64,000 nucleotides of DNA from a virus, in IMG/VR virus record IMGVR_UViG_3300020173_000008, positions 3,520 through 67,519 of that record; one strand, 5' to 3'. Both the position numbers and the translations under genes were made by a program. The number at the start of each line of letters is the position of its first letter. Within the stretch, counting starts at the first letter, position 1. This document shows, piece by piece, positions 1-64,000 of this stretch. Below the pieces are notes generated by a model. It was not told where the DNA came from and did not search any database. It saw nothing but the letters and a program-made list of their open reading frames with translations.

Positions 1-2
1 AT

Positions 3-146
3 ATAGATTTTGCACACCTCAATCACCAATTACAGTTAACAAGATCATTGGGTAGTTCTACTGGTGATATTTTCACACTCGCAATTAGAGCAACAACGAA
101 TAATGATGATGCGGTTGGCGCATTGAACTGGCAAGAACACAGTTAA
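3..146 (+). CDS. 3' end of a CDS truncated by the window start (hypothetical)
   Basis: Open frame IDFAHLNHQLQLTRSLG...GALNWQEHS* runs from position 3 to TAA at 144-146. Confidence 0.55.
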   Translation: MDFAHLNHQLQLTRSLGSSTGDIFTLAIRATTNNDDAVGALNWQEHS

Positions 147-151
147 GTCTC

Positions 152-184
152 TTGACACACATTCTATTCTGTGATATATAAATA
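152..184 (+). promoter_or_regulatory. Overlapping sigma70-like promoter (TTGACA-N17-TATATA) and T4 late promoter (TATAAATA)
   Basis: TTGACA 152-157, TATATA 175-180, TATAAATA 177-184, just upstream of the ATG at 190. Confidence 0.6.
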
Positions 185-189
185 CTGTT

Positions 190-1434
190 ATGGACACATT
201 TCTAGAACTCCTCTCTGAAGATAAAGGTGGCAAGAACTTACATCTTGAACACCTTGAAGACGAAATACTCAACTATGGCGTTGATGGTGGACGGGCTGCA
301 ATTAACTTTCTCCGTTCTCTCCGTGATATGTTGGCAGGAAGTTCCCGTTCTTCCGTAAACATGACAGTTAAATGGGATGGCGCACCCGCAATCTTTGCTG
401 GTATTGACCCAGCAGATGGAAAGTTCTTTGTCGCAAAGAAATCCGTGTTTAACGTCAATCCTAAGCTGTATAAGAGCAACGAGGAGATTGATGCTGACTT
501 GTCTGGTACATTGAACAGTAAGTTCAAAGTAGCCCTCTCAGAACTCTCTAAAATCGGTATAAAGGGTGTTCTACAGGGTGATTTGATGTTTACCGACGAC
601 ATCGAAACTGATACCATTGATGGGGTGTCCTACTACACATTCCAACCCAACACCATCGTATATGCGGTTCCTACTGACAGTGATTTGGGTAAGTCCATGA
701 GCCGTGCAAAGATTGGTATTGTATTCCACACCACATATACTGGTGACGATCTACAGTCCATGAAGGCATCCTTTGGTGCAGATATCAAGGGACTCAAGAA
801 GACATCCTCAGTGTGGATGGATGATGCAACATACAAGGATACATCTGGAAGTAGCACATTCACAGACAAAGAGACACAACTGATAACCAAATACCTCAGT
901 GATACAGGTCGCACATTCCAACGTATCAATGCAAATGGACTAAAGGCGTTCCTACGTCTACAGGACAGTATGACAGGTAATCTTGCTGGTGCATCACTCA
1001 AGACATACAACAACAGCATGGTCCGTAAAGGTCAGAAGATTACTAATCCATCCGCACATGCAAAGGGATATGAGGATTGGGTCAGAATGCACTTCGACAA
1101 ACAGATTGAGAAGGCAAAGAGTGATGCTGGAAAGAAGAAGTATCAGAACATGCAGAAAGAGTATGTTCGTGAAGTCAAGAAGCACACCAAGAATCTAGGT
1201 AACATTATTCAGTTTCAGAACCTACTTGTAGAAGCAAAACAGGTCATCGTGAATAAACTGAACTCAGTGCGTCAGATGACTGATACCTTCATTCGCACTT
1301 CCAATGGTTATAAGGTTACTAGTCCAGAAGGTTACGTTGCAATTGATCGTGTAAAAGGAAATGCGGTCAAACTTGTTGACCGCATGGAGTTCTCCTTTAA
1401 CAATTTCACCGCCATCAAGGCATGGGATCGTTAA
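190..1434 (+). CDS. Conserved T4-like phage protein with ATP-dependent ligase/nucleotidyltransferase-like motifs
   Basis: 414 aa; TVKWDG (motif I KxDG), LQGDLMF (III), PEGYVA (IV), VKLVDR (V); N-terminus [10 protein letters not shown]. Confidence 0.6.
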
Positions 1435-2444
1435 CCGTACTTGAATTCCTTTCCTGCTGCTTCTTCTAGTCGAGCCATGACATCTTCAGTGAAGTATGTC
1501 TCAGGGTCATTCAGAATAGTCTTACCAAACTGCTTCGAACCATCAGGCAACTCAATACGAGTCGATACCTTCTTGAAGATTTCATACTTCTCTGCGAGTT
1601 CCAACAGACCATAGTACTTGTCCAACCCAGTGGAATAGGACAGTCTTACATCCACCATCTTATTCTCAATGGTCAAACGAGATTTGTGGTTCTTGCAGTG
1701 AATAATATTTCCCACAACCTCAGTACCATCCTTGTCCTTCTTCTTAGACAGATAGACGATAGAGGATGCTGCATACTTCAGACCAGAACCACCACCCATC
1801 TCTTTTGTTGGGAACATGGAACCAACAACGTCATAGGTATGGTTGGTGACTACCATAGGCACCTTTGCCTTACCTAGTTTCAGTGTCAGGACACGGAACG
1901 CAGCCTTGAGTACCTGTGCTCGTGTCATGTCACGAGTCTCTTTACCATCTGCCGTATCCTCTACCTCTTTAGTGGTAGATAGCATACCCAGTGAGTCGAG
2001 ACACAACATCATCTGTGGACGGTCACCTTCTGGTTTCGACAGATGGTCATCCAGAACACGAATTGCCTGTGTCCGAAACTCCTGTACAGTGGTGACAGGC
2101 ATGACAACCATACGCTTGGGGTCAATACCACGGTCAATCACCATCTGACGTGTGATTGCACTCTCACTCTCAAAGTATAGAACACCAGCATCAGGGTTCG
2201 CATCAAGGAAGTTCTTGACCATACCCATGAGAAAGAATGTCTTACCTGTTGCACTCTCACCAGCAATCGCAGTGATCTTATTAGATGGTAGTCCACCATA
2301 TAGACTACCCGACAGAAGTGCATTGAAGATGTATGAACCAGTGTCAATAAAGTTCTCTACATCACCAGCCTCTACTCCATCATCTACAATTGCAGCGTAC
2401 TCGTTTCCTGCTGCCTTGATTGCGTCCTGTAAAAAATTACTCAT
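1431..2444 (-). CDS. uvsX: UvsX RecA-like recombinase
   Basis: Walker [20 protein letters not shown] and MGGGSG motifs. Confidence 0.95.
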
Positions 2445-2754
2445 CCATGCCTCCTTTATAAATCAGCGTTTCTTCTTCCATTCTCTGCTCAATGATATCA
2501 ACTAGAATATCACCAATCAGTGTAAAGAAATCCTCATCGAACTCATCGCGAGGAATGTTGTTGTTGTCTTCTATGTTGTAGTCAAACGAGAGTTGTGCAA
2601 ACCCCTCTGGTGTCGGTTCTGGAACACTAATGCGTCCATACGAATAGACTACACCAGAGAACCTATGGTCACCACGCAAGAGAACCGATGCTTGAGCATC
2701 GTCCTCTCTTGATACATACTCCCATGTGTCTGGATTAATTCTTGGTATGCTCAT
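2437..2754 (-). CDS. Hypothetical protein (possible gp40-like by position)
   Basis: ATGA overlap with the helicase stop; acidic ~105 aa ORF between gp41 and uvsX. Confidence 0.55.
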
Positions 2755-4133
2755 ACTTGCCATCCTTCTCCAAAATCTGTATTATCAAATACAGGTTCAT
2801 TAAATGTGTCTTCTTTCTGGTTACTGTCAACCAGACCATCCTGTTCACTTGCATCTAGGTCATGCAGACGCATCTTTGCACGGTCGATACCGATAACAAA
2901 TCTCTTGTTCATCGTTGGGTCATTGTATCGGTTCTTCAACTGCTTGACTGCGATTTGGTTTCGTTCCTCAAGTTCCTCACTAGAAATAAGCGCAAACATG
3001 AGGTCTGCCGTAGCAGGAAGACCAAAAGACTCTGACGTGTCTTCCAAACCAACATCTGTGTTGGAGTACCCGCTCCTTGTGGTCTGTGTTGCCGACATAA
3101 TCGGGACATTTGTTTCAACTGCGAGTCCCCTAAGCTCCTCTGCAATCGATTTAATATACATGTACGAGTTGACATTTGCTGCCCCCTTGAATCTACTAGA
3201 TGCACAGATGTTTAGATAGTCAATGAAGATGATATCTGGTTTGAATGACTTCTTGACTGCGAGCTCCTTGATAAGACCACGAAAGTGTCCAGAGTGTGCA
3301 GATGCAGTTGGATACTCCTTGATTACCAATTGACCAGTGGTGTTCTTGATAATCTTGTTGATCTTGTCATCATACATCTGTTTTGGTAGACTATGTAGGT
3401 CTTCCATAGAGATATTCATGAGGTTTGCATCAATACGTTCTGCGATACGTTCCTCTGCCATCTCCATAGAAATATACAGGACGTTCCTACCTTGGTTCAT
3501 ACAGTTCGCTGCCATGTGACACATAAACAGAGACTTACCCACACCAGTTCCAGCAAGGGCAATGTTCAGTGTCTTGGGTGGTAGTCCACCCTTAGTAATA
3601 CGATTGAAGAAGTCAAGGTCGAAAGGTATCTTCTCCTCTACCGTGTGGTAAAATTCGAACCGTGATTCTGCATCAAGTAGATAATCATGACCAACAGAGT
3701 TATCAAAACCAACGGCCAAGGCATCAGTGAGAATGCTCGGAATAGCATCGACATTTCGATTCTTATCTTTTCCATCAATAATTTGAATACCTTCAACGAT
3801 TGCATTGTATACCGCCTTATCCTTACAGAATTTCTCTGTAGTCTCTACTAACCACTCTAAATTCGCATCATCGTCTTTCTCAAGACTCTTAACTACATCA
3901 ATTACCGCCTTGACATCTTGTTCGTTCAAGTCACGGCGAGTGTCGATCTCAATTTCAATAGAAGTCTTGTTTGGTAGAGTGTTGTATTTATCTACAAACT
4001 TCTGTATCTCTTCGAATACAATACGTTCACTACGGTCAGAAAAGTAATCCACCTTCATATGTGGAAGTACCTTTCTGGCGTAGTTCTCGTTTGAGATTAA
4101 CTCAGATAGAGCTGTCCTCTCAATTGTCTTCAT
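2751..4133 (-). CDS. 41: Replicative DNA helicase (T4 gp41)
   Basis: AGTGVGKS, SMEMAEE, IFIDYLNI, ATQTTR, SESFGLPATAD, KNRY. Confidence 0.95.
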   Translation of the reverse strand: MKTIERTALSELISNENYARKVLPHMKVDYFSDRSERIVFEEIQKFVDKYNTLPNKTSIEIEIDTRRDLNEQDVKAVIDVVKSLEKDDDANLEWLVETTEKFCKDKAVYNAIVEGIQIIDGKDKNRNVDAIPSILTDALAVGFDNSVGHDYLLDAESRFEFYHTVEEKIPFDLDFFNRITKGGLPPKTLNIALAGTGVGKSLFMCHMAANCMNQGRNVLYISMEMAEERIAERIDANLMNISMEDLHSLPKQMYDDKINKIIKNTTGQLVIKEYPTASAHSGHFRGLIKELAVKKSFKPDIIFIDYLNICASSRFKGAANVNSYMYIKSIAEELRGLAVETNVPIMSATQTTRSGYSNTDVGLEDTSESFGLPATADLMFALISSEELEERNQIAVKQLKNRYNDPTMNKRFVIGIDRAKMRLHDLDASEQDGLVDSNQKEDTFNEPVFDNTDFGEGWQV

Positions 4134-4731
4134 CTAGTCGGCCTCGACACTCAGAGAGAAATTCTTGTTGTAGGTCATGGGATGTTTCCCAGATATTTTC
4201 CCACACAATGTCCTGACTCTCTTCTGTTAAATCACCATCCTCGTCCTCTTCAATGTCATGATGCTTCTTGACCTCTTCAAGAATTTCATCATAGTCCCAC
4301 TCAGATGATTCGTCTAGTTCATCTCCAATGTAGAAGTTAGCACCAATAAAGTTTGGCATCTCATCCTCATAAGTCACCTCAGTAACAACATCAGGACAGA
4401 TTGCAGCAATTGCAGTCAACAGATTCTCAACACCAGTTATAGGAGCACCCCATGCAGAAACAGTTCGAATCGTACAACCGCTCTCACCAATTCCGCGGAA
4501 ACAGCTGTCCTCAAAGTCTTCGATATAACACCACTTGGGTCCGATGTTTTCGAGGGTCCACTCGTATTTCTCTGACTGCTCATAGGTTACGTTTGTTCCA
4601 TCAACAAACATATCACCGAACCACTTGTAGTCCTCAGTTTCACGCACTCTAGAATACAGTTCCTTAATAAGATTAACTGCATTCGAATTTAGATTTTCCA
4701 TGTCAATGCATGTGTTTACATTGTTAGCCAT
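4120..4731 (-). CDS. Hypothetical acidic protein (possible YubB/ferredoxin-like fold)
   Basis: W..ENIGPKW, SAWGAP, YEDEM pattern; start moved to MANNVNT. Confidence 0.5.
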   Translation of the reverse strand: MANNVNTCIDMENLNSNAVNLIKELYSRVRETEDYKWFGDMFVDGTNVTYEQSEKYEWTLENIGPKWCYIEDFEDSCFRGIGESGCTIRTVSAWGAPITGVENLLTAIAAICPDVVTEVTYEDEMPNFIGANFYIGDELDESSEWDYDEILEEVKKHHDIEEDEDGDLTEESQDIVWENIWETSHDLQQEFLSECRGRLDEDN

Positions 4732-5188
4732 TTTCTTCCTCTTCCAAAAAATATTGTGAGACAGGTATCTCACATCTCACTAAAAAGTCCACACCCACAG
4801 TTTCCCTATAAGACTGTGAATATACAACTTCACTTACTCCAGCAGAGTATAACATCTTCGCACAAGAAAGGCAAGGTGCATGTGTAATAAATGCTACTGA
4901 ACCTTCACCTGACTCGTTTGACCTCGCAAGTTTTGCGACAGCGTTTGCCTCTGCGTGAATTACCTCTGGTTTTGTAACTAACTCCTTTGTTACCGCAATC
5001 TTAGATACTTTAGAATAGACCTCATCTTCACATTCATTGGTCCACCCACTCGGCATACCATTGTATCCGATACTTATGATACGGTGGTCCTTAACCAGAA
5101 CACACCCCACCTTAAGTTTCTCTGCTGTGCTGCACTCTGCATATGCATGTGCAGCCCGCATGTGTGCTCGAATGTGTTTAGGTTTCAT
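4724..5188 (-). CDS. cd: dCMP deaminase
   Basis: KVGCVLV, IGYNGMPSG, HAEANA, PCLSCAK zinc-deaminase motifs. Confidence 0.92.
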   Translation of the reverse strand: MKPKHIRAHMRAAHAYAECSTAEKLKVGCVLVKDHRIISIGYNGMPSGWTNECEDEVYSKVSKIAVTKELVTKPEVIHAEANAVAKLARSNESGEGSVAFITHAPCLSCAKMLYSAGVSEVVYSQSYRETVGVDFLVRCEIPVSQYFLEEEENG

Positions 5189-5565
5189 ACACCATTCAAT
5201 CCCAGTGTGGTCTTTAGGTCAGGCGCACGGTATCCCGGCCCCTTCATAACCTTACCATCCTCACGATAGATAGGTTTACCCTCTGGTCCAAGTTTAGTCA
5301 TGTTGCTATTATGCACCTCTTCGAAACATTTGTCAAGGTCCAATCCAAAAGAATGTCCAGCACCATAAACGACATACAGAAGGTCAGTGAGTGCATCAGC
5401 AACCTCTACAATGTTTCTCTCTTCGATTGCTTGACCCAGTTCCTTAAGTTCCTCGTCAATCAGGTCGTATCGCAATTGTGATACACTTGTCCATGTGGGT
5501 TCAGTCTCTACAGTCTGACCAAACGCAGTCATGAACTCTGCTACCTTCTCAAAGTTCGTACTCAT
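5185..5565 (-). CDS. MazG-like/PRA-PH NTP pyrophosphohydrolase
   Basis: LIDEELKEL, VADALTDLLYVVYG, VHNSNMTK, REDGKVMKGP. Confidence 0.88.
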   Translation of the reverse strand: MSTNFEKVAEFMTAFGQTVETEPTWTSVSQLRYDLIDEELKELGQAIEERNIVEVADALTDLLYVVYGAGHSFGLDLDKCFEEVHNSNMTKLGPEGKPIYREDGKVMKGPGYRAPDLKTTLGLNGV

Positions 5566-5959
5566 AATTATCTGTCTCCTCATTCTCATTCAAAATAAAT
5601 GCACCATTGCGAAGATGAAACTTACGAGCCATCTCTGTCTTAGGTGATAATGTGACTAGACGTTTGAAGTTATTCTCAATCGCATAGTCTCTCAGTTCAT
5701 AGATTATATCACGTCCTGCGCCTGGAGCATAACTCCATACAGTGTATGCGATACAGTTATCACCCTGTGGATGTGAGTACAGGGCAAGTTCTCTTACAGT
5801 TTTTGGAATATCTGTTGTAAATGCTGTGCATACAATGGCGGTAGGTTTATCCTCGCCAATGTAGAACATCTCGCCCACAGACTTGCGAAATGCATATGAT
5901 AAAGAAGGACGAACAGGATCGTCCTTCACAAAGGTTTCATCACTAAGTACCTTGATCAA
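5549..5959 (-). CDS. Hypothetical protein, GNAT-like fold possible
   Basis: YTVWSY.PGAGR..., TLSPKTEMARKFHLRNGA resembles GNAT motifs A/B. Confidence 0.5.
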   Translation of the reverse strand: MIKVLSDETFVKDDPVRPSLSYAFRKSVGEMFYIGEDKPTAIVCTAFTTDIPKTVRELALYSHPQGDNCIAYTVWSYAPGAGRDIIYELRDYAIENNFKRLVTLSPKTEMARKFHLRNGAFILNENEETDNYEYEL

Positions 5960-6090
5960 TTCAGTCTCCCAGACTGCCTCAATAGGTATGCCAGTACATT
6001 AGACCAGTATTGGATACCCCATTCTGATTTAGATGCTTCACATGCCCTTAAAGCTGTCTCGGCATTTCCCACTAGACGTTCCCAGTTCAT
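5956..6090 (-). CDS. Small hypothetical protein (44 aa)
   Basis: MNWERLVG...SGRLN, coupled to both neighbours. Confidence 0.5.
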   Translation of the reverse strand: MNWERLVGNAETALRACEASKSEWGIQYWSNVLAYLLRQSGRLN

Positions 6091-6301
6091 TCTCTTGCAA
6101 CCTCTCAACCACGTCACCAAACATGGTGAACATATCTTTAACCTTCGCAGATTTATCTGCTTGTGGGATGCAGATTGCCTCTGCACCCCGTCCTTGTCCC
6201 TCGACAAGATTTGCATTCTCCATGCATGTGTTCATGTCTGGCATGTTCACTGCATACTCTGCACCACTCATAAGAGTGACAACCAACAGTGCCTTAATCA
6301 T
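6038..6301 (-). CDS. Small secreted hypothetical protein
   Basis: Hydrophobic N-terminus, two Cys. Confidence 0.55.
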   Translation of the reverse strand: MIKALLVVTLMSGAEYAVNMPDMNTCMENANLVEGQGRGAEAICIPQADKSAKVKDMFTMFGDVVERLQENELGTSSGKCRDSFKGM

Positions 6302-6564
6302 TACACCTTACTCCATCCCACCATATCGCAAATATACTTAGTCGTTCCAACCAGAACCATGTCACCCATCATTGTGCTGCGACAGGTCTTTCCACCAAAC
6401 ATGGGAGTCACATCTTCGTTCTCCCACCAACCGCAATCAATCGAGTTGGTGAGAGTAAATGCAATCTCACATGCATCAATGTCACTCGTCCCATCAGCAA
6501 CTTCGACAAGGGCAACGGTGCGAGCAAAGTCTTCTGCCGCACCGTGAATAACCGCAACCTTCAT
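6301..6564 (-). CDS. Hypothetical early protein
   Basis: MKVAVIH... with CRSTMMGD motif; coupled to the upstream stop. Confidence 0.6.
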   Translation of the reverse strand: MKVAVIHGAAEDFARTVALVEVADGTSDIDACEIAFTLTNSIDCGWWENEDVTPMFGGKTCRSTMMGDMVLVGTTKYICDMVGWSKV

Positions 6565-6917
6565 CAGATCACCTCTACCGGCTTGTTCCACTCACCAATC
6601 TTGATATCGTTGTACCAAGCGGTATCGAAATAGTCAGTCATCGAATCACTCCGATCATACCAGTTTATACCCTTCATGGCAGCAAGCAATTCCATCAAGA
6701 AATTCTTTGCAAGACCATCAAACCATCCGAGATGGTAGACGTTCACACCGTTTTCAATCTCTTTGTCAGTGAAGAGTCCAGCAGGAATCTTCCGAAGGGT
6801 CACAACCAGAGTGCTGCCATTGTTAACCTTGATGGTTCCCTTGACACCGTACTCAGCAAGAACCTTCTTGATTGCAGGGGCAAGTTCTTTCTTCGTCTCT
6901 TTACTCACATAAGCCAT
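6564..6917 (-). CDS. Conserved hypothetical early protein
   Basis: 117 aa; WYDRSDSMTDYFDTAWY..IKIGEW; directly follows an early promoter cassette. Confidence 0.7.
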   Translation of the reverse strand: MAYVSKETKKELAPAIKKVLAEYGVKGTIKVNNGSTLVVTLRKIPAGLFTDKEIENGVNVYHLGWFDGLAKNFLMELLAAMKGINWYDRSDSMTDYFDTAWYNDIKIGEWNKPVEVI

Positions 6918-6928
6918 TTGTCTTTCCT

Positions 6929-6974
6929 TCTCTGATTATGTCTAACTATACCACACTCAAACGAATCTGTCAAC
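6929..6974 (-). promoter_or_regulatory. Early promoter cassette 1
   Basis: TTGACA-N17-TATAGT with TG extension, followed by leader TAGACATAATCAGAGA. Confidence 0.85.
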
Positions 6975-6976
6975 AA

Positions 6977-7270
6977 TTAATTCCACTTTTTCAAATATTT
7001 TTCATAATCATATAATCCTAAACCAAAAACTATGTCTTTGAATAAACGAAGTGTTTTTCTACCACCACCAGGCAAACGTAAAAACTTTATCTCCCATTCT
7101 CTCCATCGACTGTCATTGAGCATATCATCAACAGTTTCAACTTCATGAACCTTTTTATAAACCATTAAGACGTGCATTAACCGTCTATAAGTAGGGTTTA
7201 CTCTTCCCTCTTCATTTAAATCAACTAGTCTTTTTGATTTTGCAATGTCAATCACAGTATCAATTTTCAT
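6977..7270 (-). CDS. Hypothetical early protein (AT-rich)
   Basis: 97 aa ORF flanked by promoter cassettes 1 and 2. Confidence 0.6.
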   Translation of the reverse strand: MKIDTVIDIAKSKRLVDLNEEGRVNPTYRRLMHVLMVYKKVHEVETVDDMLNDSRWREWEIKFLRLPGGGRKTLRLFKDIVFGLGLYDYEKYLKKWN

Positions 7271-7280
7271 ATTTCATCTC

Positions 7281-7326
7281 TCTCTGATTATGTCTAACTA
7301 TACCATGCAGGATTCGTTTTGTCAAC
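7281..7326 (-). promoter_or_regulatory. Early promoter cassette 2
   Basis: TTGACA 7320-7325, TATAGT 7297-7302, same leader as cassette 1. Confidence 0.85.
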
Positions 7327-7331
7327 CCCTG

Positions 7332-7868
7332 TTATGCAGCAACCGCAAATATTTCTGCGTCACTACCGTAGAGGTCAAACTTCTTGGAAACCAACTCACG
7401 CTTTCCAGACTTGGGGAAGTCGATGAACTTGGAATAGGGTGACTTCTTAGCATACACCGTAATGTCACGTTCCTTGTTGAGTTTGTTCCAAACGTAACGA
7501 CCACCAGCAGACTGTGAGTGACCAGCCATCAGGGTGATATCCATCTTCTTCATGAGGAACTTATAAATCTTGATTGCAAGGTTATTACCCTTGTAACGAC
7601 TATCGACGTTCAAGAGGTCAACATGCCATGCACCACGCTCTTTCGACAGTTCTACCTTTGCAGCAATGCGATGGCGAGTGTCCATGTCACCATAGGGAGT
7701 GCGAACCCGTTTGGTTATGTTGCGGTCATAGACCCACACAACATTATATGTGCGTTCTTCTTTCTCAATGTAGATATCATATCCAAAGGCACGACCTACA
7801 AGCTCTAGGTCTTCTGTGCTACCATAACCAAGGAAAACTCCCTTGTTCATCGTAATTCTGTCAACCAT
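7332..7868 (-). CDS. GNAT-like early protein with ssrA-like C-terminus
   Basis: VDSRYKGNNLAIKIY, QSAGGRYVWNKL; ends in EIFAVAA. Confidence 0.6.
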   Translation of the reverse strand: MVDRITMNKGVFLGYGSTEDLELVGRAFGYDIYIEKEERTYNVVWVYDRNITKRVRTPYGDMDTRHRIAAKVELSKERGAWHVDLLNVDSRYKGNNLAIKIYKFLMKKMDITLMAGHSQSAGGRYVWNKLNKERDITVYAKKSPYSKFIDFPKSGKRELVSKKFDLYGSDAEIFAVAA

Positions 7869-7883
7869 TTGTAACCTCTTGAT

Positions 7884-7927
7884 TTCTGATTATGTCTAAT
7901 CATACCATACGAAAAGGGGTTTGTCAA
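7884..7927 (-). promoter_or_regulatory. Early promoter cassette 3
   Basis: TTGACA 7922-7927, TATGAT 7899-7904, leader TAGACATAATCAGA. Confidence 0.85.
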
Positions 7928-8131
7928 TCAAAATCGACTCGGAATCCAAGAAAAATTCACATCATCTAGCCAACGCCATTCACCTGTTTTCAGTGATTTT
8001 ATGGGGGGCAATGCGGGTTTGGGGTCCATACCTAGAACGCCGGGGGGAAGTTCTAGAACTTCCCACTTGTCTCCGTGTTCCCGAATACGATTCTTACCCT
8101 TGTTGGTGATGCCCTTGAGGGTGAGGATCAT
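7928..8131 (-). CDS. Small hypothetical early protein
   Basis: 67 aa; LKGITNKGKNRIREHG. Confidence 0.6.
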   Translation of the reverse strand: MILTLKGITNKGKNRIREHGDKWEVLELPPGVLGMDPKPALPPIKSLKTGEWRWLDDVNFSWIPSRF

Positions 8132-8316
8132 TATGCCCGACCTCGACCATTCATATTCGGCATCTTTAACCCAGCTTTCTTGAAAGCTTCAGAGATACGC
8201 TTCTCAGGGTCTTTACCATCCTTCCAGACTTCCAACTCGGAAATGTCAATCCCTGCTTCTCTCATGATCCGCTTCTTGATCATCAGGTCACGAAATATCC
8301 AGTTGCAATTCATCAT
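8131..8316 (-). CDS. Small hypothetical early protein
   Basis: 61 aa; follows promoter cassette 4 with AGGAAG SD. Confidence 0.55.
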   Translation of the reverse strand: MMNCNWIFRDLMIKKRIMREAGIDISELEVWKDGKDPEKRISEAFKKAGLKMPNMNGRGRA

Positions 8317-8326
8317 AACGTCTTCC

Positions 8327-8375
8327 TTTTCTCAGTGTATAACTAACTATACCACACGAAAAGGGGTTTGTCAAC
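8327..8375 (-). promoter_or_regulatory. Early promoter cassette 4 (type B leader)
   Basis: TTGACA 8369-8374, TATAGT 8346-8351, leader TAGTTATACACTGAGAAAA identical to cassette 7. Confidence 0.85.
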
Positions 8376-8387
8376 AACTTTTTTCGA

Positions 8388-9050
8388 TTATCGACGCCTT
8401 TTTTGCATTTCCCTTGCAATCCAAGACTTTGCACGTCCATTCGAAACCTTGTTACGAAGAAGACCCTGCACACGTTTCCAGACCTTACCAAATACGTCCT
8501 CACCAGCATCGTTGTTATCCACAATGATCATACCTGACCCAAAGTGGTTGTTGAACTTACCGATGTTGGACTGAACGTCCTTCCAAGACTGAACGACGAT
8601 GGATTCTGGAACACTTCTAGCACGTTGTGCATTGCGTTCAAGTGCAGTGTCCAGTGAGGTGTTTACGAAAATCATATAGGTGTCGTAACCTAGTTCTCGT
8701 AACTGTTGAGACTGACGAGCAATCTTATCATAATCCCGGCCGGTCCCATCTATGATAAGTCCAAGGCGACCTTCAAGATAGTTTGCCTGACGAGCCTTGG
8801 TGATTTGTTTTGCACGGTCACGAACAACGTCTCTCTCCTGCTCTTCCTCTGGAGGCATCTTAAGAGATAGACCAGCATCCTTCAACAGTTTCTCGAAAGC
8901 ATCGTCTGAGTTGACAATCTTGAGTCCTGTTCCCCCAGTGGTGCGCCTGACAACGTATGACTTACCGCTGCCAGGCCCACCTGCTAGGAAAAATGCTTTA
9001 AATATGTTGGGGTCGTAAACCCCTTCCTGTAGTTCGTGAAAACTCTTCAT
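8388..9050 (-). CDS. Zeta-toxin/PNK-like P-loop kinase
   Basis: AGGPGSGKS, NSDD, IIDGTG, ALERNAQRAR lid; N-terminus MKSFHELQE. Confidence 0.8.
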   Translation of the reverse strand: MKSFHELQEGVYDPNIFKAFFLAGGPGSGKSYVVRRTTGGTGLKIVNSDDAFEKLLKDAGLSLKMPPEEEQERDVVRDRAKQITKARQANYLEGRLGLIIDGTGRDYDKIARQSQQLRELGYDTYMIFVNTSLDTALERNAQRARSVPESIVVQSWKDVQSNIGKFNNHFGSGMIIVDNNDAGEDVFGKVWKRVQGLLRNKVSNGRAKSWIAREMQKRRR

Positions 9051-9245
9051 TTTGCATCTGCCCTTTTCTATATCCTGACATTTCTATGATGTATTTATCA
9101 TTCTCTGAAAGTGGTTCCAATTCCATTTTACGTTCCTGCCTCTGAAAGTTCAATTTCTTAATGCGATTCTTGGTCTTAGCCATTTTATCTTCCTTTCGCT
9201 GTTTGTATTGGGATATAGATTTTTTTGAGATGGGCGTCTCCTTTC

Positions 9246-10661
9246 TTAGTATAGGGTGTTGATGATTTCTTGATCACCCTCTTGAATAGGTTCTGGATTG
9301 GTGCTTGTGGGTAGTTCTCTGTTGAGAGAATCCTTCACTCCTTCAATAATCATTCTATGGTGAGAATTTGTATTATCGAAGTCATGACGAATTTTTGTCA
9401 CAAGAAACTTACCATTGTATATTCTATCAAACTTTTCGTTCTCTGTTGTTTTTGTTGATGCGGTATATGGAAGATTGATATCTACTACATCACCAGCCTG
9501 AATATTAGTGCTTCCGTTCACAGTGATTTGTACAGTGAATCCAGTTTTAATTTGTTGCAACTGAGCATTTCTTCTCTGTATCCATTTCTCTGGAGAATTT
9601 GAAGAGAATGGATTTTGGTTGAATTCATCAACAACAGTATTGCTCGATCCAAACCCACTTGTTGGTTGCACAAATGTTCTCGCGGGAAATGAAGAGATAT
9701 TCTTTTTATCTTCTGTAATATAAACACTACTCACAATTGGAAAATCATCCTTATTGTCACCTTGGTATCGGCTGTTCGTTTTTTCAATATGCATTTCATC
9801 TTTAAAATTTGTCATATAGTTATATGTATGTTTTTGATAATTTTTAGAGATGATGTCATGAACATATAATGTAGACGCATATGTACCAGACCTATTTGAA
9901 AGAATAGGATCATGAGCATTCACTATATTGAAACCCAACAGTGCAGAGAAATCTGCTTCGATATCAATCGCACCCTTTTTATTTCTTGTTCCTGCTTTAA
10001 TTTCATAAAACTCTTGTTTGCTCTTTTGTGCATAAAGACTTGCAAGTGATCTAAAATGAAATCCTCTATATGTCTCAAAACACAAGTAGCAGGGATCATT
10101 GTGTTGTTTAGATATGGCCAGATTGGACATGTCTTGAATTAATTCAAAAGGTCTTTTATTTGGGGATATGATTTTTCTGTTATCTGCACTTGGTTCAAGA
10201 TACAATCTTTTCTTGGTGCCAAGATGGTCTTGAAACACTTTCTTGACAATATCTGTGGAACTACCAGTGAGGGTGCGGTTAACTCTCACTCTCTCATTGA
10301 CTAACGCCTCTCTGGATGAGAAGGAAATACCATATGCCTGAACACCATTACCCATATCTTGACGAGCAATGATTTTATTGACAAAAAGTGCGTTTTCTGT
10401 AAAATCTATAATTCTACTTTTATCCGTGTCAGACGCAGTTGCAATTTTTAATTTTAGATACTCTTGTCCAATCAATGGAAACATTGATGACAGGTTGACC
10501 GAATCGGCAACCATCATCATTCCAGACAACGTACTTTTAGCGATGTCTTCGAACAAGGTCAAATTCACAATTGCATAGTCAATATCAACTGTCTGTCCAG
10601 ATGATGAAATGAGTTGTGAATACTGTATCTCAAACTGTCCTGCCTGGTAAATCTCAGACAC
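9246..10661 (-). CDS. Putative baseplate hub/tail protein
   Basis: 471 aa directly downstream of gp53; FETYRGFHFRSL, G.FLVTKIRH motifs typical of hub/late-control-D-like proteins. Confidence 0.6.
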   Translation of the reverse strand: MSEIYQAGQFEIQYSQLISSSGQTVDIDYAIVNLTLFEDIAKSTLSGMMMVADSVNLSSMFPLIGQEYLKLKIATASDTDKSRIIDFTENALFVNKIIARQDMGNGVQAYGISFSSREALVNERVRVNRTLTGSSTDIVKKVFQDHLGTKKRLYLEPSADNRKIISPNKRPFELIQDMSNLAISKQHNDPCYLCFETYRGFHFRSLASLYAQKSKQEFYEIKAGTRNKKGAIDIEADFSALLGFNIVNAHDPILSNRSGTYASTLYVHDIISKNYQKHTYNYMTNFKDEMHIEKTNSRYQGDNKDDFPIVSSVYITEDKKNISSFPARTFVQPTSGFGSSNTVVDEFNQNPFSSNSPEKWIQRRNAQLQQIKTGFTVQITVNGSTNIQAGDVVDINLPYTASTKTTENEKFDRIYNGKFLVTKIRHDFDNTNSHHRMIIEGVKDSLNRELPTSTNPEPIQEGDQEIINTLY

Positions 10662-11188
10662 TAAACTACACTCCTATTGATCAAATCATTAAACTGGTCT
10701 ACAAATTCACTAAGGTATGAAGGGTCCAGTAGTCTTATTCTTCGCAAACTGTCTTGCTGTTCCTGTTCGAATTCTAGATTTGTAATTGGAGTTGCAGATG
10801 GGTAATCTGTATTGTCTGTCCCAATGTCAATTTTTATAGTGGTATCACCAGATGTTTGGAAAATTTCATAATGGTGAATTCCATCCACATTCGAATACTT
10901 ATTTTTAACGTGTGCGAGAAACTGGCGTCTGCTCATAGGCCATTGATGATATCGGTCAACAATGTCATTCATCAACAGAACTACCCAGTGATACTCACTG
11001 TCACCATATAACTTATGTGCGATCATTTCTGGAGTCTCGCCTTCTTTCACATCATATGTATCAAAAAATGCTCTGTTAGTTTTTGCCTTTGAACGAGCAA
11101 CAATGCGTCTTAAAATATTTGTTGCTACTTTGAATTGACCATTACCAACAGCATCGTATGGAATAACTGGAAAAGAATTGAAGTACAT
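10661..11188 (-). CDS. 53: Baseplate wedge subunit gp53
   Basis: MYFNSFP, GETPEMIAHKLYGDSEYHWVVLLMN. Confidence 0.9.
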   Translation of the reverse strand: MYFNSFPVIPYDAVGNGQFKVATNILRRIVARSKAKTNRAFFDTYDVKEGETPEMIAHKLYGDSEYHWVVLLMNDIVDRYHQWPMSRRQFLAHVKNKYSNVDGIHHYEIFQTSGDTTIKIDIGTDNTDYPSATPITNLEFEQEQQDSLRRIRLLDPSYLSEFVDQFNDLINRSVV

Positions 11189-11190
11189 GA

Positions 11191-12324
11191 TTAGTAACCC
11201 TCCTCAACTCTATTGCGATACATGAGTTCGATTTCAGTAAATCTGAGTGTCATCGTTGTTCTTTGTGGTGGTGGTGAACCAGAGGCATCAGGTTCATATG
11301 CAGTATACCTGTCGCCGCCATACTGAACGTCCACGCCAGTTAAGTATGATGTTCCAATTTTGTTTATATGTGAATTCTCTTTATCTCTATACATATATTG
11401 AATATCAAACACATCTGGAATAGACTGTTCTCTAAGATTCTTTGCACCTGCGATTTGACTTTCCCCATATTCTGGAGACATGTGGACTTTAAATAACTTA
11501 ACAATCTCTCTAATTTTTTGAGACTCGGATGCACTTTTTGGAATCATGATAAAGGTGAATTCAAACGACCTTCTACCAATCCCCTCAAACATCACTTCCA
11601 TTCTTGGTGTGATTATCTTACCCCTCTCAAGAGCAACCAACTGAGAAAGGCCGGGTGTGAGGGCATTTGCTGCTCCAATGACTGCTTGTATTCCACCATC
11701 TATCGCAGCATCAACACCTTTTGTTAATACGTCACCAGCTAGGGATTTGGCAGCGCCAAGCTGTCCGCCATATAATTTTTCTGCAATTGCAACTGCACCT
11801 GTTCCAGCTCCCACTAATGCCTCTGCCCTTCTAGTAATTTCTGTCTCTGCATAGTTTGCATTATATGAAACACTAACCTGTGGGGGCATATAGAGTGCTA
11901 TTGACTGCACTATTCTAGTTGACGCTCTCCTAGACATTGTAATACTAGAGTTTGATCCTCTTTGTCTCTGGATTTTTTCTTGTTGTACTGCTTCGATAGA
12001 TTCTTTTGTTGCTCCTTGAATGTTATCAACTATATCATCTACGTCTAGACTTGGTTGTGGTGGATTTGGTTTTACCTTGCCTGGCTCGTTTGTTCTGATA
12101 CCAAATAGAATGTAATGTCCCTGCATTGGATCAATAGCAACGTCATCTGGATAAGATATGATGGGTGATTGTCTAGATTGTGGTGCTAGTCCACCAACTG
12201 CATTTTGTGGATTTGCGCCCTTTAGTCCAGCGGCGATCCCACCAACCACTGAGTTTACCGCACTCCTTGCCATACTGGTTGCTGCAGCCTGTGCAACGTT
12301 TACAAATGCGTCTTTAAGTGCCAT
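11191..12324 (-). CDS. 48: Baseplate tail-tube cap gp48
   Basis: IALYMP, FEGIGRRSFEFTF.MIPKS, L.FTEIE. Confidence 0.85.
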   Translation of the reverse strand: MALKDAFVNVAQAAATSMARSAVNSVVGGIAAGLKGANPQNAVGGLAPQSRQSPIISYPDDVAIDPMQGHYILFGIRTNEPGKVKPNPPQPSLDVDDIVDNIQGATKESIEAVQQEKIQRQRGSNSSITMSRRASTRIVQSIALYMPPQVSVSYNANYAETEITRRAEALVGAGTGAVAIAEKLYGGQLGAAKSLAGDVLTKGVDAAIDGGIQAVIGAANALTPGLSQLVALERGKIITPRMEVMFEGIGRRSFEFTFIMIPKSASESQKIREIVKLFKVHMSPEYGESQIAGAKNLREQSIPDVFDIQYMYRDKENSHINKIGTSYLTGVDVQYGGDRYTAYEPDASGSPPPQRTTMTLRFTEIELMYRNRVEEGY

Positions 12325-12325
12325 G

Positions 12326-12359
12326 TCTAAATATCCTTATACACTTTGAATTATTTATA
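12326..12359. promoter_or_regulatory. Divergent late promoters between gp48 and gp4
   Basis: TATAAATA on the minus strand at 12352-12359; variant TCTAAATA on the plus strand at 12326-12333. Confidence 0.6.
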
Positions 12360-12363
12360 ACGA

Positions 12364-12807
12364 ATGGCATACAAAGGTCGATATACACCAGTGAACCCTA
12401 AAAAGTATAAGGGTGATCCACGCAACATAGTCTACCGCTCCTTATGGGAAAGAAAGTTCATGGTGTACTGTGATAACAGTACGAACATTCTAGAATGGGG
12501 GAGTGAAGAAATCATTATACCCTATTTATCCCCTTGGGACGGACGTATTCACCGATATTTTCCAGATTTCTACATCAAGGTCAAACAGCACGATGGCAGT
12601 GTCAAGAAGATGATCATTGAGATCAAGCCCAAGGTGCAGTGCAAACCACCAAAACAACCCAAGAGAAAGACCCAAAGATATCTAAACGAGGTCAAAACAT
12701 GGGGTGTCAACTCTGCAAAGTGGAAATATGCAAATGAGTGGTGTTTGGATAGAGGTCTGGAATTCAAGATTTTGACTGAAGACGAATTAGGTATCTCGTA
12801 TAAATAA
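12364..12807 (+). CDS. 4: Head completion nuclease gp4
   Basis: YRSLWE, WGSEE, HRYFPDF, IEIKP, N.AKW. Confidence 0.93.
   Translation: MAYKGRYTPVNPKKYKGDPRNIVYRSLWERKFMVYCDNSTNILEWGSEEIIIPYLSPWDGRIHRYFPDFYIKVKQHDGSVKKMIIEIKPKVQCKPPKQPKRKTQRYLNEVKTWGVNSAKWKYANEWCLDRGLEFKILTEDELGISYK
12799..12806 (+). promoter_or_regulatory. T4 late promoter
   Basis: TATAAATA immediately upstream of gp2. Confidence 0.7.
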
Positions 12808-12811
12808 TACT

Positions 12812-13369
12812 ATGGCAGAGAGCAAATACATTCAGTCTGTAAAACAGGCAGCAGGAGAACGTCCACGTTCCACAGAGTGGTACAAGGACAAGATCAAGGA
12901 GTTTGGTACACCAGGCGCACTAGACTTGATTCGTGACGGTAAGCAGGCAACACGCCCATTCTTTGGACGATTGAACATGTTTATCTATGACCCAAAGTTC
13001 AAGAAGACACTTCCATACTATGACACTTTTCCCCTCGTTCTTCCCATCGAAAACTATCCAGATGGATTTCTAGGTATCAATCTACACTACCTACCAATCC
13101 CCCTTAGAATTCGACTGTTGGACAGACTTGTAGACTTCTCAAACAACACAAAATTCGATGAGTCAACCACACTTGATGTTGACTATTCGGCACTAAAGAA
13201 TGTACGGTTAGTTCGTCCTACCATTCACAAGTATCTTGCGGGACAGGTTAAGTCACGGTTTCGTAGAATTGATGCAGACGAGTTTACGATTGCGACACTA
13301 CTACCAGTGCAGAGGTTCAAGAAGGCATCTGCATCAGAGGTATGGAAAGAATCTAGGAGCATGATCTAA
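12812..13369 (+). CDS. 2: DNA end protector gp2
   Basis: YDPKFKKTLPYYDTFPL, GINLHYLP. Confidence 0.92.
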   Translation: MAESKYIQSVKQAAGERPRSTEWYKDKIKEFGTPGALDLIRDGKQATRPFFGRLNMFIYDPKFKKTLPYYDTFPLVLPIENYPDGFLGINLHYLPIPLRIRLLDRLVDFSNNTKFDESTTLDVDYSALKNVRLVRPTIHKYLAGQVKSRFRRIDADEFTIATLLPVQRFKKASASEVWKESRSMI

Positions 13370-14097
13370 TGGCCATTCTACCAAACTTTCTAGAGGGAAC
13401 TGCAATCGGTGTTCTCAATGATGTGCTATCTGCATTTCATTCTAATGAAGGATATGCACAACCAAACCGATATGAGGTAAATCTGTTTCCACCATCAACT
13501 GGTAAGACAGGAGCATCATCGTCATTGATGAACATGTCCGCATCTCTCATGGGTGATCCACAAGGTGGTGGTAATGGTAGAGACGTTGGACTGAGATGTG
13601 AATCAGTAACCCTACCCGGCATCAATCTTGCAACGGCAACAGACTCAAATATCTATGGTCCAACAAGAGATATTGTAGAAGGTGTGACATATGCAGAAGA
13701 GGTCGCAATGACATTTTCAGCAAGTACTGACTTACAAGAAAGAGTATTCTTTGAGACATGGCAGAAGCAGGCATATAACCCAGATACATGGAACGTTGGT
13801 TATTATAAAGATTACGTTGGGACAGTAGAAATTTACCTTCTCGACAAACAAAACCAAAGAAAATATGGACTAAAATTGTGGGATGCATTTCCAAAGAGTA
13901 TTAACGGAAGTGATTTGAGTTATGGCTCATTTAACGAGAACCTAAAAACTACAGTGAACATGTCATTTAGATATTGGACACCACTAGACACAAATGGTCA
14001 AGGACCAAATATTCTAAACAACATTATTGACACCGTTGCAAATGGTGTTTCAAGACAGATACTAAGCAATATACCGAAAGTGCTTCGGAGACTATAA
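13369..14097 (+). CDS. Tail tube initiator/gp54-gp19-like protein
   Basis: AQPNRYEV, CESVTLPG, FFETWQ, DAFPKSI, FRYW. Confidence 0.75.
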   Translation: MAILPNFLEGTAIGVLNDVLSAFHSNEGYAQPNRYEVNLFPPSTGKTGASSSLMNMSASLMGDPQGGGNGRDVGLRCESVTLPGINLATATDSNIYGPTRDIVEGVTYAEEVAMTFSASTDLQERVFFETWQKQAYNPDTWNVGYYKDYVGTVEIYLLDKQNQRKYGLKLWDAFPKSINGSDLSYGSFNENLKTTVNMSFRYWTPLDTNGQGPNILNNIIDTVANGVSRQILSNIPKVLRRL

Positions 14098-14110
14098 AGG
14101 ATGAAATATT

Positions 14111-14815
14111 ATGGCATTACCCAAACTAAAAATTCCAGAGTATGAACTGATTGTACCATCAACACAGGAGAAGATCAAGTATAGACCATTTCTTGTAAAG
14201 GAAGAAAAAATTCTGTTGATGGCAATGGAGAGTGATGAACCAAACAGTGTGAGTAATGCGCTATCGACAATTGTTACAGAGTGTACGTTTGGTTCCGTTG
14301 ATGGTTCCACCGCACCAGTGTTTGATGCAGAGTATATCTTTCTACAGGTGCGATCAAAATCTGTTGGTGAAACTGCAACGTTAAGTGTTGTTTGCCCTGA
14401 TGATGGAAAGACCAGAGTTGATGTGACGATTGATTATAGTGAAGTTGGTGTTCAGATGAGCGTTGACCACACCAATGAAATTCAACTGACTGATGACATT
14501 AAGATGTTTATGAGGTATCCAACACTTAGAAGTCTGAGTGGTTACGATGAAGAGAACGAGACTGAGAGTACACTGAAGATGATGCAGACTTGTGTTGATG
14601 AAATTCATTTTGGTGATGATGTTTATAAAAGGGTTGATATGTCAGATAAAGAACTTTCTGAATTCTTTGACGACATGACGACAGAAATGTTTGGTAAGGT
14701 ACAAGATTTTTTTACGACTATGCCAAAGTTGCGTCATATTTTGGATATCAAAAATCCAAAGACGAAGAAGAAGAGTGAGTATATGCTGGAGGGACTGGCA
14801 GATTTTTTTATCTGA
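14111..14815 (+). CDS. 26: Baseplate hub subunit gp26
   Basis: MALPKL..P.YEL, YRPFLVKEEKILL, RSKSVGE, LEGLADFF. Confidence 0.92.
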   Translation: MALPKLKIPEYELIVPSTQEKIKYRPFLVKEEKILLMAMESDEPNSVSNALSTIVTECTFGSVDGSTAPVFDAEYIFLQVRSKSVGETATLSVVCPDDGKTRVDVTIDYSEVGVQMSVDHTNEIQLTDDIKMFMRYPTLRSLSGYDEENETESTLKMMQTCVDEIHFGDDVYKRVDMSDKELSEFFDDMTTEMFGKVQDFFTTMPKLRHILDIKNPKTKKKSEYMLEGLADFFI

Positions 14816-14817
14816 GT

Positions 14818-15003
14818 ATGTCATACATGTCTGTTAAAAATTATTACAAAACAAATTGGAGTATGATGTACCACCACAAGTTTAGTTTGAGTGAAATAGA
14901 AGATATGATGCCTTTTGAGAGAGATATTTACGTTGGTCTTACAGTCAATCATCTTCAAGAAGAAGCTGAGAGATTAGAACAAGAGAGTAATAGAAGGAAG
15001 TAA
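14818..15003 (+). CDS. 51: Baseplate hub assembly protein gp51
   Basis: YYKTNW.MM.HHKFSLSEIEDMMPFERDIY, directly after gp26. Confidence 0.85.
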   Translation: MSYMSVKNYYKTNWSMMYHHKFSLSEIEDMMPFERDIYVGLTVNHLQEEAERLEQESNRRK

Positions 15004-15004
15004 A

Positions 15005-16801
15005 ATGGCACAAGACGATTTAGAATTTATTAGAGCAGTTAGAGCACTAGATGAAGCATCTAAAAGATTAAATGCGGGTGCTGACAAATTGTTTGATGGT
15101 CAAAAACTGACTGATAAGGTCTTTGATAAATTTGGTCTTGGTCAAGCAAGAGATTTCCAGAAGAAGGCAAGTGAGTTTCTTAATCAGAGAAAACTTAGAA
15201 GAGAACAAGAACGTGAAGTTCGTCAAAGATTGGGTGGTAAAGACCCAATCAGTAAGGCAACATTCAAACAACTCAAAAAAGAAGCAGAACTCACAAAGAA
15301 GAAAGAGGCAGTTGATGCTGCATTCAAGAGTTTTGTGGAAACTAATCTAGGACTGAACGAGCAACTTCTAGATGAGATACGTTATAGACAAAATCTTAAG
15401 GAAGACAAGGCGGGTAATCTTAGGGGTGAAAAGGGAAGGTTTGTATCTACACCAGAGAATTTTCTTAAGAAAACAGTAGATGAGTCAGCGTTCAACAGAC
15501 AATTTGTTGATAAGATGGGTTTTGCAAAACAAAACATAGATGCTAAAAGTCCCGGCGACAAGAACCGTGCTGCTGAAGAAGAGCGAAGAAGTGACCAACA
15601 AGCATTTGAAATGGAAAAGACTGAGAGTACCAATGAGATTCTCAGAGATATCCTTGCAGCATTAACTGATAATTCACCACTCAAAAAAGACAAGAAAAAC
15701 AACAGTGGTCTTCTTGCGGGATTAGGTGCGGGTGCAGGATTGGCAAACTTACTTAAAAGTCTTGGTAAACTAGGTAAATTTCTCCTCTTAGGTAGTCCCC
15801 TGTTGCTAGGATTAGGTGCTCTCACATACGGACTCTCTGAACTAAGTGACATGGCAGACAAGGTTACTAAAGAGGTTGTTAATAATACAAAAAAACAAAC
15901 AAATGCAATTGAGGAGGCAAAGACCGCAAAGCAAGCACAGGAAGCAATAGTAGGGAAAGAGAATCGAAAACTTGAACAAGAGCGGAAACGACAGCGTGAC
16001 ACGATCACAAGCAAAGCAGAAACGGAAGCTCTACTTCAATCAGGTGCAGATAGGGGGAAAGCAACACTTGAGGCAGCAGAGAAATTTGAATTCGTTAAAA
16101 ATTCACAATCCTTTAACGATATAATTAAAAATACTGCAATGGTGCTTAACGCAGCAAGAGACGCATCAATCAGAGATGGTAATACCATTGAGGCAAGATA
16201 CGCATCATTTGATAAAGTTCTTGCAGAGACAATTGTAAAGATTAAAGGGTCTAAGACATTTTTGGATGCAGATGAAAAGACTCAAGATTTTATGATTCAA
16301 CAGGTGGTCGCACAGGCAAACAAGGCACTTGTTGGTGCAGGCAATAAAAGTGTTTTACTCTCTGGTCTAGACCCAGAAGCAATGAAGGGTCAGGCAGCAA
16401 TAGAAACCAAAAGGGCAAGGGCCATGGCTGCGTTAGTGGGCGGTAGAGGTAAGTTTGCAGAAGAAGGGTTTGGGTATCTTAGTGATCAACTTGGTGGTGG
16501 TCGTAATATATTCTCAAAAAGTCAGGTAGAATCACTGGAAGCAAGAGTCGCAGAAGCAAGAAAAGATGCAGAGAAGGAAACTTGGTACGAAAGGAATATT
16601 GGTTCTAATCAAGGTGATATTGATAAGTTAAATACTCTCACACAAGAGTTGGCAAGATTGAGAGATGCAATTGCAACAGTTGGTAGTAATACAGTTGTTG
16701 CACCAAACAATAGCGTAAACACTGTTAACAATAGCAGTGCAACTGTATCCACACCAATTCATATAACTGATCCAAATACAGAGTATCAGAGATCGCATTA
16801 A
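15005..16801 (+). CDS. Tape-measure/gp29-like helical protein
   Basis: 598 aa, helical, central hydrophobic segment, N/S/T-rich C-terminus; position after gp51. Confidence 0.55.
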   Translation: MAQDDLEFIRAVRALDEASKRLNAGADKLFDGQKLTDKVFDKFGLGQARDFQKKASEFLNQRKLRREQEREVRQRLGGKDPISKATFKQLKKEAELTKKKEAVDAAFKSFVETNLGLNEQLLDEIRYRQNLKEDKAGNLRGEKGRFVSTPENFLKKTVDESAFNRQFVDKMGFAKQNIDAKSPGDKNRAAEEERRSDQQAFEMEKTESTNEILRDILAALTDNSPLKKDKKNNSGLLAGLGAGAGLANLLKSLGKLGKFLLLGSPLLLGLGALTYGLSELSDMADKVTKEVVNNTKKQTNAIEEAKTAKQAQEAIVGKENRKLEQERKRQRDTITSKAETEALLQSGADRGKATLEAAEKFEFVKNSQSFNDIIKNTAMVLNAARDASIRDGNTIEARYASFDKVLAETIVKIKGSKTFLDADEKTQDFMIQQVVAQANKALVGAGNKSVLLSGLDPEAMKGQAAIETKRARAMAALVGGRGKFAEEGFGYLSDQLGGGRNIFSKSQVESLEARVAEARKDAEKETWYERNIGSNQGDIDKLNTLTQELARLRDAIATVGSNTVVAPNNSVNTVNNSSATVSTPIHITDPNTEYQRSH

Positions 16802-16805
16802 AAAT

Positions 16806-16832
16806 AAAGGGGGGAACCACATTCCCCCCTTT
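16806..16832. terminator. Bidirectional intrinsic terminator
   Basis: AAAGGGGGGAA-CCACA-TTCCCCCCTTT between converging genes. Confidence 0.8.
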
Positions 16833-16838
16833 ACTCAG

Positions 16839-17744
16839 TTACTCGTTTGCGAGTTTTTCAAAATAAGACATTGCATCATCGTCGTCTTCCTCTGACACAG
16901 TAGGTGCTGGTGCATCCTTAAAGAACTCTGGTGCAGGAGCAGTATCAACCTTTGGTTCTGCAACTGGTGCATCTTCCATAATATCTACTGCCTTACCAAC
17001 TGTTACTGTACCGGCAAGAACTGCATCGAGCCGTGCCTTAAGTTCGTCATATGACTTAAAGGCAGAAGGTGCAGTGAAGTCAGCAAGTGAATGCTCCGTC
17101 TTCCACAGTGCCTCAATCTCCTCATCATTGTCGAACAGGGCAGATGGGTCTGCAAACTCTGACTTGTCATAGTTCCAGTATCCATCTACCTTGCGAAGCT
17201 TCAACTTGAAGTTCGCACCTTCCCAGAAGTCAAAGGGGTTGACAGGAGTTTCATCTTGGAATGCGGGCTGCATTGCCTCCATGATCTTGTCGAAGATTTT
17301 CTTACCGTAACGGTAGAGGAAAATCTTACCCTCGTTCTGAGGATTTGCAGGGTCTTCTACAACATAGATGTTGGAGTAGTACTGCAACTTACGCTTCTGC
17401 TTCCGTGCAATCTCCTTATCGGACTCAACACCTGAGTTCCAGAGTTTGGAGTTGTACTCTGACACAGGGTCATTCTGACCCACAGTGGTGAGAGAGTTCT
17501 CAATGTACCACTGACCTGTTGGACCTTGGAACGCATGGTTCCAGACCTTTGCCCAAGGCATGTCCTCACCCTCTGGTGCGGGAAGGAAACGAATGACTGC
17601 GTATCCGTTACCAGACTTATCCATGACTGGCTTCCAGAGACGTTCATCAACGTAAGACTTCTTTTCTTGAGGGGCAGACTCTTTCTGGGCAGCACCCAGC
17701 AGTGAGTCAAGACTGTTCTGTTTCTTCAATGCCGCAAGTGACAT
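16839..17744 (-). CDS. 32: Single-stranded DNA-binding protein gp32
   Basis: DKSGNGYAVIRFLP, WYIENSLTT, GKKIFDKI, NYDKSEF, acidic tail. Confidence 0.95.
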   Translation of the reverse strand: MSLAALKKQNSLDSLLGAAQKESAPQEKKSYVDERLWKPVMDKSGNGYAVIRFLPAPEGEDMPWAKVWNHAFQGPTGQWYIENSLTTVGQNDPVSEYNSKLWNSGVESDKEIARKQKRKLQYYSNIYVVEDPANPQNEGKIFLYRYGKKIFDKIMEAMQPAFQDETPVNPFDFWEGANFKLKLRKVDGYWNYDKSEFADPSALFDNDEEIEALWKTEHSLADFTAPSAFKSYDELKARLDAVLAGTVTVGKAVDIMEDAPVAEPKVDTAPAPEFFKDAPAPTVSEEDDDDAMSYFEKLANE

Positions 17745-17753
17745 ATCTTTCTC

Positions 17754-17781
17754 CTTATGTTAACGTATGTTTTCGTATGTT
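17754..17781 (-). repeat. Three AACATA(C/A)G repeats in the gp32 leader
   Basis: AACATACG-AA-AACATACG-TT-AACATAAG with 10-nt period, running into the SD AAGGAG. Confidence 0.6.
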
Positions 17782-18640
17782 AAAGTATATTTAATTTATC
17801 ACAAAGACTGTTCTTTGTCAAGTAACTTAGATTATTAAATTTGCCGTGTTGGTCTGTTAGAAAAAACTCTTCTTGACCAAAGCGGTCAACAGGATCAACC
17901 CAATAGAATTTAACATCCTTATACTCTGTAAAAACAGTTTGCATCTGGTTAATCCAGTTAACTGGATTAAATCCTTTTGCATCACTTGACAGATAATTAT
18001 CTGTCCCTTTATATATGTTGTTCAACGGCTCATCATATGACGATAGGTCAAACCCCACTATATAAACTTCATTCGCACCCTCTTGACAAGCAAGGTGTAG
18101 TGCGGTATTACCAGCAGACCACCCAACAGGGTAGTCAATACTATTTATTCCATCATCCTCTTTAACGTATGTAATCCAAATGCCAACGTCCTTCTCCATC
18201 TTTGCACGAAGGTCTTTCATGTTGAGGTCTGGATTCATCTTCATTGCAACCTCAATCTTCTCCTGTAATGTAACAGGGTCTTTACCTGAGATGACACATT
18301 GCTCTGTGTGGTTGCCCACCCTTTCTGTTTTGTGAATGAAAGACTCTGGTATGTCATATCCCATGAACATCATATCTGCGATCTCGGCGGGGACAGGACT
18401 CCAGTTTGTAAAGTGAAACCTCATCGTGTCACCTGTAGTGAACTGGCCCTCTAATAAATCAGAAGTGTAAATCTCTTGTTGCATGGGGTAGTCTACTGCG
18501 ACTAAATTATCCACCCACATATCACGATAGATTGCATTGCACCCCCAAGTAACTACGTCCTTATCATTTCTATCAAAAGTAGTAACATTCTCTGCCCACT
18601 TTCTAGACTCCCCGTTACCAAATACGACTGCTTTACTCAT
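17780..18640 (-). CDS. Hypothetical protein, DUF115/Maf-like glycosyltransferase-related fold
   Basis: VFGNGESR, GCNAIYRD, SAGNTALHLA, IVGFDL. Confidence 0.55.
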   Translation of the reverse strand: MSKAVVFGNGESRKWAENVTTFDRNDKDVVTWGCNAIYRDMWVDNLVAVDYPMQQEIYTSDLLEGQFTTGDTMRFHFTNWSPVPAEIADMMFMGYDIPESFIHKTERVGNHTEQCVISGKDPVTLQEKIEVAMKMNPDLNMKDLRAKMEKDVGIWITYVKEDDGINSIDYPVGWSAGNTALHLACQEGANEVYIVGFDLSSYDEPLNNIYKGTDNYLSSDAKGFNPVNWINQMQTVFTEYKDVKFYWVDPVDRFGQEEFFLTDQHGKFNNLSYLTKNSLCDKLNIL

Positions 18641-19298
18641 TCACAAATTCCTGTATCATGGGGAAGATGGGTGCAATTGCAACTGCACACTCTCTGGCAA
18701 TCTCCATGTGTTCTTTCTGCGTTCCATGACCACTGCGAAGCTCGATGAAATGCACCCATGAACGAAGAGTACCATTCATATACATGCGTGACATGGTAAG
18801 ACCCTCTGGTAGAACTGCACGAGCCTGTTCTTTTGCAATACCCTTACTGATTGCCCAGTTGTATGCAGAACGTGCGTCCTCAATCACCATCTCCTGTAGA
18901 GTGTCCCATTCCTCTTGTAGTTTGGGGTCGTCAATCTCTACACTATTCTGACGGTTCTTCTCGTCCTGTAGACGAGCTTCTCTGGTAACGAATTCCAAAT
19001 CCTTAGTCGGGTCTGCATAACGCTGACTGAACTCTTGAAAAGAGAACGAGCGGTGACGCAATACCTGTCGTCCAATATCTCGTGTTGTCTCAATCTCAAT
19101 ACACGCACTAACCATCTCTAGAGGTGACCAGTGCTTGTGTTTAATAAGATATCTAACCAATTTCTCGGCGGTATCTCTATTCAACTGATTAGAGGGATTA
19201 GATACACGGGCACAATATGCAATAAGGTCTTGTGCGGTATCTATACCAATGAACCCTTCTTTGGGTACTTGTGAATGTGATATAAGTTTTACTGTCAT
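18633..19298 (-). CDS. thyX: Flavin-dependent thymidylate synthase
   Basis: H.SPLE, RHRSFSFQEFSQRY, AKEQARAVLP; start set at MTVKLISH. Confidence 0.95.
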   Translation of the reverse strand: MTVKLISHSQVPKEGFIGIDTAQDLIAYCARVSNPSNQLNRDTAEKLVRYLIKHKHWSPLEMVSACIEIETTRDIGRQVLRHRSFSFQEFSQRYADPTKDLEFVTREARLQDEKNRQNSVEIDDPKLQEEWDTLQEMVIEDARSAYNWAISKGIAKEQARAVLPEGLTMSRMYMNGTLRSWVHFIELRSGHGTQKEHMEIARECAVAIAPIFPMIQEFVNE

Positions 19299-19326
19299 TG
19301 TTATTTCAATAATTCCTCGTTTAGAA

Positions 19327-19402
19327 TGGTGCCGCTGAGAAGATTCGAACTCCTGACCCATTGATTACAAATCAATTGCTCTACCAACTGAGCTACAGCG
19401 GC
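19327..19402 (-). tRNA. tRNA-Thr(UGU)
   Basis: 76-nt cloverleaf GCCGCTG...CAGCGGC-A-CCA, anticodon loop TT-TGT-AA. Confidence 0.95.
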
Positions 19403-19411
19403 ACTCTCTCC

Positions 19412-19600
19412 CTACTTTCGGTTACGATTATCCCGATTGTTGTTTGGACGACGATTGTTACGCATCATCGCCATTTCTGCAACTCTCTCTGAGAGTTCAC
19501 CATTCTTCTTGGTGAGTTCTGCATTATCCCACTGCAATGCCTTCACAGTGTTCTGGAGTTCGGCAACCTTTGCCTCAAAAAAACCTTCAACACGATCCAT
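19412..19600 (-). CDS. Small coiled-coil hypothetical protein
   Basis: MDRVEGFF..., heptad pattern. Confidence 0.6.
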   Translation of the reverse strand: MDRVEGFFEAKVAELQNTVKALQWDNAELTKKNGELSERVAEMAMMRNNRRPNNNRDNRNRK

Positions 19601-20180
19601 CTCTGGACTCCTCAATTAATGTTAATAAACTTATCTTATACCTATTCTTGTCAATTGTCAAGAACCTTTTATAATCATTCATAAATCTTTTTAGGTCAGG
19701 CCATACAATATCGTCCTCTAATAGTTTATCCCAATTGTCACTGAAAGATACTAACTCATCTAGAATGATGAGCGTCTCTAGTGATACACGCCCACCCAGA
19801 AACTCCTTGAGAAGTTTCGGGTGGTTGTGTTTCTTCACCTCAAACAGTGGTTCGAATTCCTTCACAAGTGGAGTCATCTCAACCACAAACATATCAAAAA
19901 AGTTACCCCGCTTCAACTTCCATGAGTTATAGTTCTCATCATTGAAGTTGGCGATGTAACCCTTCCTGTCCTTGATGAAGTTGGACAGAAAGTAATTCTT
20001 GACTTCCTCTTCTGACTTATATTTTCTGGATAGACGCACGAAGAACCCACGGTCCTTGCGCTTATAGAATGTGTCTCTGGAAATGCGAGTCTTACCTTTG
20101 TACTTCACAAAGTCATAATCAGTCTTTCCAAAATGCGCCTTGAAGGCACAGTACATCAAATATATGTCAATCGGTTCCAT
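19587..20180 (-). CDS. 59: Helicase loader gp59
   Basis: Y.AFKAHF...YDFVKY.GK, F.KRKD..FF, SLETLIILD. Confidence 0.88.
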   Translation of the reverse strand: MEPIDIYLMYCAFKAHFGKTDYDFVKYKGKTRISRDTFYKRKDRGFFVRLSRKYKSEEEVKNYFLSNFIKDRKGYIANFNDENYNSWKLKRGNFFDMFVVEMTPLVKEFEPLFEVKKHNHPKLLKEFLGGRVSLETLIILDELVSFSDNWDKLLEDDIVWPDLKRFMNDYKRFLTIDKNRYKISLLTLIEESRDGSC

Positions 20181-20313
20181 TACAGATACGCTTCGATACC
20201 CAATCAGTTAGAATGTTAGGAAATACCCCGTGAATAAAAAGAACAATACCCATTGACCACGCATGAAAGAGGTGTTTGAAATAGGTGGTGTTCTGTTCTT
20301 TAAGATGACTCAT
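20167..20313 (-). CDS. Small membrane protein (48 aa, not in the ORF track)
   Basis: MSHLKEQNTTYFKHLFHAWSMGIVLFIHGVFPNIL...; overlaps the gp33 stop. Confidence 0.6.
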   Translation of the reverse strand: MSHLKEQNTTYFKHLFHAWSMGIVLFIHGVFPNILTDWVSKRICNGTD

Positions 20314-20528
20314 ACGGGTAACTTAGCTGTTCTTGGTAAAAAATTTAGTTCCCTCGCATTTGCCTCAATCTTCTCTTTGAGACTTTTTGAGATAAGGTTC
20401 CCGACTGTATCGGGTTCGATGCCTTGTTTGTAACAATAATCTAGTACTGCCTCCATGTGGGTAATACCCTTTTCATTAGCAATCCTTTCAATCTCAAGAG
20501 AGAAAGATTTAGCAGTGTTCAAAGTCAT
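20310..20528 (-). CDS. 33: Late promoter transcription co-activator gp33
   Basis: FSLEIE, AVLDYC, ISKSLKEKIEANA..LNFL; upstream of gp59. Confidence 0.9.
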   Translation of the reverse strand: MTLNTAKSFSLEIERIANEKGITHMEAVLDYCYKQGIEPDTVGNLISKSLKEKIEANARELNFLPRTAKLPV

Positions 20529-20543
20529 AAGTTCTCCTCTGGT

Positions 20544-20601
20544 AAAAAAAGTTGGGGGCTGACCGTGGACCCCCGCGAGACTATTTCTGGCGTCTAACCC
20601 C
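20544..20601 (-). terminator. Structured element ending in a terminator, upstream of gp33
   Basis: GGGGG...CCCCC-AAC-T7 hairpin preceded by an AGAC/GTCT hairpin. Confidence 0.6.
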
Positions 20602-20607
20602 TATTAT

Positions 20608-20979
20608 TTAGAAGGAATATCGAGTCTTCACTCCAATGGTCTTACCCTGTTCTGTAATGTCAGTATCAACATTGTAAGTACCATATGGTGTAATTGTGAA
20701 AGACTTGGTAATCTCCCAATCATACTTTAGTCCAACTTCAATAGTATCTACTTCGCTGTTGTCCCAATCATAATTTGGAAGTAGGGAAAGAGTAAAACCC
20801 TTTGCACCTGCTTCGATACCAAACTCAGTGTTGGTGGTTTCACCGTCGATGTCATACTCTGTGTCAGTTACGATTGCGAGGTCAACCATGTTCATTGGAT
20901 TTGGTTTCTGTGGTTCATTAGCAAGAGCAGTAGATGAAATACCTAGTGCTGCTACTAGAGTGATGATTGTTTTAGTCAT
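20608..20979 (-). CDS. Putative small outer-membrane beta-barrel protein
   Basis: Signal peptide ending ALA, alternating amphipathic strands, C-terminal Y-x-F (RYSF). Confidence 0.6.
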   Translation of the reverse strand: MTKTIITLVAALGISSTALANEPQKPNPMNMVDLAIVTDTEYDIDGETTNTEFGIEAGAKGFTLSLLPNYDWDNSEVDTIEVGLKYDWEITKSFTITPYGTYNVDTDITEQGKTIGVKTRYSF

Positions 20980-20980
20980 G

Positions 20981-21214
20981 TTAGTCCTTTCTGTTGATGA
21001 ACTCCTGTAGTTTCTCTGCTTGAGAGATAACTTCATCAGGATGGAACATCTTTGGAATGTACTGGTCGAAACTCTTGTACATTTCCTTGTTGTCTTCTGC
21101 TGCCTTCTCAAATGCTTTCCATGCCATAGTGGATGCAGTCTCATACTGTTTGTCAAGCATATCTTTTGCCATAGTCAGAAGATCAAGTCGAATCTCATAA
21201 GGTGTCTTAGCCAT
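20981..21214 (-). CDS. Conserved hypothetical phage protein
   Basis: KTPYEIRLDLL.MAKD...A..L.EFI. Confidence 0.7.
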   Translation of the reverse strand: MAKTPYEIRLDLLTMAKDMLDKQYETASTMAWKAFEKAAEDNKEMYKSFDQYIPKMFHPDEVISQAEKLQEFINRKD

Positions 21215-21216
21215 GA

Positions 21217-21393
21217 TTACTCTCCCGCAAACTTTGCCATCTGACGTAGAGCAGCAGCCTCTTTGGGATACCCCTCACGTTCCATTTCAATTGCGGCACG
21301 AGTGTAACCATATGGTTGCATTTTTTTGAAAATACGATTGAACCAATCGCCAAGACCTGTTTCAAATGTTAGTGTGGAAACGATGAATGTCAT
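21217..21393 (-). CDS. Small hypothetical protein
   Basis: 58 aa, strong AAGGAG SD, directly downstream of the tmRNA. Confidence 0.6.
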   Translation of the reverse strand: MTFIVSTLTFETGLGDWFNRIFKKMQPYGYTRAAIEMEREGYPKEAAALRQMAKFAGE

Positions 21394-21420
21394 TTCTTTC
21401 TCCTTGTGTTTGTGTGTGTT

Positions 21421-21682
21421 GGTGGGTGATTCTGTTGCTAGGACACCCACCGAAACCCCGACACTTACTGCTTACGCAGCAAGGGCCATTGGTGCAAAAT
21501 TATCGTTTGCATTTACTATAGTGGTCTATACGCGACCAACCGTGTAACTCCGAATTCCTATTAACTGCCCGTCGATCCTAGTTCGCCCCCCTCAGAAACA
21601 CACTCAGTAAATGTGCTTGTGGTGGAGGCGGCGGGTACTGCCCCCGCGTCCAGTACAGCGTTGAGTCATCATCAACGTTACC
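21421..21682 (-). ncRNA. ssrA: Circularly permuted two-piece tmRNA (alphaproteobacterial type)
   Basis: Acceptor piece ends CGCCTCCACCA at 21620; 29-nt hairpin spacer; coding piece starts GGGGGCGAA at 21590 (G3:U70); tag ORF 21472-21510 ANDNFAPMALAA*; GCAACAGAA terminal hairpin; TTGACT promoter at 21711-21716. Confidence 0.92.
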
Positions 21683-22028
21683 TGTTATATATAACACTTT
21701 TTCCTTTGAGAGTCAAGGAACTTTTTGTCGCCTTATCCTTATTCACAAATTCCACATCTTTACCTGACCCAATAATACATGCATTACCATTTGCAAAAGA
21801 TTCAATGATGGTAATTCCAGTGTCTCCAACGTACATTAGATTGACAGTATTGTTATCGGGGTCAGACCAATACGCATATGGCTCTTCACCTAGATTTGTA
21901 ACTGCACCCAGAACAATGTTTAACGGCGCACAGAGAACTGGTTTCTGCGTTTGAAAGAAAGATGGTGGTTCCTGTGCAAAGGTTGATGTGCTAAGCAGCA
22001 GTGCTGTTAGGAATGTTAGATACTTCAT
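21678..22028 (-). CDS. Secreted hypothetical protein
   Basis: Signal peptide MKYLTFLTALLLSTSTFA, KPVLC ... ACIIGSG. Confidence 0.6.
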   Translation of the reverse strand: MKYLTFLTALLLSTSTFAQEPPSFFQTQKPVLCAPLNIVLGAVTNLGEEPYAYWSDPDNNTVNLMYVGDTGITIIESFANGNACIIGSGKDVEFVNKDKATKSSLTLKGKSVIYNR

Positions 22029-22698
22029 TACGTCTTCTCCATTCTGCAACGGATTCGACCAACGCATCTAGATAATTGTTTTTGTCCTTAACAAACTCTT
22101 GAACAGTTCCGTCCTCTGTGACTACGAGAATAACTACCTGTGAGATTTCAATCCCTGTTCTCTCTCCGAACATCTCTGCGTATGCAGAGCCTTGAATGTA
22201 ATAACTTTCATTCCAATCATCATTGCGTTCTTTAGAGGATGTCTTGAAGTCAATAATGGAAGGTGTTCCGTCATATTCTGCAATACAATCTACTCTGCCC
22301 GCTACTTTATATTTATCACTGTAAAGACCCGCCTCTTGTGCATAAATGTTATTTAATTTGTGCAATGCACCATCTTTTAGTTGATTGAACAGACACCAAG
22401 GTAGGAAGTTCTTCTTGTGTTCAATCCACTTTTCGGGAAAGTCACGATGCATATTGTTGAGGTAGTCTTCACACATCTGGTGAACCTTAGTACCTCTTGC
22501 TGCAGCAGTTCGTGCAACGTAGTTTGCAACATCGTTACCAACACGTTTACGCCATTCCATCAAACCCTGCTTGTTTCGTACAGATAGTACAGTAGTGATT
22601 GATGGGTACTTGTTACCATCTGGTGTTTCATAGAGACGAACACCATCCTTGTTTGTTGCAGATATAGTAGGCAACTCTACTGGTTCATGATTAAACAT
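21991..22698 (-). CDS. PD-(D/E)xK exonuclease (Cas4/RecB-like phage exonuclease)
   Basis: YPSITTVL, RGTKVH, AGRVDC, IIDFKTS, Q..AYA. Confidence 0.88.
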   Translation of the reverse strand: MFNHEPVELPTISATNKDGVRLYETPDGNKYPSITTVLSVRNKQGLMEWRKRVGNDVANYVARTAAARGTKVHQMCEDYLNNMHRDFPEKWIEHKKNFLPWCLFNQLKDGALHKLNNIYAQEAGLYSDKYKVAGRVDCIAEYDGTPSIIDFKTSSKERNDDWNESYYIQGSAYAEMFGERTGIEISQVVILVVTEDGTVQEFVKDKNNYLDALVESVAEWRRRNEVSNIPNSTAA

Positions 22699-22707
22699 TA
22701 TTAATTT

Positions 22708-23067
22708 CTATTCCTGCAATTCCCACATATTATTAGAATTATTAAAAATTCTAACTGTTCCATCTTCTCCTGTAGTTATGGAAGTTATACCAGAAGATAC
22801 CAGGTAATTATTATATTCCGTCCGTGTCAATAGCCATGCAGGGTCGGGATTATCTCCACTAGGAAGATTTCCTATATAATCTTCTTTAGAAGCCCAAACA
22901 AAAACAGTTGTTTGTACTAAACCATCGTCTGAATAAGTAGCATCTTCTATACTAACCTTTCCTGATGATTGTAAGTTCGCGTAACCATTTATTCCCAAAT
23001 AGCTATTAGGCCATTCAATTGAAGTGTTAGGTCTTGTCATAACCCTTGTTACTGTATAAGTTGACAT
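22708..23067 (-). CDS. Hypothetical protein
   Basis: 119 aa, AT-rich, GGAG SD. Confidence 0.55.
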   Translation of the reverse strand: MSTYTVTRVMTRPNTSIEWPNSYLGINGYANLQSSGKVSIEDATYSDDGLVQTTVFVWASKEDYIGNLPSGDNPDPAWLLTRTEYNNYLVSSGITSITTGEDGTVRIFNNSNNMWELQE

Positions 23068-23098
23068 ATCTATTCTCCGTTTATCATGTATTTAGTAT

Positions 23099-23542
23099 TT
23101 ATGATAATGATCGAATCCTCTCAACGAGTCGTTCTGCTCTTGCCCCTACTTGACGATACCAACGCGAGTCTACCATCTGGTCTGCTGCTTCGTTCCAATC
23201 CCTTGCGTCTACACCCGCTTTCATACCCTTGAAGGCAGACAGACGAGGACGACCAAGATTGAACATCATGTTTGCAATCACTTGTTGAACTTCTTCTGGC
23301 AACTCATCGAAGTCTGGATAAAGGACGGCGCAGTCTGACAATACTGTTTGGACATCTTGCTCGAAGGCCTCAATGACTCTATCGTCCGATACTGGTGTTC
23401 CGATGTCAGCACCATATTCGGGGTCAGACTCAAGAACCAGATGGCCAATGCCAAAAGTAGCATACCCAAGGTGATCGTTATATAATTCATATACACATCC
23501 CTCGTCAATTTTAAGTTGTTCTCTAAGTTTTTCAATATCCAT
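23099..23542 (-). CDS. Lysozyme (GH24, T4 e-like endolysin)
   Basis: DEG...Y.DHLGY.T.GIGHL, NMMFNLG, DSRWYRQV..RA.R. Confidence 0.9.
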   Translation of the reverse strand: MDIEKLREQLKIDEGCVYELYNDHLGYATFGIGHLVLESDPEYGADIGTPVSDDRVIEAFEQDVQTVLSDCAVLYPDFDELPEEVQQVIANMMFNLGRPRLSAFKGMKAGVDARDWNEAADQMVDSRWYRQVGARAERLVERIRSLS

Positions 23543-24249
23543 TAGTCCATTCCTAGTCCCATTTTGATTTTGTTGATTAAATAGTTTCGTACAAATCCAG
23601 AGCGTACAATGTCTCCAATGCTGAACTCTGTACAGTTAAATTCGTCCATCTCTTCCAGAATGCGAAGGAAGTCATGTAGTCCATTCCTGTCATTCGTTCT
23701 CTGTAAATCACTCTGGTCAAAGTCACCACAGAACACGATACGAGAGTCTTGCCCAATACGAGTGATGATTGTATCCAGTTCGTGGAAGTTCATGTTTTGA
23801 CATTCATCTACTATAACAATAGAGTTATCAAATGTCAACCCTCTTAGGAAAGAAGTTGACAAAAAGTAGAGTGAACCCTGACCCTTTAGACGATCATACA
23901 AATTATTGAATGACTGTTCGTTTGGCATCTCAAACATGAACTGAACCATGTTCTGATACGGCACCTGATACAGTGCAGACTTATCTTCCTCATCGCCGGG
24001 AAGGAACCCAATCTCTCTTGTTGGAATGAGAGAACGGACGATAATGACTCGTTCGTACTTGGACTTCAAATCGAGAACTGAGTTGAGTGCGAGATAGAGT
24101 GATGCAAAGGTCTTACCTGTTCCTGCCGCACCAAATAGGAATTGGTTTTTACCCTTATTCCATGTATCAAACACAACTTTCTGACTGTCTGTAATGGGTT
24201 TGACAGTTACGAGTTGGGAATGATTGATTTCTTTATTCTTACTGGCCAT
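23542..24249 (-). CDS. phoH: PhoH-like ATPase
   Basis: GAAGTGKT, IGFLPG, FLRGLTF, VDECQN, GDFDQSD, DIVRSG. Confidence 0.95.
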   Translation of the reverse strand: MASKNKEINHSQLVTVKPITDSQKVVFDTWNKGKNQFLFGAAGTGKTFASLYLALNSVLDLKSKYERVIIVRSLIPTREIGFLPGDEEDKSALYQVPYQNMVQFMFEMPNEQSFNNLYDRLKGQGSLYFLSTSFLRGLTFDNSIVIVDECQNMNFHELDTIITRIGQDSRIVFCGDFDQSDLQRTNDRNGLHDFLRILEEMDEFNCTEFSIGDIVRSGFVRNYLINKIKMGLGMD

Positions 24250-24265
24250 AACAATCCTTTAGAGA

Positions 24266-24383
24266 GAAAAAGAGGGGGGAGTGGGGGCGCGCCTTCCCCC
24301 CTCTGACACATGGGCGGAGTGACTTCCCAGCTTGCGTAGACGCTGTGCATCCCTTGCTGAAGTTTGATTTCTCGCCCGTGTCA
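24266..24383 (-). ncRNA. Candidate structured ncRNA with intrinsic terminator
   Basis: Late promoter TATAAATA 24388-24395; rod-like hairpin TGACAC...GTGTCA 24304-24383; terminator GAGGGGGGA/TCCCCCCTC followed by a T run. Confidence 0.65.
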
Positions 24384-24390
24384 ATTTTAT

Positions 24391-24699
24391 TTATATAACT
24401 CCGTGCTTCTTAAGCACATTTCTTGTCTGAATTTCTTTAGTAGATTGTGTGCTACTTGAACCGTAACGATCTGCAAGAGGTGTGCCTGGATTTGCCTCAG
24501 CAATACGTTGCATGTTCTCTGTAAATCCACCATCTACCTTTGGACCCACACCCATCATGTGGTCACCAGCAATTGCCACTGGCACGGGAATCTGTTGCAC
24601 TTGAGGATTGAGTTTCTTATACTCATCAAGTTCAGCCATGGGCATAAACTCGTCATACTCTTCCTGTGTCACAGTATCATAAAACCTATATGTCGGCAT
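24391..24699 (-). CDS. FmdB-like conserved phage protein
   Basis: MPTYRFYD..T.EE, NP.VQQI, DGGF. Confidence 0.7.
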   Translation of the reverse strand: MPTYRFYDTVTQEEYDEFMPMAELDEYKKLNPQVQQIPVPVAIAGDHMMGVGPKVDGGFTENMQRIAEANPGTPLADRYGSSSTQSTKEIQTRNVLKKHGVI

Positions 24700-24896
24700 T
24701 ATACGTCTAACTCCAATTGTACTGGTCCATACTTTCTCAAGTCATGTAACTCTTCAGACAGTTCCTTCACACGCAGTTGTAGATAATGTATCTGTTTCTG
24801 CATCTGTGCTATTTCAGTTTTATAGGTTTCTTCAGGCACTAACCGATCCTCCTTCAACCGGCGTCCCATGTACTCCCAATACGGTTCTCTCTCCAT
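24699..24896 (-). CDS. Small coiled-coil hypothetical protein
   Basis: MEREPYWEYMGRRL...QLELDV. Confidence 0.55.
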   Translation of the reverse strand: MEREPYWEYMGRRLKEDRLVPEETYKTEIAQMQKQIHYLQLRVKELSEELHDLRKYGPVQLELDV

Positions 24897-25386
24897 CAGG
24901 TGTCCCACCATTAAACCACTCCGGCATAGGGCGTTTCTTCCATTTCGCGAAACGCATTTTCTCTAGTATATAGTAGTTTCGATATGCAAGAACAGTGTCA
25001 TCACCTTTGCAATAATCAGGCATACACTGAGGTGGATCAATGAAACCAACATTTGCAATATTCTCAGGAACCTTAGAGAGCGCACCGACTAGTCGTTCAC
25101 TTGCATGATGCTTACCATAACGGAAGGTATACTCTTTAAGAAGATAGTGAAACAGGTCATACAGCCACAGATATTGTTCCATAGATGCACGAGTCCAGAT
25201 TGTAGATGGATGGTTCTTGTGCGCCAGTTTGTATAGACCCATTGCATCTGCATACTCATCACCATCAAGAACACGATGTGCAGTTGATAGCATCTGAGCA
25301 GTCTCCAAAATCATCTTCACCACATGCTTGTCACAATGCAGCTGTGCTGCTGTCTCAGCGTCTTTCGAAAGATAGAAAATATTCAC
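24832..25386 (-). CDS. Pyrimidine-dimer DNA glycosylase-like (DenV-related) protein
   Basis: MNIFYL, HCDKHVVKMILETAQMLST, HKNHPSTIW, EYTFRYGK.H, PPQCMPD. Confidence 0.8.
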   Translation of the reverse strand: MNIFYLSKDAETAAQLHCDKHVVKMILETAQMLSTAHRVLDGDEYADAMGLYKLAHKNHPSTIWTRASMEQYLWLYDLFHYLLKEYTFRYGKHHASERLVGALSKVPENIANVGFIDPPQCMPDYCKGDDTVLAYRNYYILEKMRFAKWKKRPMPEWFNGGTPDGERTVLGVHGTPVEGGSVSA

Positions 25387-25516
25387 GGTTTAACCTTCAC
25401 CTTATGGCTGCAATAATGCCAACACAACGCACATCCAGAAGTTTTAAATCTGGCAATTCTACGTTCTTTCCAATGTTTAATTCTTTCCCTCATTGTAGGG
25501 ACTTGTTTACTCATCT

Positions 25517-26023
25517 TCACTTCTCCCATTTATAAAAGATATGGTCACCAATTTCGACTGTCATAGTCTTAGTCTTTGCCCATGCAGGGGTGACATAATC
25601 TGCATGGTAATGAGTTGCACCATCCGTGATATCATAGAATGGCAGTTCGTTTGATAGGATTGCGTCTGCAAGACTTAGCATTTCGTTGTATGTATTCTTG
25701 TTCTTTGGATTGTCTGATTGACCATCACAGAACCATGAGAACTGACAACGATGCTTGATTGGAATTCTTACATTCGGGTCTTTCCATGACTTACGAGTTG
25801 GACCTTCTTCGACAACCTCACAGATTGAGTTGGGGAACCTATCGTCATTCACACGATTGAGAACAACCGCAGTGACTGCCATCCAACCAGCAGTCCCTTG
25901 GTTCCTTGCCTCGTAATACATATTCTTTGCGAGACAGATTGCAGACTCGTCATACTTTGGTTGTGGGGACATTGTTGAACCAACAACAACTGTCCCGATC
26001 ACCAGTGCCTCAAGTGGATTCAT
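25517..26023 (-). CDS. SleB/Hydrolase_2 cell-wall hydrolase
   Basis: CLA.N.YYEAR, VVLNRV, CQFSW, GATHYHA.YV.P.W, IGDHIFY. Confidence 0.9.
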   Translation of the reverse strand: MNPLEALVIGTVVVGSTMSPQPKYDESAICLAKNMYYEARNQGTAGWMAVTAVVLNRVNDDRFPNSICEVVEEGPTRKSWKDPNVRIPIKHRCQFSWFCDGQSDNPKNKNTYNEMLSLADAILSNELPFYDITDGATHYHADYVTPAWAKTKTMTVEIGDHIFYKWEK

Positions 26024-26199
26024 ACCTCACCCAACTGTTCAGTGAGATACTGTTTGGCATACTTTGTTGCTTCAGTGCTTTTGAAGTACATCCCAACATC
26101 CTCAACCACCTCATCAACAGTGAATTCAGAGGGACCACCGTAAAAATATCCATTACAGAAATCTTCGATATCCATCATGAAGTTTTTCATCTGACTCAT
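26020..26199 (-). CDS. Small hypothetical protein (59 aa, not in the ORF track)
   Basis: MSQMKNFMMDIEDFCNG...; coupled to both neighbours. Confidence 0.55.
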   Translation of the reverse strand: MSQMKNFMMDIEDFCNGYFYGGPSEFTVDEVVEDVGMYFKSTEATKYAKQYLTEQLGEV

Positions 26200-26657
26200 T
26201 ACTTAATTCCTTTCACTTCCATATATGCTTTGGTCAGCGGACCCTGCAACTTGTATGCCTCAATCTCCCAAGGCTGGTCAATGTACTTCACATTCATGAA
26301 GTTGCGATACTTACCATCCTCACACTTCCAGAGATTCCGATAACCACCACGCCACCGTTCAATGATCCGTCCCGTTGCCCACTGCCAAACGTGAACCATC
26401 TCATGAACAATCGTTTCGATGAACTCTTCCTTGCTGACCAGACGACTCAGGCGATGGTCAATCTCAAGGATGAGGTGTCGAGTATCATCACCAACAGTAC
26501 ACCAACCCTGAGCACCATCTTCCATCGTCTTGCAGAAACGAACCTCTACCTCAAGGTTACGAATGCGGGGCATCAGTACAGTAATCATCGACCACACAAT
26601 GTCTTCAGCAAGAACCCTGTCTTTCTTCAGACCACCTGTAACATCAACACTAATCAT
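26199..26657 (-). CDS. HExxH zinc metalloprotease-like early protein
   Basis: TIVHEMVHVWQ, PWEIEAY. Confidence 0.75.
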   Translation of the reverse strand: MISVDVTGGLKKDRVLAEDIVWSMITVLMPRIRNLEVEVRFCKTMEDGAQGWCTVGDDTRHLILEIDHRLSRLVSKEEFIETIVHEMVHVWQWATGRIIERWRGGYRNLWKCEDGKYRNFMNVKYIDQPWEIEAYKLQGPLTKAYMEVKGIK

Positions 26658-26668
26658 GACAACCTCAT

Positions 26669-26714
26669 CTCTTGATTATGTCTTATAGTACCATACTTGA
26701 TTCTTTTTGTCAAC
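26669..26714 (-). promoter_or_regulatory. Early promoter cassette 5
   Basis: TTGACA 26708-26713, TACTAT 26685-26690, leader AAGACATAATCAAGAG. Confidence 0.8.
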
Positions 26715-26802
26715 CCCTAAAATACAACGAGAGCAAACCATCCCGCCGCAAATAGGGTTAACATGAACAGGGTTTCAATCGCAACAGTCACAATTTTCTT
26801 CA

Positions 26803-27051
26803 TCAGATAATCCTCTCAAGAGTCAATTCTACATCGCCGGTCATGGCAAACTCATCAACAAACTTGTCGGAAAACTCTACATACCCATCAAAGTCGTCAC
26901 CAATGTCTTTTCCAATCGACTTCTCATAGGCACGAATTAACCACGAAGAATCTACAACATGAAAGGGAGACTTTTTAGTCCCAACATCAACAATGGGGTT
27001 GATGTCTAGCAAATCACCCATGATTTCCCGAACCGAAACTTCTTTAGTCAT
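26803..27051 (-). CDS. Hypothetical early protein
   Basis: MTKEVSVRE..., GAGG SD after cassette 6. Confidence 0.6.
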   Translation of the reverse strand: MTKEVSVREIMGDLLDINPIVDVGTKKSPFHVVDSSWLIRAYEKSIGKDIGDDFDGYVEFSDKFVDEFAMTGDVELTLERII

Positions 27052-27060
27052 AACAACCTC

Positions 27061-27106
27061 TCTCTGATTATGATTAACTATACCACACAAAAAGGAATCT
27101 GTCAAC
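27061..27106 (-). promoter_or_regulatory. Early promoter cassette 6
   Basis: TTGACA 27100-27105, TATAGT 27077-27082, leader TAATCATAATCAGAGA. Confidence 0.85.
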
Positions 27107-27121
27107 CCCTAAAATGACCCC

Positions 27122-27472
27122 CTAGAGATAAAGAGGGCCAGTCCAGTTGATGGTGTAACCACCGTCGAGGATATTTCCCCGTGCTTTGTTCCGAGCAGGA
27201 GCAGCCCAACCAGCGGCTTTCAGAATATCACCCTTCCGAAACTTCTTATCGTTATCGGTGTTGACAACAAAACCCCAAACGCTACCACCTTCGGTGAATA
27301 CCTTGATGTACTTAGTTCCCACCTTGTAGGTGATTTTCTCGTTGAACTCATCGATCATCGTCTTATTGGTTTCCGTCAAAGCGTCTAGACCCTTGGCACC
27401 AGCACACCGTGTGGTCCAGTTGAGGTAGTCTGCTTTGATGTTCTCAATCAGGGTGGTCATTTCGTTGTTCAT
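27122..27472 (-). CDS. Conserved hypothetical early protein
   Basis: G.KYIKV, SVWGFV, GDILKAAGW.APARN.ARGNI, WTGPLYL. Confidence 0.75.
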   Translation of the reverse strand: MNNEMTTLIENIKADYLNWTTRCAGAKGLDALTETNKTMIDEFNEKITYKVGTKYIKVFTEGGSVWGFVVNTDNDKKFRKGDILKAAGWAAPARNKARGNILDGGYTINWTGPLYL

Positions 27473-27486
27473 GTCTCTTCCTTTGT

Positions 27487-27534
27487 TTTCTCAGTGTATA
27501 ACTAACTATACCATACGGATTCGGATATGTCAAC
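27487..27534 (-). promoter_or_regulatory. Early promoter cassette 7 (type B leader)
   Basis: TTGACA 27528-27533, TATAGT 27505-27510, leader identical to cassette 4. Confidence 0.85.
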
Positions 27535-27562
27535 AAAAAAATGACCTATTTTGAAAGTTTTT

Positions 27563-28060
27563 TTAGTCAGGGAAAGATGCGGCTCTAGACCCCTGTGGAT
27601 ACTCTACCTCTTCAACCATATACTCATCTGTCCAGTTGAATGCAGTCTTTACCACATTCGCAGACAATCCCTTGTAGACCTGATGCAGTTTCTTGTCCTT
27701 TGCAGCAACAAGCAGTTTTGCTTCATCTTCATGAAGACCCTCAAGCATCTGAACAAACATTGCCTCTCTCTTGTTCTGAGTAATCTGTGGATTACCACCC
27801 TTAATGAAGTGATACAACTTTCGTGCTTCATATGCAAGCATGTTATGCTCTGTACCTTCGGGTGCATCATTTTTTGTGTATGGAACGTCACCCTCTGGAA
27901 GTTCCCACTCAATTTTAGGGTCAAATGATGATTTGATAATCATACGAAGAGAATCATTGTTATACTTGCGTAGATGTTCAATCTTCTCATTCTTGGTTTT
28001 CAACTTTGCGACCTTATTCAGAACCTCTGAAAACAGGGGTGTATATGTATCATGTGCCAT
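27563..28060 (-). CDS. Conserved T4-like phage hypothetical protein
   Basis: LPEGDVPY, KREAMFVQMLEGLH..EA; position next to rnh. Confidence 0.75.
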   Translation of the reverse strand: MAHDTYTPLFSEVLNKVAKLKTKNEKIEHLRKYNNDSLRMIIKSSFDPKIEWELPEGDVPYTKNDAPEGTEHNMLAYEARKLYHFIKGGNPQITQNKREAMFVQMLEGLHEDEAKLLVAAKDKKLHQVYKGLSANVVKTAFNWTDEYMVEEVEYPQGSRAASFPD

Positions 28061-28061
28061 T

Positions 28062-28904
28062 TTAAAATTCTCCTATGGATTCAACGAGGTTGCGTAACCT
28101 CTTTTGTGTAAAGTAATTTAGTAGTTTGCTACGGTCACCTTCTGGTGCATCACGGAACTCTTCCAGAATTTTGATGAAGAGTTCATCTGGTGATTTGGTT
28201 AGATCAATCAGAGTTTCATTCCTCTGAAAGTTTCTCTTGACCTCATCGTTAGGAAGGTCACCATCAATGAAAGATGTAATCTTCTTCTTGCTCAGTGGCT
28301 TCTGACGCAATCCATCAACGAAGGTATTGTCTGGGGACAACACGTTAGGGACACCATCACTGGAGTCACCCTTCATAACATGTTCTTTCAGATACTCCAC
28401 TGGGTCAACACCATTCACATACTTCTTGGTGATAGGACTGTACTGTGTCACATTGCGATATTTCTGTAACTGAATGAAGTCCTTGTCACCAGAAAGAATC
28501 AATGTCTTACCGTTATCGAATTCCAACTCACCACACAGTGCGGCAATAATATCATCTGCCTCTGCACCATATACCTCAAGAAACTTGTAGGGGAAGAACT
28601 CTTTCAGTTCTGACTTGATGGTATTCAGACACTCAAAGATGGCATCCCAATTCAGATTGGAATCATCCCGTGTCTTCTTACGATTGCGTTTGTAATTTGG
28701 GAAGTAGTCTCTACGCCAGTAGTGCTTCGAGTCGTAACAGAGAACCAGTTCCCCATACTCTTCACGAAACATCGTGCGATACATGCGAACTGAATTGAGG
28801 ATCATGTGACGAACCATATCAATCTCTGGTTCGATCTTCTTATTCATATTCAAGTGCATCATCACGCTGGCCAGACTAATCTGGTTCATGTCAACTAAAA
28901 TCAT
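28062..28904 (-). CDS. rnh: RNase H / 5'-3' flap exonuclease
   Basis: ILVDMNQ, YWRRDYFPNYK.NR, EADDII, SGDKDFIQL, GDSSDGVPN. Confidence 0.93.
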   Translation of the reverse strand: MILVDMNQISLASVMMHLNMNKKIEPEIDMVRHMILNSVRMYRTMFREEYGELVLCYDSKHYWRRDYFPNYKRNRKKTRDDSNLNWDAIFECLNTIKSELKEFFPYKFLEVYGAEADDIIAALCGELEFDNGKTLILSGDKDFIQLQKYRNVTQYSPITKKYVNGVDPVEYLKEHVMKGDSSDGVPNVLSPDNTFVDGLRQKPLSKKKITSFIDGDLPNDEVKRNFQRNETLIDLTKSPDELFIKILEEFRDAPEGDRSKLLNYFTQKRLRNLVESIGEF

Positions 28905-28906
28905 AA

Positions 28907-29581
28907 TTATTCTTTCATTCTATTTATAATGGTCGCATTGAAACTCATCATGCGTCTTTCACCTTCGACAGAGAACGGATATACAAAGTGCTTCAACCAT
29001 GAAGGAAACACAAGGAACTTACCAACCTCAGGCTTGAACTTCAGATTGTCACTGCGAAAGTTCTGGTTCTCACCAAACGCAAATTCGATAAGACCCTTTG
29101 CTGGATAATGGTCCTTGAAATCCTCTTCCCATTCTTCTGTCATACCCTCTGGAACCTTTAGATAGATTGCAGCAGAGAAATCTCCATTGTGGTGATGTAT
29201 AGGATTAAAGTCACCTGCATACTGACTAACCACCCAACTCTGTGTCAGGTGGATATTGTCTAGAGATGGTTTTACTCCTGCACCCACTATTCTATTATAA
29301 CTATGTGCTCGGTTTTTGTCAACCATATAATTCAAATAATCTAGGCATCCCTGCTTCATTGTGCGAAACAGGTAGTCACGGTCAGACTTATCCTTGACGG
29401 GAATTTGAATTTCCTTGTTGACCTTACCCACGAGTCTATCAGAGAAGTCCCATTGCTTACTCTTCTCCTCATCTGCAAGAACCTCATCAGCAACAGTGTT
29501 TACAATGTCAATAAACCGTTCTGATACAGTTGTCTCTAGAATGGCTGGACTATATGGTTCATGAAACTTCTGGGTCATCAT
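28907..29581 (-). CDS. 2OG-Fe(II) oxygenase
   Basis: W..SQ..GDFNPIHHH, FPSWL.H.VYPF, ERRMMSFN. Confidence 0.8.
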   Translation of the reverse strand: MMTQKFHEPYSPAILETTVSERFIDIVNTVADEVLADEEKSKQWDFSDRLVGKVNKEIQIPVKDKSDRDYLFRTMKQGCLDYLNYMVDKNRAHSYNRIVGAGVKPSLDNIHLTQSWVVSQYAGDFNPIHHHNGDFSAAIYLKVPEGMTEEWEEDFKDHYPAKGLIEFAFGENQNFRSDNLKFKPEVGKFLVFPSWLKHFVYPFSVEGERRMMSFNATIINRMKE

Positions 29582-29969
29582 CCTCATCCATTCTCATCAA
29601 CTCCACCATCTCATTCAGTTTATCCATTCGAATAACTGTTCGATGTGAGTTGTCCATTTCAACAGTCGTCTCTGTGAATGTATCGACAAACTCATGGAGT
29701 GGATATTCAAGACCAGCGTCACGATATAGAAGTGACTTCACAAGTTCAATGACTAGGGAAAGGTCACGAGAAAAATTTCGTTCTCCAATATCTACATCAT
29801 TATCACTCATCATATGAATCATATCCATCACAAGTTTAGAAGACAGTTCTTCACAGAACTCCATATCTTCCTGACGAAGAAGTTCTTCCTCATTTGGAAC
29901 GACGACTTTTCTTTTTCGCCACGGTCCTTTTATTACGTTTCCCTCGTTTGGGTTTTGGTTCTCCGTCAT
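29559..29969 (-). CDS. Hypothetical acidic protein
   Basis: NVIKGPW N-terminus; coupled ORF. Confidence 0.6.
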   Translation of the reverse strand: MTENQNPNEGNVIKGPWRKRKVVVPNEEELLRQEDMEFCEELSSKLVMDMIHMMSDNDVDIGERNFSRDLSLVIELVKSLLYRDAGLEYPLHEFVDTFTETTVEMDNSHRTVIRMDKLNEMVELMRMDEDDDPEVS

Positions 29970-30525
29970 CTTCTACAACGATCCCTCTTTCTTCATTATA
30001 CATTTCTTGTGTGTAAACCTGTCCCAATAAGGGATAGTATGTTCCAACATCGAACTTTGGTTCACCCTTCTTAGGTCCATACCAGTAATACGCTTGTGCG
30101 ATACAACGATTTTTAATTCTATGTTCTTGATACTCTCCATAGAAACTGTCTACCCAATCTCCAGTGCGAAGGTATGCCTGCATATTACTTATATAACCTT
30201 CATGGATTTTGAGTTGTGCCTCTGCACCCTTGTCTTTTTGACGAACCTGTTGTCTTGCAGACTTGGCCAAGTCCTGTTGAGTCTTAATCCACTTCTTGAC
30301 TTTTGCAGGACTCAATCCGTGTTCGTCTGGTAGATTGCGAAGACTCTCATGAATACTCGACTTACCATAGTTTGGGTTCTTTGCCGCTCTTGCTTCTCTT
30401 GCCTTTGCAAGACGTTCTGCTGCTGCAGCCTTCTGTTCCTCTGTCATAGGTTTACGAGGTTTACGTTTCTTTGGTGCTGTCCATCCACTGTTGTCAGTCT
30501 TGACAGTTACCTTCTTTCTAGGCAT
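29890..30525 (-). CDS. Conserved basic hypothetical protein
   Basis: RKPMTEEQKAAAAERLAKARE, YLRTGDW...YG. Confidence 0.7.
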   Translation of the reverse strand: MPRKKVTVKTDNSGWTAPKKRKPRKPMTEEQKAAAAERLAKAREARAAKNPNYGKSSIHESLRNLPDEHGLSPAKVKKWIKTQQDLAKSARQQVRQKDKGAEAQLKIHEGYISNMQAYLRTGDWVDSFYGEYQEHRIKNRCIAQAYYWYGPKKGEPKFDVGTYYPLLGQVYTQEMYNEERGIVVEDDGEPKPKRGKRNKRTVAKKKSRRSK

Positions 30526-30528
30526 GGA

Positions 30529-30732
30529 TTAGTATCCCTGTTCTTCCATTCGTTTCTTTAGATCACGTTCTGAACGGCGTTTTGCGGCAGCCTTTGCCTT
30601 ACGACGCTTGGTTCCCTTCGACTCATAGAACTCACGTTGTCGTAGTTCATTGAAGAAACCATCTTCTGTTAGTTTCTTCTTTAGAATACGCATCGCCTTA
30701 TCGACGTTGTTGTTACGAACTTCAATTCTCAT
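30529..30732 (-). CDS. rpsU: Ribosomal protein bS21
   Basis: IEVRNNNVDKAMRILKKKL..G...ELRQREFYE. Confidence 0.9.
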   Translation of the reverse strand: MRIEVRNNNVDKAMRILKKKLTEDGFFNELRQREFYESKGTKRRKAKAAAKRRSERDLKKRMEEQGY

Positions 30733-30733
30733 G

Positions 30734-31108
30734 TTATTTCCCTAGTCCTTGGTTATACGCCTCATTCTCTAGACGGCGTTGCATTTCTGCGTTTCTCTGT
30801 GCAACACCTTTTTGACATGCGGCATATGCACCCTCATTACTCTTATAGTCTGAACAGACATCTGCACCAACTTCTTTGTAGATGACAGTCTGTTTCTGAT
30901 CCATACTCTGACCAACTGAACTACCAGCAACTGCACCAATTAGAGTGCCGACACCAGTTGCAATCAGTCTACCACTACCACCACCGACTTGACTTCCTAG
31001 AAGTCCACCAGCACCAGCACCGATAAGTGTTCCACCAGTTTGATTGTTCATCTGACAAGCAGTTAGACTTGCAAGAAGAACACCCGATACTACAATCGAC
31101 TTAAGCAT
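30734..31108 (-). CDS. Glycine-zipper 2TM lipoprotein
   Basis: Lipobox LTAC, GTLIGAGAGGLLGSQVGGGSG. Confidence 0.85.
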   Translation of the reverse strand: MLKSIVVSGVLLASLTACQMNNQTGGTLIGAGAGGLLGSQVGGGSGRLIATGVGTLIGAVAGSSVGQSMDQKQTVIYKEVGADVCSDYKSNEGAYAACQKGVAQRNAEMQRRLENEAYNQGLGK

Positions 31109-31496
31109 TTGCTTCTCCTTCTTCTGAGTAGTATACATTCTTTAGTTCAAATAAGTCAATGCACTTTTGGCATCCACTACAAGGTTTCGACAAACCAGTA
31201 ATCCATTTACGATTTGTCTTGTTTCTCTTTGCCCTCACAATATATAGTTCACACTTCGACAGGTCGTCAACATCGACAGACTTGAGTGCATTCTTGATTG
31301 CATGGACTTCTGCATGAAAGAAGACAGCATGATTGTTCTTACAGAACTGAGCCTGAAAGGGATGTGTCTTCTTATGATTATATCCGTAGGAAATGACTTT
31401 ACCCTTGCGTACCACGGCGGCAGCAATTCTTGCACCACGGACAGGTTCTACTGACTGTGCAAGTCGAAAAGTCTCATCGAAGATTTCAGAGTTCAC
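31101..31496 (-). CDS. Second zinc-dependent deaminase-family protein
   Basis: IAAAVV, GYN, HAEVHAI, KPCSGC; GTG start with GAGG SD assumed. Confidence 0.8.
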   Translation of the reverse strand: MNSEIFDETFRLAQSVEPVRGARIAAAVVRKGKVISYGYNHKKTHPFQAQFCKNNHAVFFHAEVHAIKNALKSVDVDDLSKCELYIVRAKRNKTNRKWITGLSKPCSGCQKCIDLFELKNVYYSEEGEANA

Positions 31497-31503
31497 CCTC
31501 ACC

Positions 31504-31824
31504 TCACCAGCCTGGTGCACCGTAGACTCTGTCTTTCCTATAAGCCACACTCCAGTCAAGTCCCATTGCAGGACAGATGAAAACGGTATCAGGTAATCCG
31601 TTATTATCTATCTCACCTGCCTCACCAGAGATAAAGAAATGACCTGACTTCTCTGGAAATGCCTTACATAGAATCTGGGTGATACGAATATCCTTTTCCC
31701 TTGCCTTTGCAAGATCAAGACATGCGTCACGCAACCACGCTTCCATAGTCGGGTCAATGTTCTTCTGATTGAGACATTGACGGATTAGGTATTCTGCGTT
31801 ATTGATGAAATCCTGTGTGTTCAT
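31504..31824 (-). CDS. Hypothetical protein
   Basis: 106 aa; FFISGEAG..D.NGLP...ICPA.G.D. Confidence 0.6.
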   Translation of the reverse strand: MNTQDFINNAEYLIRQCLNQKNIDPTMEAWLRDACLDLAKAREKDIRITQILCKAFPEKSGHFFISGEAGEIDNNGLPDTVFICPAMGLDWSVAYRKDRVYGAPGW

Positions 31825-31833
31825 TATTCAACC

Positions 31834-32013
31834 TCACTCATCTACTTCTCGCTCCCAAAAACGACAATAAAAATGATCACCGCATGAATCTATTTCATGC
31901 TGTGGATAACCATTCTCAACAAGCCATTTCTCTGTATCCTTGATACCTTCTGGCAATTCTTTTGGAAATCCATACTTCCAACCAGAAGGTGGATCAATAA
32001 TTAAAATCTTCAT
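31834..32013 (-). CDS. Small conserved hypothetical protein (59 aa, not in the ORF track)
   Basis: MKILIIDPPSGWKYGFPK...WLVENGYP. Confidence 0.65.
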   Translation of the reverse strand: MKILIIDPPSGWKYGFPKELPEGIKDTEKWLVENGYPQHEIDSCGDHFYCRFWEREVDE

Positions 32014-32450
32014 CCTCGCCTCATCTTTGCAACTTCTTCAGCAGACTTCTTGTTACGAATCGGCACTGCATTGGATTTATGCATCTGGGCAATACCGATA
32101 ATCTCTGTGCCGGTATAGACCTTCTCTTCTTTCTTTGCCATCGTAGGATTGTAGAATTGGTCGGAGCGAGAGGATTCGAACCTCTGATCTCCACATCCCA
32201 AATGTGGCGGATTACCAGACTTTCCTACGCTCCGTTTGTTGGCGCTCTCGACAGGACTCGAACCTGTGACCCACGGTTTAGAAGACCGTTGCTCTATTCC
32301 AGCTGAGCTACGAGAGCCTACCCCCATGCGTTTGAGGAACTTCTCATGTTCCTTCTCTGACGCAATTAGGGACTTAGATTTCTTGGATTTCTTACGCTTC
32401 TTCGTATTCGTAGTCGAATAGTAAGAAGGCAATAGATGCATTCCACTCAT
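32010..32450 (-). CDS. Conserved basic phage protein whose central part is encoded by two tRNA genes
   Basis: N-block MHLLPSYYSTTN..EHEKFLKRMGV and C-block VYTGT.IIGIA.MHKSNAVP joined in one open frame; TTGACA-N17-TATTGT promoter at 32458-32486. Confidence 0.7.
   Translation of the reverse strand: MSGMHLLPSYYSTTNTKKRKKSKKSKSLIASEKEHEKFLKRMGVGSRSSAGIEQRSSKPWVTGSSPVESANKRSVGKSGNPPHLGCGDQRFESSRSDQFYNPTMAKKEEKVYTGTEIIGIAQMHKSNAVPIRNKKSAEEVAKMRRG
32158..32234 (-). tRNA. tRNA-Pro(UGG)
   Basis: 77-nt cloverleaf CGGAGCG...CGCTCCG-A-CCA, anticodon TGG. Confidence 0.92.
32240..32317 (-). tRNA. tRNA-Arg(UCU)
   Basis: 78-nt cloverleaf GCTCTCG...CGAGAGC-G-CCA, anticodon TCT. Confidence 0.93.
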
Positions 32451-32482
32451 ATGAATAACAATATACTAGTTGGAGGGATTTG

Positions 32483-32713
32483 TCAAGATACTTTGTTAGT
32501 CTCGTTAACACTCTTAGCAATGATGTCAGAAATTAGGATAAGTTCCTTCTCACCATTCTCATCAGTCTTGGTCCAAATGTAACCTTCCTTCTCTAAATTA
32601 GAGAGTAGGGCTTCAATCACATCAGTCAAGTCGTTGCGTGTTGACCAGCGACCAGCATAGTATGCTCCAGCAATACATGCAACTGCGATTAGTGTGTGAG
32701 TTAGTACGTCCAT
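32483..32713 (-). CDS. Small membrane-anchored hypothetical protein
   Basis: N-terminal TM segment, GAGG SD. Confidence 0.6.
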   Translation of the reverse strand: MDVLTHTLIAVACIAGAYYAGRWSTRNDLTDVIEALLSNLEKEGYIWTKTDENGEKELILISDIIAKSVNETNKVS

Positions 32714-32750
32714 AAGTAACCTCTATCCGATTCTACATACCCAATATACA

Positions 32751-33407
32751 CTATTTAGAAAGGTTTGTCAAGGAATATCCTACACGAATATCAGATAAAT
32801 ATCCACTAGCATCGTATCTCTCAGGATGCTCATTAGGAAAGTCAGGTTCTACACCATCACTCTCCCATACTGGGTATAGAGTGTATCCAATAGGTTTATC
32901 GTGAAAGATATCGTTTCCTGTTCGTAGGTGTACCTCAATAACCTTATCACCAATCATTTCTATATTAAGGTTTTTGACACCTTCAAGTTCATTCATCCAA
33001 TTTGGCAGTATAAATTCTCTATTCCAAGTCTTTGTCCAACTCTTGAAACGAACAAGGTTTTCTTTGTTAGATTCACCGACAATGGTACAGAATGGTTTCC
33101 AGTAACCAGCACTTCTCTCAAAGTCAACACTTTTGTGAGTACCTTTGAATGTCTCACACCAGAAATGGCCTGGGGGAACAAGTGCATGTTCTTCCATTTC
33201 TTTTGCCTGTGATATGTCTATGTGAATTATTTTTGCACCAAGACCCATTCCATACAGATTGTAGATGGGTCGTATGATGTAGTCACCAGACTTTGTAATT
33301 GGAATACAAGCTGGTCCTGCATCGTGTCCAAACTTCAGTGCAATTTCAAGTTTGTTGAATATCCACCTGTGTTGTGGATACTCTTTCCATGCGTCATCAT
33401 CGTCCAT
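32751..33407 (-). CDS. Hypothetical protein, ATP-grasp-like
   Basis: YIIRPIYNLYGMG.GA, FWCE.F.G.H.SVD, NIEMIG..VIEVHLR. Confidence 0.55.
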   Translation of the reverse strand: MDDDDAWKEYPQHRWIFNKLEIALKFGHDAGPACIPITKSGDYIIRPIYNLYGMGLGAKIIHIDISQAKEMEEHALVPPGHFWCETFKGTHKSVDFERSAGYWKPFCTIVGESNKENLVRFKSWTKTWNREFILPNWMNELEGVKNLNIEMIGDKVIEVHLRTGNDIFHDKPIGYTLYPVWESDGVEPDFPNEHPERYDASGYLSDIRVGYSLTNLSK

Positions 33408-33415
33408 AAAGTTAT

Positions 33416-34375
33416 TTAGTAACCGTTTGGAATAATAATGTAGTGAATGAACAGAACGATACCCACACTCGCACCAAGACCAATCATCATCTTCATAAAA
33501 TCTCTAGTCACAAGAGGGAATACCTGTTTCATTTTGGTATTATAAACTGTGGCAATCGCAAGTTCTCGTCCTGTCAGTAGTCCAACAAATACCCATGTAG
33601 TTGACATTGGAATAGAGTTGAGTTCCTTGAAGAAATATAGGATGACAAAGTACACAAGGTCAATCAAAGTAGCAGATCGAATATATCGTGTTGTCTGTTT
33701 CTCCAGAACAATGTTCTGAATCTTACCACCACCCTCTCTAAACATAAATCCAAGAAGAACTATAAAGACAAAACTGATCATAATCATCATGTCCCACGAT
33801 ACTTGTCTTGGCAGAAACACGGCGATGTTTGCCATATCGTGACTCAACCAAGTCCACCAGAGAAGTCCAGTTGTACACCACTGAGCAACTCTCCAATATG
33901 GGCGTGACCAGTGATCGCCGATTGGTTTCTTCTCATTGATTACTCGACTGATAATGTGCCAGAGTGCATATGCAGCAACAGCAGCAATCGCATAACCCAT
34001 GATAGATTTCATGAGCATCTTTTCAAGTACGAATGTAGAAGCAAATGCTGAGAGAACAAGGAATGATGTAGAGACAGGGACACCCACACGAGTCAGAAGT
34101 AAAAGGATTGCTGGAGCCGCAGCATGATACCATTGTATCTCTTGAAACGGTATCTTAGTCAATCGTCCATACGATATGTCACCTCCGTGCATATACCAAC
34201 CAAACCAAAGAGCCCATAATAAAACCGCCGAAGCGGTTAACCAAAGAATCTTCCAATTAAAGCGTTCGTTGTTAGATGCAATCCAAGTACCAAGTGTCTG
34301 TACTGAATCGTTGGCGATAACTGAGTATGCGGCAAGTAAGAATCCAATTACCATCCAAAGTGTGAGTTGGTCCAT
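33416..34375 (-). CDS. PiT/PHO4-related inorganic phosphate transporter-like membrane protein
   Basis: Multi-TM; duplicated signatures IANDSVQT / HDMANIA and PVSTS / PMSTT. Confidence 0.65.
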   Translation of the reverse strand: MDQLTLWMVIGFLLAAYSVIANDSVQTLGTWIASNNERFNWKILWLTASAVLLWALWFGWYMHGGDISYGRLTKIPFQEIQWYHAAAPAILLLLTRVGVPVSTSFLVLSAFASTFVLEKMLMKSIMGYAIAAVAAYALWHIISRVINEKKPIGDHWSRPYWRVAQWCTTGLLWWTWLSHDMANIAVFLPRQVSWDMMIMISFVFIVLLGFMFREGGGKIQNIVLEKQTTRYIRSATLIDLVYFVILYFFKELNSIPMSTTWVFVGLLTGRELAIATVYNTKMKQVFPLVTRDFMKMMIGLGASVGIVLFIHYIIIPNGY

Positions 34376-34412
34376 GTGTGTCTCCTATAACATTATGTAT
34401 ATCGAATTTTTG

Positions 34413-34434
34413 AATTGTAACAAAAATTTAACAA
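34413..34434 (-). promoter_or_regulatory. Pho-box-like direct repeat
   Basis: TTGTTAAATTT-TTGTTACAATT, 11-bp period, upstream of the transporter. Confidence 0.45.
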
Positions 34435-34443
34435 AAAAACAAG

Positions 34444-36522
34444 TCACTTCGTGGTAGCAATGAACACACCATTCCAATCTTCGGGTAGAGGCTGGGTCTT
34501 CATGAATTCACAACGTTCAATCCACATATCGTAATATCCCTGCATCTTACCATCAAACTCATTGTACAGATCATTACACCATTTGATTGCAAGGTCAAAC
34601 TGCTGATTCTTGTAGAGTTCATGCATCTTCTCATGTTGATTTTCTGCCATACCCCAATTTGTGTTCTTCATCATATAATCCATATCACTCAGCACTGTAT
34701 AGATACGAATACCCACAGACTTACCCTTAACGGCAAGTTCATCTACCTTAAGATAGAAGAAGTCGTCCTTGGTCTTATCATAGGTTGCCTCACCTACGAG
34801 TAACAGACATCCATACTCTTTACACTTGGATTCTATACGAGCAGCAGTTGATACCGCATCACCTAGAACATCATACGAATGACGTTTGGTACTTCCCATC
34901 TCTCCAAGGTAACCAAGGCCAGTATTAATACCGGCACCCATACCGACAGGAGGACGACCTTCAGAAGTGATTTTTTCATTGAATTTCTCCACTGCATCCA
35001 ACATGAGTAGACCTGTCTTAACTGCACTCTTTGGATGGTCTGGATCATCAATAGGGGCATTGTGAACGTGCATAGATGCATCACCGATATACTTGATCAC
35101 CATACCGTCAGCATCAAGAATTGGTTGAGTGATTGCGTCCATGTACCCATTCATGATTTCAGTCAATCCCTTAACATCGTCACCGAATGATTCACCAAGA
35201 GGTGTGAACCCTCGTAGGTCTGAGAAGCAAATAGAAATCTCCTTCTTCATACCATCCTTGATGAGTGCAGGGTTCTCTTGCAGTAGACGAACCACAGTTG
35301 GGGATGCATATCCTGCAAACTGTTTCTTGATTTCCATCTTCTGTTTGTATTCAGACATGAACCGCATGAACGCAGCAATGGCCCAAACGAAAAACATACC
35401 AAGTGCTGGATAGGACCAATCAATAAGATATCCTTGACCGAACAGATAGGAACTGGTAAAGAACGAACCAACAATTAGCACTGGTGCAATCAAACTTACG
35501 AACCAAGGAAACACCAGAACGACAACAGCAAGAATTGCACCACCGATTGCAACTGCACCAATCTCTGCAAAGTCAGACCACCAAGGACGAGAGATATTTG
35601 TCCCTGTCATCATCGTTGCAATGGATGTGGCGATAACATCGTGTCCCTGTAGAACACCAACAGGAGTTGCAACAGGGTTGTCGATACCAGATGCAGTTGG
35701 GGATAGAATTACAATCTTACCTTGCACAAATGGTTCTTCTGCATTTGGATCAATATCTGCAAGACTCATTGTTTTGGTTTTGTATTGGAAGTCAATCCAG
35801 ATGGACCCATTTGCGTCCGTGATGATTTTAGAGAACTTGGGAATACGAAGTGCCTCGACACCAGCCTCACCACTTGCCTTCATCTGGTAGGATGGGTCAC
35901 CCGCTGCAACTCGTAGAGTTTCTAGTGAGATGGATGGAAATAGTTGGTTATTGATTTGCACCACAAGGGGAAGTCTACGAAGGACACCATCTGCCTCTGG
36001 TGGACTACTCATCATACCCACACCAGCTGCAGCATTACCGATTACTTTAACTGGTCCGACAGCAGAATTGTATTCGTAAATCCAGTTTGTCCAAGGTGGG
36101 TCTTCTCCATTACCACCAATGACTGCAACACCTCTAGGAACTGGATTACCCTTTGCCTCGTTGGCGGGTATCTGACCGATAACTACAGGTAAGGCAACAA
36201 TTGATTTAGCAAAATCCAAATCCTTACCACCACGGTCTGGTTGTGAAAATAGAATAGGCATGACAACCATACCAGCACCAGACTGAAAGAGTTTAATCAA
36301 CTCTTCCTGCATGATTTCTCTGGGCCATGGCCATTGACCATTCTTATCCATCGTCTTGTTGTCAATCTCGACAGTAACGATGTCTTCCAGAATTACAGTC
36401 TCTTGATTTTGTTGGTGAACGTCCAGTGCTTTCATTCGCACTGTCTCTAAAATCCAAGGATCAGAATATCTCAATCCCACTACAGATAATAATAAAACTA
36501 ATGTTACAATCCACTTTTTCAT
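34444..36522 (-). CDS. CHASE2-domain class III adenylate cyclase
   Basis: GQWPWPR and ADGVLRR (CHASE2), 3 TM helices, FSDLRGFT, KYIGDA, GINTG, YDVLGDAV.TAARIES. Confidence 0.93.
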   Translation of the reverse strand: MKKWIVTLVLLLSVVGLRYSDPWILETVRMKALDVHQQNQETVILEDIVTVEIDNKTMDKNGQWPWPREIMQEELIKLFQSGAGMVVMPILFSQPDRGGKDLDFAKSIVALPVVIGQIPANEAKGNPVPRGVAVIGGNGEDPPWTNWIYEYNSAVGPVKVIGNAAAGVGMMSSPPEADGVLRRLPLVVQINNQLFPSISLETLRVAAGDPSYQMKASGEAGVEALRIPKFSKIITDANGSIWIDFQYKTKTMSLADIDPNAEEPFVQGKIVILSPTASGIDNPVATPVGVLQGHDVIATSIATMMTGTNISRPWWSDFAEIGAVAIGGAILAVVVLVFPWFVSLIAPVLIVGSFFTSSYLFGQGYLIDWSYPALGMFFVWAIAAFMRFMSEYKQKMEIKKQFAGYASPTVVRLLQENPALIKDGMKKEISICFSDLRGFTPLGESFGDDVKGLTEIMNGYMDAITQPILDADGMVIKYIGDASMHVHNAPIDDPDHPKSAVKTGLLMLDAVEKFNEKITSEGRPPVGMGAGINTGLGYLGEMGSTKRHSYDVLGDAVSTAARIESKCKEYGCLLLVGEATYDKTKDDFFYLKVDELAVKGKSVGIRIYTVLSDMDYMMKNTNWGMAENQHEKMHELYKNQQFDLAIKWCNDLYNEFDGKMQGYYDMWIERCEFMKTQPLPEDWNGVFIATTK

Positions 36523-36523
36523 C

Positions 36524-37327
36524 TTACTGTCCTTGTGTTACTGATACAGAGCATCCTCCAGAGGTCTGACAGTCTTGTGTCAAACTATATGATTGTGCGG
36601 TAGTACCTTGTTGCAACATATATAGGTTTGTTGCATACGAACCACCTATCGTAACTGTAGCACTGTGAGTTGCACTTCCCTTTTGTATCATATCAACATC
36701 ATTATTAGAATTGTTGATGGTTAAGTTAAGTGTTTTATCTTGGTTACTTTCCTGTCTCGTATAAACATCATTATTACTACCATAGATATTTGTAATGTTT
36801 GAATGTTCGTGTCCTGAGTTATTTGATCGTTGGCTTCCCAAAAACGTATTGTTAGAACCATGAATATCTAATCTTGTAAAATGCCCACCATATTCATAAT
36901 CATCTATACTATGTAGTGTTCCGTCAGCATCAACTCTGTATCCTTGATAAAAGTCAACATCATTAGAATTGCCTGCTATGTGAAACTCAAACTTATCACC
37001 GCCACATGGAGATTGATTACAGGTCTGTGTAACATTTAGATTGTTGCTGTCACCATCCAAGTCACCACCCCATGATGCACCACTACCCCATGCTGAGGTA
37101 TATCCAACATAACTATTGTCACCTTTTTGGTCAATGTCTACTGTATTACTCGTACCACCAAAACTAAAGTTTACCTCGTTGTTACTACCCTCTACAGAGA
37201 CAGCAATGCTGTTTGAGTTACCACTGGTAACCTGTTCAATAGTTACCGCATTGTCTGCGAGTGCTTCAGTTCTGATTAATAATAATGAGAGAATCAGAAG
37301 CGTTTTCTTGGGTATGGAGTGTAACAT
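36524..37327 (-). CDS. Secreted curlin-like repeat protein 2
   Basis: Signal peptide; repeated I/V-x-Q/x-G-x-x-N-x-V strands; C-terminal Cys pair. Confidence 0.7.
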   Translation of the reverse strand: MLHSIPKKTLLILSLLLIRTEALADNAVTIEQVTSGNSNSIAVSVEGSNNEVNFSFGGTSNTVDIDQKGDNSYVGYTSAWGSGASWGGDLDGDSNNLNVTQTCNQSPCGGDKFEFHIAGNSNDVDFYQGYRVDADGTLHSIDDYEYGGHFTRLDIHGSNNTFLGSQRSNNSGHEHSNITNIYGSNNDVYTRQESNQDKTLNLTINNSNNDVDMIQKGSATHSATVTIGGSYATNLYMLQQGTTAQSYSLTQDCQTSGGCSVSVTQGQ

Positions 37328-38327
37328 TACTGCCTGCCTGATTTAGTTGTATTTGTGTCTGTGAGTTTTCACCCACAGTGATTTCAACTATTCTGTTATC
37401 AAAGTTTCTGAAGATGTACCATTCACCTTCTTTGAATATCTGTGTATTTCCTTCTTCATACGAGCCTGGTTTGATTGGGTTTGTGGGAAATGATTCCACA
37501 TTTGCAAACATTCGTCTGTTGAGTGCATCTAGAATATTTGCAAGTAGATCAACGTCAAGAAGGTTAAAATCCAATCGTCCAAAAACCAACTCATCTTTGT
37601 CTAGTGCATTTTCATCCAACGCATTTATATCCAACTCGTTGAAGTCTAGAATATTTTTTGCCTCCGCACCACCTTCCTCTTCTTTCTCCTTTGGTTTCCT
37701 GATGATTAAAAGATTGTTTATCTGTGCATCTGTCAAGTCTAGAATGACAGGGGGTGTTGGATTGTTCTCTGCGGCACCAACAACTGTGGCTTGATATGCC
37801 TGATTGAGTATCACTTGTCCTACGTCTGACTCAACTGATATCTCTCCCACACTTCCATCTGCATTGGGTAACAGAATGATGAGGGACTTACCAATCTCGT
37901 CAACTGTCATACTGAATGCAGTTCCAAGAACACCAATCCTTGCGGTGGGTGTACTAATTGCGACTGCCTGACGATTGTTCTTTGCGATCAACCCACTTGC
38001 ATATTTCACTGTGCCTAGTGCAACCTTGAGTCCAAGTTTACTTGTCGTAGGTTTACTCGCATCATACACGAAATCATCAATGATAAGTTTACTGTGCTTC
38101 TCTATCTGCACCTTTGTCTTATCATCAAAACCAATGCCGACCACACCGTTACCAGTGCGAATATCATCATTCATCTCAATACCAGTGTCTCTCTTTACGT
38201 CAAGTTTCTCCTTACTTCGAAAGAGTTCTGCTGGTCCTGTTGCCTTCTCTACTGACCCTACTGCTGCAAACGAACTAGTCGGTAACAGTAATAGTGACAG
38301 AAGAACTACTGCCGTCCGTTGTAACAT
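37266..38327 (-). CDS. Secreted FecR-domain protein
   Basis: D.IRTGNG, IDDFVYD, TPTARIGVLGT.F, IILLP...G.I.V. Confidence 0.85.
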   Translation of the reverse strand: MLQRTAVVLLSLLLLPTSSFAAVGSVEKATGPAELFRSKEKLDVKRDTGIEMNDDIRTGNGVVGIGFDDKTKVQIEKHSKLIIDDFVYDASKPTTSKLGLKVALGTVKYASGLIAKNNRQAVAISTPTARIGVLGTAFSMTVDEIGKSLIILLPNADGSVGEISVESDVGQVILNQAYQATVVGAAENNPTPPVILDLTDAQINNLLIIRKPKEKEEEGGAEAKNILDFNELDINALDENALDKDELVFGRLDFNLLDVDLLANILDALNRRMFANVESFPTNPIKPGSYEEGNTQIFKEGEWYIFRNFDNRIVEITVGENSQTQIQLNQAGSNVTLHTQENASDSLIIINQN

Positions 38328-38976
38328 CTACCGTACTTGCCTCTGCACCAGATTGTGTAATACTTGCAGTATTACTGGAGCCTGTCATGTTTAGTGTTGT
38401 ATCATGTTGTGACGCACCACTCTTGGTGATGGTCACTGTATTTGTACTACCTGTGATATCAACATCTGTTAGTTTATCTGTGATACTTGCAGCAGTTGAG
38501 TTTTCTGTAATCGTTACATCATTACTGCCACCACTGATATCTACATCAATATCAACATCGTCAACACCACTGGCAGTGTTACCAACATTAGTACTAACTG
38601 TGTTACTATTACCACCGCTGGCGTTGATTGTAATATTCACATCATCACTACCACCATTCGAACCACCCGTTGTACCAACTTCAATGTCAATATCAGAACT
38701 GTTACCTGTGATGTTAGATGTGATGTTCGCAGTATCACCATAGATGTCATAATCTAGGGTGTTACTCGTACCCACTTGGTCGATGTCCATTGTGGTTGTA
38801 GCACCATCACTGATACTTGCATCACCACTAGCACCGACACGGTTACTTGTACCGTCTTGGTTTATGTTTATTGTTGCGCTTGACCCTGTTTGGTCAATGT
38901 AAATCACGTTATCAGCATATGCTGATGGTATCATAGTTAACAATGCTAAAGCCGCAACTGTTAACCTTGTTCTCAT
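38275..38976 (-). CDS. Secreted curlin-like repeat protein 1
   Basis: Signal peptide; DNVIYIDQTG, INQDGTSN, IDQVGTSN, ITGSTN, MTGSSN repeats. Confidence 0.75.
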   Translation of the reverse strand: MRTRLTVAALALLTMIPSAYADNVIYIDQTGSSATININQDGTSNRVGASGDASISDGATTTMDIDQVGTSNTLDYDIYGDTANITSNITGNSSDIDIEVGTTGGSNGGSDDVNITINASGGNSNTVSTNVGNTASGVDDVDIDVDISGGSNDVTITENSTAASITDKLTDVDITGSTNTVTITKSGASQHDTTLNMTGSSNTASITQSGAEASTVDVTTDGSSSSVTITVTD

Positions 38977-39764
38977 TGAGTCTCTCCTTTATAGTCCCAG
39001 AGTTTTTTTCTTCTACCTTCTTCCACCATTGCAATCACCGCCTTTTCAATACCCTGTCTCACGGCATAATTTACTGGTTCATTCGTAGAAGTTCCCGCTT
39101 CAATCTCCAGAACTTTTGTTCCCATATCATAGAACTTAAATACATTCACCCCCATGTTTGTACTAAGAATAGTTTTCTCTGTTGTAATTGCCATCAAAAC
39201 CTCACCAGTTAAAACACTGACGACACGAAGTCCAATCGTTACAACATCCATTCTCCACTCTGTCATTGGACCGATACCCATAACTCTGGCACCAAATCCA
39301 CCAGTATACTTGTTAGAATCATAACCTACCACACCACCTTCGATCATAATTCCTGCAAACTGTAATGCCCCTAATTCTTTTGCCTTCTCCCCATCAAATT
39401 TCTGTCTCGTATTTCTTATCAACTGTCTTTCTTTGATAAGATTGTCTAGTCCTGACCTCTCCACTACATTGAAGAACTTACCATCCGCCATGTCCATCAA
39501 TGCTTTTATCAAATAAATTTCTGCACCCTGTGTAACTGCACTACTCAGATTTGCGATATTGTCTGCTGGTTTTCTTTGTCCTGTTTTATCAGTAAAAGAA
39601 TACACAGCAACACTGACAGGTTTACCGTTTAATATCTGTGGGAAATCTCTAAGTTTATTTCCCATAGGTGTCTTTGCTATCTCAGGTGGTTGTGTGATAG
39701 CCTCCGCCGACATACATCCTGCTAATGTAAGTGACAACATCAAACATAATATTATCTTTCGCAT
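38973..39764 (-). CDS. csgG: Curli secretion channel CsgG
   Basis: Lipobox LAGC, VAVYSF.DKTGQRK, S.AVTQG, F.VVER.GL..L.KERQLIR, EGGVVGYDSN. Confidence 0.93.
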   Translation of the reverse strand: MRKIILCLMLSLTLAGCMSAEAITQPPEIAKTPMGNKLRDFPQILNGKPVSVAVYSFTDKTGQRKPADNIANLSSAVTQGAEIYLIKALMDMADGKFFNVVERSGLDNLIKERQLIRNTRQKFDGEKAKELGALQFAGIMIEGGVVGYDSNKYTGGFGARVMGIGPMTEWRMDVVTIGLRVVSVLTGEVLMAITTEKTILSTNMGVNVFKFYDMGTKVLEIEAGTSTNEPVNYAVRQGIEKAVIAMVEEGRRKKLWDYKGETQ

Positions 39765-39773
39765 CCATTCTTC

Positions 39774-40328
39774 CTAAAATCCAAATCCACTTGTTGGAAT
39801 AACTAGAGTTGTTACTGTACCATCTGCGGCAGTTACAACTAATGAAACCTCGTCTCCAACCGTACTGTAAGCAACTGTGTTTCCCATAATCTCAATTGTA
39901 CCACTTTCCTCTGCGGCCTCTCCAAATAATTTCTCACTCAACTGTTTACTCAACTCTGCATACACTCTACTCTCAAAGTTCTTTAAGAACTTATTTAGAT
40001 TGGTGTTCTCTGATTCTCTCTCTGCCTCTCTTCTTGCAGACTCTTCCTTCGCCTTGATATCCTGTTTTCTCTGAAACGTTAGGTTCTCAATTGTTAGAAC
40101 ATGTTGACTGTAACCGTTCCCTGTAAATACTGGTGACTTCCATGTGTGCTTCAACTCAGAACCATATGCAGCAGTCATCAGAAATAACCCAAGAAAAATT
40201 CCAAGAATTAGAGAGCAGATAAAAGTAGAAAAGTTGGAAAACAACATCTCCTTATATGTGTAAATGTATGGGTTAGATTTCCTTAATCTTTCCCATGCAA
40301 GTCTCTCAGTCTCGTTTTTGTACTTCAT
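39774..40328 (-). CDS. csgF: Curli assembly protein CsgF-like
   Basis: SEL.H.WKSP.F.G, F..NFESRVYA.LS.QL, G..T.LVIP; adjacent to csgG. Confidence 0.8.
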   Translation of the reverse strand: MKYKNETERLAWERLRKSNPYIYTYKEMLFSNFSTFICSLILGIFLGLFLMTAAYGSELKHTWKSPVFTGNGYSQHVLTIENLTFQRKQDIKAKEESARREAERESENTNLNKFLKNFESRVYAELSKQLSEKLFGEAAEESGTIEIMGNTVAYSTVGDEVSLVVTAADGTVTTLVIPTSGFGF

Positions 40329-40572
40329 CTTGCTTTTCCTTATCCAGATATTCCAAAATCATAGTAAGTTTTTGATTCAGTCGTATTAAGTCATTATCCA
40401 ACATACGAATACGATCAATCAAAGCAATCAAAGTAACATTCGCTTCATTAATTACAGGGTCAACTTCCTTCGTTGCCCAATTCCAAACATAGTACACAAA
40501 ATACCCAAGTCCTACTGCTGCTACAATTGGAAATCCAAAATCTTTTATCAGTGCAGCAATATCCATCGTCAA
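40306..40572 (-). CDS. Small membrane protein (paralogue B)
   Basis: IKDFGFPIVAA.G.GYFV, RIRMLDNDLIRL. Confidence 0.7.
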   Translation of the reverse strand: MTMDIAALIKDFGFPIVAAVGLGYFVYYVWNWATKEVDPVINEANVTLIALIDRIRMLDNDLIRLNQKLTMILEYLDKEKQDEVQKRD

Positions 40573-40853
40573 TCTTTCCTCGTATCATTTTTACCATCAG
40601 CACGAGCAATACGGCTGATGTCTGGTTTCACACCAAATGCGGTACTCATCAATGTATCAATTCGGATAATATCATGGTTCATGGTTTGTACTCTGTTGTC
40701 GAGGGCACCAATGATACCCTTCATGCGACCAACAGAGTCCATGACACCATTTAAAATAAAACGCATTGTCAGAAATACGAAATACCCACCGGCGCAGGCT
40801 GCAGCGATGGGGAATCCGACCTCTTTTATAAAGTCGAAAATACTTGGTTCCAT
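40569..40853 (-). CDS. Small membrane protein (paralogue A)
   Basis: IKEVGFPIAAA..GGYFV, RVQTMNHDIIRI. Confidence 0.7.
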   Translation of the reverse strand: MEPSIFDFIKEVGFPIAAACAGGYFVFLTMRFILNGVMDSVGRMKGIIGALDNRVQTMNHDIIRIDTLMSTAFGVKPDISRIARADGKNDTRKD

Positions 40854-40875
40854 ATCAACTCCAAGAGTTAGATGT

Positions 40876-41421
40876 TTAGGACCAATTCAAAATCATGTAG
40901 TTATTGTCAAGACCATAAGTATGAACATGAGTATAAACACTTCTAGGTGCATGTCTATTTATCATTTCAACCCACCAATCCATCGGCTCAATTGTACAAT
41001 GTGCATTTTCACCATTGGGTAATATTGTCACGGCAGGTCGAGTACATATACCTAAAAACACAAATTTCTGTGCATTACTATATATGTATTCAAAGATTGA
41101 CGGAATTATCTCTCTAGGGATATGTTCCATAACATCTGTGGAATAGATACCGTCAAATGGACCTTCTGGTAGGTTTTCATACTCTGGTACTGCTGGGTCA
41201 TAAAGTGTTGGCATAAAACCCCACTCTTCGTGTAGTTTCTCAACTGTGTACTGCCGAGCCTTACCACATCCATAGTCTAGGAGTGTTTTAGAGCCTGTCT
41301 CTTGCACCAAATGTGCAACGAGATTGTGTTGGTGTTTATAAGAATTGCCTGGGAACTTTGTAGTATCACTGTGGTGCAGTTTATACTGTTCTATGTATTT
41401 CTGTTCAATCTCTTTCATCAT
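40876..41421 (-). CDS. Class I SAM-dependent methyltransferase
   Basis: LLDYGCGK, YDPA, STDVMEHIP. Confidence 0.85.
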   Translation of the reverse strand: MMKEIEQKYIEQYKLHHSDTTKFPGNSYKHQHNLVAHLVQETGSKTLLDYGCGKARQYTVEKLHEEWGFMPTLYDPAVPEYENLPEGPFDGIYSTDVMEHIPREIIPSIFEYIYSNAQKFVFLGICTRPAVTILPNGENAHCTIEPMDWWVEMINRHAPRSVYTHVHTYGLDNNYMILNWS

Positions 41422-41749
41422 GTAGTCTCACGAAATATTCTGCGTCAATAACGACAAGTGGTTTACTGTTGTTTCTTTTGATTATCAATAGAGGTTCGTA
41501 GTTACCAGAGTTCTCTGTTGCCTGTTCGTATGACTTCCATACGTTCACTGCCTCTTGGTTCTTACATTCAATTGAGTAAGGAAACTTCTCTCTCGCAGCA
41601 CGGGCCATGATGAGGTCTTCACCCCCTGCACCCATACTGCGAGACTCAATATCTTCTGGATGTACTTTCAGTTCTTCGATTAATAGATTGCGAACCCACT
41701 GTTGAAGTCTGCGTCCTTTTGCCTTTGCACTTTGAGTCTTCATGGACAC
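41405..41749 (-). CDS. PD-(D/E)xK resolvase-like endonuclease
   Basis: AKAKGR.LQ, MGAGGEDL, SIECKN. Confidence 0.75.
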   Translation of the reverse strand: MSMKTQSAKAKGRRLQQWVRNLLIEELKVHPEDIESRSMGAGGEDLIMARAAREKFPYSIECKNQEAVNVWKSYEQATENSGNYEPLLIIKRNNSKPLVVIDAEYFVRLHDERD

Positions 41750-42174
41750 ACCGTTATGTCTTTAACTCTGTATGGTTGATTAAGAATCCAATCAATCACA
41801 CTCACACAATATGATACTGTCATTTTTGGTGCATCAATATGAGCAACTCTTTCAGTATCAAAACGACCAAATCTCACAATCGTCGTATTTATTCCAAGAT
41901 AATATAATTGATCGTTAGCAAAGTCTAGTGCTGCTTTCTCAGTTGGATAAGTTCTAATCCTATTTCCACGTTGATCAGGTGAGTTTGATCCTATGTTGAT
42001 TATACGTTTGTTGAGTTCAGCAGCCTTATACAACAGTTCAACTTGTTGAAACCCATCGTGTTTGTTGTTTATGAAAACGTCACATTCTTCTAGGGTGTCT
42101 ACCGTGTCATAGAATGTACTAAGTGCTTTACCAAGACCCCTTCGTGTTCCATTAATATAAAAATTAGTCGTCAT
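41740..42174 (-). CDS. Minimal short-chain dehydrogenase-like protein
   Basis: INGTRRGLG, FINN, INIGS, YxxxK (YPTEK). Confidence 0.7.
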   Translation of the reverse strand: MTTNFYINGTRRGLGKALSTFYDTVDTLEECDVFINNKHDGFQQVELLYKAAELNKRIINIGSNSPDQRGNRIRTYPTEKAALDFANDQLYYLGINTTIVRFGRFDTERVAHIDAPKMTVSYCVSVIDWILNQPYRVKDITVCP

Positions 42175-42319
42175 CCTCTTCCCATTCTATATCATGCTCA
42201 AGTTCGTCTTCCAAACCCTCACCACAGAATGGGCAAAATGAAATCATGTAGTAATCATCATCCATATGATGTTTAATCTGACACTCTGCTTCACATGATT
42301 CACATACTACTAATTTCAT
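42164..42319 (-). CDS. Small zinc-ribbon protein
   Basis: CESC ... CPFCG. Confidence 0.7.
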   Translation of the reverse strand: MKLVVCESCEAECQIKHHMDDDYYMISFCPFCGEGLEDELEHDIEWEEDDD

Positions 42320-43572
42320 GCTGCTTCTATCGAATATGCCTCGTCCCAACTACCTGACAATCCCGCGACTTCATATTCAGTAACACGATTTTCAAAGAAG
42401 TTTGTGTGGTCTGCACCGTTCAATACCCATTCCAACCAAGGCAGAGGATTCTCTTTCACCTTGAAGTTTGTCTTCAGACCAAGTTGTAGAAGTCTACGGT
42501 CTGTGATATATCTTATATAGGTCTTTACTTCAGATGCATCTAGACCCTCAATCTCACCCATCTTGTATGCGAGGTCAACAAACTTATCCTCTAACTTGAC
42601 TGCAATGCGAGCCATATTGTAAATCTCTGCTTTGAACTCGTCGTTCACAATCTTTGGTTTCTCTGAACAGAGTTGACGGAATGTCTTTGCATTTCCCTCG
42701 ACATGCATGGACTCGTCACGAATACTCCACTCAACAACCTTACCCATACCCTTCATCTTACCGTAACGTTGGAAGTTGAGGAGCATGACGAATGATGCGA
42801 AGAGTGCAACACCCTCGTTGAATACAGACTTTGCGAGTGCAAGTCCAAGACCACGAATGGTTCCAACGTCAGAGTCCTGCATGAATTCAATCTTGTCCAT
42901 CATCTCTTTGTACTCAAGGAACGCATGGTACTCACTGTCTGACAGTCCAAGTGTCTCGTTCAGAAGTGCATATGCTCTCTGGTGGACACCCTCACGGGAT
43001 GCAAAGGAACCGAGCATGTTTCTAATCTCGTTGTTCTTGAACTTGGGAATGAAGTGGTCATAGTAGTTCTGACCAACTGCAACATCAGACTGTGTAAATA
43101 GACGAAGAATGTTTGTGATGTATTCCTTCTCTACCTGTGTAACCTTACCAGACTTCCAATCTGATACGTCCTCTGACAAGTCCAGTTCGTCCTCAATCCA
43201 ATGCGCCTTCTCATGACGAGTGGTAATCTCCACAGCCCAAGGATAGTGGAAAGGTTTGTATGTCTTACTGAACTCAAGCAGACCACCACCACTTCTCTTG
43301 CGAAGAAGGTCATCTGCCTTCTTCATGAGGTCATCGTAACCACCAATGTGTTCACCATCAATGAAAATCTGTGGGACAGAGTTCACTCGACGCACTGCTG
43401 TGTTCTCACCAACAGTCTCTTTGATACCGTTGATGGACTGATAGAAGGCAAGACGTTCTTCCTCATTATCCATAAGTTCCTCTGCATACTCAAATCCATG
43501 ATCCTTAAACCATGTCTTTGCCATAGTACAAAATGGACAATCTGTTTTTGTTACGATTCTTATCCCTGACAT
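42316..43572 (-). CDS. nrdB: Glutaredoxin-fused ribonucleotide reductase beta subunit
   Basis: N-terminal CPFC, VPQIFI.G.HIGG; R2 motifs FTQSD, EGVHQRAY, EGVALF, RDESMH. Confidence 0.93.
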   Translation of the reverse strand: MSGIRIVTKTDCPFCTMAKTWFKDHGFEYAEELMDNEEERLAFYQSINGIKETVGENTAVRRVNSVPQIFIDGEHIGGYDDLMKKADDLLRKRSGGGLLEFSKTYKPFHYPWAVEITTRHEKAHWIEDELDLSEDVSDWKSGKVTQVEKEYITNILRLFTQSDVAVGQNYYDHFIPKFKNNEIRNMLGSFASREGVHQRAYALLNETLGLSDSEYHAFLEYKEMMDKIEFMQDSDVGTIRGLGLALAKSVFNEGVALFASFVMLLNFQRYGKMKGMGKVVEWSIRDESMHVEGNAKTFRQLCSEKPKIVNDEFKAEIYNMARIAVKLEDKFVDLAYKMGEIEGLDASEVKTYIRYITDRRLLQLGLKTNFKVKENPLPWLEWVLNGADHTNFFENRVTEYEVAGLSGSWDEAYSIEAA

Positions 43573-45359
43573 GCGACACATTCCTCCTGGCTCATTGCTT
43601 GACTTTCATAATCCTTCAGTGCTTCTCTTTTAACCTTGATAGACACGTTCTCTGCTTTGTTAGATGTTTCTGTGCGTAGATAATATAGACCTTTGCATCC
43701 ATACTTCCATGCGTTGTAGTGTACCTTATGCAGTGACCCACGATCTGCACCAGAGGGAAAGAACACATTTAGTGACTGTCCCTGACATAGAAACTCCTGT
43801 CTGTGTCCACCCTGTCTCACGATTGCATCTTGGTCAATCTCAATGGCAGTTCTGAATACATCCTTCACCTCGTCTGATAGGAAATCAAGGTGTTGCACAG
43901 AACCACCGTTTGTGATGATGCTGCTCCAAGTTGTCTGGTCATTCTTACCCACCTTCTCTAGTTCCTCTTCAAGATAGATATTCTTGACCAGATGTGAACC
44001 AGCACGAGTCCTATGCGTGTATGCGTTTGCCTTCAGTGGTTCGATAGAAGGTGATGTAGACACGATGATGGAACTGTTTGCGTTAGGTGCGATTGCAAGA
44101 AGATGTGAGTTACGTCTTCCTGTCCCTTCCATGTCTGGACACTCACCACGTTCCTCTGCAAGTTTTTCTGTCTCCTTCACAGCCTGCGTCTTGATATACT
44201 CAAATACCTCGACGTTCTTTTTATCTGCATCCTCTGAATCAAAAGGAATACGATGACGATTCAAATAAGAATGCCAACCCATTGCACCAAGACCAAGAGA
44301 ACGTTCCTGTTGTGCAGAATAACGAGCACGGGAAATCTCATCACCAGCATGGTCGATAAAGAACTGTAGAACGTTGTCTAGGAATCGAATAAGATCACGA
44401 ATCATGGGTGTCTTACTCCACTCATCATACTTCTCTAGGTTCACAGATGAAAGGCAGCACACAGCAGTGCGGTCTTCACTAGTAGGAAGATGAATCTCAT
44501 TGCAGAGATTAGAACCGTGAATCTTTAGACCCTTCTCTTTCATCGTCTGTGGTAGGGCACGGTTTGCAGTGTCAATGAAATTTAGATATGGTTCACCTGT
44601 ACGATACCGTGTCTCCAGTAGAAGTTCCCATAACTTCCTTGCCCTCATACTATCACGAACTGTGCCATCGTCTGGATCAACCAAGTCCCACACCTCGTCA
44701 CGTTCTACTGCTCTCATGAAAGAGTCTGTCACGTTGACTGCGTGGTGTAGGTTTAGGTTCTTACGGTTTACATCACCAGTAGGAATACGCATATTAACAA
44801 ACTCAATGATGTCTGGATGTGAGATGTCCATGTATGCTGCATAGGAACCCTTGCGTGTCCTTCCCTGACGATATGCAGTCATGTCTGCATCTACCGTGTG
44901 TAGAAATGGCATAGGGCCTGGTGCTTTCTCTGATACTGCACGAACAGCAGACCAGTGTCCACCAACACCACCACCTTTGACAGACAACCAACGGAGTTCT
45001 GCACTATGGTCGATGAGTCCTTCTAGACTATCTGGAACATAGGTTAGGAAACAAGAAATAGGTAGAGACTTTACCTTTGCGCCTGGGAGTGGTGCATTGG
45101 AAAGAACAGGTGATGCAAACATGAACCACCCCTCTGAGACATAATCATAGATGCGTTGTGCGAGGTCCATGTCTCCGTAGGAGTAGGCAACAGCGGCGCG
45201 AGCATATGATTGTTGTGCAGAGGTTTCTTCTTTTAACTGGTAATAATCTTTTAGGAGTTTTCTTGCTTGTTCTGATAAGTTGTTGTCTTTTGTTCTGTCG
45301 ATTTTGATACCTAGATACTCTTCTTCTAGGTCAAGGTAAACTACCTCTGCTGTTGCCAT
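43560..45359 (-). CDS. nrdA: Ribonucleotide reductase class Ia alpha subunit
   Basis: PISCF, SNLCNE, APNANSS, CQGQSLN, LYYLR, C-terminal CVACQG. Confidence 0.95.
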   Translation of the reverse strand: MATAEVVYLDLEEEYLGIKIDRTKDNNLSEQARKLLKDYYQLKEETSAQQSYARAAVAYSYGDMDLAQRIYDYVSEGWFMFASPVLSNAPLPGAKVKSLPISCFLTYVPDSLEGLIDHSAELRWLSVKGGGVGGHWSAVRAVSEKAPGPMPFLHTVDADMTAYRQGRTRKGSYAAYMDISHPDIIEFVNMRIPTGDVNRKNLNLHHAVNVTDSFMRAVERDEVWDLVDPDDGTVRDSMRARKLWELLLETRYRTGEPYLNFIDTANRALPQTMKEKGLKIHGSNLCNEIHLPTSEDRTAVCCLSSVNLEKYDEWSKTPMIRDLIRFLDNVLQFFIDHAGDEISRARYSAQQERSLGLGAMGWHSYLNRHRIPFDSEDADKKNVEVFEYIKTQAVKETEKLAEERGECPDMEGTGRRNSHLLAIAPNANSSIIVSTSPSIEPLKANAYTHRTRAGSHLVKNIYLEEELEKVGKNDQTTWSSIITNGGSVQHLDFLSDEVKDVFRTAIEIDQDAIVRQGGHRQEFLCQGQSLNVFFPSGADRGSLHKVHYNAWKYGCKGLYYLRTETSNKAENVSIKVKREALKDYESQAMSQEECVACQG

Positions 45360-45368
45360 TGTTGTCTC

Positions 45369-46364
45369 CTATACTCTTTTCCAATTCGCAAACCTCGCCT
45401 TTGCTTCTAAACCAGAAAAGATATTTTGATTTATTTGTGTTGTAATGTTTTCTTGGGTGTAACCACCGAGTATCATCTCGTTAATATCTTTGAAGGGATT
45501 CGATTCAGGCCATAAACAAACTCTTCTCCCTGCATTAATCGCTTTGTCTATTCTCCTGCATATCTCCCTGTTTCGTGGTTCGTTATCAAAGACTAGGATA
45601 CTGTCATCAAACTCTGCCTTTGTCAAGTCAGCGTCTGCTGTAGCAACCGCATTGTCTAGGAACATGCTGTCAATTGGACCCTCAACAACATAAACCGTTT
45701 TGTTCTTGTTCAGTCTGTCAAGACCGAAAACTTTCTCACCATCGTCCAACTTGATGGTGATATACTTAGGTATCTCTACACCGAAGGCTCGACCTTGGTA
45801 TGCAAAAATGTCACCCTTCTCGTCACGAAATGGAATAAGGAGTCTGGGGTGGTCGCCCTCCACAGACGGGAACTTATTCTTGATTAGAGTGTTCGTGAAT
45901 TTAAAGAATGACTCACAGAGATACAGGTCAGATAGTCTGTCCTTTGGGAGTTGTCTTGCTTCGACAATCTTTCTTGCGGGGTGATCTTCTGAGAGTTCCG
46001 AGATGGAAGATAGACCTTTGAAGATATCCCGTTTGCGAAAGACTGGTGCATCGAACTTAAACTCCGGCTCAGGGTTGTTAGTCTTGACCCCTGATCTGTA
46101 TCGTTCAAATATATAGTCTTTGTAAGTTTTTGAGTCTACATGCTTGATGAGATTACCAAGTGTTGCTCCCACCCCACAGTTATGACACTTGAAGAACAGG
46201 TCATTCTTCTTACGAAAGACATACCCACGAGCCTTCGTGCGTGACTTCTGTGAGTCTCCACAGTATGGACAACGAAAGTTCCAACTATAGTCAGACTTCT
46301 TCTTGAACAAGAGAAGTTGACTACTGATAAGATTTAGATATTTTATGTCAATGTACATGAACAT
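45369..46364 (-). CDS. 61: DNA primase gp61
   Basis: CPYCGDS, CHNCG, YQGR, VVEGPIDS, FDNEPRN, KDINE. Confidence 0.95.
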   Translation of the reverse strand: MFMYIDIKYLNLISSQLLLFKKKSDYSWNFRCPYCGDSQKSRTKARGYVFRKKNDLFFKCHNCGVGATLGNLIKHVDSKTYKDYIFERYRSGVKTNNPEPEFKFDAPVFRKRDIFKGLSSISELSEDHPARKIVEARQLPKDRLSDLYLCESFFKFTNTLIKNKFPSVEGDHPRLLIPFRDEKGDIFAYQGRAFGVEIPKYITIKLDDGEKVFGLDRLNKNKTVYVVEGPIDSMFLDNAVATADADLTKAEFDDSILVFDNEPRNREICRRIDKAINAGRRVCLWPESNPFKDINEMILGGYTQENITTQINQNIFSGLEAKARFANWKRV

Positions 46365-46389
46365 ACATTAACAGATTTATAGGATATTG

Positions 46390-46821
46390 TCAAGTAAAGT
46401 CGATAAATTTATGCAATAAAAATCCAATAACAATAGACCCACCAATTAGAACGTGTCTCCACTTCTCTAGGACACCGACACGGTGTTCAATCTCTCTCTG
46501 AATTTTCTGTATTTCTTTGTTCTGTTCTGCATGTTGTTGTGCTGCAGCAGCCATGATTTCTTTGGTATTCGTAGTGATACGAGAATGTAACTCGTCTATC
46601 TTTGACATCATTTCACTACGACGAACTTCAATCTGTTGTTCTGCACCATAGAGTGCTTCTTCCTGTCTTGCAATCTTCTCTTCATGCACCGCCAACATAC
46701 GGTTAATGGAGTTGGAAACATCGGTAAGTTTCTCAATTGCGATATCTAGACGATCATGAATTTTTCTCTGGTCCTCTAGTTCTTTCTTGAGAAGACGAAC
46801 CTCTGTTTCCAACTCACTCAT
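46390..46821 (-). CDS. Coiled-coil protein with C-terminal TM segment
   Basis: RLDIAIEKLTDVS..MLAVHEEK, LEKWR + hydrophobic tail. Confidence 0.65.
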   Translation of the reverse strand: MSELETEVRLLKKELEDQRKIHDRLDIAIEKLTDVSNSINRMLAVHEEKIARQEEALYGAEQQIEVRRSEMMSKIDELHSRITTNTKEIMAAAAQQHAEQNKEIQKIQREIEHRVGVLEKWRHVLIGGSIVIGFLLHKFIDFT

Positions 46822-46824
46822 AAC

Positions 46825-46995
46825 TTAACCCTCTGACTTAACGAGAGTGATAACACCCCAAGCAATTGCTGCCCAACAAACGAGGTTCATTGGAATAATT
46901 GCTGAGAGGAACAATCCAATCACACCAACAGCGATAAGAGCACCACCGTCCCATGATGTACGTTCCATAATTCTATCTTTAATCCAACCAAACAT
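46825..46995 (-). CDS. Small membrane protein (56 aa, not in the ORF track)
   Basis: MFGWIKDRIMERTSWDGG..., 2 TM segments. Confidence 0.65.
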   Translation of the reverse strand: MFGWIKDRIMERTSWDGGALIAVGVIGLFLSAIIPMNLVCWAAIAWGVITLVKSEG

Positions 46996-46996
46996 T

Positions 46997-47245
46997 TTAC
47001 TTCTCCTTTTCTAGTTCTAAGATTCTTGCCTCCAAATCATCAATCTTCTTAGCAACGTTAGGATATTTTTTTCGCCAGTTGTCTTCATTCTGTAGGACTT
47101 TTAATCCCAATTTTTTAGAGGACCATGATGCTACATCATCTACCTTTTTATAGAACCAGCGTCCTAGTTTGGTATCGGCAAACCAACTATCTGCCGCACT
47201 TCCAATTATGCTACTTGCAATACTACTAATCAGAAAAAACCACAT
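46997..47245 (-). CDS. Hypothetical protein
   Basis: 82 aa, GGAG SD. Confidence 0.6.
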   Translation of the reverse strand: MWFFLISSIASSIIGSAADSWFADTKLGRWFYKKVDDVASWSSKKLGLKVLQNEDNWRKKYPNVAKKIDDLEARILELEKEK

Positions 47246-47273
47246 GTCTTCTATTCTCCACTAATATTTATGG

Positions 47274-48089
47274 TTAATAATAATCCAAGTATGGTAAAAT
47301 TGGTCTTTCACGAGCAGCAGCTGCTATAGGTGACCTATGTACCGCACCCCTGTAAATATAAGTTTCTGGGTCTGCTTCGTGTCTCCAAGGGCCGTAACTT
47401 CCTTTTTCTGCACAATACAAATCGAAATCTCTACCTGTCTTACCCTCACTGACAAATTTTTCATAGGTGCGCCAATACGCGCAATCACGGCACTGTCTTT
47501 TTTTACATGTCGATGTATGACATCTACGAGATAAAACTTTTAACTCATCTGGTAAAAATTCATATTGTTCAAATCTTCCCGTCAAAGTTTTGGCAATTTC
47601 ATCATAATCAAAATCATCACCAGTTGGCACTGGCTCTAAATCAGGAGTCCCCGTTAAATATATGTCAACCTTTGCACTCTCAAGATGTTCTCTAAGCATA
47701 TCATGACAGGAAGAAGCAGTATTTTCTAATGATATACCGACTGATATCGCATCAACGCCAGTCTCTTTAACCCATACAGGATAAGTTTCATATCTTGGTC
47801 TAAGAGCACCAATATTATAAGTTCCTGCTTTAAACCCCTTCCTAATCGGCACCCACTCTTCTTTATATGTCGGTGTCCAGTTAATCTCTTCAAAGACAAA
47901 ATCTCTAGTTTCAGACTTTAAAAAAAGGATAATATCTTTAAGTTTTTTTATTGCAGCATCATTGGTGTCATCTTTTTCAAACTCTTCAGTAGCGTATCTT
48001 GCAACTATTTCACAGTCTGTTTCTGTTAACCATCTCCACATAGTATATGTTGAATTAACTCCACCAGAGAATGGTATCAGTATTTTCAT
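47274..48089 (-). CDS. PP-loop (QueC/adenine nucleotide alpha hydrolase-like) protein
   Basis: ILIPFSGGVNST; Cys cluster C....C....C..C. Confidence 0.6.
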   Translation of the reverse strand: MKILIPFSGGVNSTYTMWRWLTETDCEIVARYATEEFEKDDTNDAAIKKLKDIILFLKSETRDFVFEEINWTPTYKEEWVPIRKGFKAGTYNIGALRPRYETYPVWVKETGVDAISVGISLENTASSCHDMLREHLESAKVDIYLTGTPDLEPVPTGDDFDYDEIAKTLTGRFEQYEFLPDELKVLSRRCHTSTCKKRQCRDCAYWRTYEKFVSEGKTGRDFDLYCAEKGSYGPWRHEADPETYIYRGAVHRSPIAAAARERPILPYLDYY

Positions 48090-48338
48090 AATATTTCACT
48101 CCATTTTATAATTTATCATTTAACCCCAATCTGGGCGTTTAGGTTCTTCTGCACAATTGCAACCACCACATTGACATTCTACACATACAAGTGTGTCACA
48201 ATGACAATCGTGTTCACAAGACTTACACTTTTTTTCTGTATCCTGTTCCATTCGTTCTATCTCTCCATCTCTTGTTCCAAGCCCAACAATTTAGTTTTGA
48301 ACCATATTTCTCACAGAATGCATAAAAACAGTCAAACA

Positions 48339-48821
48339 TTAGTCTTCCTCTCTAGGTATAATTGACCACCTACCAAAGAGTACTACTGAATAGTACGCAG
48401 AATAAATCTTCCACTTTGGAACTGATGGGTCTGCATCTTTCATTGCAGCAAGGAATACCTTGTCTGCTTCCTTCTTTGCTGCCTTGTAAGTATCAACAAC
48501 TTCCTGTGCATTTAAATTCTCAATCAAATCACCAGCCTCTGCCCGATACTGACGAATACGTTTGTAGAGAAGGTCATGAATAATTGCTGCACGGGCAATG
48601 TCCCAAGGTGCAATCAACATCCAACAGATGCGTGGAACAGATGCAAGGTCTGTGACGAAACCTTTCTTACATGTAATCTTTCCATCCTTGGTGACTTGTA
48701 CGCCAACACTCTTGAGACTATCCACATCAAGGTCTGCATTTGTATAACTGAGAGCCCTTTCCAAAATCCACTTGCGTGGTGGATGAAACTCTGCACTGAT
48801 TTTATCGTTAAACTTACCCAT
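48339..48821 (-). CDS. DUF1353-family protein
   Basis: GFVTDLASVPR, AAIIHDLLY, AD.VFL.AM. Confidence 0.85.
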   Translation of the reverse strand: MGKFNDKISAEFHPPRKWILERALSYTNADLDVDSLKSVGVQVTKDGKITCKKGFVTDLASVPRICWMLIAPWDIARAAIIHDLLYKRIRQYRAEAGDLIENLNAQEVVDTYKAAKKEADKVFLAAMKDADPSVPKWKIYSAYYSVVLFGRWSIIPREED

Positions 48822-48832
48822 CGTATTATTCC

Positions 48833-49168
48833 TTATTTTTTAGGTTTTGCGATTGCCTGAGCACCAAAGAATGCTGCGACAATACCAGCGACTGCGATAA
48901 AGTATACTCCTGCCATATCACCAAGAATCTTTGCGGCCTGTTCTAAATTAAACACAGATGCAAGAACCACGATAACTGGATACACTAACATACCCCCTAG
49001 TGAGTACCATGCCATTGTTCTTTGTGCATCTCTCATCGCATCTGCATCTTCAAGTTCTTTGCGTTTGAACTCCAAATACATTTCATGTTCTACTGGGTCA
49101 ACAACTCCATCTCCGTTTGTATCGGCAGGATGGCGTTCTATACTACTTGCTTTGACTTCCTCCGTCAT
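48833..49168 (-). CDS. Holin-like 2-TM protein with EF-hand-like N-terminus
   Basis: DTNGDGVVD; two TM helices; adjacent to the spanins. Confidence 0.5.
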   Translation of the reverse strand: MTEEVKASSIERHPADTNGDGVVDPVEHEMYLEFKRKELEDADAMRDAQRTMAWYSLGGMLVYPVIVVLASVFNLEQAAKILGDMAGVYFIAVAGIVAAFFGAQAIAKPKK

Positions 49169-49532
49169 CGGGTTTCTCCTTTTCTGGGGTCACCGCCTTC
49201 TCATAGTATAGAATGATTTGTTTCTGTTGTTCTATGTATCTCCTAAGTTCTGCAAAATTCAAACTTAGGTTCTCGTAATCCTTTACTGACAGTGCAATAT
49301 AAGAATCTGCACCGTTCTTCTTTTCATACTCTTTAATAAACTCATCGTAGTTCAGTTTTGATACAACGTAAATCTTTACGTCATTTAGTTGAACTTGCTT
49401 GGGGTGCTGCACTATTGGAACTTCCGTCCGTACTGTCTTTGTTACAGTTACTATTTTTGGTTCCGGCCTCCAACTGCACGCCGTTAGGGTTAGTAAGGTC
49501 AGCAAGACAATCCCATAACCTATTGGTCGCAT
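49143..49532 (-). CDS. o-spanin-like lipoprotein
   Basis: Lipobox LTAC; overlaps the 3' end of the i-spanin gene. Confidence 0.65.
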   Translation of the reverse strand: MRPIGYGIVLLTLLTLTACSWRPEPKIVTVTKTVRTEVPIVQHPKQVQLNDVKIYVVSKLNYDEFIKEYEKKNGADSYIALSVKDYENLSLNFAELRRYIEQQKQIILYYEKAVTPEKEKPDDGGSQSK

Positions 49533-49860
49533 TTTGCATCCTCTTTTCTATCAATCCTGGCTTCTTATTTGCCAGATGTGTTAAGTTGTGTTTCTGCAAA
49601 GTTGCACGGAGTTGGTCACCATATCTCTCAGCAGTCTGCAATTCTTTCTGTAATTCTCTATTTATCTCTTCAAATTTCTGTCTGTCTTCAATCATGGTAT
49701 TGATTGTCTCTTCTTGAAGTTTGGTTGCAACCTCTAACTTCGCATTATTCTCAGAGAGAGTTTGAATACGTTGCTGTGTATCCTTGTAGTAATAGTATGC
49801 ACCATACCCCACTCCACCAAGAAGACCTAACACGATTAGTAACATATAAATTTTCAACAT
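49381..49860 (-). CDS. i-spanin (Rz-like)
   Basis: N-terminal TM segment then long coiled coil, KPGLIE. Confidence 0.7.
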   Translation of the reverse strand: MLKIYMLLIVLGLLGGVGYGAYYYYKDTQQRIQTLSENNAKLEVATKLQEETINTMIEDRQKFEEINRELQKELQTAERYGDQLRATLQKHNLTHLANKKPGLIEKRMQNATNRLWDCLADLTNPNGVQLEAGTKNSNCNKDSTDGSSNSAAPQASSTK

Positions 49861-49870
49861 GGTTTTATCC

Positions 49871-50182
49871 TTAGAATGTGGCGTCACCACTGATAAATGG
49901 ACCAATAACTGTTTTTAATGATGTTCCAGCAGAGTTTTTAATATTAGTAGTTGTACCACCAGCATTCAATCCAACTCTAATTTTGATTGTTGTACCACTG
50001 GAGTTTTTGATTAATACTTGTATAGGCGAAGAGGCAGCATCCCCAACACCAATCAACTTTACAGTGCCACCATCATTTATATAAATCTTTTTTGCTGAGG
50101 TATCAACAGCAACCTCACCACTAGTAATATCACTATTGGTTGGTGTTGTTGTTCCCCTCTTTAACTTTATAACAGTTGGCAT
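49871..50182 (-). CDS. Short fibre-associated protein
   Basis: IKLKRG...GEVAVD N-domain shared with the upstream fibre. Confidence 0.6.
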   Translation of the reverse strand: MPTVIKLKRGTTTPTNSDITSGEVAVDTSAKKIYINDGGTVKLIGVGDAASSPIQVLIKNSSGTTIKIRVGLNAGGTTTNIKNSAGTSLKTVIGPFISGDATF

Positions 50183-50193
50183 TTATACTACCC

Positions 50194-52080
50194 TTAGAAC
50201 GTACCACCATCAATCGTTGTTACTGTTACTGCACCACTTGATACTGTGAAGTTGTCTGAACTGAATGAGGCAATACCCTTATTAGAAGTTGATGCATCTT
50301 CACCTGTAATTGTCAGGGTGTTAGATGAGATTGCCGTTACGATACCCTCACCATTCGCAATTGTCAATGTTTCACCAAGTGCAACAGCATCAGATGATGA
50401 ATCACTACCAGTAATAGTAATTGTACTATTTGACAGTGAAGAGTTAGCAATATTACTTAGGGTGTTTGAAGAACCACTAATCGTCTTGTTGGTTAGTGTC
50501 TGAGATGAAGTCAACAGAGCAATTGCAGAAGTGTTACTCAAGTCTGTTGATGCAATCGTAATGTTTGCAGTACCGTCAAAGGACTGACCAGCAATTGTTC
50601 TTGCGGTCTCTAGTGCAGTTGCGGTTGCGGCATTACCAGAAGTGTCCTGTGTACCAGAGGTATTAACACCAGGCAAGTTAATATTACCAGTACCATCGAA
50701 TGACACACCACCGATTGTTCGGGCAGTCTCTAGTGCAGTAGCAGTAGCTGCATTACCTGTGATATCACTGGATGTTAGTGCAACTGTTCCTGTTACATTT
50801 GGTAGAGTAATTGTTCTATCAGCAGTTGGGTCTGTGATGGTTAGAGTTGTTTCGAAATCGTCAGCAGTTGCACCCTCAAATACGATTGCATTTGCGGCGT
50901 TCATTGTAACTGTATCAACAGTCGTTGTAGTTCCTGCAACCTGTAGATTTGGTACAAGTAGAGTTCCTGTACTTGGGTTATAACGCAATGCACCAGTGTC
51001 ATCAAGTAGAGCATTGGACTCGTCATGGAACACAACAGGGAAGTTTGTGTTTGCAGTACTATCTGTAACTGTAACAAGTGCAGCCGTACCACTGGTGTCC
51101 TGTGTACCAGAAGTGTTAACGCCAGGTAGGTTGATGTTACCAGTACCATCGAAGGATACACCACCAATCGTCCGTGCGGTTTCTAGTGCAGTTGCAGTAG
51201 CAGCGTTACCAGAAGTATCCTGTGTACCAGAAGTGTTAACGCCAGGTAGATTGATGTTTGCAGTACCGTTAAAGGATACTCCACCAATTGTTCTGGCAGT
51301 CTCTAGGGCAGTTGCAGTTGCGGCATTACCTGTGATATCATCAGAGGTAAGAGCAAGTGTACCTGTAGATGTAGGTAGAGTTAGTGTTCCTGTGTTACTA
51401 ATTGTACTGATTACAGGAGCAGTAAGTGTCTTATTTGTTAGTGTCTGAGAACCAGTTAGTGTTGCAACTGTGCTATCAATTGCAACAGAAATCTGGTCAT
51501 CTGAGACTGTTGTATCAATACCAGTACCACCAGCAAAAGTTAGTGTACCACCAGTATTGAAAATGTCATCTGAACCACTATCTGCGGCAATTGTAAATGA
51601 ACTAGATGCGGCACTTGCAAAGGATAGTCCACCAGAACCATCTGTTGTTAGAATCTGACCATTTGAACCGTCAGCAGATGGAAGAGTAAATGTTACAGAA
51701 GTGGTGATGTTATTAGGAGCTTTAAGTCCGACAAAGTTTGAACCATTGTCAGTACCTTCATTGATTTTTAAAGTACCACCAGTGGTCGCATTATTACCTA
51801 CAAAGACTTCATCAATGGCCTTGTTACTATCTACGAGAAGTGCAGAAGACGCAGTTAGTGTACCAGCAACGTGGTCTAACTGGTCTATGAAATATTGACC
51901 GCCAATAGCAGTGATGTTATTTGCATCACCATTACCGTCAACACCACCTTCACCGATAAACAGTCTATCACCGTTGTTACCCTGTGTACCAGTTCCGTAG
52001 GTGTATGCTAATTCACCCAGTTTAAGTGTAGCTGGTGCAGAAGTACCTGTACTCCTCTTTATTTGAATTGTAGTTGCCAT
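50194..52080 (-). CDS. Tail/virion fibre protein
   Basis: T/G/S-rich, IQIKRS..GELAY N-domain, QTLTNKT motifs, 40-aa repeats, ends IDGGTF. Confidence 0.8.
   Translation of the reverse strand: MATTIQIKRSTGTSAPATLKLGELAYTYGTGTQGNNGDRLFIGEGGVDGNGDANNITAIGGQYFIDQLDHVAGTLTASSALLVDSNKAIDEVFVGNNATTGGTLKINEGTDNGSNFVGLKAPNNITTSVTFTLPSADGSNGQILTTDGSGGLSFASAASSSFTIAADSGSDDIFNTGGTLTFAGGTGIDTTVSDDQISVAIDSTVATLTGSQTLTNKTLTAPVISTISNTGTLTLPTSTGTLALTSDDITGNAATATALETARTIGGVSFNGTANINLPGVNTSGTQDTSGNAATATALETARTIGGVSFDGTGNINLPGVNTSGTQDTSGTAALVTVTDSTANTNFPVVFHDESNALLDDTGALRYNPSTGTLLVPNLQVAGTTTTVDTVTMNAANAIVFEGATADDFETTLTITDPTADRTITLPNVTGTVALTSSDITGNAATATALETARTIGGVSFDGTGNINLPGVNTSGTQDTSGNAATATALETARTIAGQSFDGTANITIASTDLSNTSAIALLTSSQTLTNKTISGSSNTLSNIANSSLSNSTITITGSDSSSDAVALGETLTIANGEGIVTAISSNTLTITGEDASTSNKGIASFSSDNFTVSSGAVTVTTIDGGTF
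50560..51340 (-). repeat. 120-bp (40-aa) internal repeats in the fibre gene
   Basis: GNAATATALETARTIGGVSF.GT.NINLPGVNTSGTQDTS; tandem at about 51091-51330, again at about 50560-50770. Confidence 0.85.
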
Positions 52081-52095
52081 TTATATGGTCTCCTA

Positions 52096-52410
52096 TTAGA
52101 ACGCACCGCCGTTTAGGGTTAGTGTTCCTGTATTTTCATTTACTTCGTTTCTTGCGACGAATTTAGAGGTTGAGCTATCGTATTGAAGAATAGACCCATT
52201 AGACTTTGCTGTTACATCAACATCAGTCAAATCAGCAAGAGTACTGACAGCAGAACTACCAGTATTCACCCAGTTTCCAGTTCCGGCATCATATGCAAGA
52301 ACTTGATTATCTGATACTGATGTAATAGTAACGTCAGAAACGTCATTAATTACTAAAGCAGTGCCAACATCTCCATATGCAGCTTCACTATATTTTACTG
52401 GATCAGCCAT
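52096..52410 (-). CDS. Short fibre-associated protein
   Basis: L.DL.DV / QVLAYD..G.W repeats; ends LNGGAF. Confidence 0.6.
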   Translation of the reverse strand: MADPVKYSEAAYGDVGTALVINDVSDVTITSVSDNQVLAYDAGTGNWVNTGSSAVSTLADLTDVDVTAKSNGSILQYDSSTSKFVARNEVNENTGTLTLNGGAF

Positions 52411-52424
52411 CTTAAGTATCCTTC

Positions 52425-53864
52425 TTACTTATTCGTTAATATCCAACCTTGAGTACCGTCAGTAAATACCAGTTTAAATGCAGCACGGGCAGTATCGACG
52501 GTAATATTTTGGTTTACTCCGTTAAACAAATTTTCATTACGATCAATAATAATATTGTTCGTATTTGCTGTCCCAGCATAATCAATAATCGCAACTTCAT
52601 CGCCTAGTGCTGGAGCAGCGGGTAGAGTCATGGTAATTGCCTGACTCGTAGTATTTATAAAGTATCCTTCACCAGAAATTGCAGTAAAGTCATCTGTCTT
52701 TACGGCTTGCCATTCGATACCGTTTTGGTTATCACCCTCGGCATCAGCACCACCCCACATTCCAGTTGCGGCACTATATCTTAGATACTTACCATCTACT
52801 CTGGCACTGGTTCGATCAAGATCATCTAACCATTGTAGTTGGGTTTCACCACTACCATAGTCCATTTTACCAAACTGTGTGGCGATACTCTTCTTGAGAA
52901 GATTGAGTTCTTCACGAAGAATGTCTACTTCTGTTTTTGGTTTTACTTCTTGTGCATCAAAAGACTGATCAAATCTGTGTCTGTCGTCATGCAGTTTCTT
53001 GGCAATTCTCGTTGCCATGTTCTCTTCTTCGTATGCCTGAAGAGACTTGTCTGCAAGTTTCATTGCATCATCAACTACACTTGTATTGATACCAAGACGT
53101 TTACTCTGTTCCTTAATCTGATCTTCTTTTGAAGGTCTGTTAATCTCATACTGAATGACTTTGTTTGGTGTCTTAAAGTCCTTCTTACGCATGACTGTCT
53201 TATTGACAACTTCAAACTCACCATTCTTATAGTTGATGACCACTGGAAGATTGATATCAGAGGCAAGGTCTTTGAGGACAACCTCGACATCTGGATTCTG
53301 TCGAATGTCCTTACCCTTGTTCTTCTGAATTTTCTTGAAGAACCTCTGTAGTTCTGCTACCTTGATTTCTGGTTTGTTTCGTTGGTCATTCAGTCGGTCC
53401 ACGAAGTGGCGTGTGAACTCAACATCAATATCGTACTTCTTAAGAATACGGTCAGCAAACTTTTCTAGTCCATCAACGTCTGACTGTGAGAACTTTTCTT
53501 TTACTGGTTCGAAACGTTGAATAAGTCGTTCTCTTGGTTTCTTTGCGTCCTCTGGAATTTCTGAATCAATTAAAACGTTTTCTTTAACCTCTTCAACAAC
53601 CTCTAGAAGTTGTACAGGATCAAAGGATTCAATTATACTCTCAACCTCTACACTATTGTCCTCTGAAACTAAAAACTCAAAGATATTTCTCTTGATGCTT
53701 TTCTTTTCTTCAGCAACGACTTCTTTAAACTTAAACTTGTATTCAGTTGGTTCTACAGGTTTAGTCTCAACAGGAGTCTCAACAACCTCTTCCTTAATAG
53801 GTTGTGGTTTTGGTTCTTCTGGAACATCCGTTAGAAAACTGTAAATATCAAGTTTGTTTTTCAT
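52425..53864 (-). CDS. Multi-domain virion-associated protein
   Basis: Acidic N-terminal part, central FTRHFVDR domain, C-terminal fibre-type domain (GYFINT, TLPAAP..GD.V.IID). Confidence 0.6.
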   Translation of the reverse strand: MKNKLDIYSFLTDVPEEPKPQPIKEEVVETPVETKPVEPTEYKFKFKEVVAEEKKSIKRNIFEFLVSEDNSVEVESIIESFDPVQLLEVVEEVKENVLIDSEIPEDAKKPRERLIQRFEPVKEKFSQSDVDGLEKFADRILKKYDIDVEFTRHFVDRLNDQRNKPEIKVAELQRFFKKIQKNKGKDIRQNPDVEVVLKDLASDINLPVVINYKNGEFEVVNKTVMRKKDFKTPNKVIQYEINRPSKEDQIKEQSKRLGINTSVVDDAMKLADKSLQAYEEENMATRIAKKLHDDRHRFDQSFDAQEVKPKTEVDILREELNLLKKSIATQFGKMDYGSGETQLQWLDDLDRTSARVDGKYLRYSAATGMWGGADAEGDNQNGIEWQAVKTDDFTAISGEGYFINTTSQAITMTLPAAPALGDEVAIIDYAGTANTNNIIIDRNENLFNGVNQNITVDTARAAFKLVFTDGTQGWILTNK

Positions 53865-54421
53865 TAGGTGATATACATGTTAAGTTCATATCTCTTATTA
53901 TCGAGATTAGCAACTTGAATATGTACCCTTTGTTTCTTATCGGTATCTAGGATATAACTGTTAGTCTTACCAGAACTTGGTTTTCTTGGACCACTCGCAA
54001 CCTTGTTATCAATCTCACTAGGTTGTACAGTGTATCCCTTGCTCTTTGCAAACTTGTATGCATGTTGCATGGCACCAGAAAAGGTTTTGTGGTAGAGGTC
54101 ATATCCAGTTGCAGACTTCTGTGCGTTCAGTGCAGCCATTGGTTTTGTGGTGTCGTAACCAGCACCATATGCCATCTCTGAAGTTACCTTCTTGACGAAC
54201 TTAGACTCTTTCTGTGCAGCACGTCTCTCTCTTGCCGCCTCAAGTTTTGCACGATGTTGACGATATGCCTTGGTTCGTGCATCAAAGAGTGCATCTCTCT
54301 TCTTTTTCTTTTTGTCCATAACTGCATCTGGTGGCATAGAAACGTCACCACTGCTTGCGTTATTTGCGGGTGCATCTTCTTCAATTCCAGAATATGGGGA
54401 AACCTCTGTCCAGCGTTTCAT
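53864..54421 (-). CDS. Hypothetical virion-associated protein
   Basis: EEDAPANNA motif; ends YELNMY. Confidence 0.6.
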   Translation of the reverse strand: MKRWTEVSPYSGIEEDAPANNASSGDVSMPPDAVMDKKKKKRDALFDARTKAYRQHRAKLEAARERRAAQKESKFVKKVTSEMAYGAGYDTTKPMAALNAQKSATGYDLYHKTFSGAMQHAYKFAKSKGYTVQPSEIDNKVASGPRKPSSGKTNSYILDTDKKQRVHIQVANLDNKRYELNMYIT

Positions 54422-55038
54422 TTTATGTCCTCCAAACTGACGTATATTTTTTCTTGTGTCTTAACATGAATAATGGGGAAAATCTCTACTCCAAGAACAG
54501 TATCAACAGGTGGTTCATCATCATATGCAATCACCTTGTCTCCTGCCTTTGCAGTAAGTTCTTCCTCTTCATTATTTAGAATATCATTGACTAGTGTGTA
54601 TTCTCCCTTTGGAAGTACCTCACCAAATCCTACAACCTCTTCCATGATGGTGTCATCAATCTCATATCCTTGTTCCTTGAGATACTTCATGAACTCTCTC
54701 TCAAACACATCAGGGTCATCTACCGATTCCTTGAATGTGTCTTTGAGTAGAAACAGGGCAGCAGCATAGGTTCCTAGTCTTGTTCTAAGACCAGGCACCT
54801 TGTCAAATATTTTCTTGATATTGAAAACCAGTTTATGCAGAATGGTATATGCGTTCTTCTCTTCAGATGTGCGAAGAGGCTCTGGTTTTGTCTGTCTCAC
54901 ACCATTCTTGGGCGGAGGCATAACACGATTACCCTTTGCATCAATGATGCCGAGTTTATATGCCTCTGTCTTGTCAAAGGGAGTGACAAGTAATTTTATG
55001 AATCTGTATGTTACAAATAAGTCTATCGCTCTACCCAT
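54418..55038 (-). CDS. Conserved T4-like hypothetical protein
   Basis: YRFIKLLVTPF, AYKLGIID..G, HKLVFNIK, YAAALFLLK. Confidence 0.75.
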   Translation of the reverse strand: MGRAIDLFVTYRFIKLLVTPFDKTEAYKLGIIDAKGNRVMPPPKNGVRQTKPEPLRTSEEKNAYTILHKLVFNIKKIFDKVPGLRTRLGTYAAALFLLKDTFKESVDDPDVFEREFMKYLKEQGYEIDDTIMEEVVGFGEVLPKGEYTLVNDILNNEEEELTAKAGDKVIAYDDEPPVDTVLGVEIFPIIHVKTQEKIYVSLEDIK

Positions 55039-55403
55039 TAAACTCGTTTCCTTAATATTTCTAATACATGTGGATCAGTTTCGATACTCTTCAACTCATC
55101 CTCTCTAATCATATTTAGAAATATTAGGAAAGACTTTAATGCGTTAAGATATTCCTTCTGAGTTTTAAAGAGTAGTAGTGTCACACATGCGTCATTACCA
55201 AATAGGTTTCTCAATATAATAATGTGGTTGAGAAGTAACCTCTCCTTCAATATATTCGTAGTATTATACTTTTTCAGAAGACGTTTAATATACTTAAACC
55301 TCTTCATATCATCATGAAACTCTTTTTCGCCTTCACACTGAGGATTTTCATAATGTCTTATTGCATACATCATGAAATTGTCTTGGGTTATCTTCTCATA
55401 CAT
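55038..55403 (-). CDS. Conserved T4-like hypothetical protein
   Basis: YA..HY.NP.C, EF..D.KRFKYIKRL, ERL.LNHII.L.N.FG. Confidence 0.75.
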   Translation of the reverse strand: MYEKITQDNFMMYAIRHYENPQCEGEKEFHDDMKRFKYIKRLLKKYNTTNILKERLLLNHIIILRNLFGNDACVTLLLFKTQKEYLNALKSFLIFLNMIREDELKSIETDPHVLEILRKRV

Positions 55404-55405
55404 TC

Positions 55406-55846
55406 TTATTTAACTGAAGCAGTTAACTTATATGAATTTCCTTCAGCCATTTCGTAACCAATAACTAGTGTAAGACCACCTTCTTTGACATGAGAAATAC
55501 CATCGTCTTCCTCAAACTCATCAAAGGGTGTATCTGTACTCTTACCAAATCGACCCGCACCGACACTCAAAGGTAACTCAAAAGAACCACTTTCACCTTC
55601 CATTACTGGCACCTCACCAAAGGTGAGTTGGATTTTACTAAGACTATTTCTTAGAACTCCAATTGCTTGTTCTGGGAAAATATGTTTATCACAGATTGTT
55701 CCCACAAAAGAATTTAGTGCGCGAATAACTGCGGGATTTGTGTAGTCTTGCATGTTAAGGTTAGTTGCAGCATCGGCAGTTGGACCACCTGATAGTCTAC
55801 CATGACCTTCTGTTACGACTTTCTTAAATCTTTTCATTTTAGTCAT
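55406..55846 (-). CDS. Hypothetical protein
   Basis: 146 aa; N-terminus MKRFKKVVTE. Confidence 0.6.
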   Translation of the reverse strand: MTKMKRFKKVVTEGHGRLSGGPTADAATNLNMQDYTNPAVIRALNSFVGTICDKHIFPEQAIGVLRNSLSKIQLTFGEVPVMEGESGSFELPLSVGAGRFGKSTDTPFDEFEEDDGISHVKEGGLTLVIGYEMAEGNSYKLTASVK

Positions 55847-56009
55847 CCTTGGGTTCTACATCTGAAGGGAGAGTATCAGTAACTCTTTCCTCTAGAATTT
55901 GAACCTTCTTTGTTGTTTTCTTGGGTGCGGGTTTCTTTTCTACCTGTGGGGTAACTGTCTCAATGAGAGCACCACCAGCACCGTATCTTTTACCATCATC
56001 TCTTGCCAT
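55839..56009 (-). CDS. Small hypothetical protein
   Basis: MARDDGKRYG..., GGAG SD. Confidence 0.5.
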   Translation of the reverse strand: MARDDGKRYGAGGALIETVTPQVEKKPAPKKTTKKVQILEERVTDTLPSDVEPKDD

Positions 56010-56024
56010 AATTGTCTCCAAATA

Positions 56025-56053
56025 TGGGTGGGGGGACGAACCCCCCACACCAA
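56025..56053 (-). terminator. GC-rich hairpin after 56061-56537
   Basis: GTGGGGGG-TTCGT-CCCCCCAC stem-loop. Confidence 0.55.
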
Positions 56054-56060
56054 ATTAATA

Positions 56061-56537
56061 TTAGGAAATAACTGGACCAGTACCAAGGTCGCCTGTAGCG
56101 CCTGTACCGTGACCAATCACTGCCCAACCGTCTGTACCTGTCCACTGTAGTGTGACAGATTCACCAACTGCGTTGAAGGTGAGTGTTGCTGCTGAACCAA
56201 TTGTTGTTGTGAGGTCAACGTCAACTGTGTTTGACACATCCTTAGCAACAATCATGTGAATCTGACCAACGATTGTTGCATCAGCAAGAGTTGTCTGAAC
56301 AGTAGCACTTGCACCGTTTAGGATATGAATACCCTTTGTGATGTCAAGAGCACCATCAGCGGTTACTGTCTCTGCGGTGTTTGTTGCAAGGGGAACGGGG
56401 ATATAGTTAAATACGTTTGCAACAGAAACCTTCTTGTTGATTGGTGTACCACTTGGGTCATCAACAACGTGGAAAAGGTCAGCGGTAGCAATACCTGTAG
56501 AAAGGTCTGTTAGTGCTGTAATCTTCTTGTCTGCCAT
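56061..56537 (-). CDS. Structural protein (fibre/decoration-like)
   Basis: [21 protein letters not shown]; beta-rich C-terminal domain. Confidence 0.6.
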
Positions 56538-56598
56538 TTTGGCTTCTCCTTATATAAACCCACAGTATTGTGGGAATGTTACTGAGGACATGAACGCA

Positions 56599-56793
56599 TC
56601 ATTCCTCATCACTTGTTTCATCATTAATTTCTTTGAGGAACGCTTCGCACTGTTGGTATGCTCCCAACAGTGCGTTTAGCGTTGCCTTATCATCCATAAT
56701 CTGCCTCTCGGCATTTGCAATCCGTTCTCGTACAGACTTTACATCTTCTACTAGAACTTCCATGCGATTCTTAATCATCTCTTCGTCAATCAT
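56599..56793 (-). CDS. Small coiled-coil protein
   Basis: LNALLGAYQQCE.FL. Confidence 0.6.
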   Translation of the reverse strand: MIDEEMIKNRMEVLVEDVKSVRERIANAERQIMDDKATLNALLGAYQQCEAFLKEINDETSDEE

Positions 56794-56823
56794 AATATCT
56801 CCATTATAATGTTTAGTTAACTA

Positions 56824-57417
56824 TTATGCAGTAACAGTAACGGTTCCAGCAGCAGTGCCCTGTCCAGCAGTAATGACAAGTTCAGCATTTGTTGCTGTAC
56901 CAGCATCCTTAATTGTACCACTGTTTAGTGCAACACTCTGTGCTCCAACTGAAAGAACGTCATCTTCGTTTGTTGCGGCATTAGCAGCAGCAATTGCAAG
57001 TGTGAACAGAAGTTCGTTTGTTCCAGTACCAGAAGCATAAGATAGGGTGTGTGGTCCACGACCTGTACCTGTACCTTCGTTACCATTGGTAATAGAAATT
57101 GTTGGTGTACCACCTGTTGTGACAACATCAACTGCCTCATTGTATCGAACCGTAACACTGAGTGTAAATCCATCAGACTTATCAGCAACAGTAGTATTGA
57201 GGTCAACACTGTCAATTGTAGCAGCACCAAGCGAGGTAGTGAGGTCACCGATTGCAACTAGAACCTCTGGGTCTGCGTTTGCATTATCGTTACCAGAAGA
57301 GGCGTTTCCTGCTTCACGAACCCAACCGGCTGTGGTCGCAAATACTTCTTTCTTCTCTGCTGTAGTTAGATTTTTTGGTTTGGACTCATCTGCGTCCGAA
57401 GCTCCCCATAAACCCAT
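56824..57417 (-). CDS. Structural protein with Ig-like beta domain
   Basis: MGLWG..D, GWV, EVLVAIG, YASGTGTNEL.F; late promoter upstream. Confidence 0.65.
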   Translation of the reverse strand: MGLWGASDADESKPKNLTTAEKKEVFATTAGWVREAGNASSGNDNANADPEVLVAIGDLTTSLGAATIDSVDLNTTVADKSDGFTLSVTVRYNEAVDVVTTGGTPTISITNGNEGTGTGRGPHTLSYASGTGTNELLFTLAIAAANAATNEDDVLSVGAQSVALNSGTIKDAGTATNAELVITAGQGTAAGTVTVTA

Positions 57418-57451
57418 TGTCTTTCTCCTTACTCTATAGAGTTTGTTTGTC

Positions 57452-57459
57452 TATTTATA
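57452..57459 (-). promoter_or_regulatory. T4 late promoter
   Basis: TATAAATA on the minus strand. Confidence 0.7.
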
Positions 57460-57975
57460 CTATTTAAACCCCAGACGTTTAAGTTCTGAAATGGTTTTAC
57501 TCACATTAGTGTGGTGGATACCGATTCCACCTTTGGCTTCCCACTCGTTAATATTCTTGATATAATCATCAATCAATACATTTGGTTTACCATTCGTTGT
57601 CGCATATTTCTGTTTATCAGAACGCATGACAAGATTAATTTTACCACGTTTAATCTTCGTATTCTTGGATAACCATTTCAGTTTTCCATTCCGTGAAGTT
57701 CCATCACGGTTAGAATATGCAGATAGGATTTCAGTATCGTACTTACTGATAAAATCCCACAAACGTTTACCACCAGATAACCATTGAAGATTTGCCCAGA
57801 AACCTTTTGTGTTTGCAATCTTGTTCCAACGTTGATCTTTATCGGAAGTTGCAAAAGGTTCACCAATTGCGTCCTCTGCACCACCGATAAAGTCAACAAG
57901 AACTTGATCCATATCACAAAAAATAGTAGGTAACTCTGCTTCTGAAATCTGTCTTACTTCAAGTAGTGTCTTCAC
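57460..57975 (-). CDS. HAD-family 5'(3')-nucleotidase/phosphatase
   Basis: IFCDMDQVLVDF, ILS, K..W, LIDD...N..EW...GG.GI.H. Confidence 0.85.
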   Translation of the reverse strand: MKTLLEVRQISEAELPTIFCDMDQVLVDFIGGAEDAIGEPFATSDKDQRWNKIANTKGFWANLQWLSGGKRLWDFISKYDTEILSAYSNRDGTSRNGKLKWLSKNTKIKRGKINLVMRSDKQKYATTNGKPNVLIDDYIKNINEWEAKGGIGIHHTNVSKTISELKRLGFK

Positions 57976-58541
57976 TTATCTTCTTTCTTCATCTCAGGGT
58001 CAACATCAACATCAGCAACCTTTCCACCTGTCATGGACTTCTTGCCTTTTACTGGTGCTATTATATCAGATTCCTCAGATTTGTCAAGTTTTTTTTCGTC
58101 TAAACCCCAAACTTTTGCAAGTGCTTCTTTCATAGATGCCTGCTTATATGCATTTGCAGTACCCCATGTTAGAGACTGGCCAGGAGTTACTTCTAGTGTA
58201 TGGTCACGATACTCATCTGTACCAATCTCATAAGACTCTTCGACATCTTTTTTCTCTTCTTCGTCCTCTTCGTCTTCTTCCTCATCATCAATTTCAATTT
58301 CGACCTTTTCATTCTTAACTGCCTTTGAGACTGTCTTACGACGATTGTGTAGATACTCATCAGAATCATCCACATCACCATCATTGTCGATGTCCTTGTC
58401 CTTGCGGTCATCAAAGTCCTTCTTGAGTGCCTTTGGATTTACCTTATCCATTGACTCACTTTTCTTTGCGGCCTCTGCCCAGACATTGAGGACAGAAGAC
58501 TCAAGGGTTCCTTCTTTTGTATCAAAATACTTCTTACCCAT
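57972..58541 (-). CDS. Acidic hypothetical protein
   Basis: DKDIDNDGDVDDSDEYLH.RR, YEIGTDEY...TPGQ. Confidence 0.65.
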   Translation of the reverse strand: MGKKYFDTKEGTLESSVLNVWAEAAKKSESMDKVNPKALKKDFDDRKDKDIDNDGDVDDSDEYLHNRRKTVSKAVKNEKVEIEIDDEEEDEEDEEEKKDVEESYEIGTDEYRDHTLEVTPGQSLTWGTANAYKQASMKEALAKVWGLDEKKLDKSEESDIIAPVKGKKSMTGGKVADVDVDPEMKKEDK

Positions 58542-59931
58542 TTTTATTCTCCTTGATTTTTCTATCAATCCTGTCTAGGATAGATTCTTTTTTGGGTTTC
58601 TCTCCACGTTCTTTCTTAGAGATTGCAATGGCTGCCTGCTGTGCAGGGGACACTGCTTCTTCTTTAAGTGCGTTTAACATATCACGATAAGACTTGCCAA
58701 TCTTTGCCTGAAACTTCTCTTTGTCTGCGGGTTTACGCATTGAGTTGTATTTCTGTTGAACTGCGATTGCCAGTTTAGCAGGAATTTGAATTTTCTTTCC
58801 ATCTTGGAATTCAACACCCATAGATGCCCTGTTTCCAGCTTTTCTCAATTGCATAATAATATTCTTTGATGCACCCTTTACGTCATCATCAGTTGCAGAG
58901 TCGTCTTTTGAGAATGCACGTTGTTTCATTTCTGGGTCACGGCGCATTGCACGGCGAGCATCAGCAGCGGCAGATGCTTCTTCAATCTCAAATTCTTCCT
59001 TGTGAACCTTCTGAAGATGAGTGAAAAGAGAGTCGATATCATTACCTACCCACTGACCTTTCATACCCTTCATGTTTGCAACGAAGTTATCTGCTTCATC
59101 GTCATATGAGAAGTCACCAAGTTTCTTACCGTTCTGCATAATAGCATGAACACCACTCTTGCCTCGCATAAGTTCGAAAGGACCAGACTTGACTGACTTG
59201 GCACCCTTCTGCCACTGGTCACCCATCTTACCTTCTTCAAGGTCAACTTCTTCTTTCACTCCTGACAATTTATATGCTGCATTAGCAAGTTGAGTGACTT
59301 TCATTTTCCTCATCTTGTCTTGATTTTGCTTGTTTACCTTATTAAAGATATTCATAATTAATGATGCGGTAAATGTATCAACCATTACACCATCAATCTT
59401 CATTGCTTGTTTGTCATCAACAACCTTTTGAATTTTATCAATCGTTCCACCAAACGCAGAACCACCTACCTCATCAAGTTCAGTCTCTTCATTCTGTCTA
59501 CGAAGAACTGCACGAACTTGTGGGTGGTCTGATAGACCAGGCTTAATCTTGTCAATTGCATCCGCAGCACCTGTCATGTTACCACCCTTGTAACGTTTGT
59601 CAGATGCAATACCGATTGCCATCTGAATTTCTTTTGCAGAGAACTTTGCTTCATCCATAGGACCACCTGGCCGAGTCAATTTTTCTTCTTCATCACCCTC
59701 ATCATCATCTTCAACCTTTTCGTTCTTCATCATCTTGGTTGCAGTGGCCATCTTAACTGACATCCACTTATCACCATAACGCTTCTTGAAGTCATCGTCA
59801 GGAAGGTCTTTTGCAATTTCTTCTCTACGTTTCTCTTCGTCAGGTGTCAAGTCTCTTTCTAAGAGAGATGCCTCACGAACATCATACATGATTTGTAGAG
59901 TATCTTTCATTGATTGTCTGTAACTAGTCAT
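58534..59931 (-). CDS. Modular protein with repeated (L/I/M)-x-E junctions (candidate head-internal polyprotein)
   Basis: LLE-R, MDE-A, LDE-V, LEE-G, IEE-A, LKEE-A separate short modules. Confidence 0.6.
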   Translation of the reverse strand: MTSYRQSMKDTLQIMYDVREASLLERDLTPDEEKRREEIAKDLPDDDFKKRYGDKWMSVKMATATKMMKNEKVEDDDEGDEEEKLTRPGGPMDEAKFSAKEIQMAIGIASDKRYKGGNMTGAADAIDKIKPGLSDHPQVRAVLRRQNEETELDEVGGSAFGGTIDKIQKVVDDKQAMKIDGVMVDTFTASLIMNIFNKVNKQNQDKMRKMKVTQLANAAYKLSGVKEEVDLEEGKMGDQWQKGAKSVKSGPFELMRGKSGVHAIMQNGKKLGDFSYDDEADNFVANMKGMKGQWVGNDIDSLFTHLQKVHKEEFEIEEASAAADARRAMRRDPEMKQRAFSKDDSATDDDVKGASKNIIMQLRKAGNRASMGVEFQDGKKIQIPAKLAIAVQQKYNSMRKPADKEKFQAKIGKSYRDMLNALKEEAVSPAQQAAIAISKKERGEKPKKESILDRIDRKIKENKNG

Positions 59932-60193
59932 TTTCTTTTATCTCCAATACTAAAGTGGTATCCCCCCTTAGTAGTCTATGAAATGTTTCCTTTGCAATGT
60001 ACAAACTATCTCCGACACTCAGAGGTCTTGGTAGTTCGTTGTCATATTGAAATTGCCAACCTTCTCCGTATAAAACTTTTACTTTTCTGTCTTTCTTGTC
60101 TCTATGCCAAATTAACTCTGTATTTTCAACAAATCGACTAAAAGAACGAATTGTTTTTCCATCTATATATTTATCATTATATGGATTTGTCAT
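59924..60193 (-). CDS. Small cupin-like protein
   Basis: ELIWHRD, GWQFQ.DN..P, HRL..G. Confidence 0.7.
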   Translation of the reverse strand: MTNPYNDKYIDGKTIRSFSRFVENTELIWHRDKKDRKVKVLYGEGWQFQYDNELPRPLSVGDSLYIAKETFHRLLRGDTTLVLEIKEND

Positions 60194-62736
60194 TACCAGT
60201 AAAAATTCCCACCGCCGGAAAGTCCAAGTTGAGATGCATATCTAGGTAGATTACACGCCCAATATGATGCTTTGGTCTTATCCTTCTGTTGATCACACTT
60301 ATGACGAGCAGCAAATGACTTTCTTGCAGCAGGGTCATTAAGTTTAACCTTTAGACCTGTTGTGTCACCCCATGTGACCTTCTTGACGTTACCTGTTGAT
60401 GGGTCACGCACATACACATAGTATTTCTTTGGACCACCAGCCTTTGGTTTGTTTAGAGGTGGGTTTTTCTCCTCCTCTTCCATCATAGGACAATCTAGAG
60501 GAACAACCTGTTCTTCATAAGTTGCAAACTTACCAAGATCACCTTCCATGAGTTCCTTGTCAAAACCAGTAACTTCTAGACGACCTTCATTATACATCTT
60601 TCGCATATTAGTGAAATACTCAAAGTATGCTTCAGAACCTACACGATACTGGTTGTTTTCAATGAGAACGGATTCTGTCTCACAGTCCTCACAACATGCT
60701 TCTTCCTGTGCTTTCTGAATCTGGTCTGGTGTGGGTGCGCCCTTCTCACCCTTCTTTCTCATCTTCTCACCAGAACCACTCTTGATTCTTTCACGTTTCT
60801 TGTGAATGTTGTCCCATAGACCTTCATCAATTTCATCCAGTGCCTCTAGAACGTCTGGATGATACTGGAATGCACCCTTCACTTCATGTTCTGGAAATTC
60901 CTTTGCAAACATAAGTGCAGAGTAACCACTCACCGTACTTGGTTTCCAACTCTCACCAAGGTCAACAGACTCACTCTTACCTTTTGCCTTTGCTGCAAGG
61001 TCTTTGTCTGCACCACCCCAAGTTCCAGAGGATTTTGATATGAATGAATTTAGCCTAGCATGTCCCCACTGCTCTGGAGTTGTGCCTGGTCTATGTCCTG
61101 TGCGCCATGCGGCAACACCACGATTATAAACCTGTTTCAAAATAGAAAATGAAATTCCAGACTTCTCTGCTTTTTTTCTAATAGATGAATCTGCTGCACC
61201 CTCACGCAATCTTGGTTCTCTGCGATTGGTTGATGGGTCTTCATTGCGAAGGTTCTTTGGGTCATTGTTTAAAGGATTGTTGTCCTTGTGTCCAATGTCT
61301 TTTCCCTTGATTGCATTATCACCCATGATGCGACGAGCCTTGTTGCGGGAAGACCGTCTCTCAATCTGCTCAGGTTTTGAGTGGTAATTGGCATACTCTT
61401 TCTTATAATCGCGGGCCTCATCATAGAGGTCTGGATACATCTGACGAACTTTCTTTGTGTGCTTTGATATTTTAGTCTTTGCACTCTTGTCGCCAGGTGC
61501 AGGTTTGTATGCACTAGGATCATCATCGTCCTTCTCTGCACCCTTCTCAAAATGTCTTGCCCTTGCCTGCTTAGTAGACTTGGACATTTCATCACCTTCA
61601 GCATCCTTTGCATAGTATTTTTTGGGTTGCGTTCCTTCTCTGTCCTTAATGTCCTTATCCTGTTTTACAGAGGTTGCTTCCTTGAACGTGGGCATATAAC
61701 TTGCACGAAGTTCCTTTGGTAACTTACCCTGCATAACAAGATCGTTGATGTATGAAATTAGAGTGCGGGGATTTACATCTCTATACTGTAATGCAATTTT
61801 AGTTGCAGCAAGATTAGGTTTCCCCTTATACTCAGGTTTCTTTGCGAGATCAACATATTGCTTTGCCATTTTTTCGAATTCTCTTGGTGCGGCCCTTTTC
61901 TGAATTTTACCACCTAAAGCACTATACCAAGCACGTTCATCAACTTGGTGTAAAAATGCTTTGTGGAATTTACCGTCTTCATCAACAAAGGAAAGATAGT
62001 TAGTCCCTCTACGAACCACTTCACCACTTAAACCATTTGCTTCTACGATGTCTCCAATGTTACCCCACTCTCCTCGTAGGTATGCATCACGCAATGCGTC
62101 ATAATCTGAAGTTATGTCGAGGTCTTCTTTTGCTTCACGCACACCCATGAATTTACGCACATCATCGTACATTTTCTTTGCATCAGTTTCTTTCATAGGT
62201 GAACCATTTTTGAAAGTTTCAAAATCACCAGACTGTGCAGCTGCGCGCATAACTGACGCCGAGATAGCTTCTGTTGGGTCTGCCGAATCGGGATCGCGTT
62301 CTCCCGAACTGACGACCCGCACACCATCGGGGAAGTCGAAATTTATGGTTCCCGATTTATCCGCCTTACCATTGTATCGGTCAAGTAGACGCTGGAATTC
62401 TTGAATTCTATCACTTCCTGCGACAAGCACGAGGCCCGTGTACCCATCTTGGTTCACTTTTTGAGCTGCATGAATAACTGTCTTGACAGATTTATCAACT
62501 TGGATTGCCTTTGCATGTTTAGGGAAGGACCGTTTTGCATATGTGAGCTTCTTAACAAAGGGAAGCGGGTCTTTTGGTCCAACTGTTTGAGACAAGTAAA
62601 TTCTATATGGATTACTTCCGGCGATTGATTTTACCTTGTCGCAAAGTTTGGCATGTCCGATAGTGGGCGGATTCATACGCCCGAAGGCCATGACCATAAC
62701 ACCTTTTGCTTCTGATAACTCTCTAAACTTTTTCAT
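60193..62736 (-). CDS. Cytidylyltransferase/NMNAT-like nucleotidyltransferase fused to HNH and further modules
   Basis: FGRMNPPTIGH, VAGSDR, SASVMR; HNH-like DIGHKDNNPLNN..NL; ARKSF.ARH.C module. Confidence 0.75.
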   Translation of the reverse strand: MKKFRELSEAKGVMVMAFGRMNPPTIGHAKLCDKVKSIAGSNPYRIYLSQTVGPKDPLPFVKKLTYAKRSFPKHAKAIQVDKSVKTVIHAAQKVNQDGYTGLVLVAGSDRIQEFQRLLDRYNGKADKSGTINFDFPDGVRVVSSGERDPDSADPTEAISASVMRAAAQSGDFETFKNGSPMKETDAKKMYDDVRKFMGVREAKEDLDITSDYDALRDAYLRGEWGNIGDIVEANGLSGEVVRRGTNYLSFVDEDGKFHKAFLHQVDERAWYSALGGKIQKRAAPREFEKMAKQYVDLAKKPEYKGKPNLAATKIALQYRDVNPRTLISYINDLVMQGKLPKELRASYMPTFKEATSVKQDKDIKDREGTQPKKYYAKDAEGDEMSKSTKQARARHFEKGAEKDDDDPSAYKPAPGDKSAKTKISKHTKKVRQMYPDLYDEARDYKKEYANYHSKPEQIERRSSRNKARRIMGDNAIKGKDIGHKDNNPLNNDPKNLRNEDPSTNRREPRLREGAADSSIRKKAEKSGISFSILKQVYNRGVAAWRTGHRPGTTPEQWGHARLNSFISKSSGTWGGADKDLAAKAKGKSESVDLGESWKPSTVSGYSALMFAKEFPEHEVKGAFQYHPDVLEALDEIDEGLWDNIHKKRERIKSGSGEKMRKKGEKGAPTPDQIQKAQEEACCEDCETESVLIENNQYRVGSEAYFEYFTNMRKMYNEGRLEVTGFDKELMEGDLGKFATYEEQVVPLDCPMMEEEEKNPPLNKPKAGGPKKYYVYVRDPSTGNVKKVTWGDTTGLKVKLNDPAARKSFAARHKCDQQKDKTKASYWACNLPRYASQLGLSGGGNFYW

Positions 62737-63107
62737 GAGTCTTCTCTCTGTGCTGCACGAGCTTGTTTAACTCTCTCTACTTCGTCTTTCTTCAGACGCA
62801 TTGCCATTTTCTTGCTGATCTTGTCTATTTTGGGACCAAACTTGCTCAGAAGTTTTTGATCAACAATACTTTTTTGTTGAAGTGACATCTCATCATATTG
62901 TGGGAAAAACTTATCGCGAAACTGTTGGATTGTCTTTTTTCTCGCCACTGCATCTATTTTATCTGCACTTCTAAACTTTAACAATGCACGTTTTTTCTTC
63001 AACTGAAAAGATGGTGACTTCGCAAGTTTAGCCATTCGTCTTGCTTGCTTCTTGCGTTGAATCACGTTTACCTTGCGTTCGTATAGATCGGTAAATCTTT
63101 TGGTCAT
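62733..63107 (-). CDS. Highly basic hypothetical protein
   Basis: 124 aa, K/R-rich; N-terminus MTKRFTDLYE. Confidence 0.65.
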   Translation of the reverse strand: MTKRFTDLYERKVNVIQRKKQARRMAKLAKSPSFQLKKKRALLKFRSADKIDAVARKKTIQQFRDKFFPQYDEMSLQQKSIVDQKLLSKFGPKIDKISKKMAMRLKKDEVERVKQARAAQREDS

Positions 63108-64000
63108 GACATTGCCTTTGCTTTATCTTGGTATTTATTACCTTCAACTTTAAGAGTAAATGACCTACTCTGATCAGCAATAAGTTCGAACATTAAATAG
63201 ACTGGTTCTGGTTTTCCACCAACTTCTTTAAAATCTGTCACGATCTTAAAATGAATTACATTGTATAATTGTTGTTCTTTTCCCTTTTTGGCTTTTCTAA
63301 CACTGATAATTGCAACAGGGAAATCATTATAGTCTCTACCTTTTGCGGTTAGTTCTTTGACCTTATCTTGTTTAAATTCATTTCTTGTACCTAAAACAAC
63401 AGCCTTTTTATCCTCACCACCATACACTATAACAAGAGGTAAAGATGTGTTTCCAAACTTTACTTCCGATTCAATTTCAGCAGCAAAGGCATATAATGCC
63501 TGACTAAGATTTTCATACTGTGAAATATTACGTTCAACAGATTTTAGGATTGCAAAGATTGCAACATTAGCAGAGAAGTTCATTCCAATCTTTAGAGCAA
63601 CAAAGATATCAGACTTTGTTATGATATCTCCTTCTTTTGTGTTAAGAACAAACTCTACGGCGTTGGCAACTTCTGTCATGTTCAGAATACCAGCATTAGA
63701 ATTTGGTAACATGAGGATTGGTGGTACTTTACGGTCTGGTGCAGAAAAAGAAGAATTTAATTTTTCTAATAATGCAACATTATCTCTATGTACTTGATTG
63801 ATTTTATCTTTCTTTATAAACTCGTTTTGAATTGTCTGAAACTCTTTTAACAAAGTCTTTGTTACTTTTATGTTTGGACTTTTCTTTTCTCCAAGAAATG
63901 TTGTTAGATTAGACTCAGTAAGACGTGTCGTAGAAACAACATTTGTTATTGCTCTCATCCCACGATCTCTTTTAATCATTTGGTTAGAGAGCTTAACAGC
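63104..64000 (-). CDS. Hypothetical protein, probably 5'-truncated by the window end
   Basis: Frame stays open from 63104 to the window edge. Confidence 0.6.
   Translation of the reverse strand, partial: AVKLSNQMIKRDRGMRAITNVVSTTRLTESNLTTFLGEKKSPNIKVTKTLLKEFQTIQNEFIKKDKINQVHRDNVALLEKLNSSFSAPDRKVPPILMLPNSNAGILNMTEVANAVEFVLNTKEGDIITKSDIFVALKIGMNFSANVAIFAILKSVERNISQYENLSQALYAFAAEIESEVKFGNTSLPLVIVYGGEDKKAVVLGTRNEFKQDKVKELTAKGRDYNDFPVAIISVRKAKKGKEQQLYNVIHFKIVTDFKEVGGKPEPVYLMFELIADQSRSFTLKVEGNKYQDKAKAMS

What the first reader, a model, noticed from the sequence alone, without database searches (positions are those of the whole stretch)
32010..32450. Two intact tRNA genes read in frame inside a protein-coding gene on the same strand
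Seen: tRNA-Arg(UCU) 32240-32317 and tRNA-Pro(UGG) 32158-32234, both with encoded CCA, make up the middle 160 nt of a 146-codon ORF. The other two same-strand frames contain stops inside the tRNAs. The Arg D-loop reads GGAATAGAGC, one A longer than the usual GGATAGAGC of tRNA-Arg(UCU). Without that A this frame would read GCT GGA TAG (stop). From memory, the flanking blocks (MHLLP.YY.TTN...EHEK.L..MGV and VYTGT.I.GIA.MHKSNAVP) are the two ends of one conserved T4-like phage protein with a variable linker. Inference: the tRNAs sit in the linker and the frame has been kept open. Each transcript would then yield either protein or tRNAs, so RNase P processing or host anticodon nucleases could switch the protein off.
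Basis: partly seen in the sequence, partly recalled or inferred. Interest (0 to 1): 0.82.

Follow-up and report, generated by a model that had tools for sequence, protein, structure and literature searches.

The report
tRNA genes nested in-frame in phage gene
Two working-looking tRNA genes lie inside the floppy middle of a small conserved marine-phage protein gene and are read through in frame, and nearly a hundred related phage sequences keep one to three interchangeable tRNAs at that spot without ever closing the frame, so the same DNA appears to be kept both as tRNA and as protein code.

Summary
Observation confirmed. The ORF 32010-32450 (-), 146 aa, contains tRNA-Arg(UCU) and tRNA-Pro(UGG) on the same strand, and each is stop-free only at the offset actually used.

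The flanks are the two ends of one phage protein family (PHROG 27048, function unknown). In cultured and uncultured relatives it is a single 110-175 aa ORF with no tRNA.

Loci were anchored on the C-block or the N-block, independently of ORF calls. They gave 97 unique tRNA-bearing loci with 140 tRNA genes in 16 arrangements (Arg, Pro, Ala, Thr, Met, Trp, Leu, two long-arm types). None has a stop before or inside a tRNA. In 96 the frame runs from N-block to C domain. An ordinary phage tRNA is open at a given offset with probability 0.316.

Both flanks are under purifying selection (dN/dS 0.16-0.18). The tRNAs show compensatory stem changes.

How tRNA and protein are both made from the transcript is inferred, not shown.

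The idea has a published precedent: selC nested in selB (Mukai 2021). This scan has already noted the phenomenon, and this gene family, on other DNA. The cultured phage Melnitz has the layout.

Verdict: real; a new variant of a known kind.

The parts
32458..32486 (-). Sigma-70-like promoter: TTGACA, 17 nt, TATTGT. It ends 7 nt before the ORF's first ATG, so the mRNA would have almost no leader.
   Evidence: Consensus scan, 10 of 12 matches. A pattern of this kind is present upstream in 28 of 51 tRNA-bearing loci. A consensus match only; no transcript start is shown.
32010..32450 (-). The whole 146-codon ORF: N-block, tRNA-Arg, 5-nt spacer, tRNA-Pro, C part, TGA.
   Evidence: PHROG 27048 matches aa 4-145 to profile positions 3-127 of 127, E 8.2e-16.
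32318..32450 (-). N-block, aa 1-44: MSGMHLLPSYYSTTNTKKRKK...EHEKFLKRMGV. Basic, with a predicted helix at aa 26-41.
   Evidence: Conserved in tRNA-bearing and tRNA-free relatives. dN/dS 0.18; nucleotide diversity by codon position 0.28/0.20/0.54. AF2 pLDDT about 90 over the helix.
32240..32317 (-). tRNA-Arg(UCU), 78 nt with encoded CCA, read as aa 45-70/71 (GSRSSAGIEQRSSKPWVTGSSPVESAN).
   Evidence: ARAGORN; Rfam 68.6 bits. 7 of 21 cloverleaf pairs show compensatory changes among 21 variants. The D-loop is one base longer than in the nearest background Arg(UCU) genes.
32235..32239 (-). 5-nt spacer between the tRNAs that sets tRNA-Pro to its only open offset.
   Evidence: Spacers in relatives are 4, 5, 6, 7 or 22 nt, and each restores the frame.
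32158..32234 (-). tRNA-Pro(UGG), 77 nt with encoded CCA, read as aa 73-98 (RSVGKSGNPPHLGCGDQRFESSRSDQ).
   Evidence: ARAGORN; Rfam 65.7 bits. 14 of 22 pairs show compensatory changes among 18 variants.
32013..32157 (-). C part, aa 99-146: FYNPT, then MAKKEEKVYTGTEIIGIAQMHKSNAVPIRNKKSAEEVAKMRRG. Predicted beta-hairpin plus helix. The internal ATG is at 32139-32141.
   Evidence: PHROG 27048 profile positions 87-127, E 1.8e-14 for the 43-aa block alone. dN/dS 0.16. AF2 pLDDT about 80-87. Met at this column in 36 of 46 tRNA-bearing rows and 7 of 100 tRNA-free rows.
32010..32013 (-). ATGA overlap: the ORF's TGA stop overlaps the ATG of the next ORF (31834-32013, 59 aa), the usual layout for translational coupling.
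   Evidence: Read from the sequence and the ORF list.

Best explanation
This stretch of DNA is dual-use. A small conserved protein of Melnitz-like and T4-like marine myophages (PHROG 27048, function unknown) has a basic N-terminal helix block, a tolerant and probably disordered linker, and a small C-terminal domain. In one clade the linker has become the phage's tRNA locus. It holds one to three genuine tRNA genes on the sense strand, always placed so that the protein's frame runs through them without a stop.

Shown here:
- Both flanks evolve as protein-coding sequence.
- The inserts evolve as tRNAs, with compensatory stem changes.
- The frame is open in every tRNA-bearing relative examined, through at least 13 changes of tRNA content.
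- A tRNA that has decayed stays in frame as linker.

Inferred:
- The gene is transcribed, in the window from its own sigma-70-like promoter, into one RNA that is both mRNA and pre-tRNA.
- Ribosomes that translate it before it folds or is cut make the full-length protein, with the tRNA sequence read as a Ser/Gly/Pro/Arg-rich linker, and then couple into the next gene through the ATGA overlap.
- RNase P and the 3'-end nucleases cut the tRNAs out of the same transcripts, which ends that mRNA's use for full-length protein.
- tRNA cassettes are exchanged by recombination. Only in-frame, stop-free arrangements survive, because the protein needs both ends in one chain.
For: 1. One protein with a variable linker. 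PHROG 27048 matches end to end. Four cultured phages and 122 of 188 unique C-anchored loci have single tRNA-free ORFs with both blocks.
2. Frame kept open. Among C-block-anchored loci, ranked without reference to the tRNA region, 55 of 55 tRNA-bearing loci have all tRNAs inside the open frame. Among N-block-anchored loci, 59 of 59 tRNA-bearing loci read through every tRNA. The union count is 97 unique loci, 140 tRNAs and 16 arrangements; 0 have a stop before or inside a tRNA and 96 run on to a C domain.
3. Null expectation. P(open at a given offset) is 0.316 over 79 background phage tRNAs, and 21 of those 79 have no open offset. The unused offsets of embedded tRNAs are open in 24 of 126 cases. 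0.316 to the power 10 is about 1e-5 for the ten tRNA kinds alone.
4. Adaptation of the tRNA to the frame. All 21 embedded tRNA-Arg variants carry one extra D-loop base, read as ATA, TTA, ACA, TCA or GTA. The shorter usual form would read TAG.
5. Spacers of 4, 5, 6, 7 and 22 nt each restore the frame.
6. Protein-level selection on both flanks: dN/dS 0.18 for the N-block and 0.16 for the C part, with third-position diversity about twice that of positions 1 and 2.
7. tRNA-level selection: 14 of 22 pairs (Pro) and 7 of 21 pairs (Arg) show compensatory changes. Rfam scores for embedded tRNAs in relatives are 52-71 bits.
8. These are most of the phage's tRNAs: 2 of 3 in G000, 2 of 2 in G001.
9. Turnover with the frame retained. 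There are 24 changes of arrangement on the tree, 13 being the least possible. In L027 a decayed tRNA-Pro is still read in frame. Remnants appear in L205, L029 and L114.
10. No independent route to the C domain in some lineages: 7 of 55 loci have no ATG, GTG or TTG between the last tRNA and the C block.
11. AF2 gives confident N helix and C domain, with low confidence (block means 46-60) over the tRNA-coded part.
12. RNA-library contigs bridge the whole ORF including both tRNAs (X2 record 11, 31700-32488). This is weak support.
Against: - No direct evidence of translation across the tRNAs or of mature tRNAs. The metatranscriptome data are assembled contigs, DNA carry-over is not excluded, and they cannot show ends or levels.
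- 44 of 55 loci have an in-frame ATG just after the last tRNA. Met at that column is enriched in tRNA-bearing rows (36 of 46 against 7 of 100). This fits independent translation of the C domain from processed RNA, although the tRNA-bearing genes are nearly one clade, so it may be one inherited change.
- Four database proteins (P0151, P0156, P0158, P0161; all ENA) look frame-shifted near the tRNA/C-block junction.
- L316 has the C block displaced by an insertion of about 430 nt.
- The loci are the best 80 of at least 591, 591 and 266 confirmed candidates per scan, not an exhaustive set. Many are close relatives, so counts of loci overstate independent events.
- The tree is poorly resolved: 120 columns, and 60 of 143 inner branches drawn open.
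- The protein's function is unknown: no Pfam hit, no PDB hit, no atlas lead.
Confidence: 0.8

Rival explanations
1. Split gene. tRNA insertion broke the gene into two separately made products. The N peptide is dispensable or is made only until the RNA is cut. The C domain (43 aa) is translated on its own from the internal ATG on the 3' processing fragment, and the open frame through the tRNAs plays no part in making a protein.
For: An in-frame ATG follows the last tRNA in 44 of 55 loci. Met at that column occurs in 36 of 46 tRNA-bearing rows against 7 of 100 tRNA-free rows. JGI pipelines call the 43-aa form. Mukai 2021 proposes that processing of a nested tRNA leaves a leaderless mRNA for the downstream reading frame.
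Against: It predicts stops in about two thirds of tRNA/offset combinations and the N and C blocks in the same frame only one third of the time. Observed: 0 of 97 loci with a stop and 96 of 97 in frame. The N-block has no stop of its own in any locus, yet it is under purifying selection as protein (dN/dS 0.18). 7 of 55 loci have no start codon for the C domain. No Shine-Dalgarno-like sequence precedes the window's internal ATG (read).
Confidence: 0.06
2. Ribosome-transit model. The frame is kept open so that ribosomes loaded at the N-block can run on to the ATGA junction and couple into downstream genes (or avoid polarity or premature release), not because the fused protein is needed. The fusion protein is a tolerated by-product.
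For: The ORF's stop overlaps the next ORF's start (ATGA). Mukai 2021 notes the same overlap for selB and suggests the tRNA-coded extension may serve translational coupling. The gene often heads its own transcription unit (promoter-like pattern in 28 of 51 loci).
Against: The N and C blocks form one protein in tRNA-free relatives across distant phages. Both are under purifying selection in tRNA-bearing loci. The C domain is always in the same frame as the N-block (96 of 97), which transit alone would not require. Conservation of the ATGA overlap among relatives was not measured.
Confidence: 0.07
3. Protein only. The tRNA-like inserts are captured or decaying tRNA sequences that now serve only as linker codons and are never matured into working tRNAs.
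For: Decayed tRNAs do persist as in-frame linker (L027, L205, L029, L114). One long-arm type (L181, L234) is not reported by Rfam at the gathering score.
Against: The intact ones score 52-71 bits against a threshold of 29. They keep the encoded CCA and canonical loops. They show compensatory stem changes with almost no broken pairs, which linker codons would not preserve. They make up most or all of the tRNAs of these phages.
Confidence: 0.04
4. Artefact. The long ORF is a chance open frame over intergenic tRNAs, and its apparent conservation reflects gene callers and databases that list only open frames.
For: The 1,830 database proteins are indeed ascertained on being open. Such over-extension does occur in this window: the thyX-like ORF call overlaps the 3' end of tRNA-Thr.
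Against: The DNA-level sets were collected without regard to ORFs and from either flank. The flanks have tRNA-free full-length homologues. The background null is 0.316 per tRNA.
Confidence: 0.01

Closest known systems
selC (tRNA-Sec) nested inside the selB ORF of Alphaproteobacteria (Mukai 2021, Int J Mol Sci 22:4605, PMC8124441; abstract and Results read)
   Same: A complete tRNA gene on the sense strand inside a protein ORF and read in frame. The trait is conserved among relatives. The ORF's stop overlaps the next ORF's start. Remnant tRNAs persist as coding sequence. The proposed logic is the same: tRNA processing yields a non-stop mRNA, so protein and tRNA are alternative outputs. That work is also purely bioinformatic.
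   Different: In selB there is one fixed tRNA, functionally tied to its host protein (SelB binds tRNA-Sec). It lies at the 3' end, so its translation is only a C-terminal extension, and some lineages simply place a stop before it. Here there are one to three tRNAs of at least nine interchangeable kinds. They lie between two conserved protein blocks, so read-through is needed to make the protein, and no lineage examined has a stop. This is a phage gene. No link between the protein and tRNA biology is known.
Ordinary phage tRNA clusters (T4-like and T5-like phages)
   Same: The same tRNA kinds, encoded CCA, short spacers between tRNAs, and co-transcription with neighbouring small ORFs. In some tRNA-free relatives of this gene a tRNA array lies about 1 kb downstream (L040-L042).
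   Different: In ordinary clusters the tRNAs are intergenic, as annotated in L265-L267. 21 of 79 such tRNAs have no stop-free frame at all.
tmRNA and other dual-function RNAs, meaning RNAs that are both structured RNA and mRNA (recalled general knowledge, not from a call)
   Same: One transcript carries both a tRNA-type function and a translated reading frame.
   Different: In tmRNA the tRNA-like and mRNA-like parts are separate segments. Here the same nucleotides are both tRNA and codons.
Inteins and self-splicing introns as in-frame or frame-neutral insertions in phage genes
   Same: A foreign element is tolerated inside an essential-looking gene because the host product can still be made.
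   Different: There is no removal step that restores the frame. Excised length is a multiple of 3 in only 18 of 55 loci (tRNAs alone) or 21 of 55 (whole block). The insert is translated, not spliced out.

Membership tests
PHROG 27048 (phage protein of unknown function) | Significant match to the family profile over its whole length | tested here: met
   E 8.2e-16; aa 4-145 match profile positions 3-127 of 127. The C block alone gives E 1.8e-14. The N block alone gives no hit.
PHROG 27048 (phage protein of unknown function) | Shared architecture with tRNA-free members: N-terminal M.MHL.P/GP..TTT..KKRK block, a YPS-type motif, and a C-terminal YTG...G[IQ]A..HKSN/YNKG...RR block in one ORF | tested here: met
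   Alignments A1 and A3 and the translations.
tRNA (Rfam RF00005) | Score above the curated gathering threshold and a full cloverleaf | tested here: met
   68.6 and 65.7 bits against 29; ARAGORN.
tRNA (Rfam RF00005) | Stems maintained by compensatory substitutions among relatives | tested here: met
   Pro: 14 of 22 pairs. Arg: 7 of 21 pairs.
tRNA (Rfam RF00005) | Matured and aminoacylated in infected cells | not testable with these tools
   Only assembled RNA-library contigs were available.
[quoted passage not shown] | Entire tRNA on the sense strand within the ORF, read without a stop | tested here: met
[quoted passage not shown] | Nesting conserved among relatives | tested here: met
   97 of 97 loci have no stop before or inside a tRNA.
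[quoted passage not shown] | The ORF's stop overlaps the start of the next ORF | tested here: met
   ATGA at 32013-32010 in the window. Not measured in relatives.
[quoted passage not shown] | The tRNA forms a C-terminal extension of the host protein and is functionally tied to it | tested here: not met
   The tRNAs lie between two conserved blocks. tRNA identity varies over at least nine kinds. The protein's function is unknown.
Intein- or intron-like insertion removed to restore the frame | Excision of the insert leaves the flanks in frame | tested here: not met
   Removed length is a multiple of 3 in 18 of 55 loci (tRNAs alone) or 21 of 55 (whole block), as expected by chance.

The most novel reading that the evidence does not exclude
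The gene is a dedicated tRNA docking site and an expression switch. Its leader-poor transcript is partitioned between ribosomes, which make full-length protein, and RNase P and the 3' nucleases, which release tRNAs and leave a non-stop N fragment and a short-leader C fragment with its own AUG. The ratio of protein to tRNA would then report the state of the host's translation and RNA-processing machinery during infection. The phage's own two-piece tmRNA would clear ribosomes stalled on the non-stop fragments. tRNA cassettes would be swapped in and out by recombination as hosts change. If so, nested tRNAs plus a phage tmRNA form one functional module in Melnitz-like and pelagimyophage-like phages.
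Probability: 0.2. Interest if true: 0.88.

Novelty: new variant of a known kind. Interest (0 to 1): 0.78.

Why it matters
It would show that the same bases can be held under two unrelated constraints, a tRNA cloverleaf and an open reading frame between two functional protein blocks, across many lineages and many exchanges of tRNA.

Practical and biological consequences:
- Phage annotation: pipelines that mask tRNAs truncate this gene to 43 aa, while others hide the tRNAs under a "hypothetical protein".
- tRNA-based host prediction is affected.
- How phages acquire and exchange tRNAs.
- How mRNA translation and tRNA processing compete on one transcript.

The published precedent (selB/selC) is a C-terminal extension that can be lost. 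Here read-through is needed to join two conserved halves, so this is a much stronger test case. A cultured phage-host pair (Melnitz on OM43 strain H5P1) makes it directly testable.

Tried and rejected
- Excision and religation ("RNA splicing" by RNase P/Z plus a phage RNA ligase): rejected. Removal keeps the frame in only 18 of 55 or 21 of 55 loci.
- Chance open frame or database ascertainment: rejected by the DNA-level sets and the background null.
- Function of the protein: Pfam gave nothing significant for 7 proteins. A PDB profile search gave 0 hits at E up to 1. The ESM Atlas best score was 0.79, with no named family. AF2 pTM was 0.24, so no fold search was run.
- Neighbour-gene anchor (the 218-aa ORF): only 11 loci, too few to use.
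- Metatranscriptome contigs: they bridge the ORF but cannot show transcription, ends or processing. A contig that starts at 32240 coincides with loose ends from relatives with other neighbours, so it is not evidence of processing. Parts without cover are not interpreted.
- Literature: seven searches found no report of in-frame tRNAs in a phage protein gene. The searches cover only the held open-access library. Only listings and abstract starts were seen, except for Mukai 2021 (abstract and Results) and the Melnitz paper (passages around tRNA, tmRNA and overlap; "nested" occurs 0 times).
- First union script: it flagged L189 as "stop before tRNA". This was a chance motif match in another frame. 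It was corrected, where the longest frame was taken if several motif matches existed. One search had already shown L189 open.
- My automatic C-block probe missed a variant C domain in 11 of 63 N-anchored loci. Reading them by eye showed intact ORFs, except L316.
- tmRNA co-occurrence: 4 of 4 phages with nested tRNAs against 0 of 1 without. This is too few and phylogenetically confounded, so it is kept only as a lead.
Full report
OBSERVATION. The window is 64 kb of a 67.5-kb IMG/VR virus record, estimated 44% complete. On the minus strand, ORF 32010-32450 (146 aa) contains tRNA-Arg(UCU) at 32240-32317 and tRNA-Pro(UGG) at 32158-32234 (ARAGORN). Rfam's tRNA model scores them 68.6 and 65.7 bits against a threshold of 29. 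Each tRNA is stop-free at only one of its three sense offsets, and that is the offset the ORF uses. The frame reads GCT GGA ATA GAG, and one A fewer would give GGA TAG. All 21 embedded tRNA-Arg variants in relatives have this longer D-loop, read as ATA, TTA, ACA, TCA or GTA. None of four background tRNA-Arg(UCU) genes (75-77 nt) is open at that offset.

WHAT THE FLANKS ARE. PHROG 27048 (unknown function, 127 positions) matches the ORF end to end (aa 4-145, E 8e-16). Delftia phage PhiW-14 gp114, Acidovorax phage ACP17, phage C48C1 and Synechococcus phage BUCT-ZZ01 each have one ORF of 111-135 aa with a basic N block and the YTGT..KGI..MHKSNAVP...MRR C block, and no tRNA lies inside it. The wider uncultured family shares an N-terminal M.MHL.(G)P..TTT..KKRK motif, a YPS-type motif and the C block. 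AF2 on a 146-sequence alignment gives a confident N helix (aa 26-41), a confident C-terminal hairpin plus helix (aa 119-145), and low confidence with almost no secondary structure over the tRNA-coded residues 45-98 (pLDDT 71, pTM 0.24).

IS THE OPEN FRAME MORE THAN CHANCE? The protein database holds 1,830 matching proteins of 80-256 aa, but that set is ascertained on being open. I therefore collected DNA loci independently of ORFs.
- Anchored on the 43-aa C block alone, in IMG/VR and in metagenome contigs (best 80 of at least 591 confirmed in each) plus an earlier whole-ORF set: 188 unique loci. 122 have no tRNA, 11 lie at a contig edge, and 55 have one to three tRNAs just upstream. In 55 of 55, every tRNA lies inside the stop-free frame of the C block.
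- Anchored on the N block (best 80 of 266): 63 unique loci, 51 of them new. In 51 the frame runs through the tRNAs into the canonical C block. Eleven have a variant C domain (YTG..VIGQAYNKG..VLS..GKRR, or ..APAYNKG..); seven of those carry tRNAs in frame and four have none. One, L316, has an insertion of about 430 nt that displaces the C block, although its tRNA-Arg is still read through.
- A single motif-based recount over everything, including the window and Melnitz: 97 unique tRNA-bearing loci, 140 tRNA genes and 16 arrangements. None has a stop before or inside a tRNA, and 96 run from the N motif to a C-domain motif.

The null comes from 79 ordinary phage tRNAs: three cultured-phage clusters, non-embedded tRNAs in my loci, and the window's own intergenic tRNA-Thr. 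Of these, 21 have no open offset, and the chance that a given offset is open is 0.316. The unused offsets of the embedded tRNAs are open in only 24 of 126 cases, so stops come and go freely except in the frame that is used. Spacers of 4, 5, 6, 7 or 22 nt each restore the frame.

BOTH CONSTRAINTS ACT. In tRNA-bearing loci the N block (51 sequences, 40 codons) has dN/dS 0.18 and diversity by codon position of 0.28/0.20/0.54. The C part (48 codons) has dN/dS 0.16 and diversity 0.23/0.15/0.48. The N block is therefore translated, and it never has a stop of its own. The tRNAs evolve as tRNAs: 14 of 22 (Pro) and 7 of 21 (Arg) cloverleaf pairs show double compensatory changes, with almost no broken pairs. 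These are also most of the tRNAs these phages have: 2 of 3 in G000, 2 of 2 in G001, and 1 of 2 above the cut-off in G002.

HISTORY. On a poorly resolved tree of the flanks, the tRNA-bearing genes fall almost entirely in one clade (48 rows, SH-aLRT 89). tRNA content changes 24 times on that tree, 13 being the least possible. tRNAs also decay in place. L027 is the closest tRNA-free relative. Where L201 has an intact tRNA-Pro, L027 has a sequence that ARAGORN no longer calls a tRNA, and it is still in frame. L205, L029/L193, L114 and L034 carry in-frame remnants of Arg, Pro or Ala tRNAs. In some tRNA-free relatives a tRNA array lies about 1 kb downstream (L040-L042). In two variant-domain loci a tRNA-Arg follows the stop codon directly (L342, 7 nt) or after about 260 nt (L329). 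The gene therefore lives next to the tRNA region, which suggests where the cassettes came from.

HOW IT LIKELY WORKS. A sigma-70-like promoter (TTGACA, 17 nt, TATTGT, at 32486-32458) ends 7 nt before the first ATG. A promoter pattern of this kind is present in 28 of 51 relatives. The stop codon overlaps the next gene's ATG (ATGA).

I infer one transcript that is both mRNA and pre-tRNA. Ribosomes that pass before folding or cleavage make the full-length protein and couple into the next gene, and RNase P and the 3' nucleases then or otherwise release the tRNAs. This is the logic Mukai proposed for selB/selC.

Removal of the tRNAs followed by ligation cannot be the route to the protein, because excised lengths are multiples of three only at the chance rate (18 of 55 and 21 of 55).

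One result tempers the simple either/or picture. An in-frame ATG follows the last tRNA in 44 of 55 loci, and Met at that column is much more common in tRNA-bearing rows than in tRNA-free rows (36 of 46 against 7 of 100). The 3' processing fragment might therefore still give the 43-aa C domain. However, 7 of 55 loci have no start codon there, and the association may be a single clade-level change.

RNA-library contigs from salt-marsh metatranscriptomes bridge the whole ORF (X2, 31700-32488) or large parts of it (X1, X4). DNA carry-over cannot be excluded, and contigs cannot show ends.

COUNTER-EXAMPLES SOUGHT. A search for short proteins found 38 of 30-79 aa.
- Many are 43-aa or 48-aa JGI calls that start at or near the internal Met, as expected if tRNAs are masked before gene calling (this explanation is my inference).
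- P0124 matches L177 in 62 of 63 residues, and the frame is open in L177.
- P0140 is an in-frame deletion form without a tRNA.
- P0145 joins a signal-peptide-like N-terminus to the C block.
- P0151, P0156, P0158 and P0161 (all ENA) look frame-shifted near the junction and may be indel errors.

WHAT IS KNOWN. Seven literature searches found no report of this in phages.

Earlier notes of this scan showed that the phenomenon, and very probably this same gene family, had already been noted on other DNA. They pointed me to Mukai 2021, which I then read (abstract and Results). [quoted passage not shown] It also reports remnant tRNAs and a stop/start overlap. That lowers the novelty class.

The present case differs in four ways: the tRNAs lie between two conserved protein blocks, there are several of them and they are interchangeable, no lineage examined has closed the frame, and the host gene is viral.

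A lead from the same notes proved right. The cultured Methylophilales phage Melnitz has the gene (gene _124, 147 aa, variant C domain) with tRNA-Trp in frame. The Melnitz paper lists four tRNAs and a two-piece tmRNA. In the passages I read it does not mention nesting.

VERDICT. The main interpretation is supported, and the regulatory corollary is untested. It is a new variant of a known kind (a nested tRNA in a protein ORF), it has strong comparative evidence, and it can be tested at the bench in a cultured system.

Noticed in passing
L033:2646-2741, L177:273-368, L178:1304-1399, L187:1307-1399 (type A); L181:904-995, L234:283-374 (type B): The 92-96 nt tRNAs that ARAGORN calls Ile(tat) have a long variable arm (type II, normally Leu, Ser or Tyr), a UAU anticodon and discriminator A. 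Such a tRNA might read AUA as something other than Ile. Rfam does not report type B at the gathering score.
   Followed up: partly
window 21381-21714 (-); G001, G002 and Melnitz: All four phages with nested tRNAs that could be searched carry an alpha-type two-piece tmRNA. The one complete phage with a tRNA-free version of the gene (G003, 172 kb) has none. Processing of a nested tRNA would create non-stop mRNA, so the two features might be linked. The sample is tiny and confounded by ancestry. The Melnitz paper reports permuted tmRNA in 17 of 47 Melnitz-like contigs.
   Followed up: partly
window 19327-19402 (-): The window's third tRNA, Thr(UGU), lies between genes in the ordinary way. The thyX-like ORF call 18633-19361 overlaps its 3' end by 35 nt, which is probably an over-extended start. 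Its sequence resembles the Thr tRNAs nested in relatives and, like them, is open at offset 0.
   Followed up: partly
L290, L297, L301, L326, L329, L333, L334, L337, L342, L344, L347; Melnitz L348:1201-1644: A second form of the family has the same N block but a different C domain (YTG..VIGQAYNKG..VLS..GKRR, or ..APAYNKG..). It occurs with or without nested tRNAs, and the cultured Melnitz phages carry it.
   Followed up: partly
L316:1186-2065: The only disrupted copy found. An insertion of about 430 nt follows ...YNSS. The ORF runs 37 codons into it and stops, and a partial C block lies downstream out of frame. What the insert is was not examined.
   Followed up: no
L342:1573-1649 and L329:1821-1898: In two tRNA-free variant-domain genes a tRNA-Arg(UCU) sits just after the stop codon (7 nt and about 260 nt). 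The L342 copy is 77 nt and not open in the gene's frame. This may be the state before nesting.
   Followed up: no
Melnitz MZ577097.1, locus tags _124 to _126 (L348): Locus tag _125 is skipped between CDS _124 and _126, just where tRNA-Trp lies inside CDS _124. The feature table shown lists no tRNA there.
   Followed up: no
protein P0145 (76 aa, contig 1,152 nt): A signal-peptide-like N-terminus is joined directly to the canonical C block, with neither N block nor tRNA. It could be a recombinant form or a chimeric contig.
   Followed up: no
The Melnitz paper's introduction mentions a phage-encoded protein proposed as a gated secretin or pinholin. Together with the tmRNA and this gene, that places the window among Melnitz-like and pelagimyophage-like phages. 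I did not examine those genes myself.
   Followed up: no
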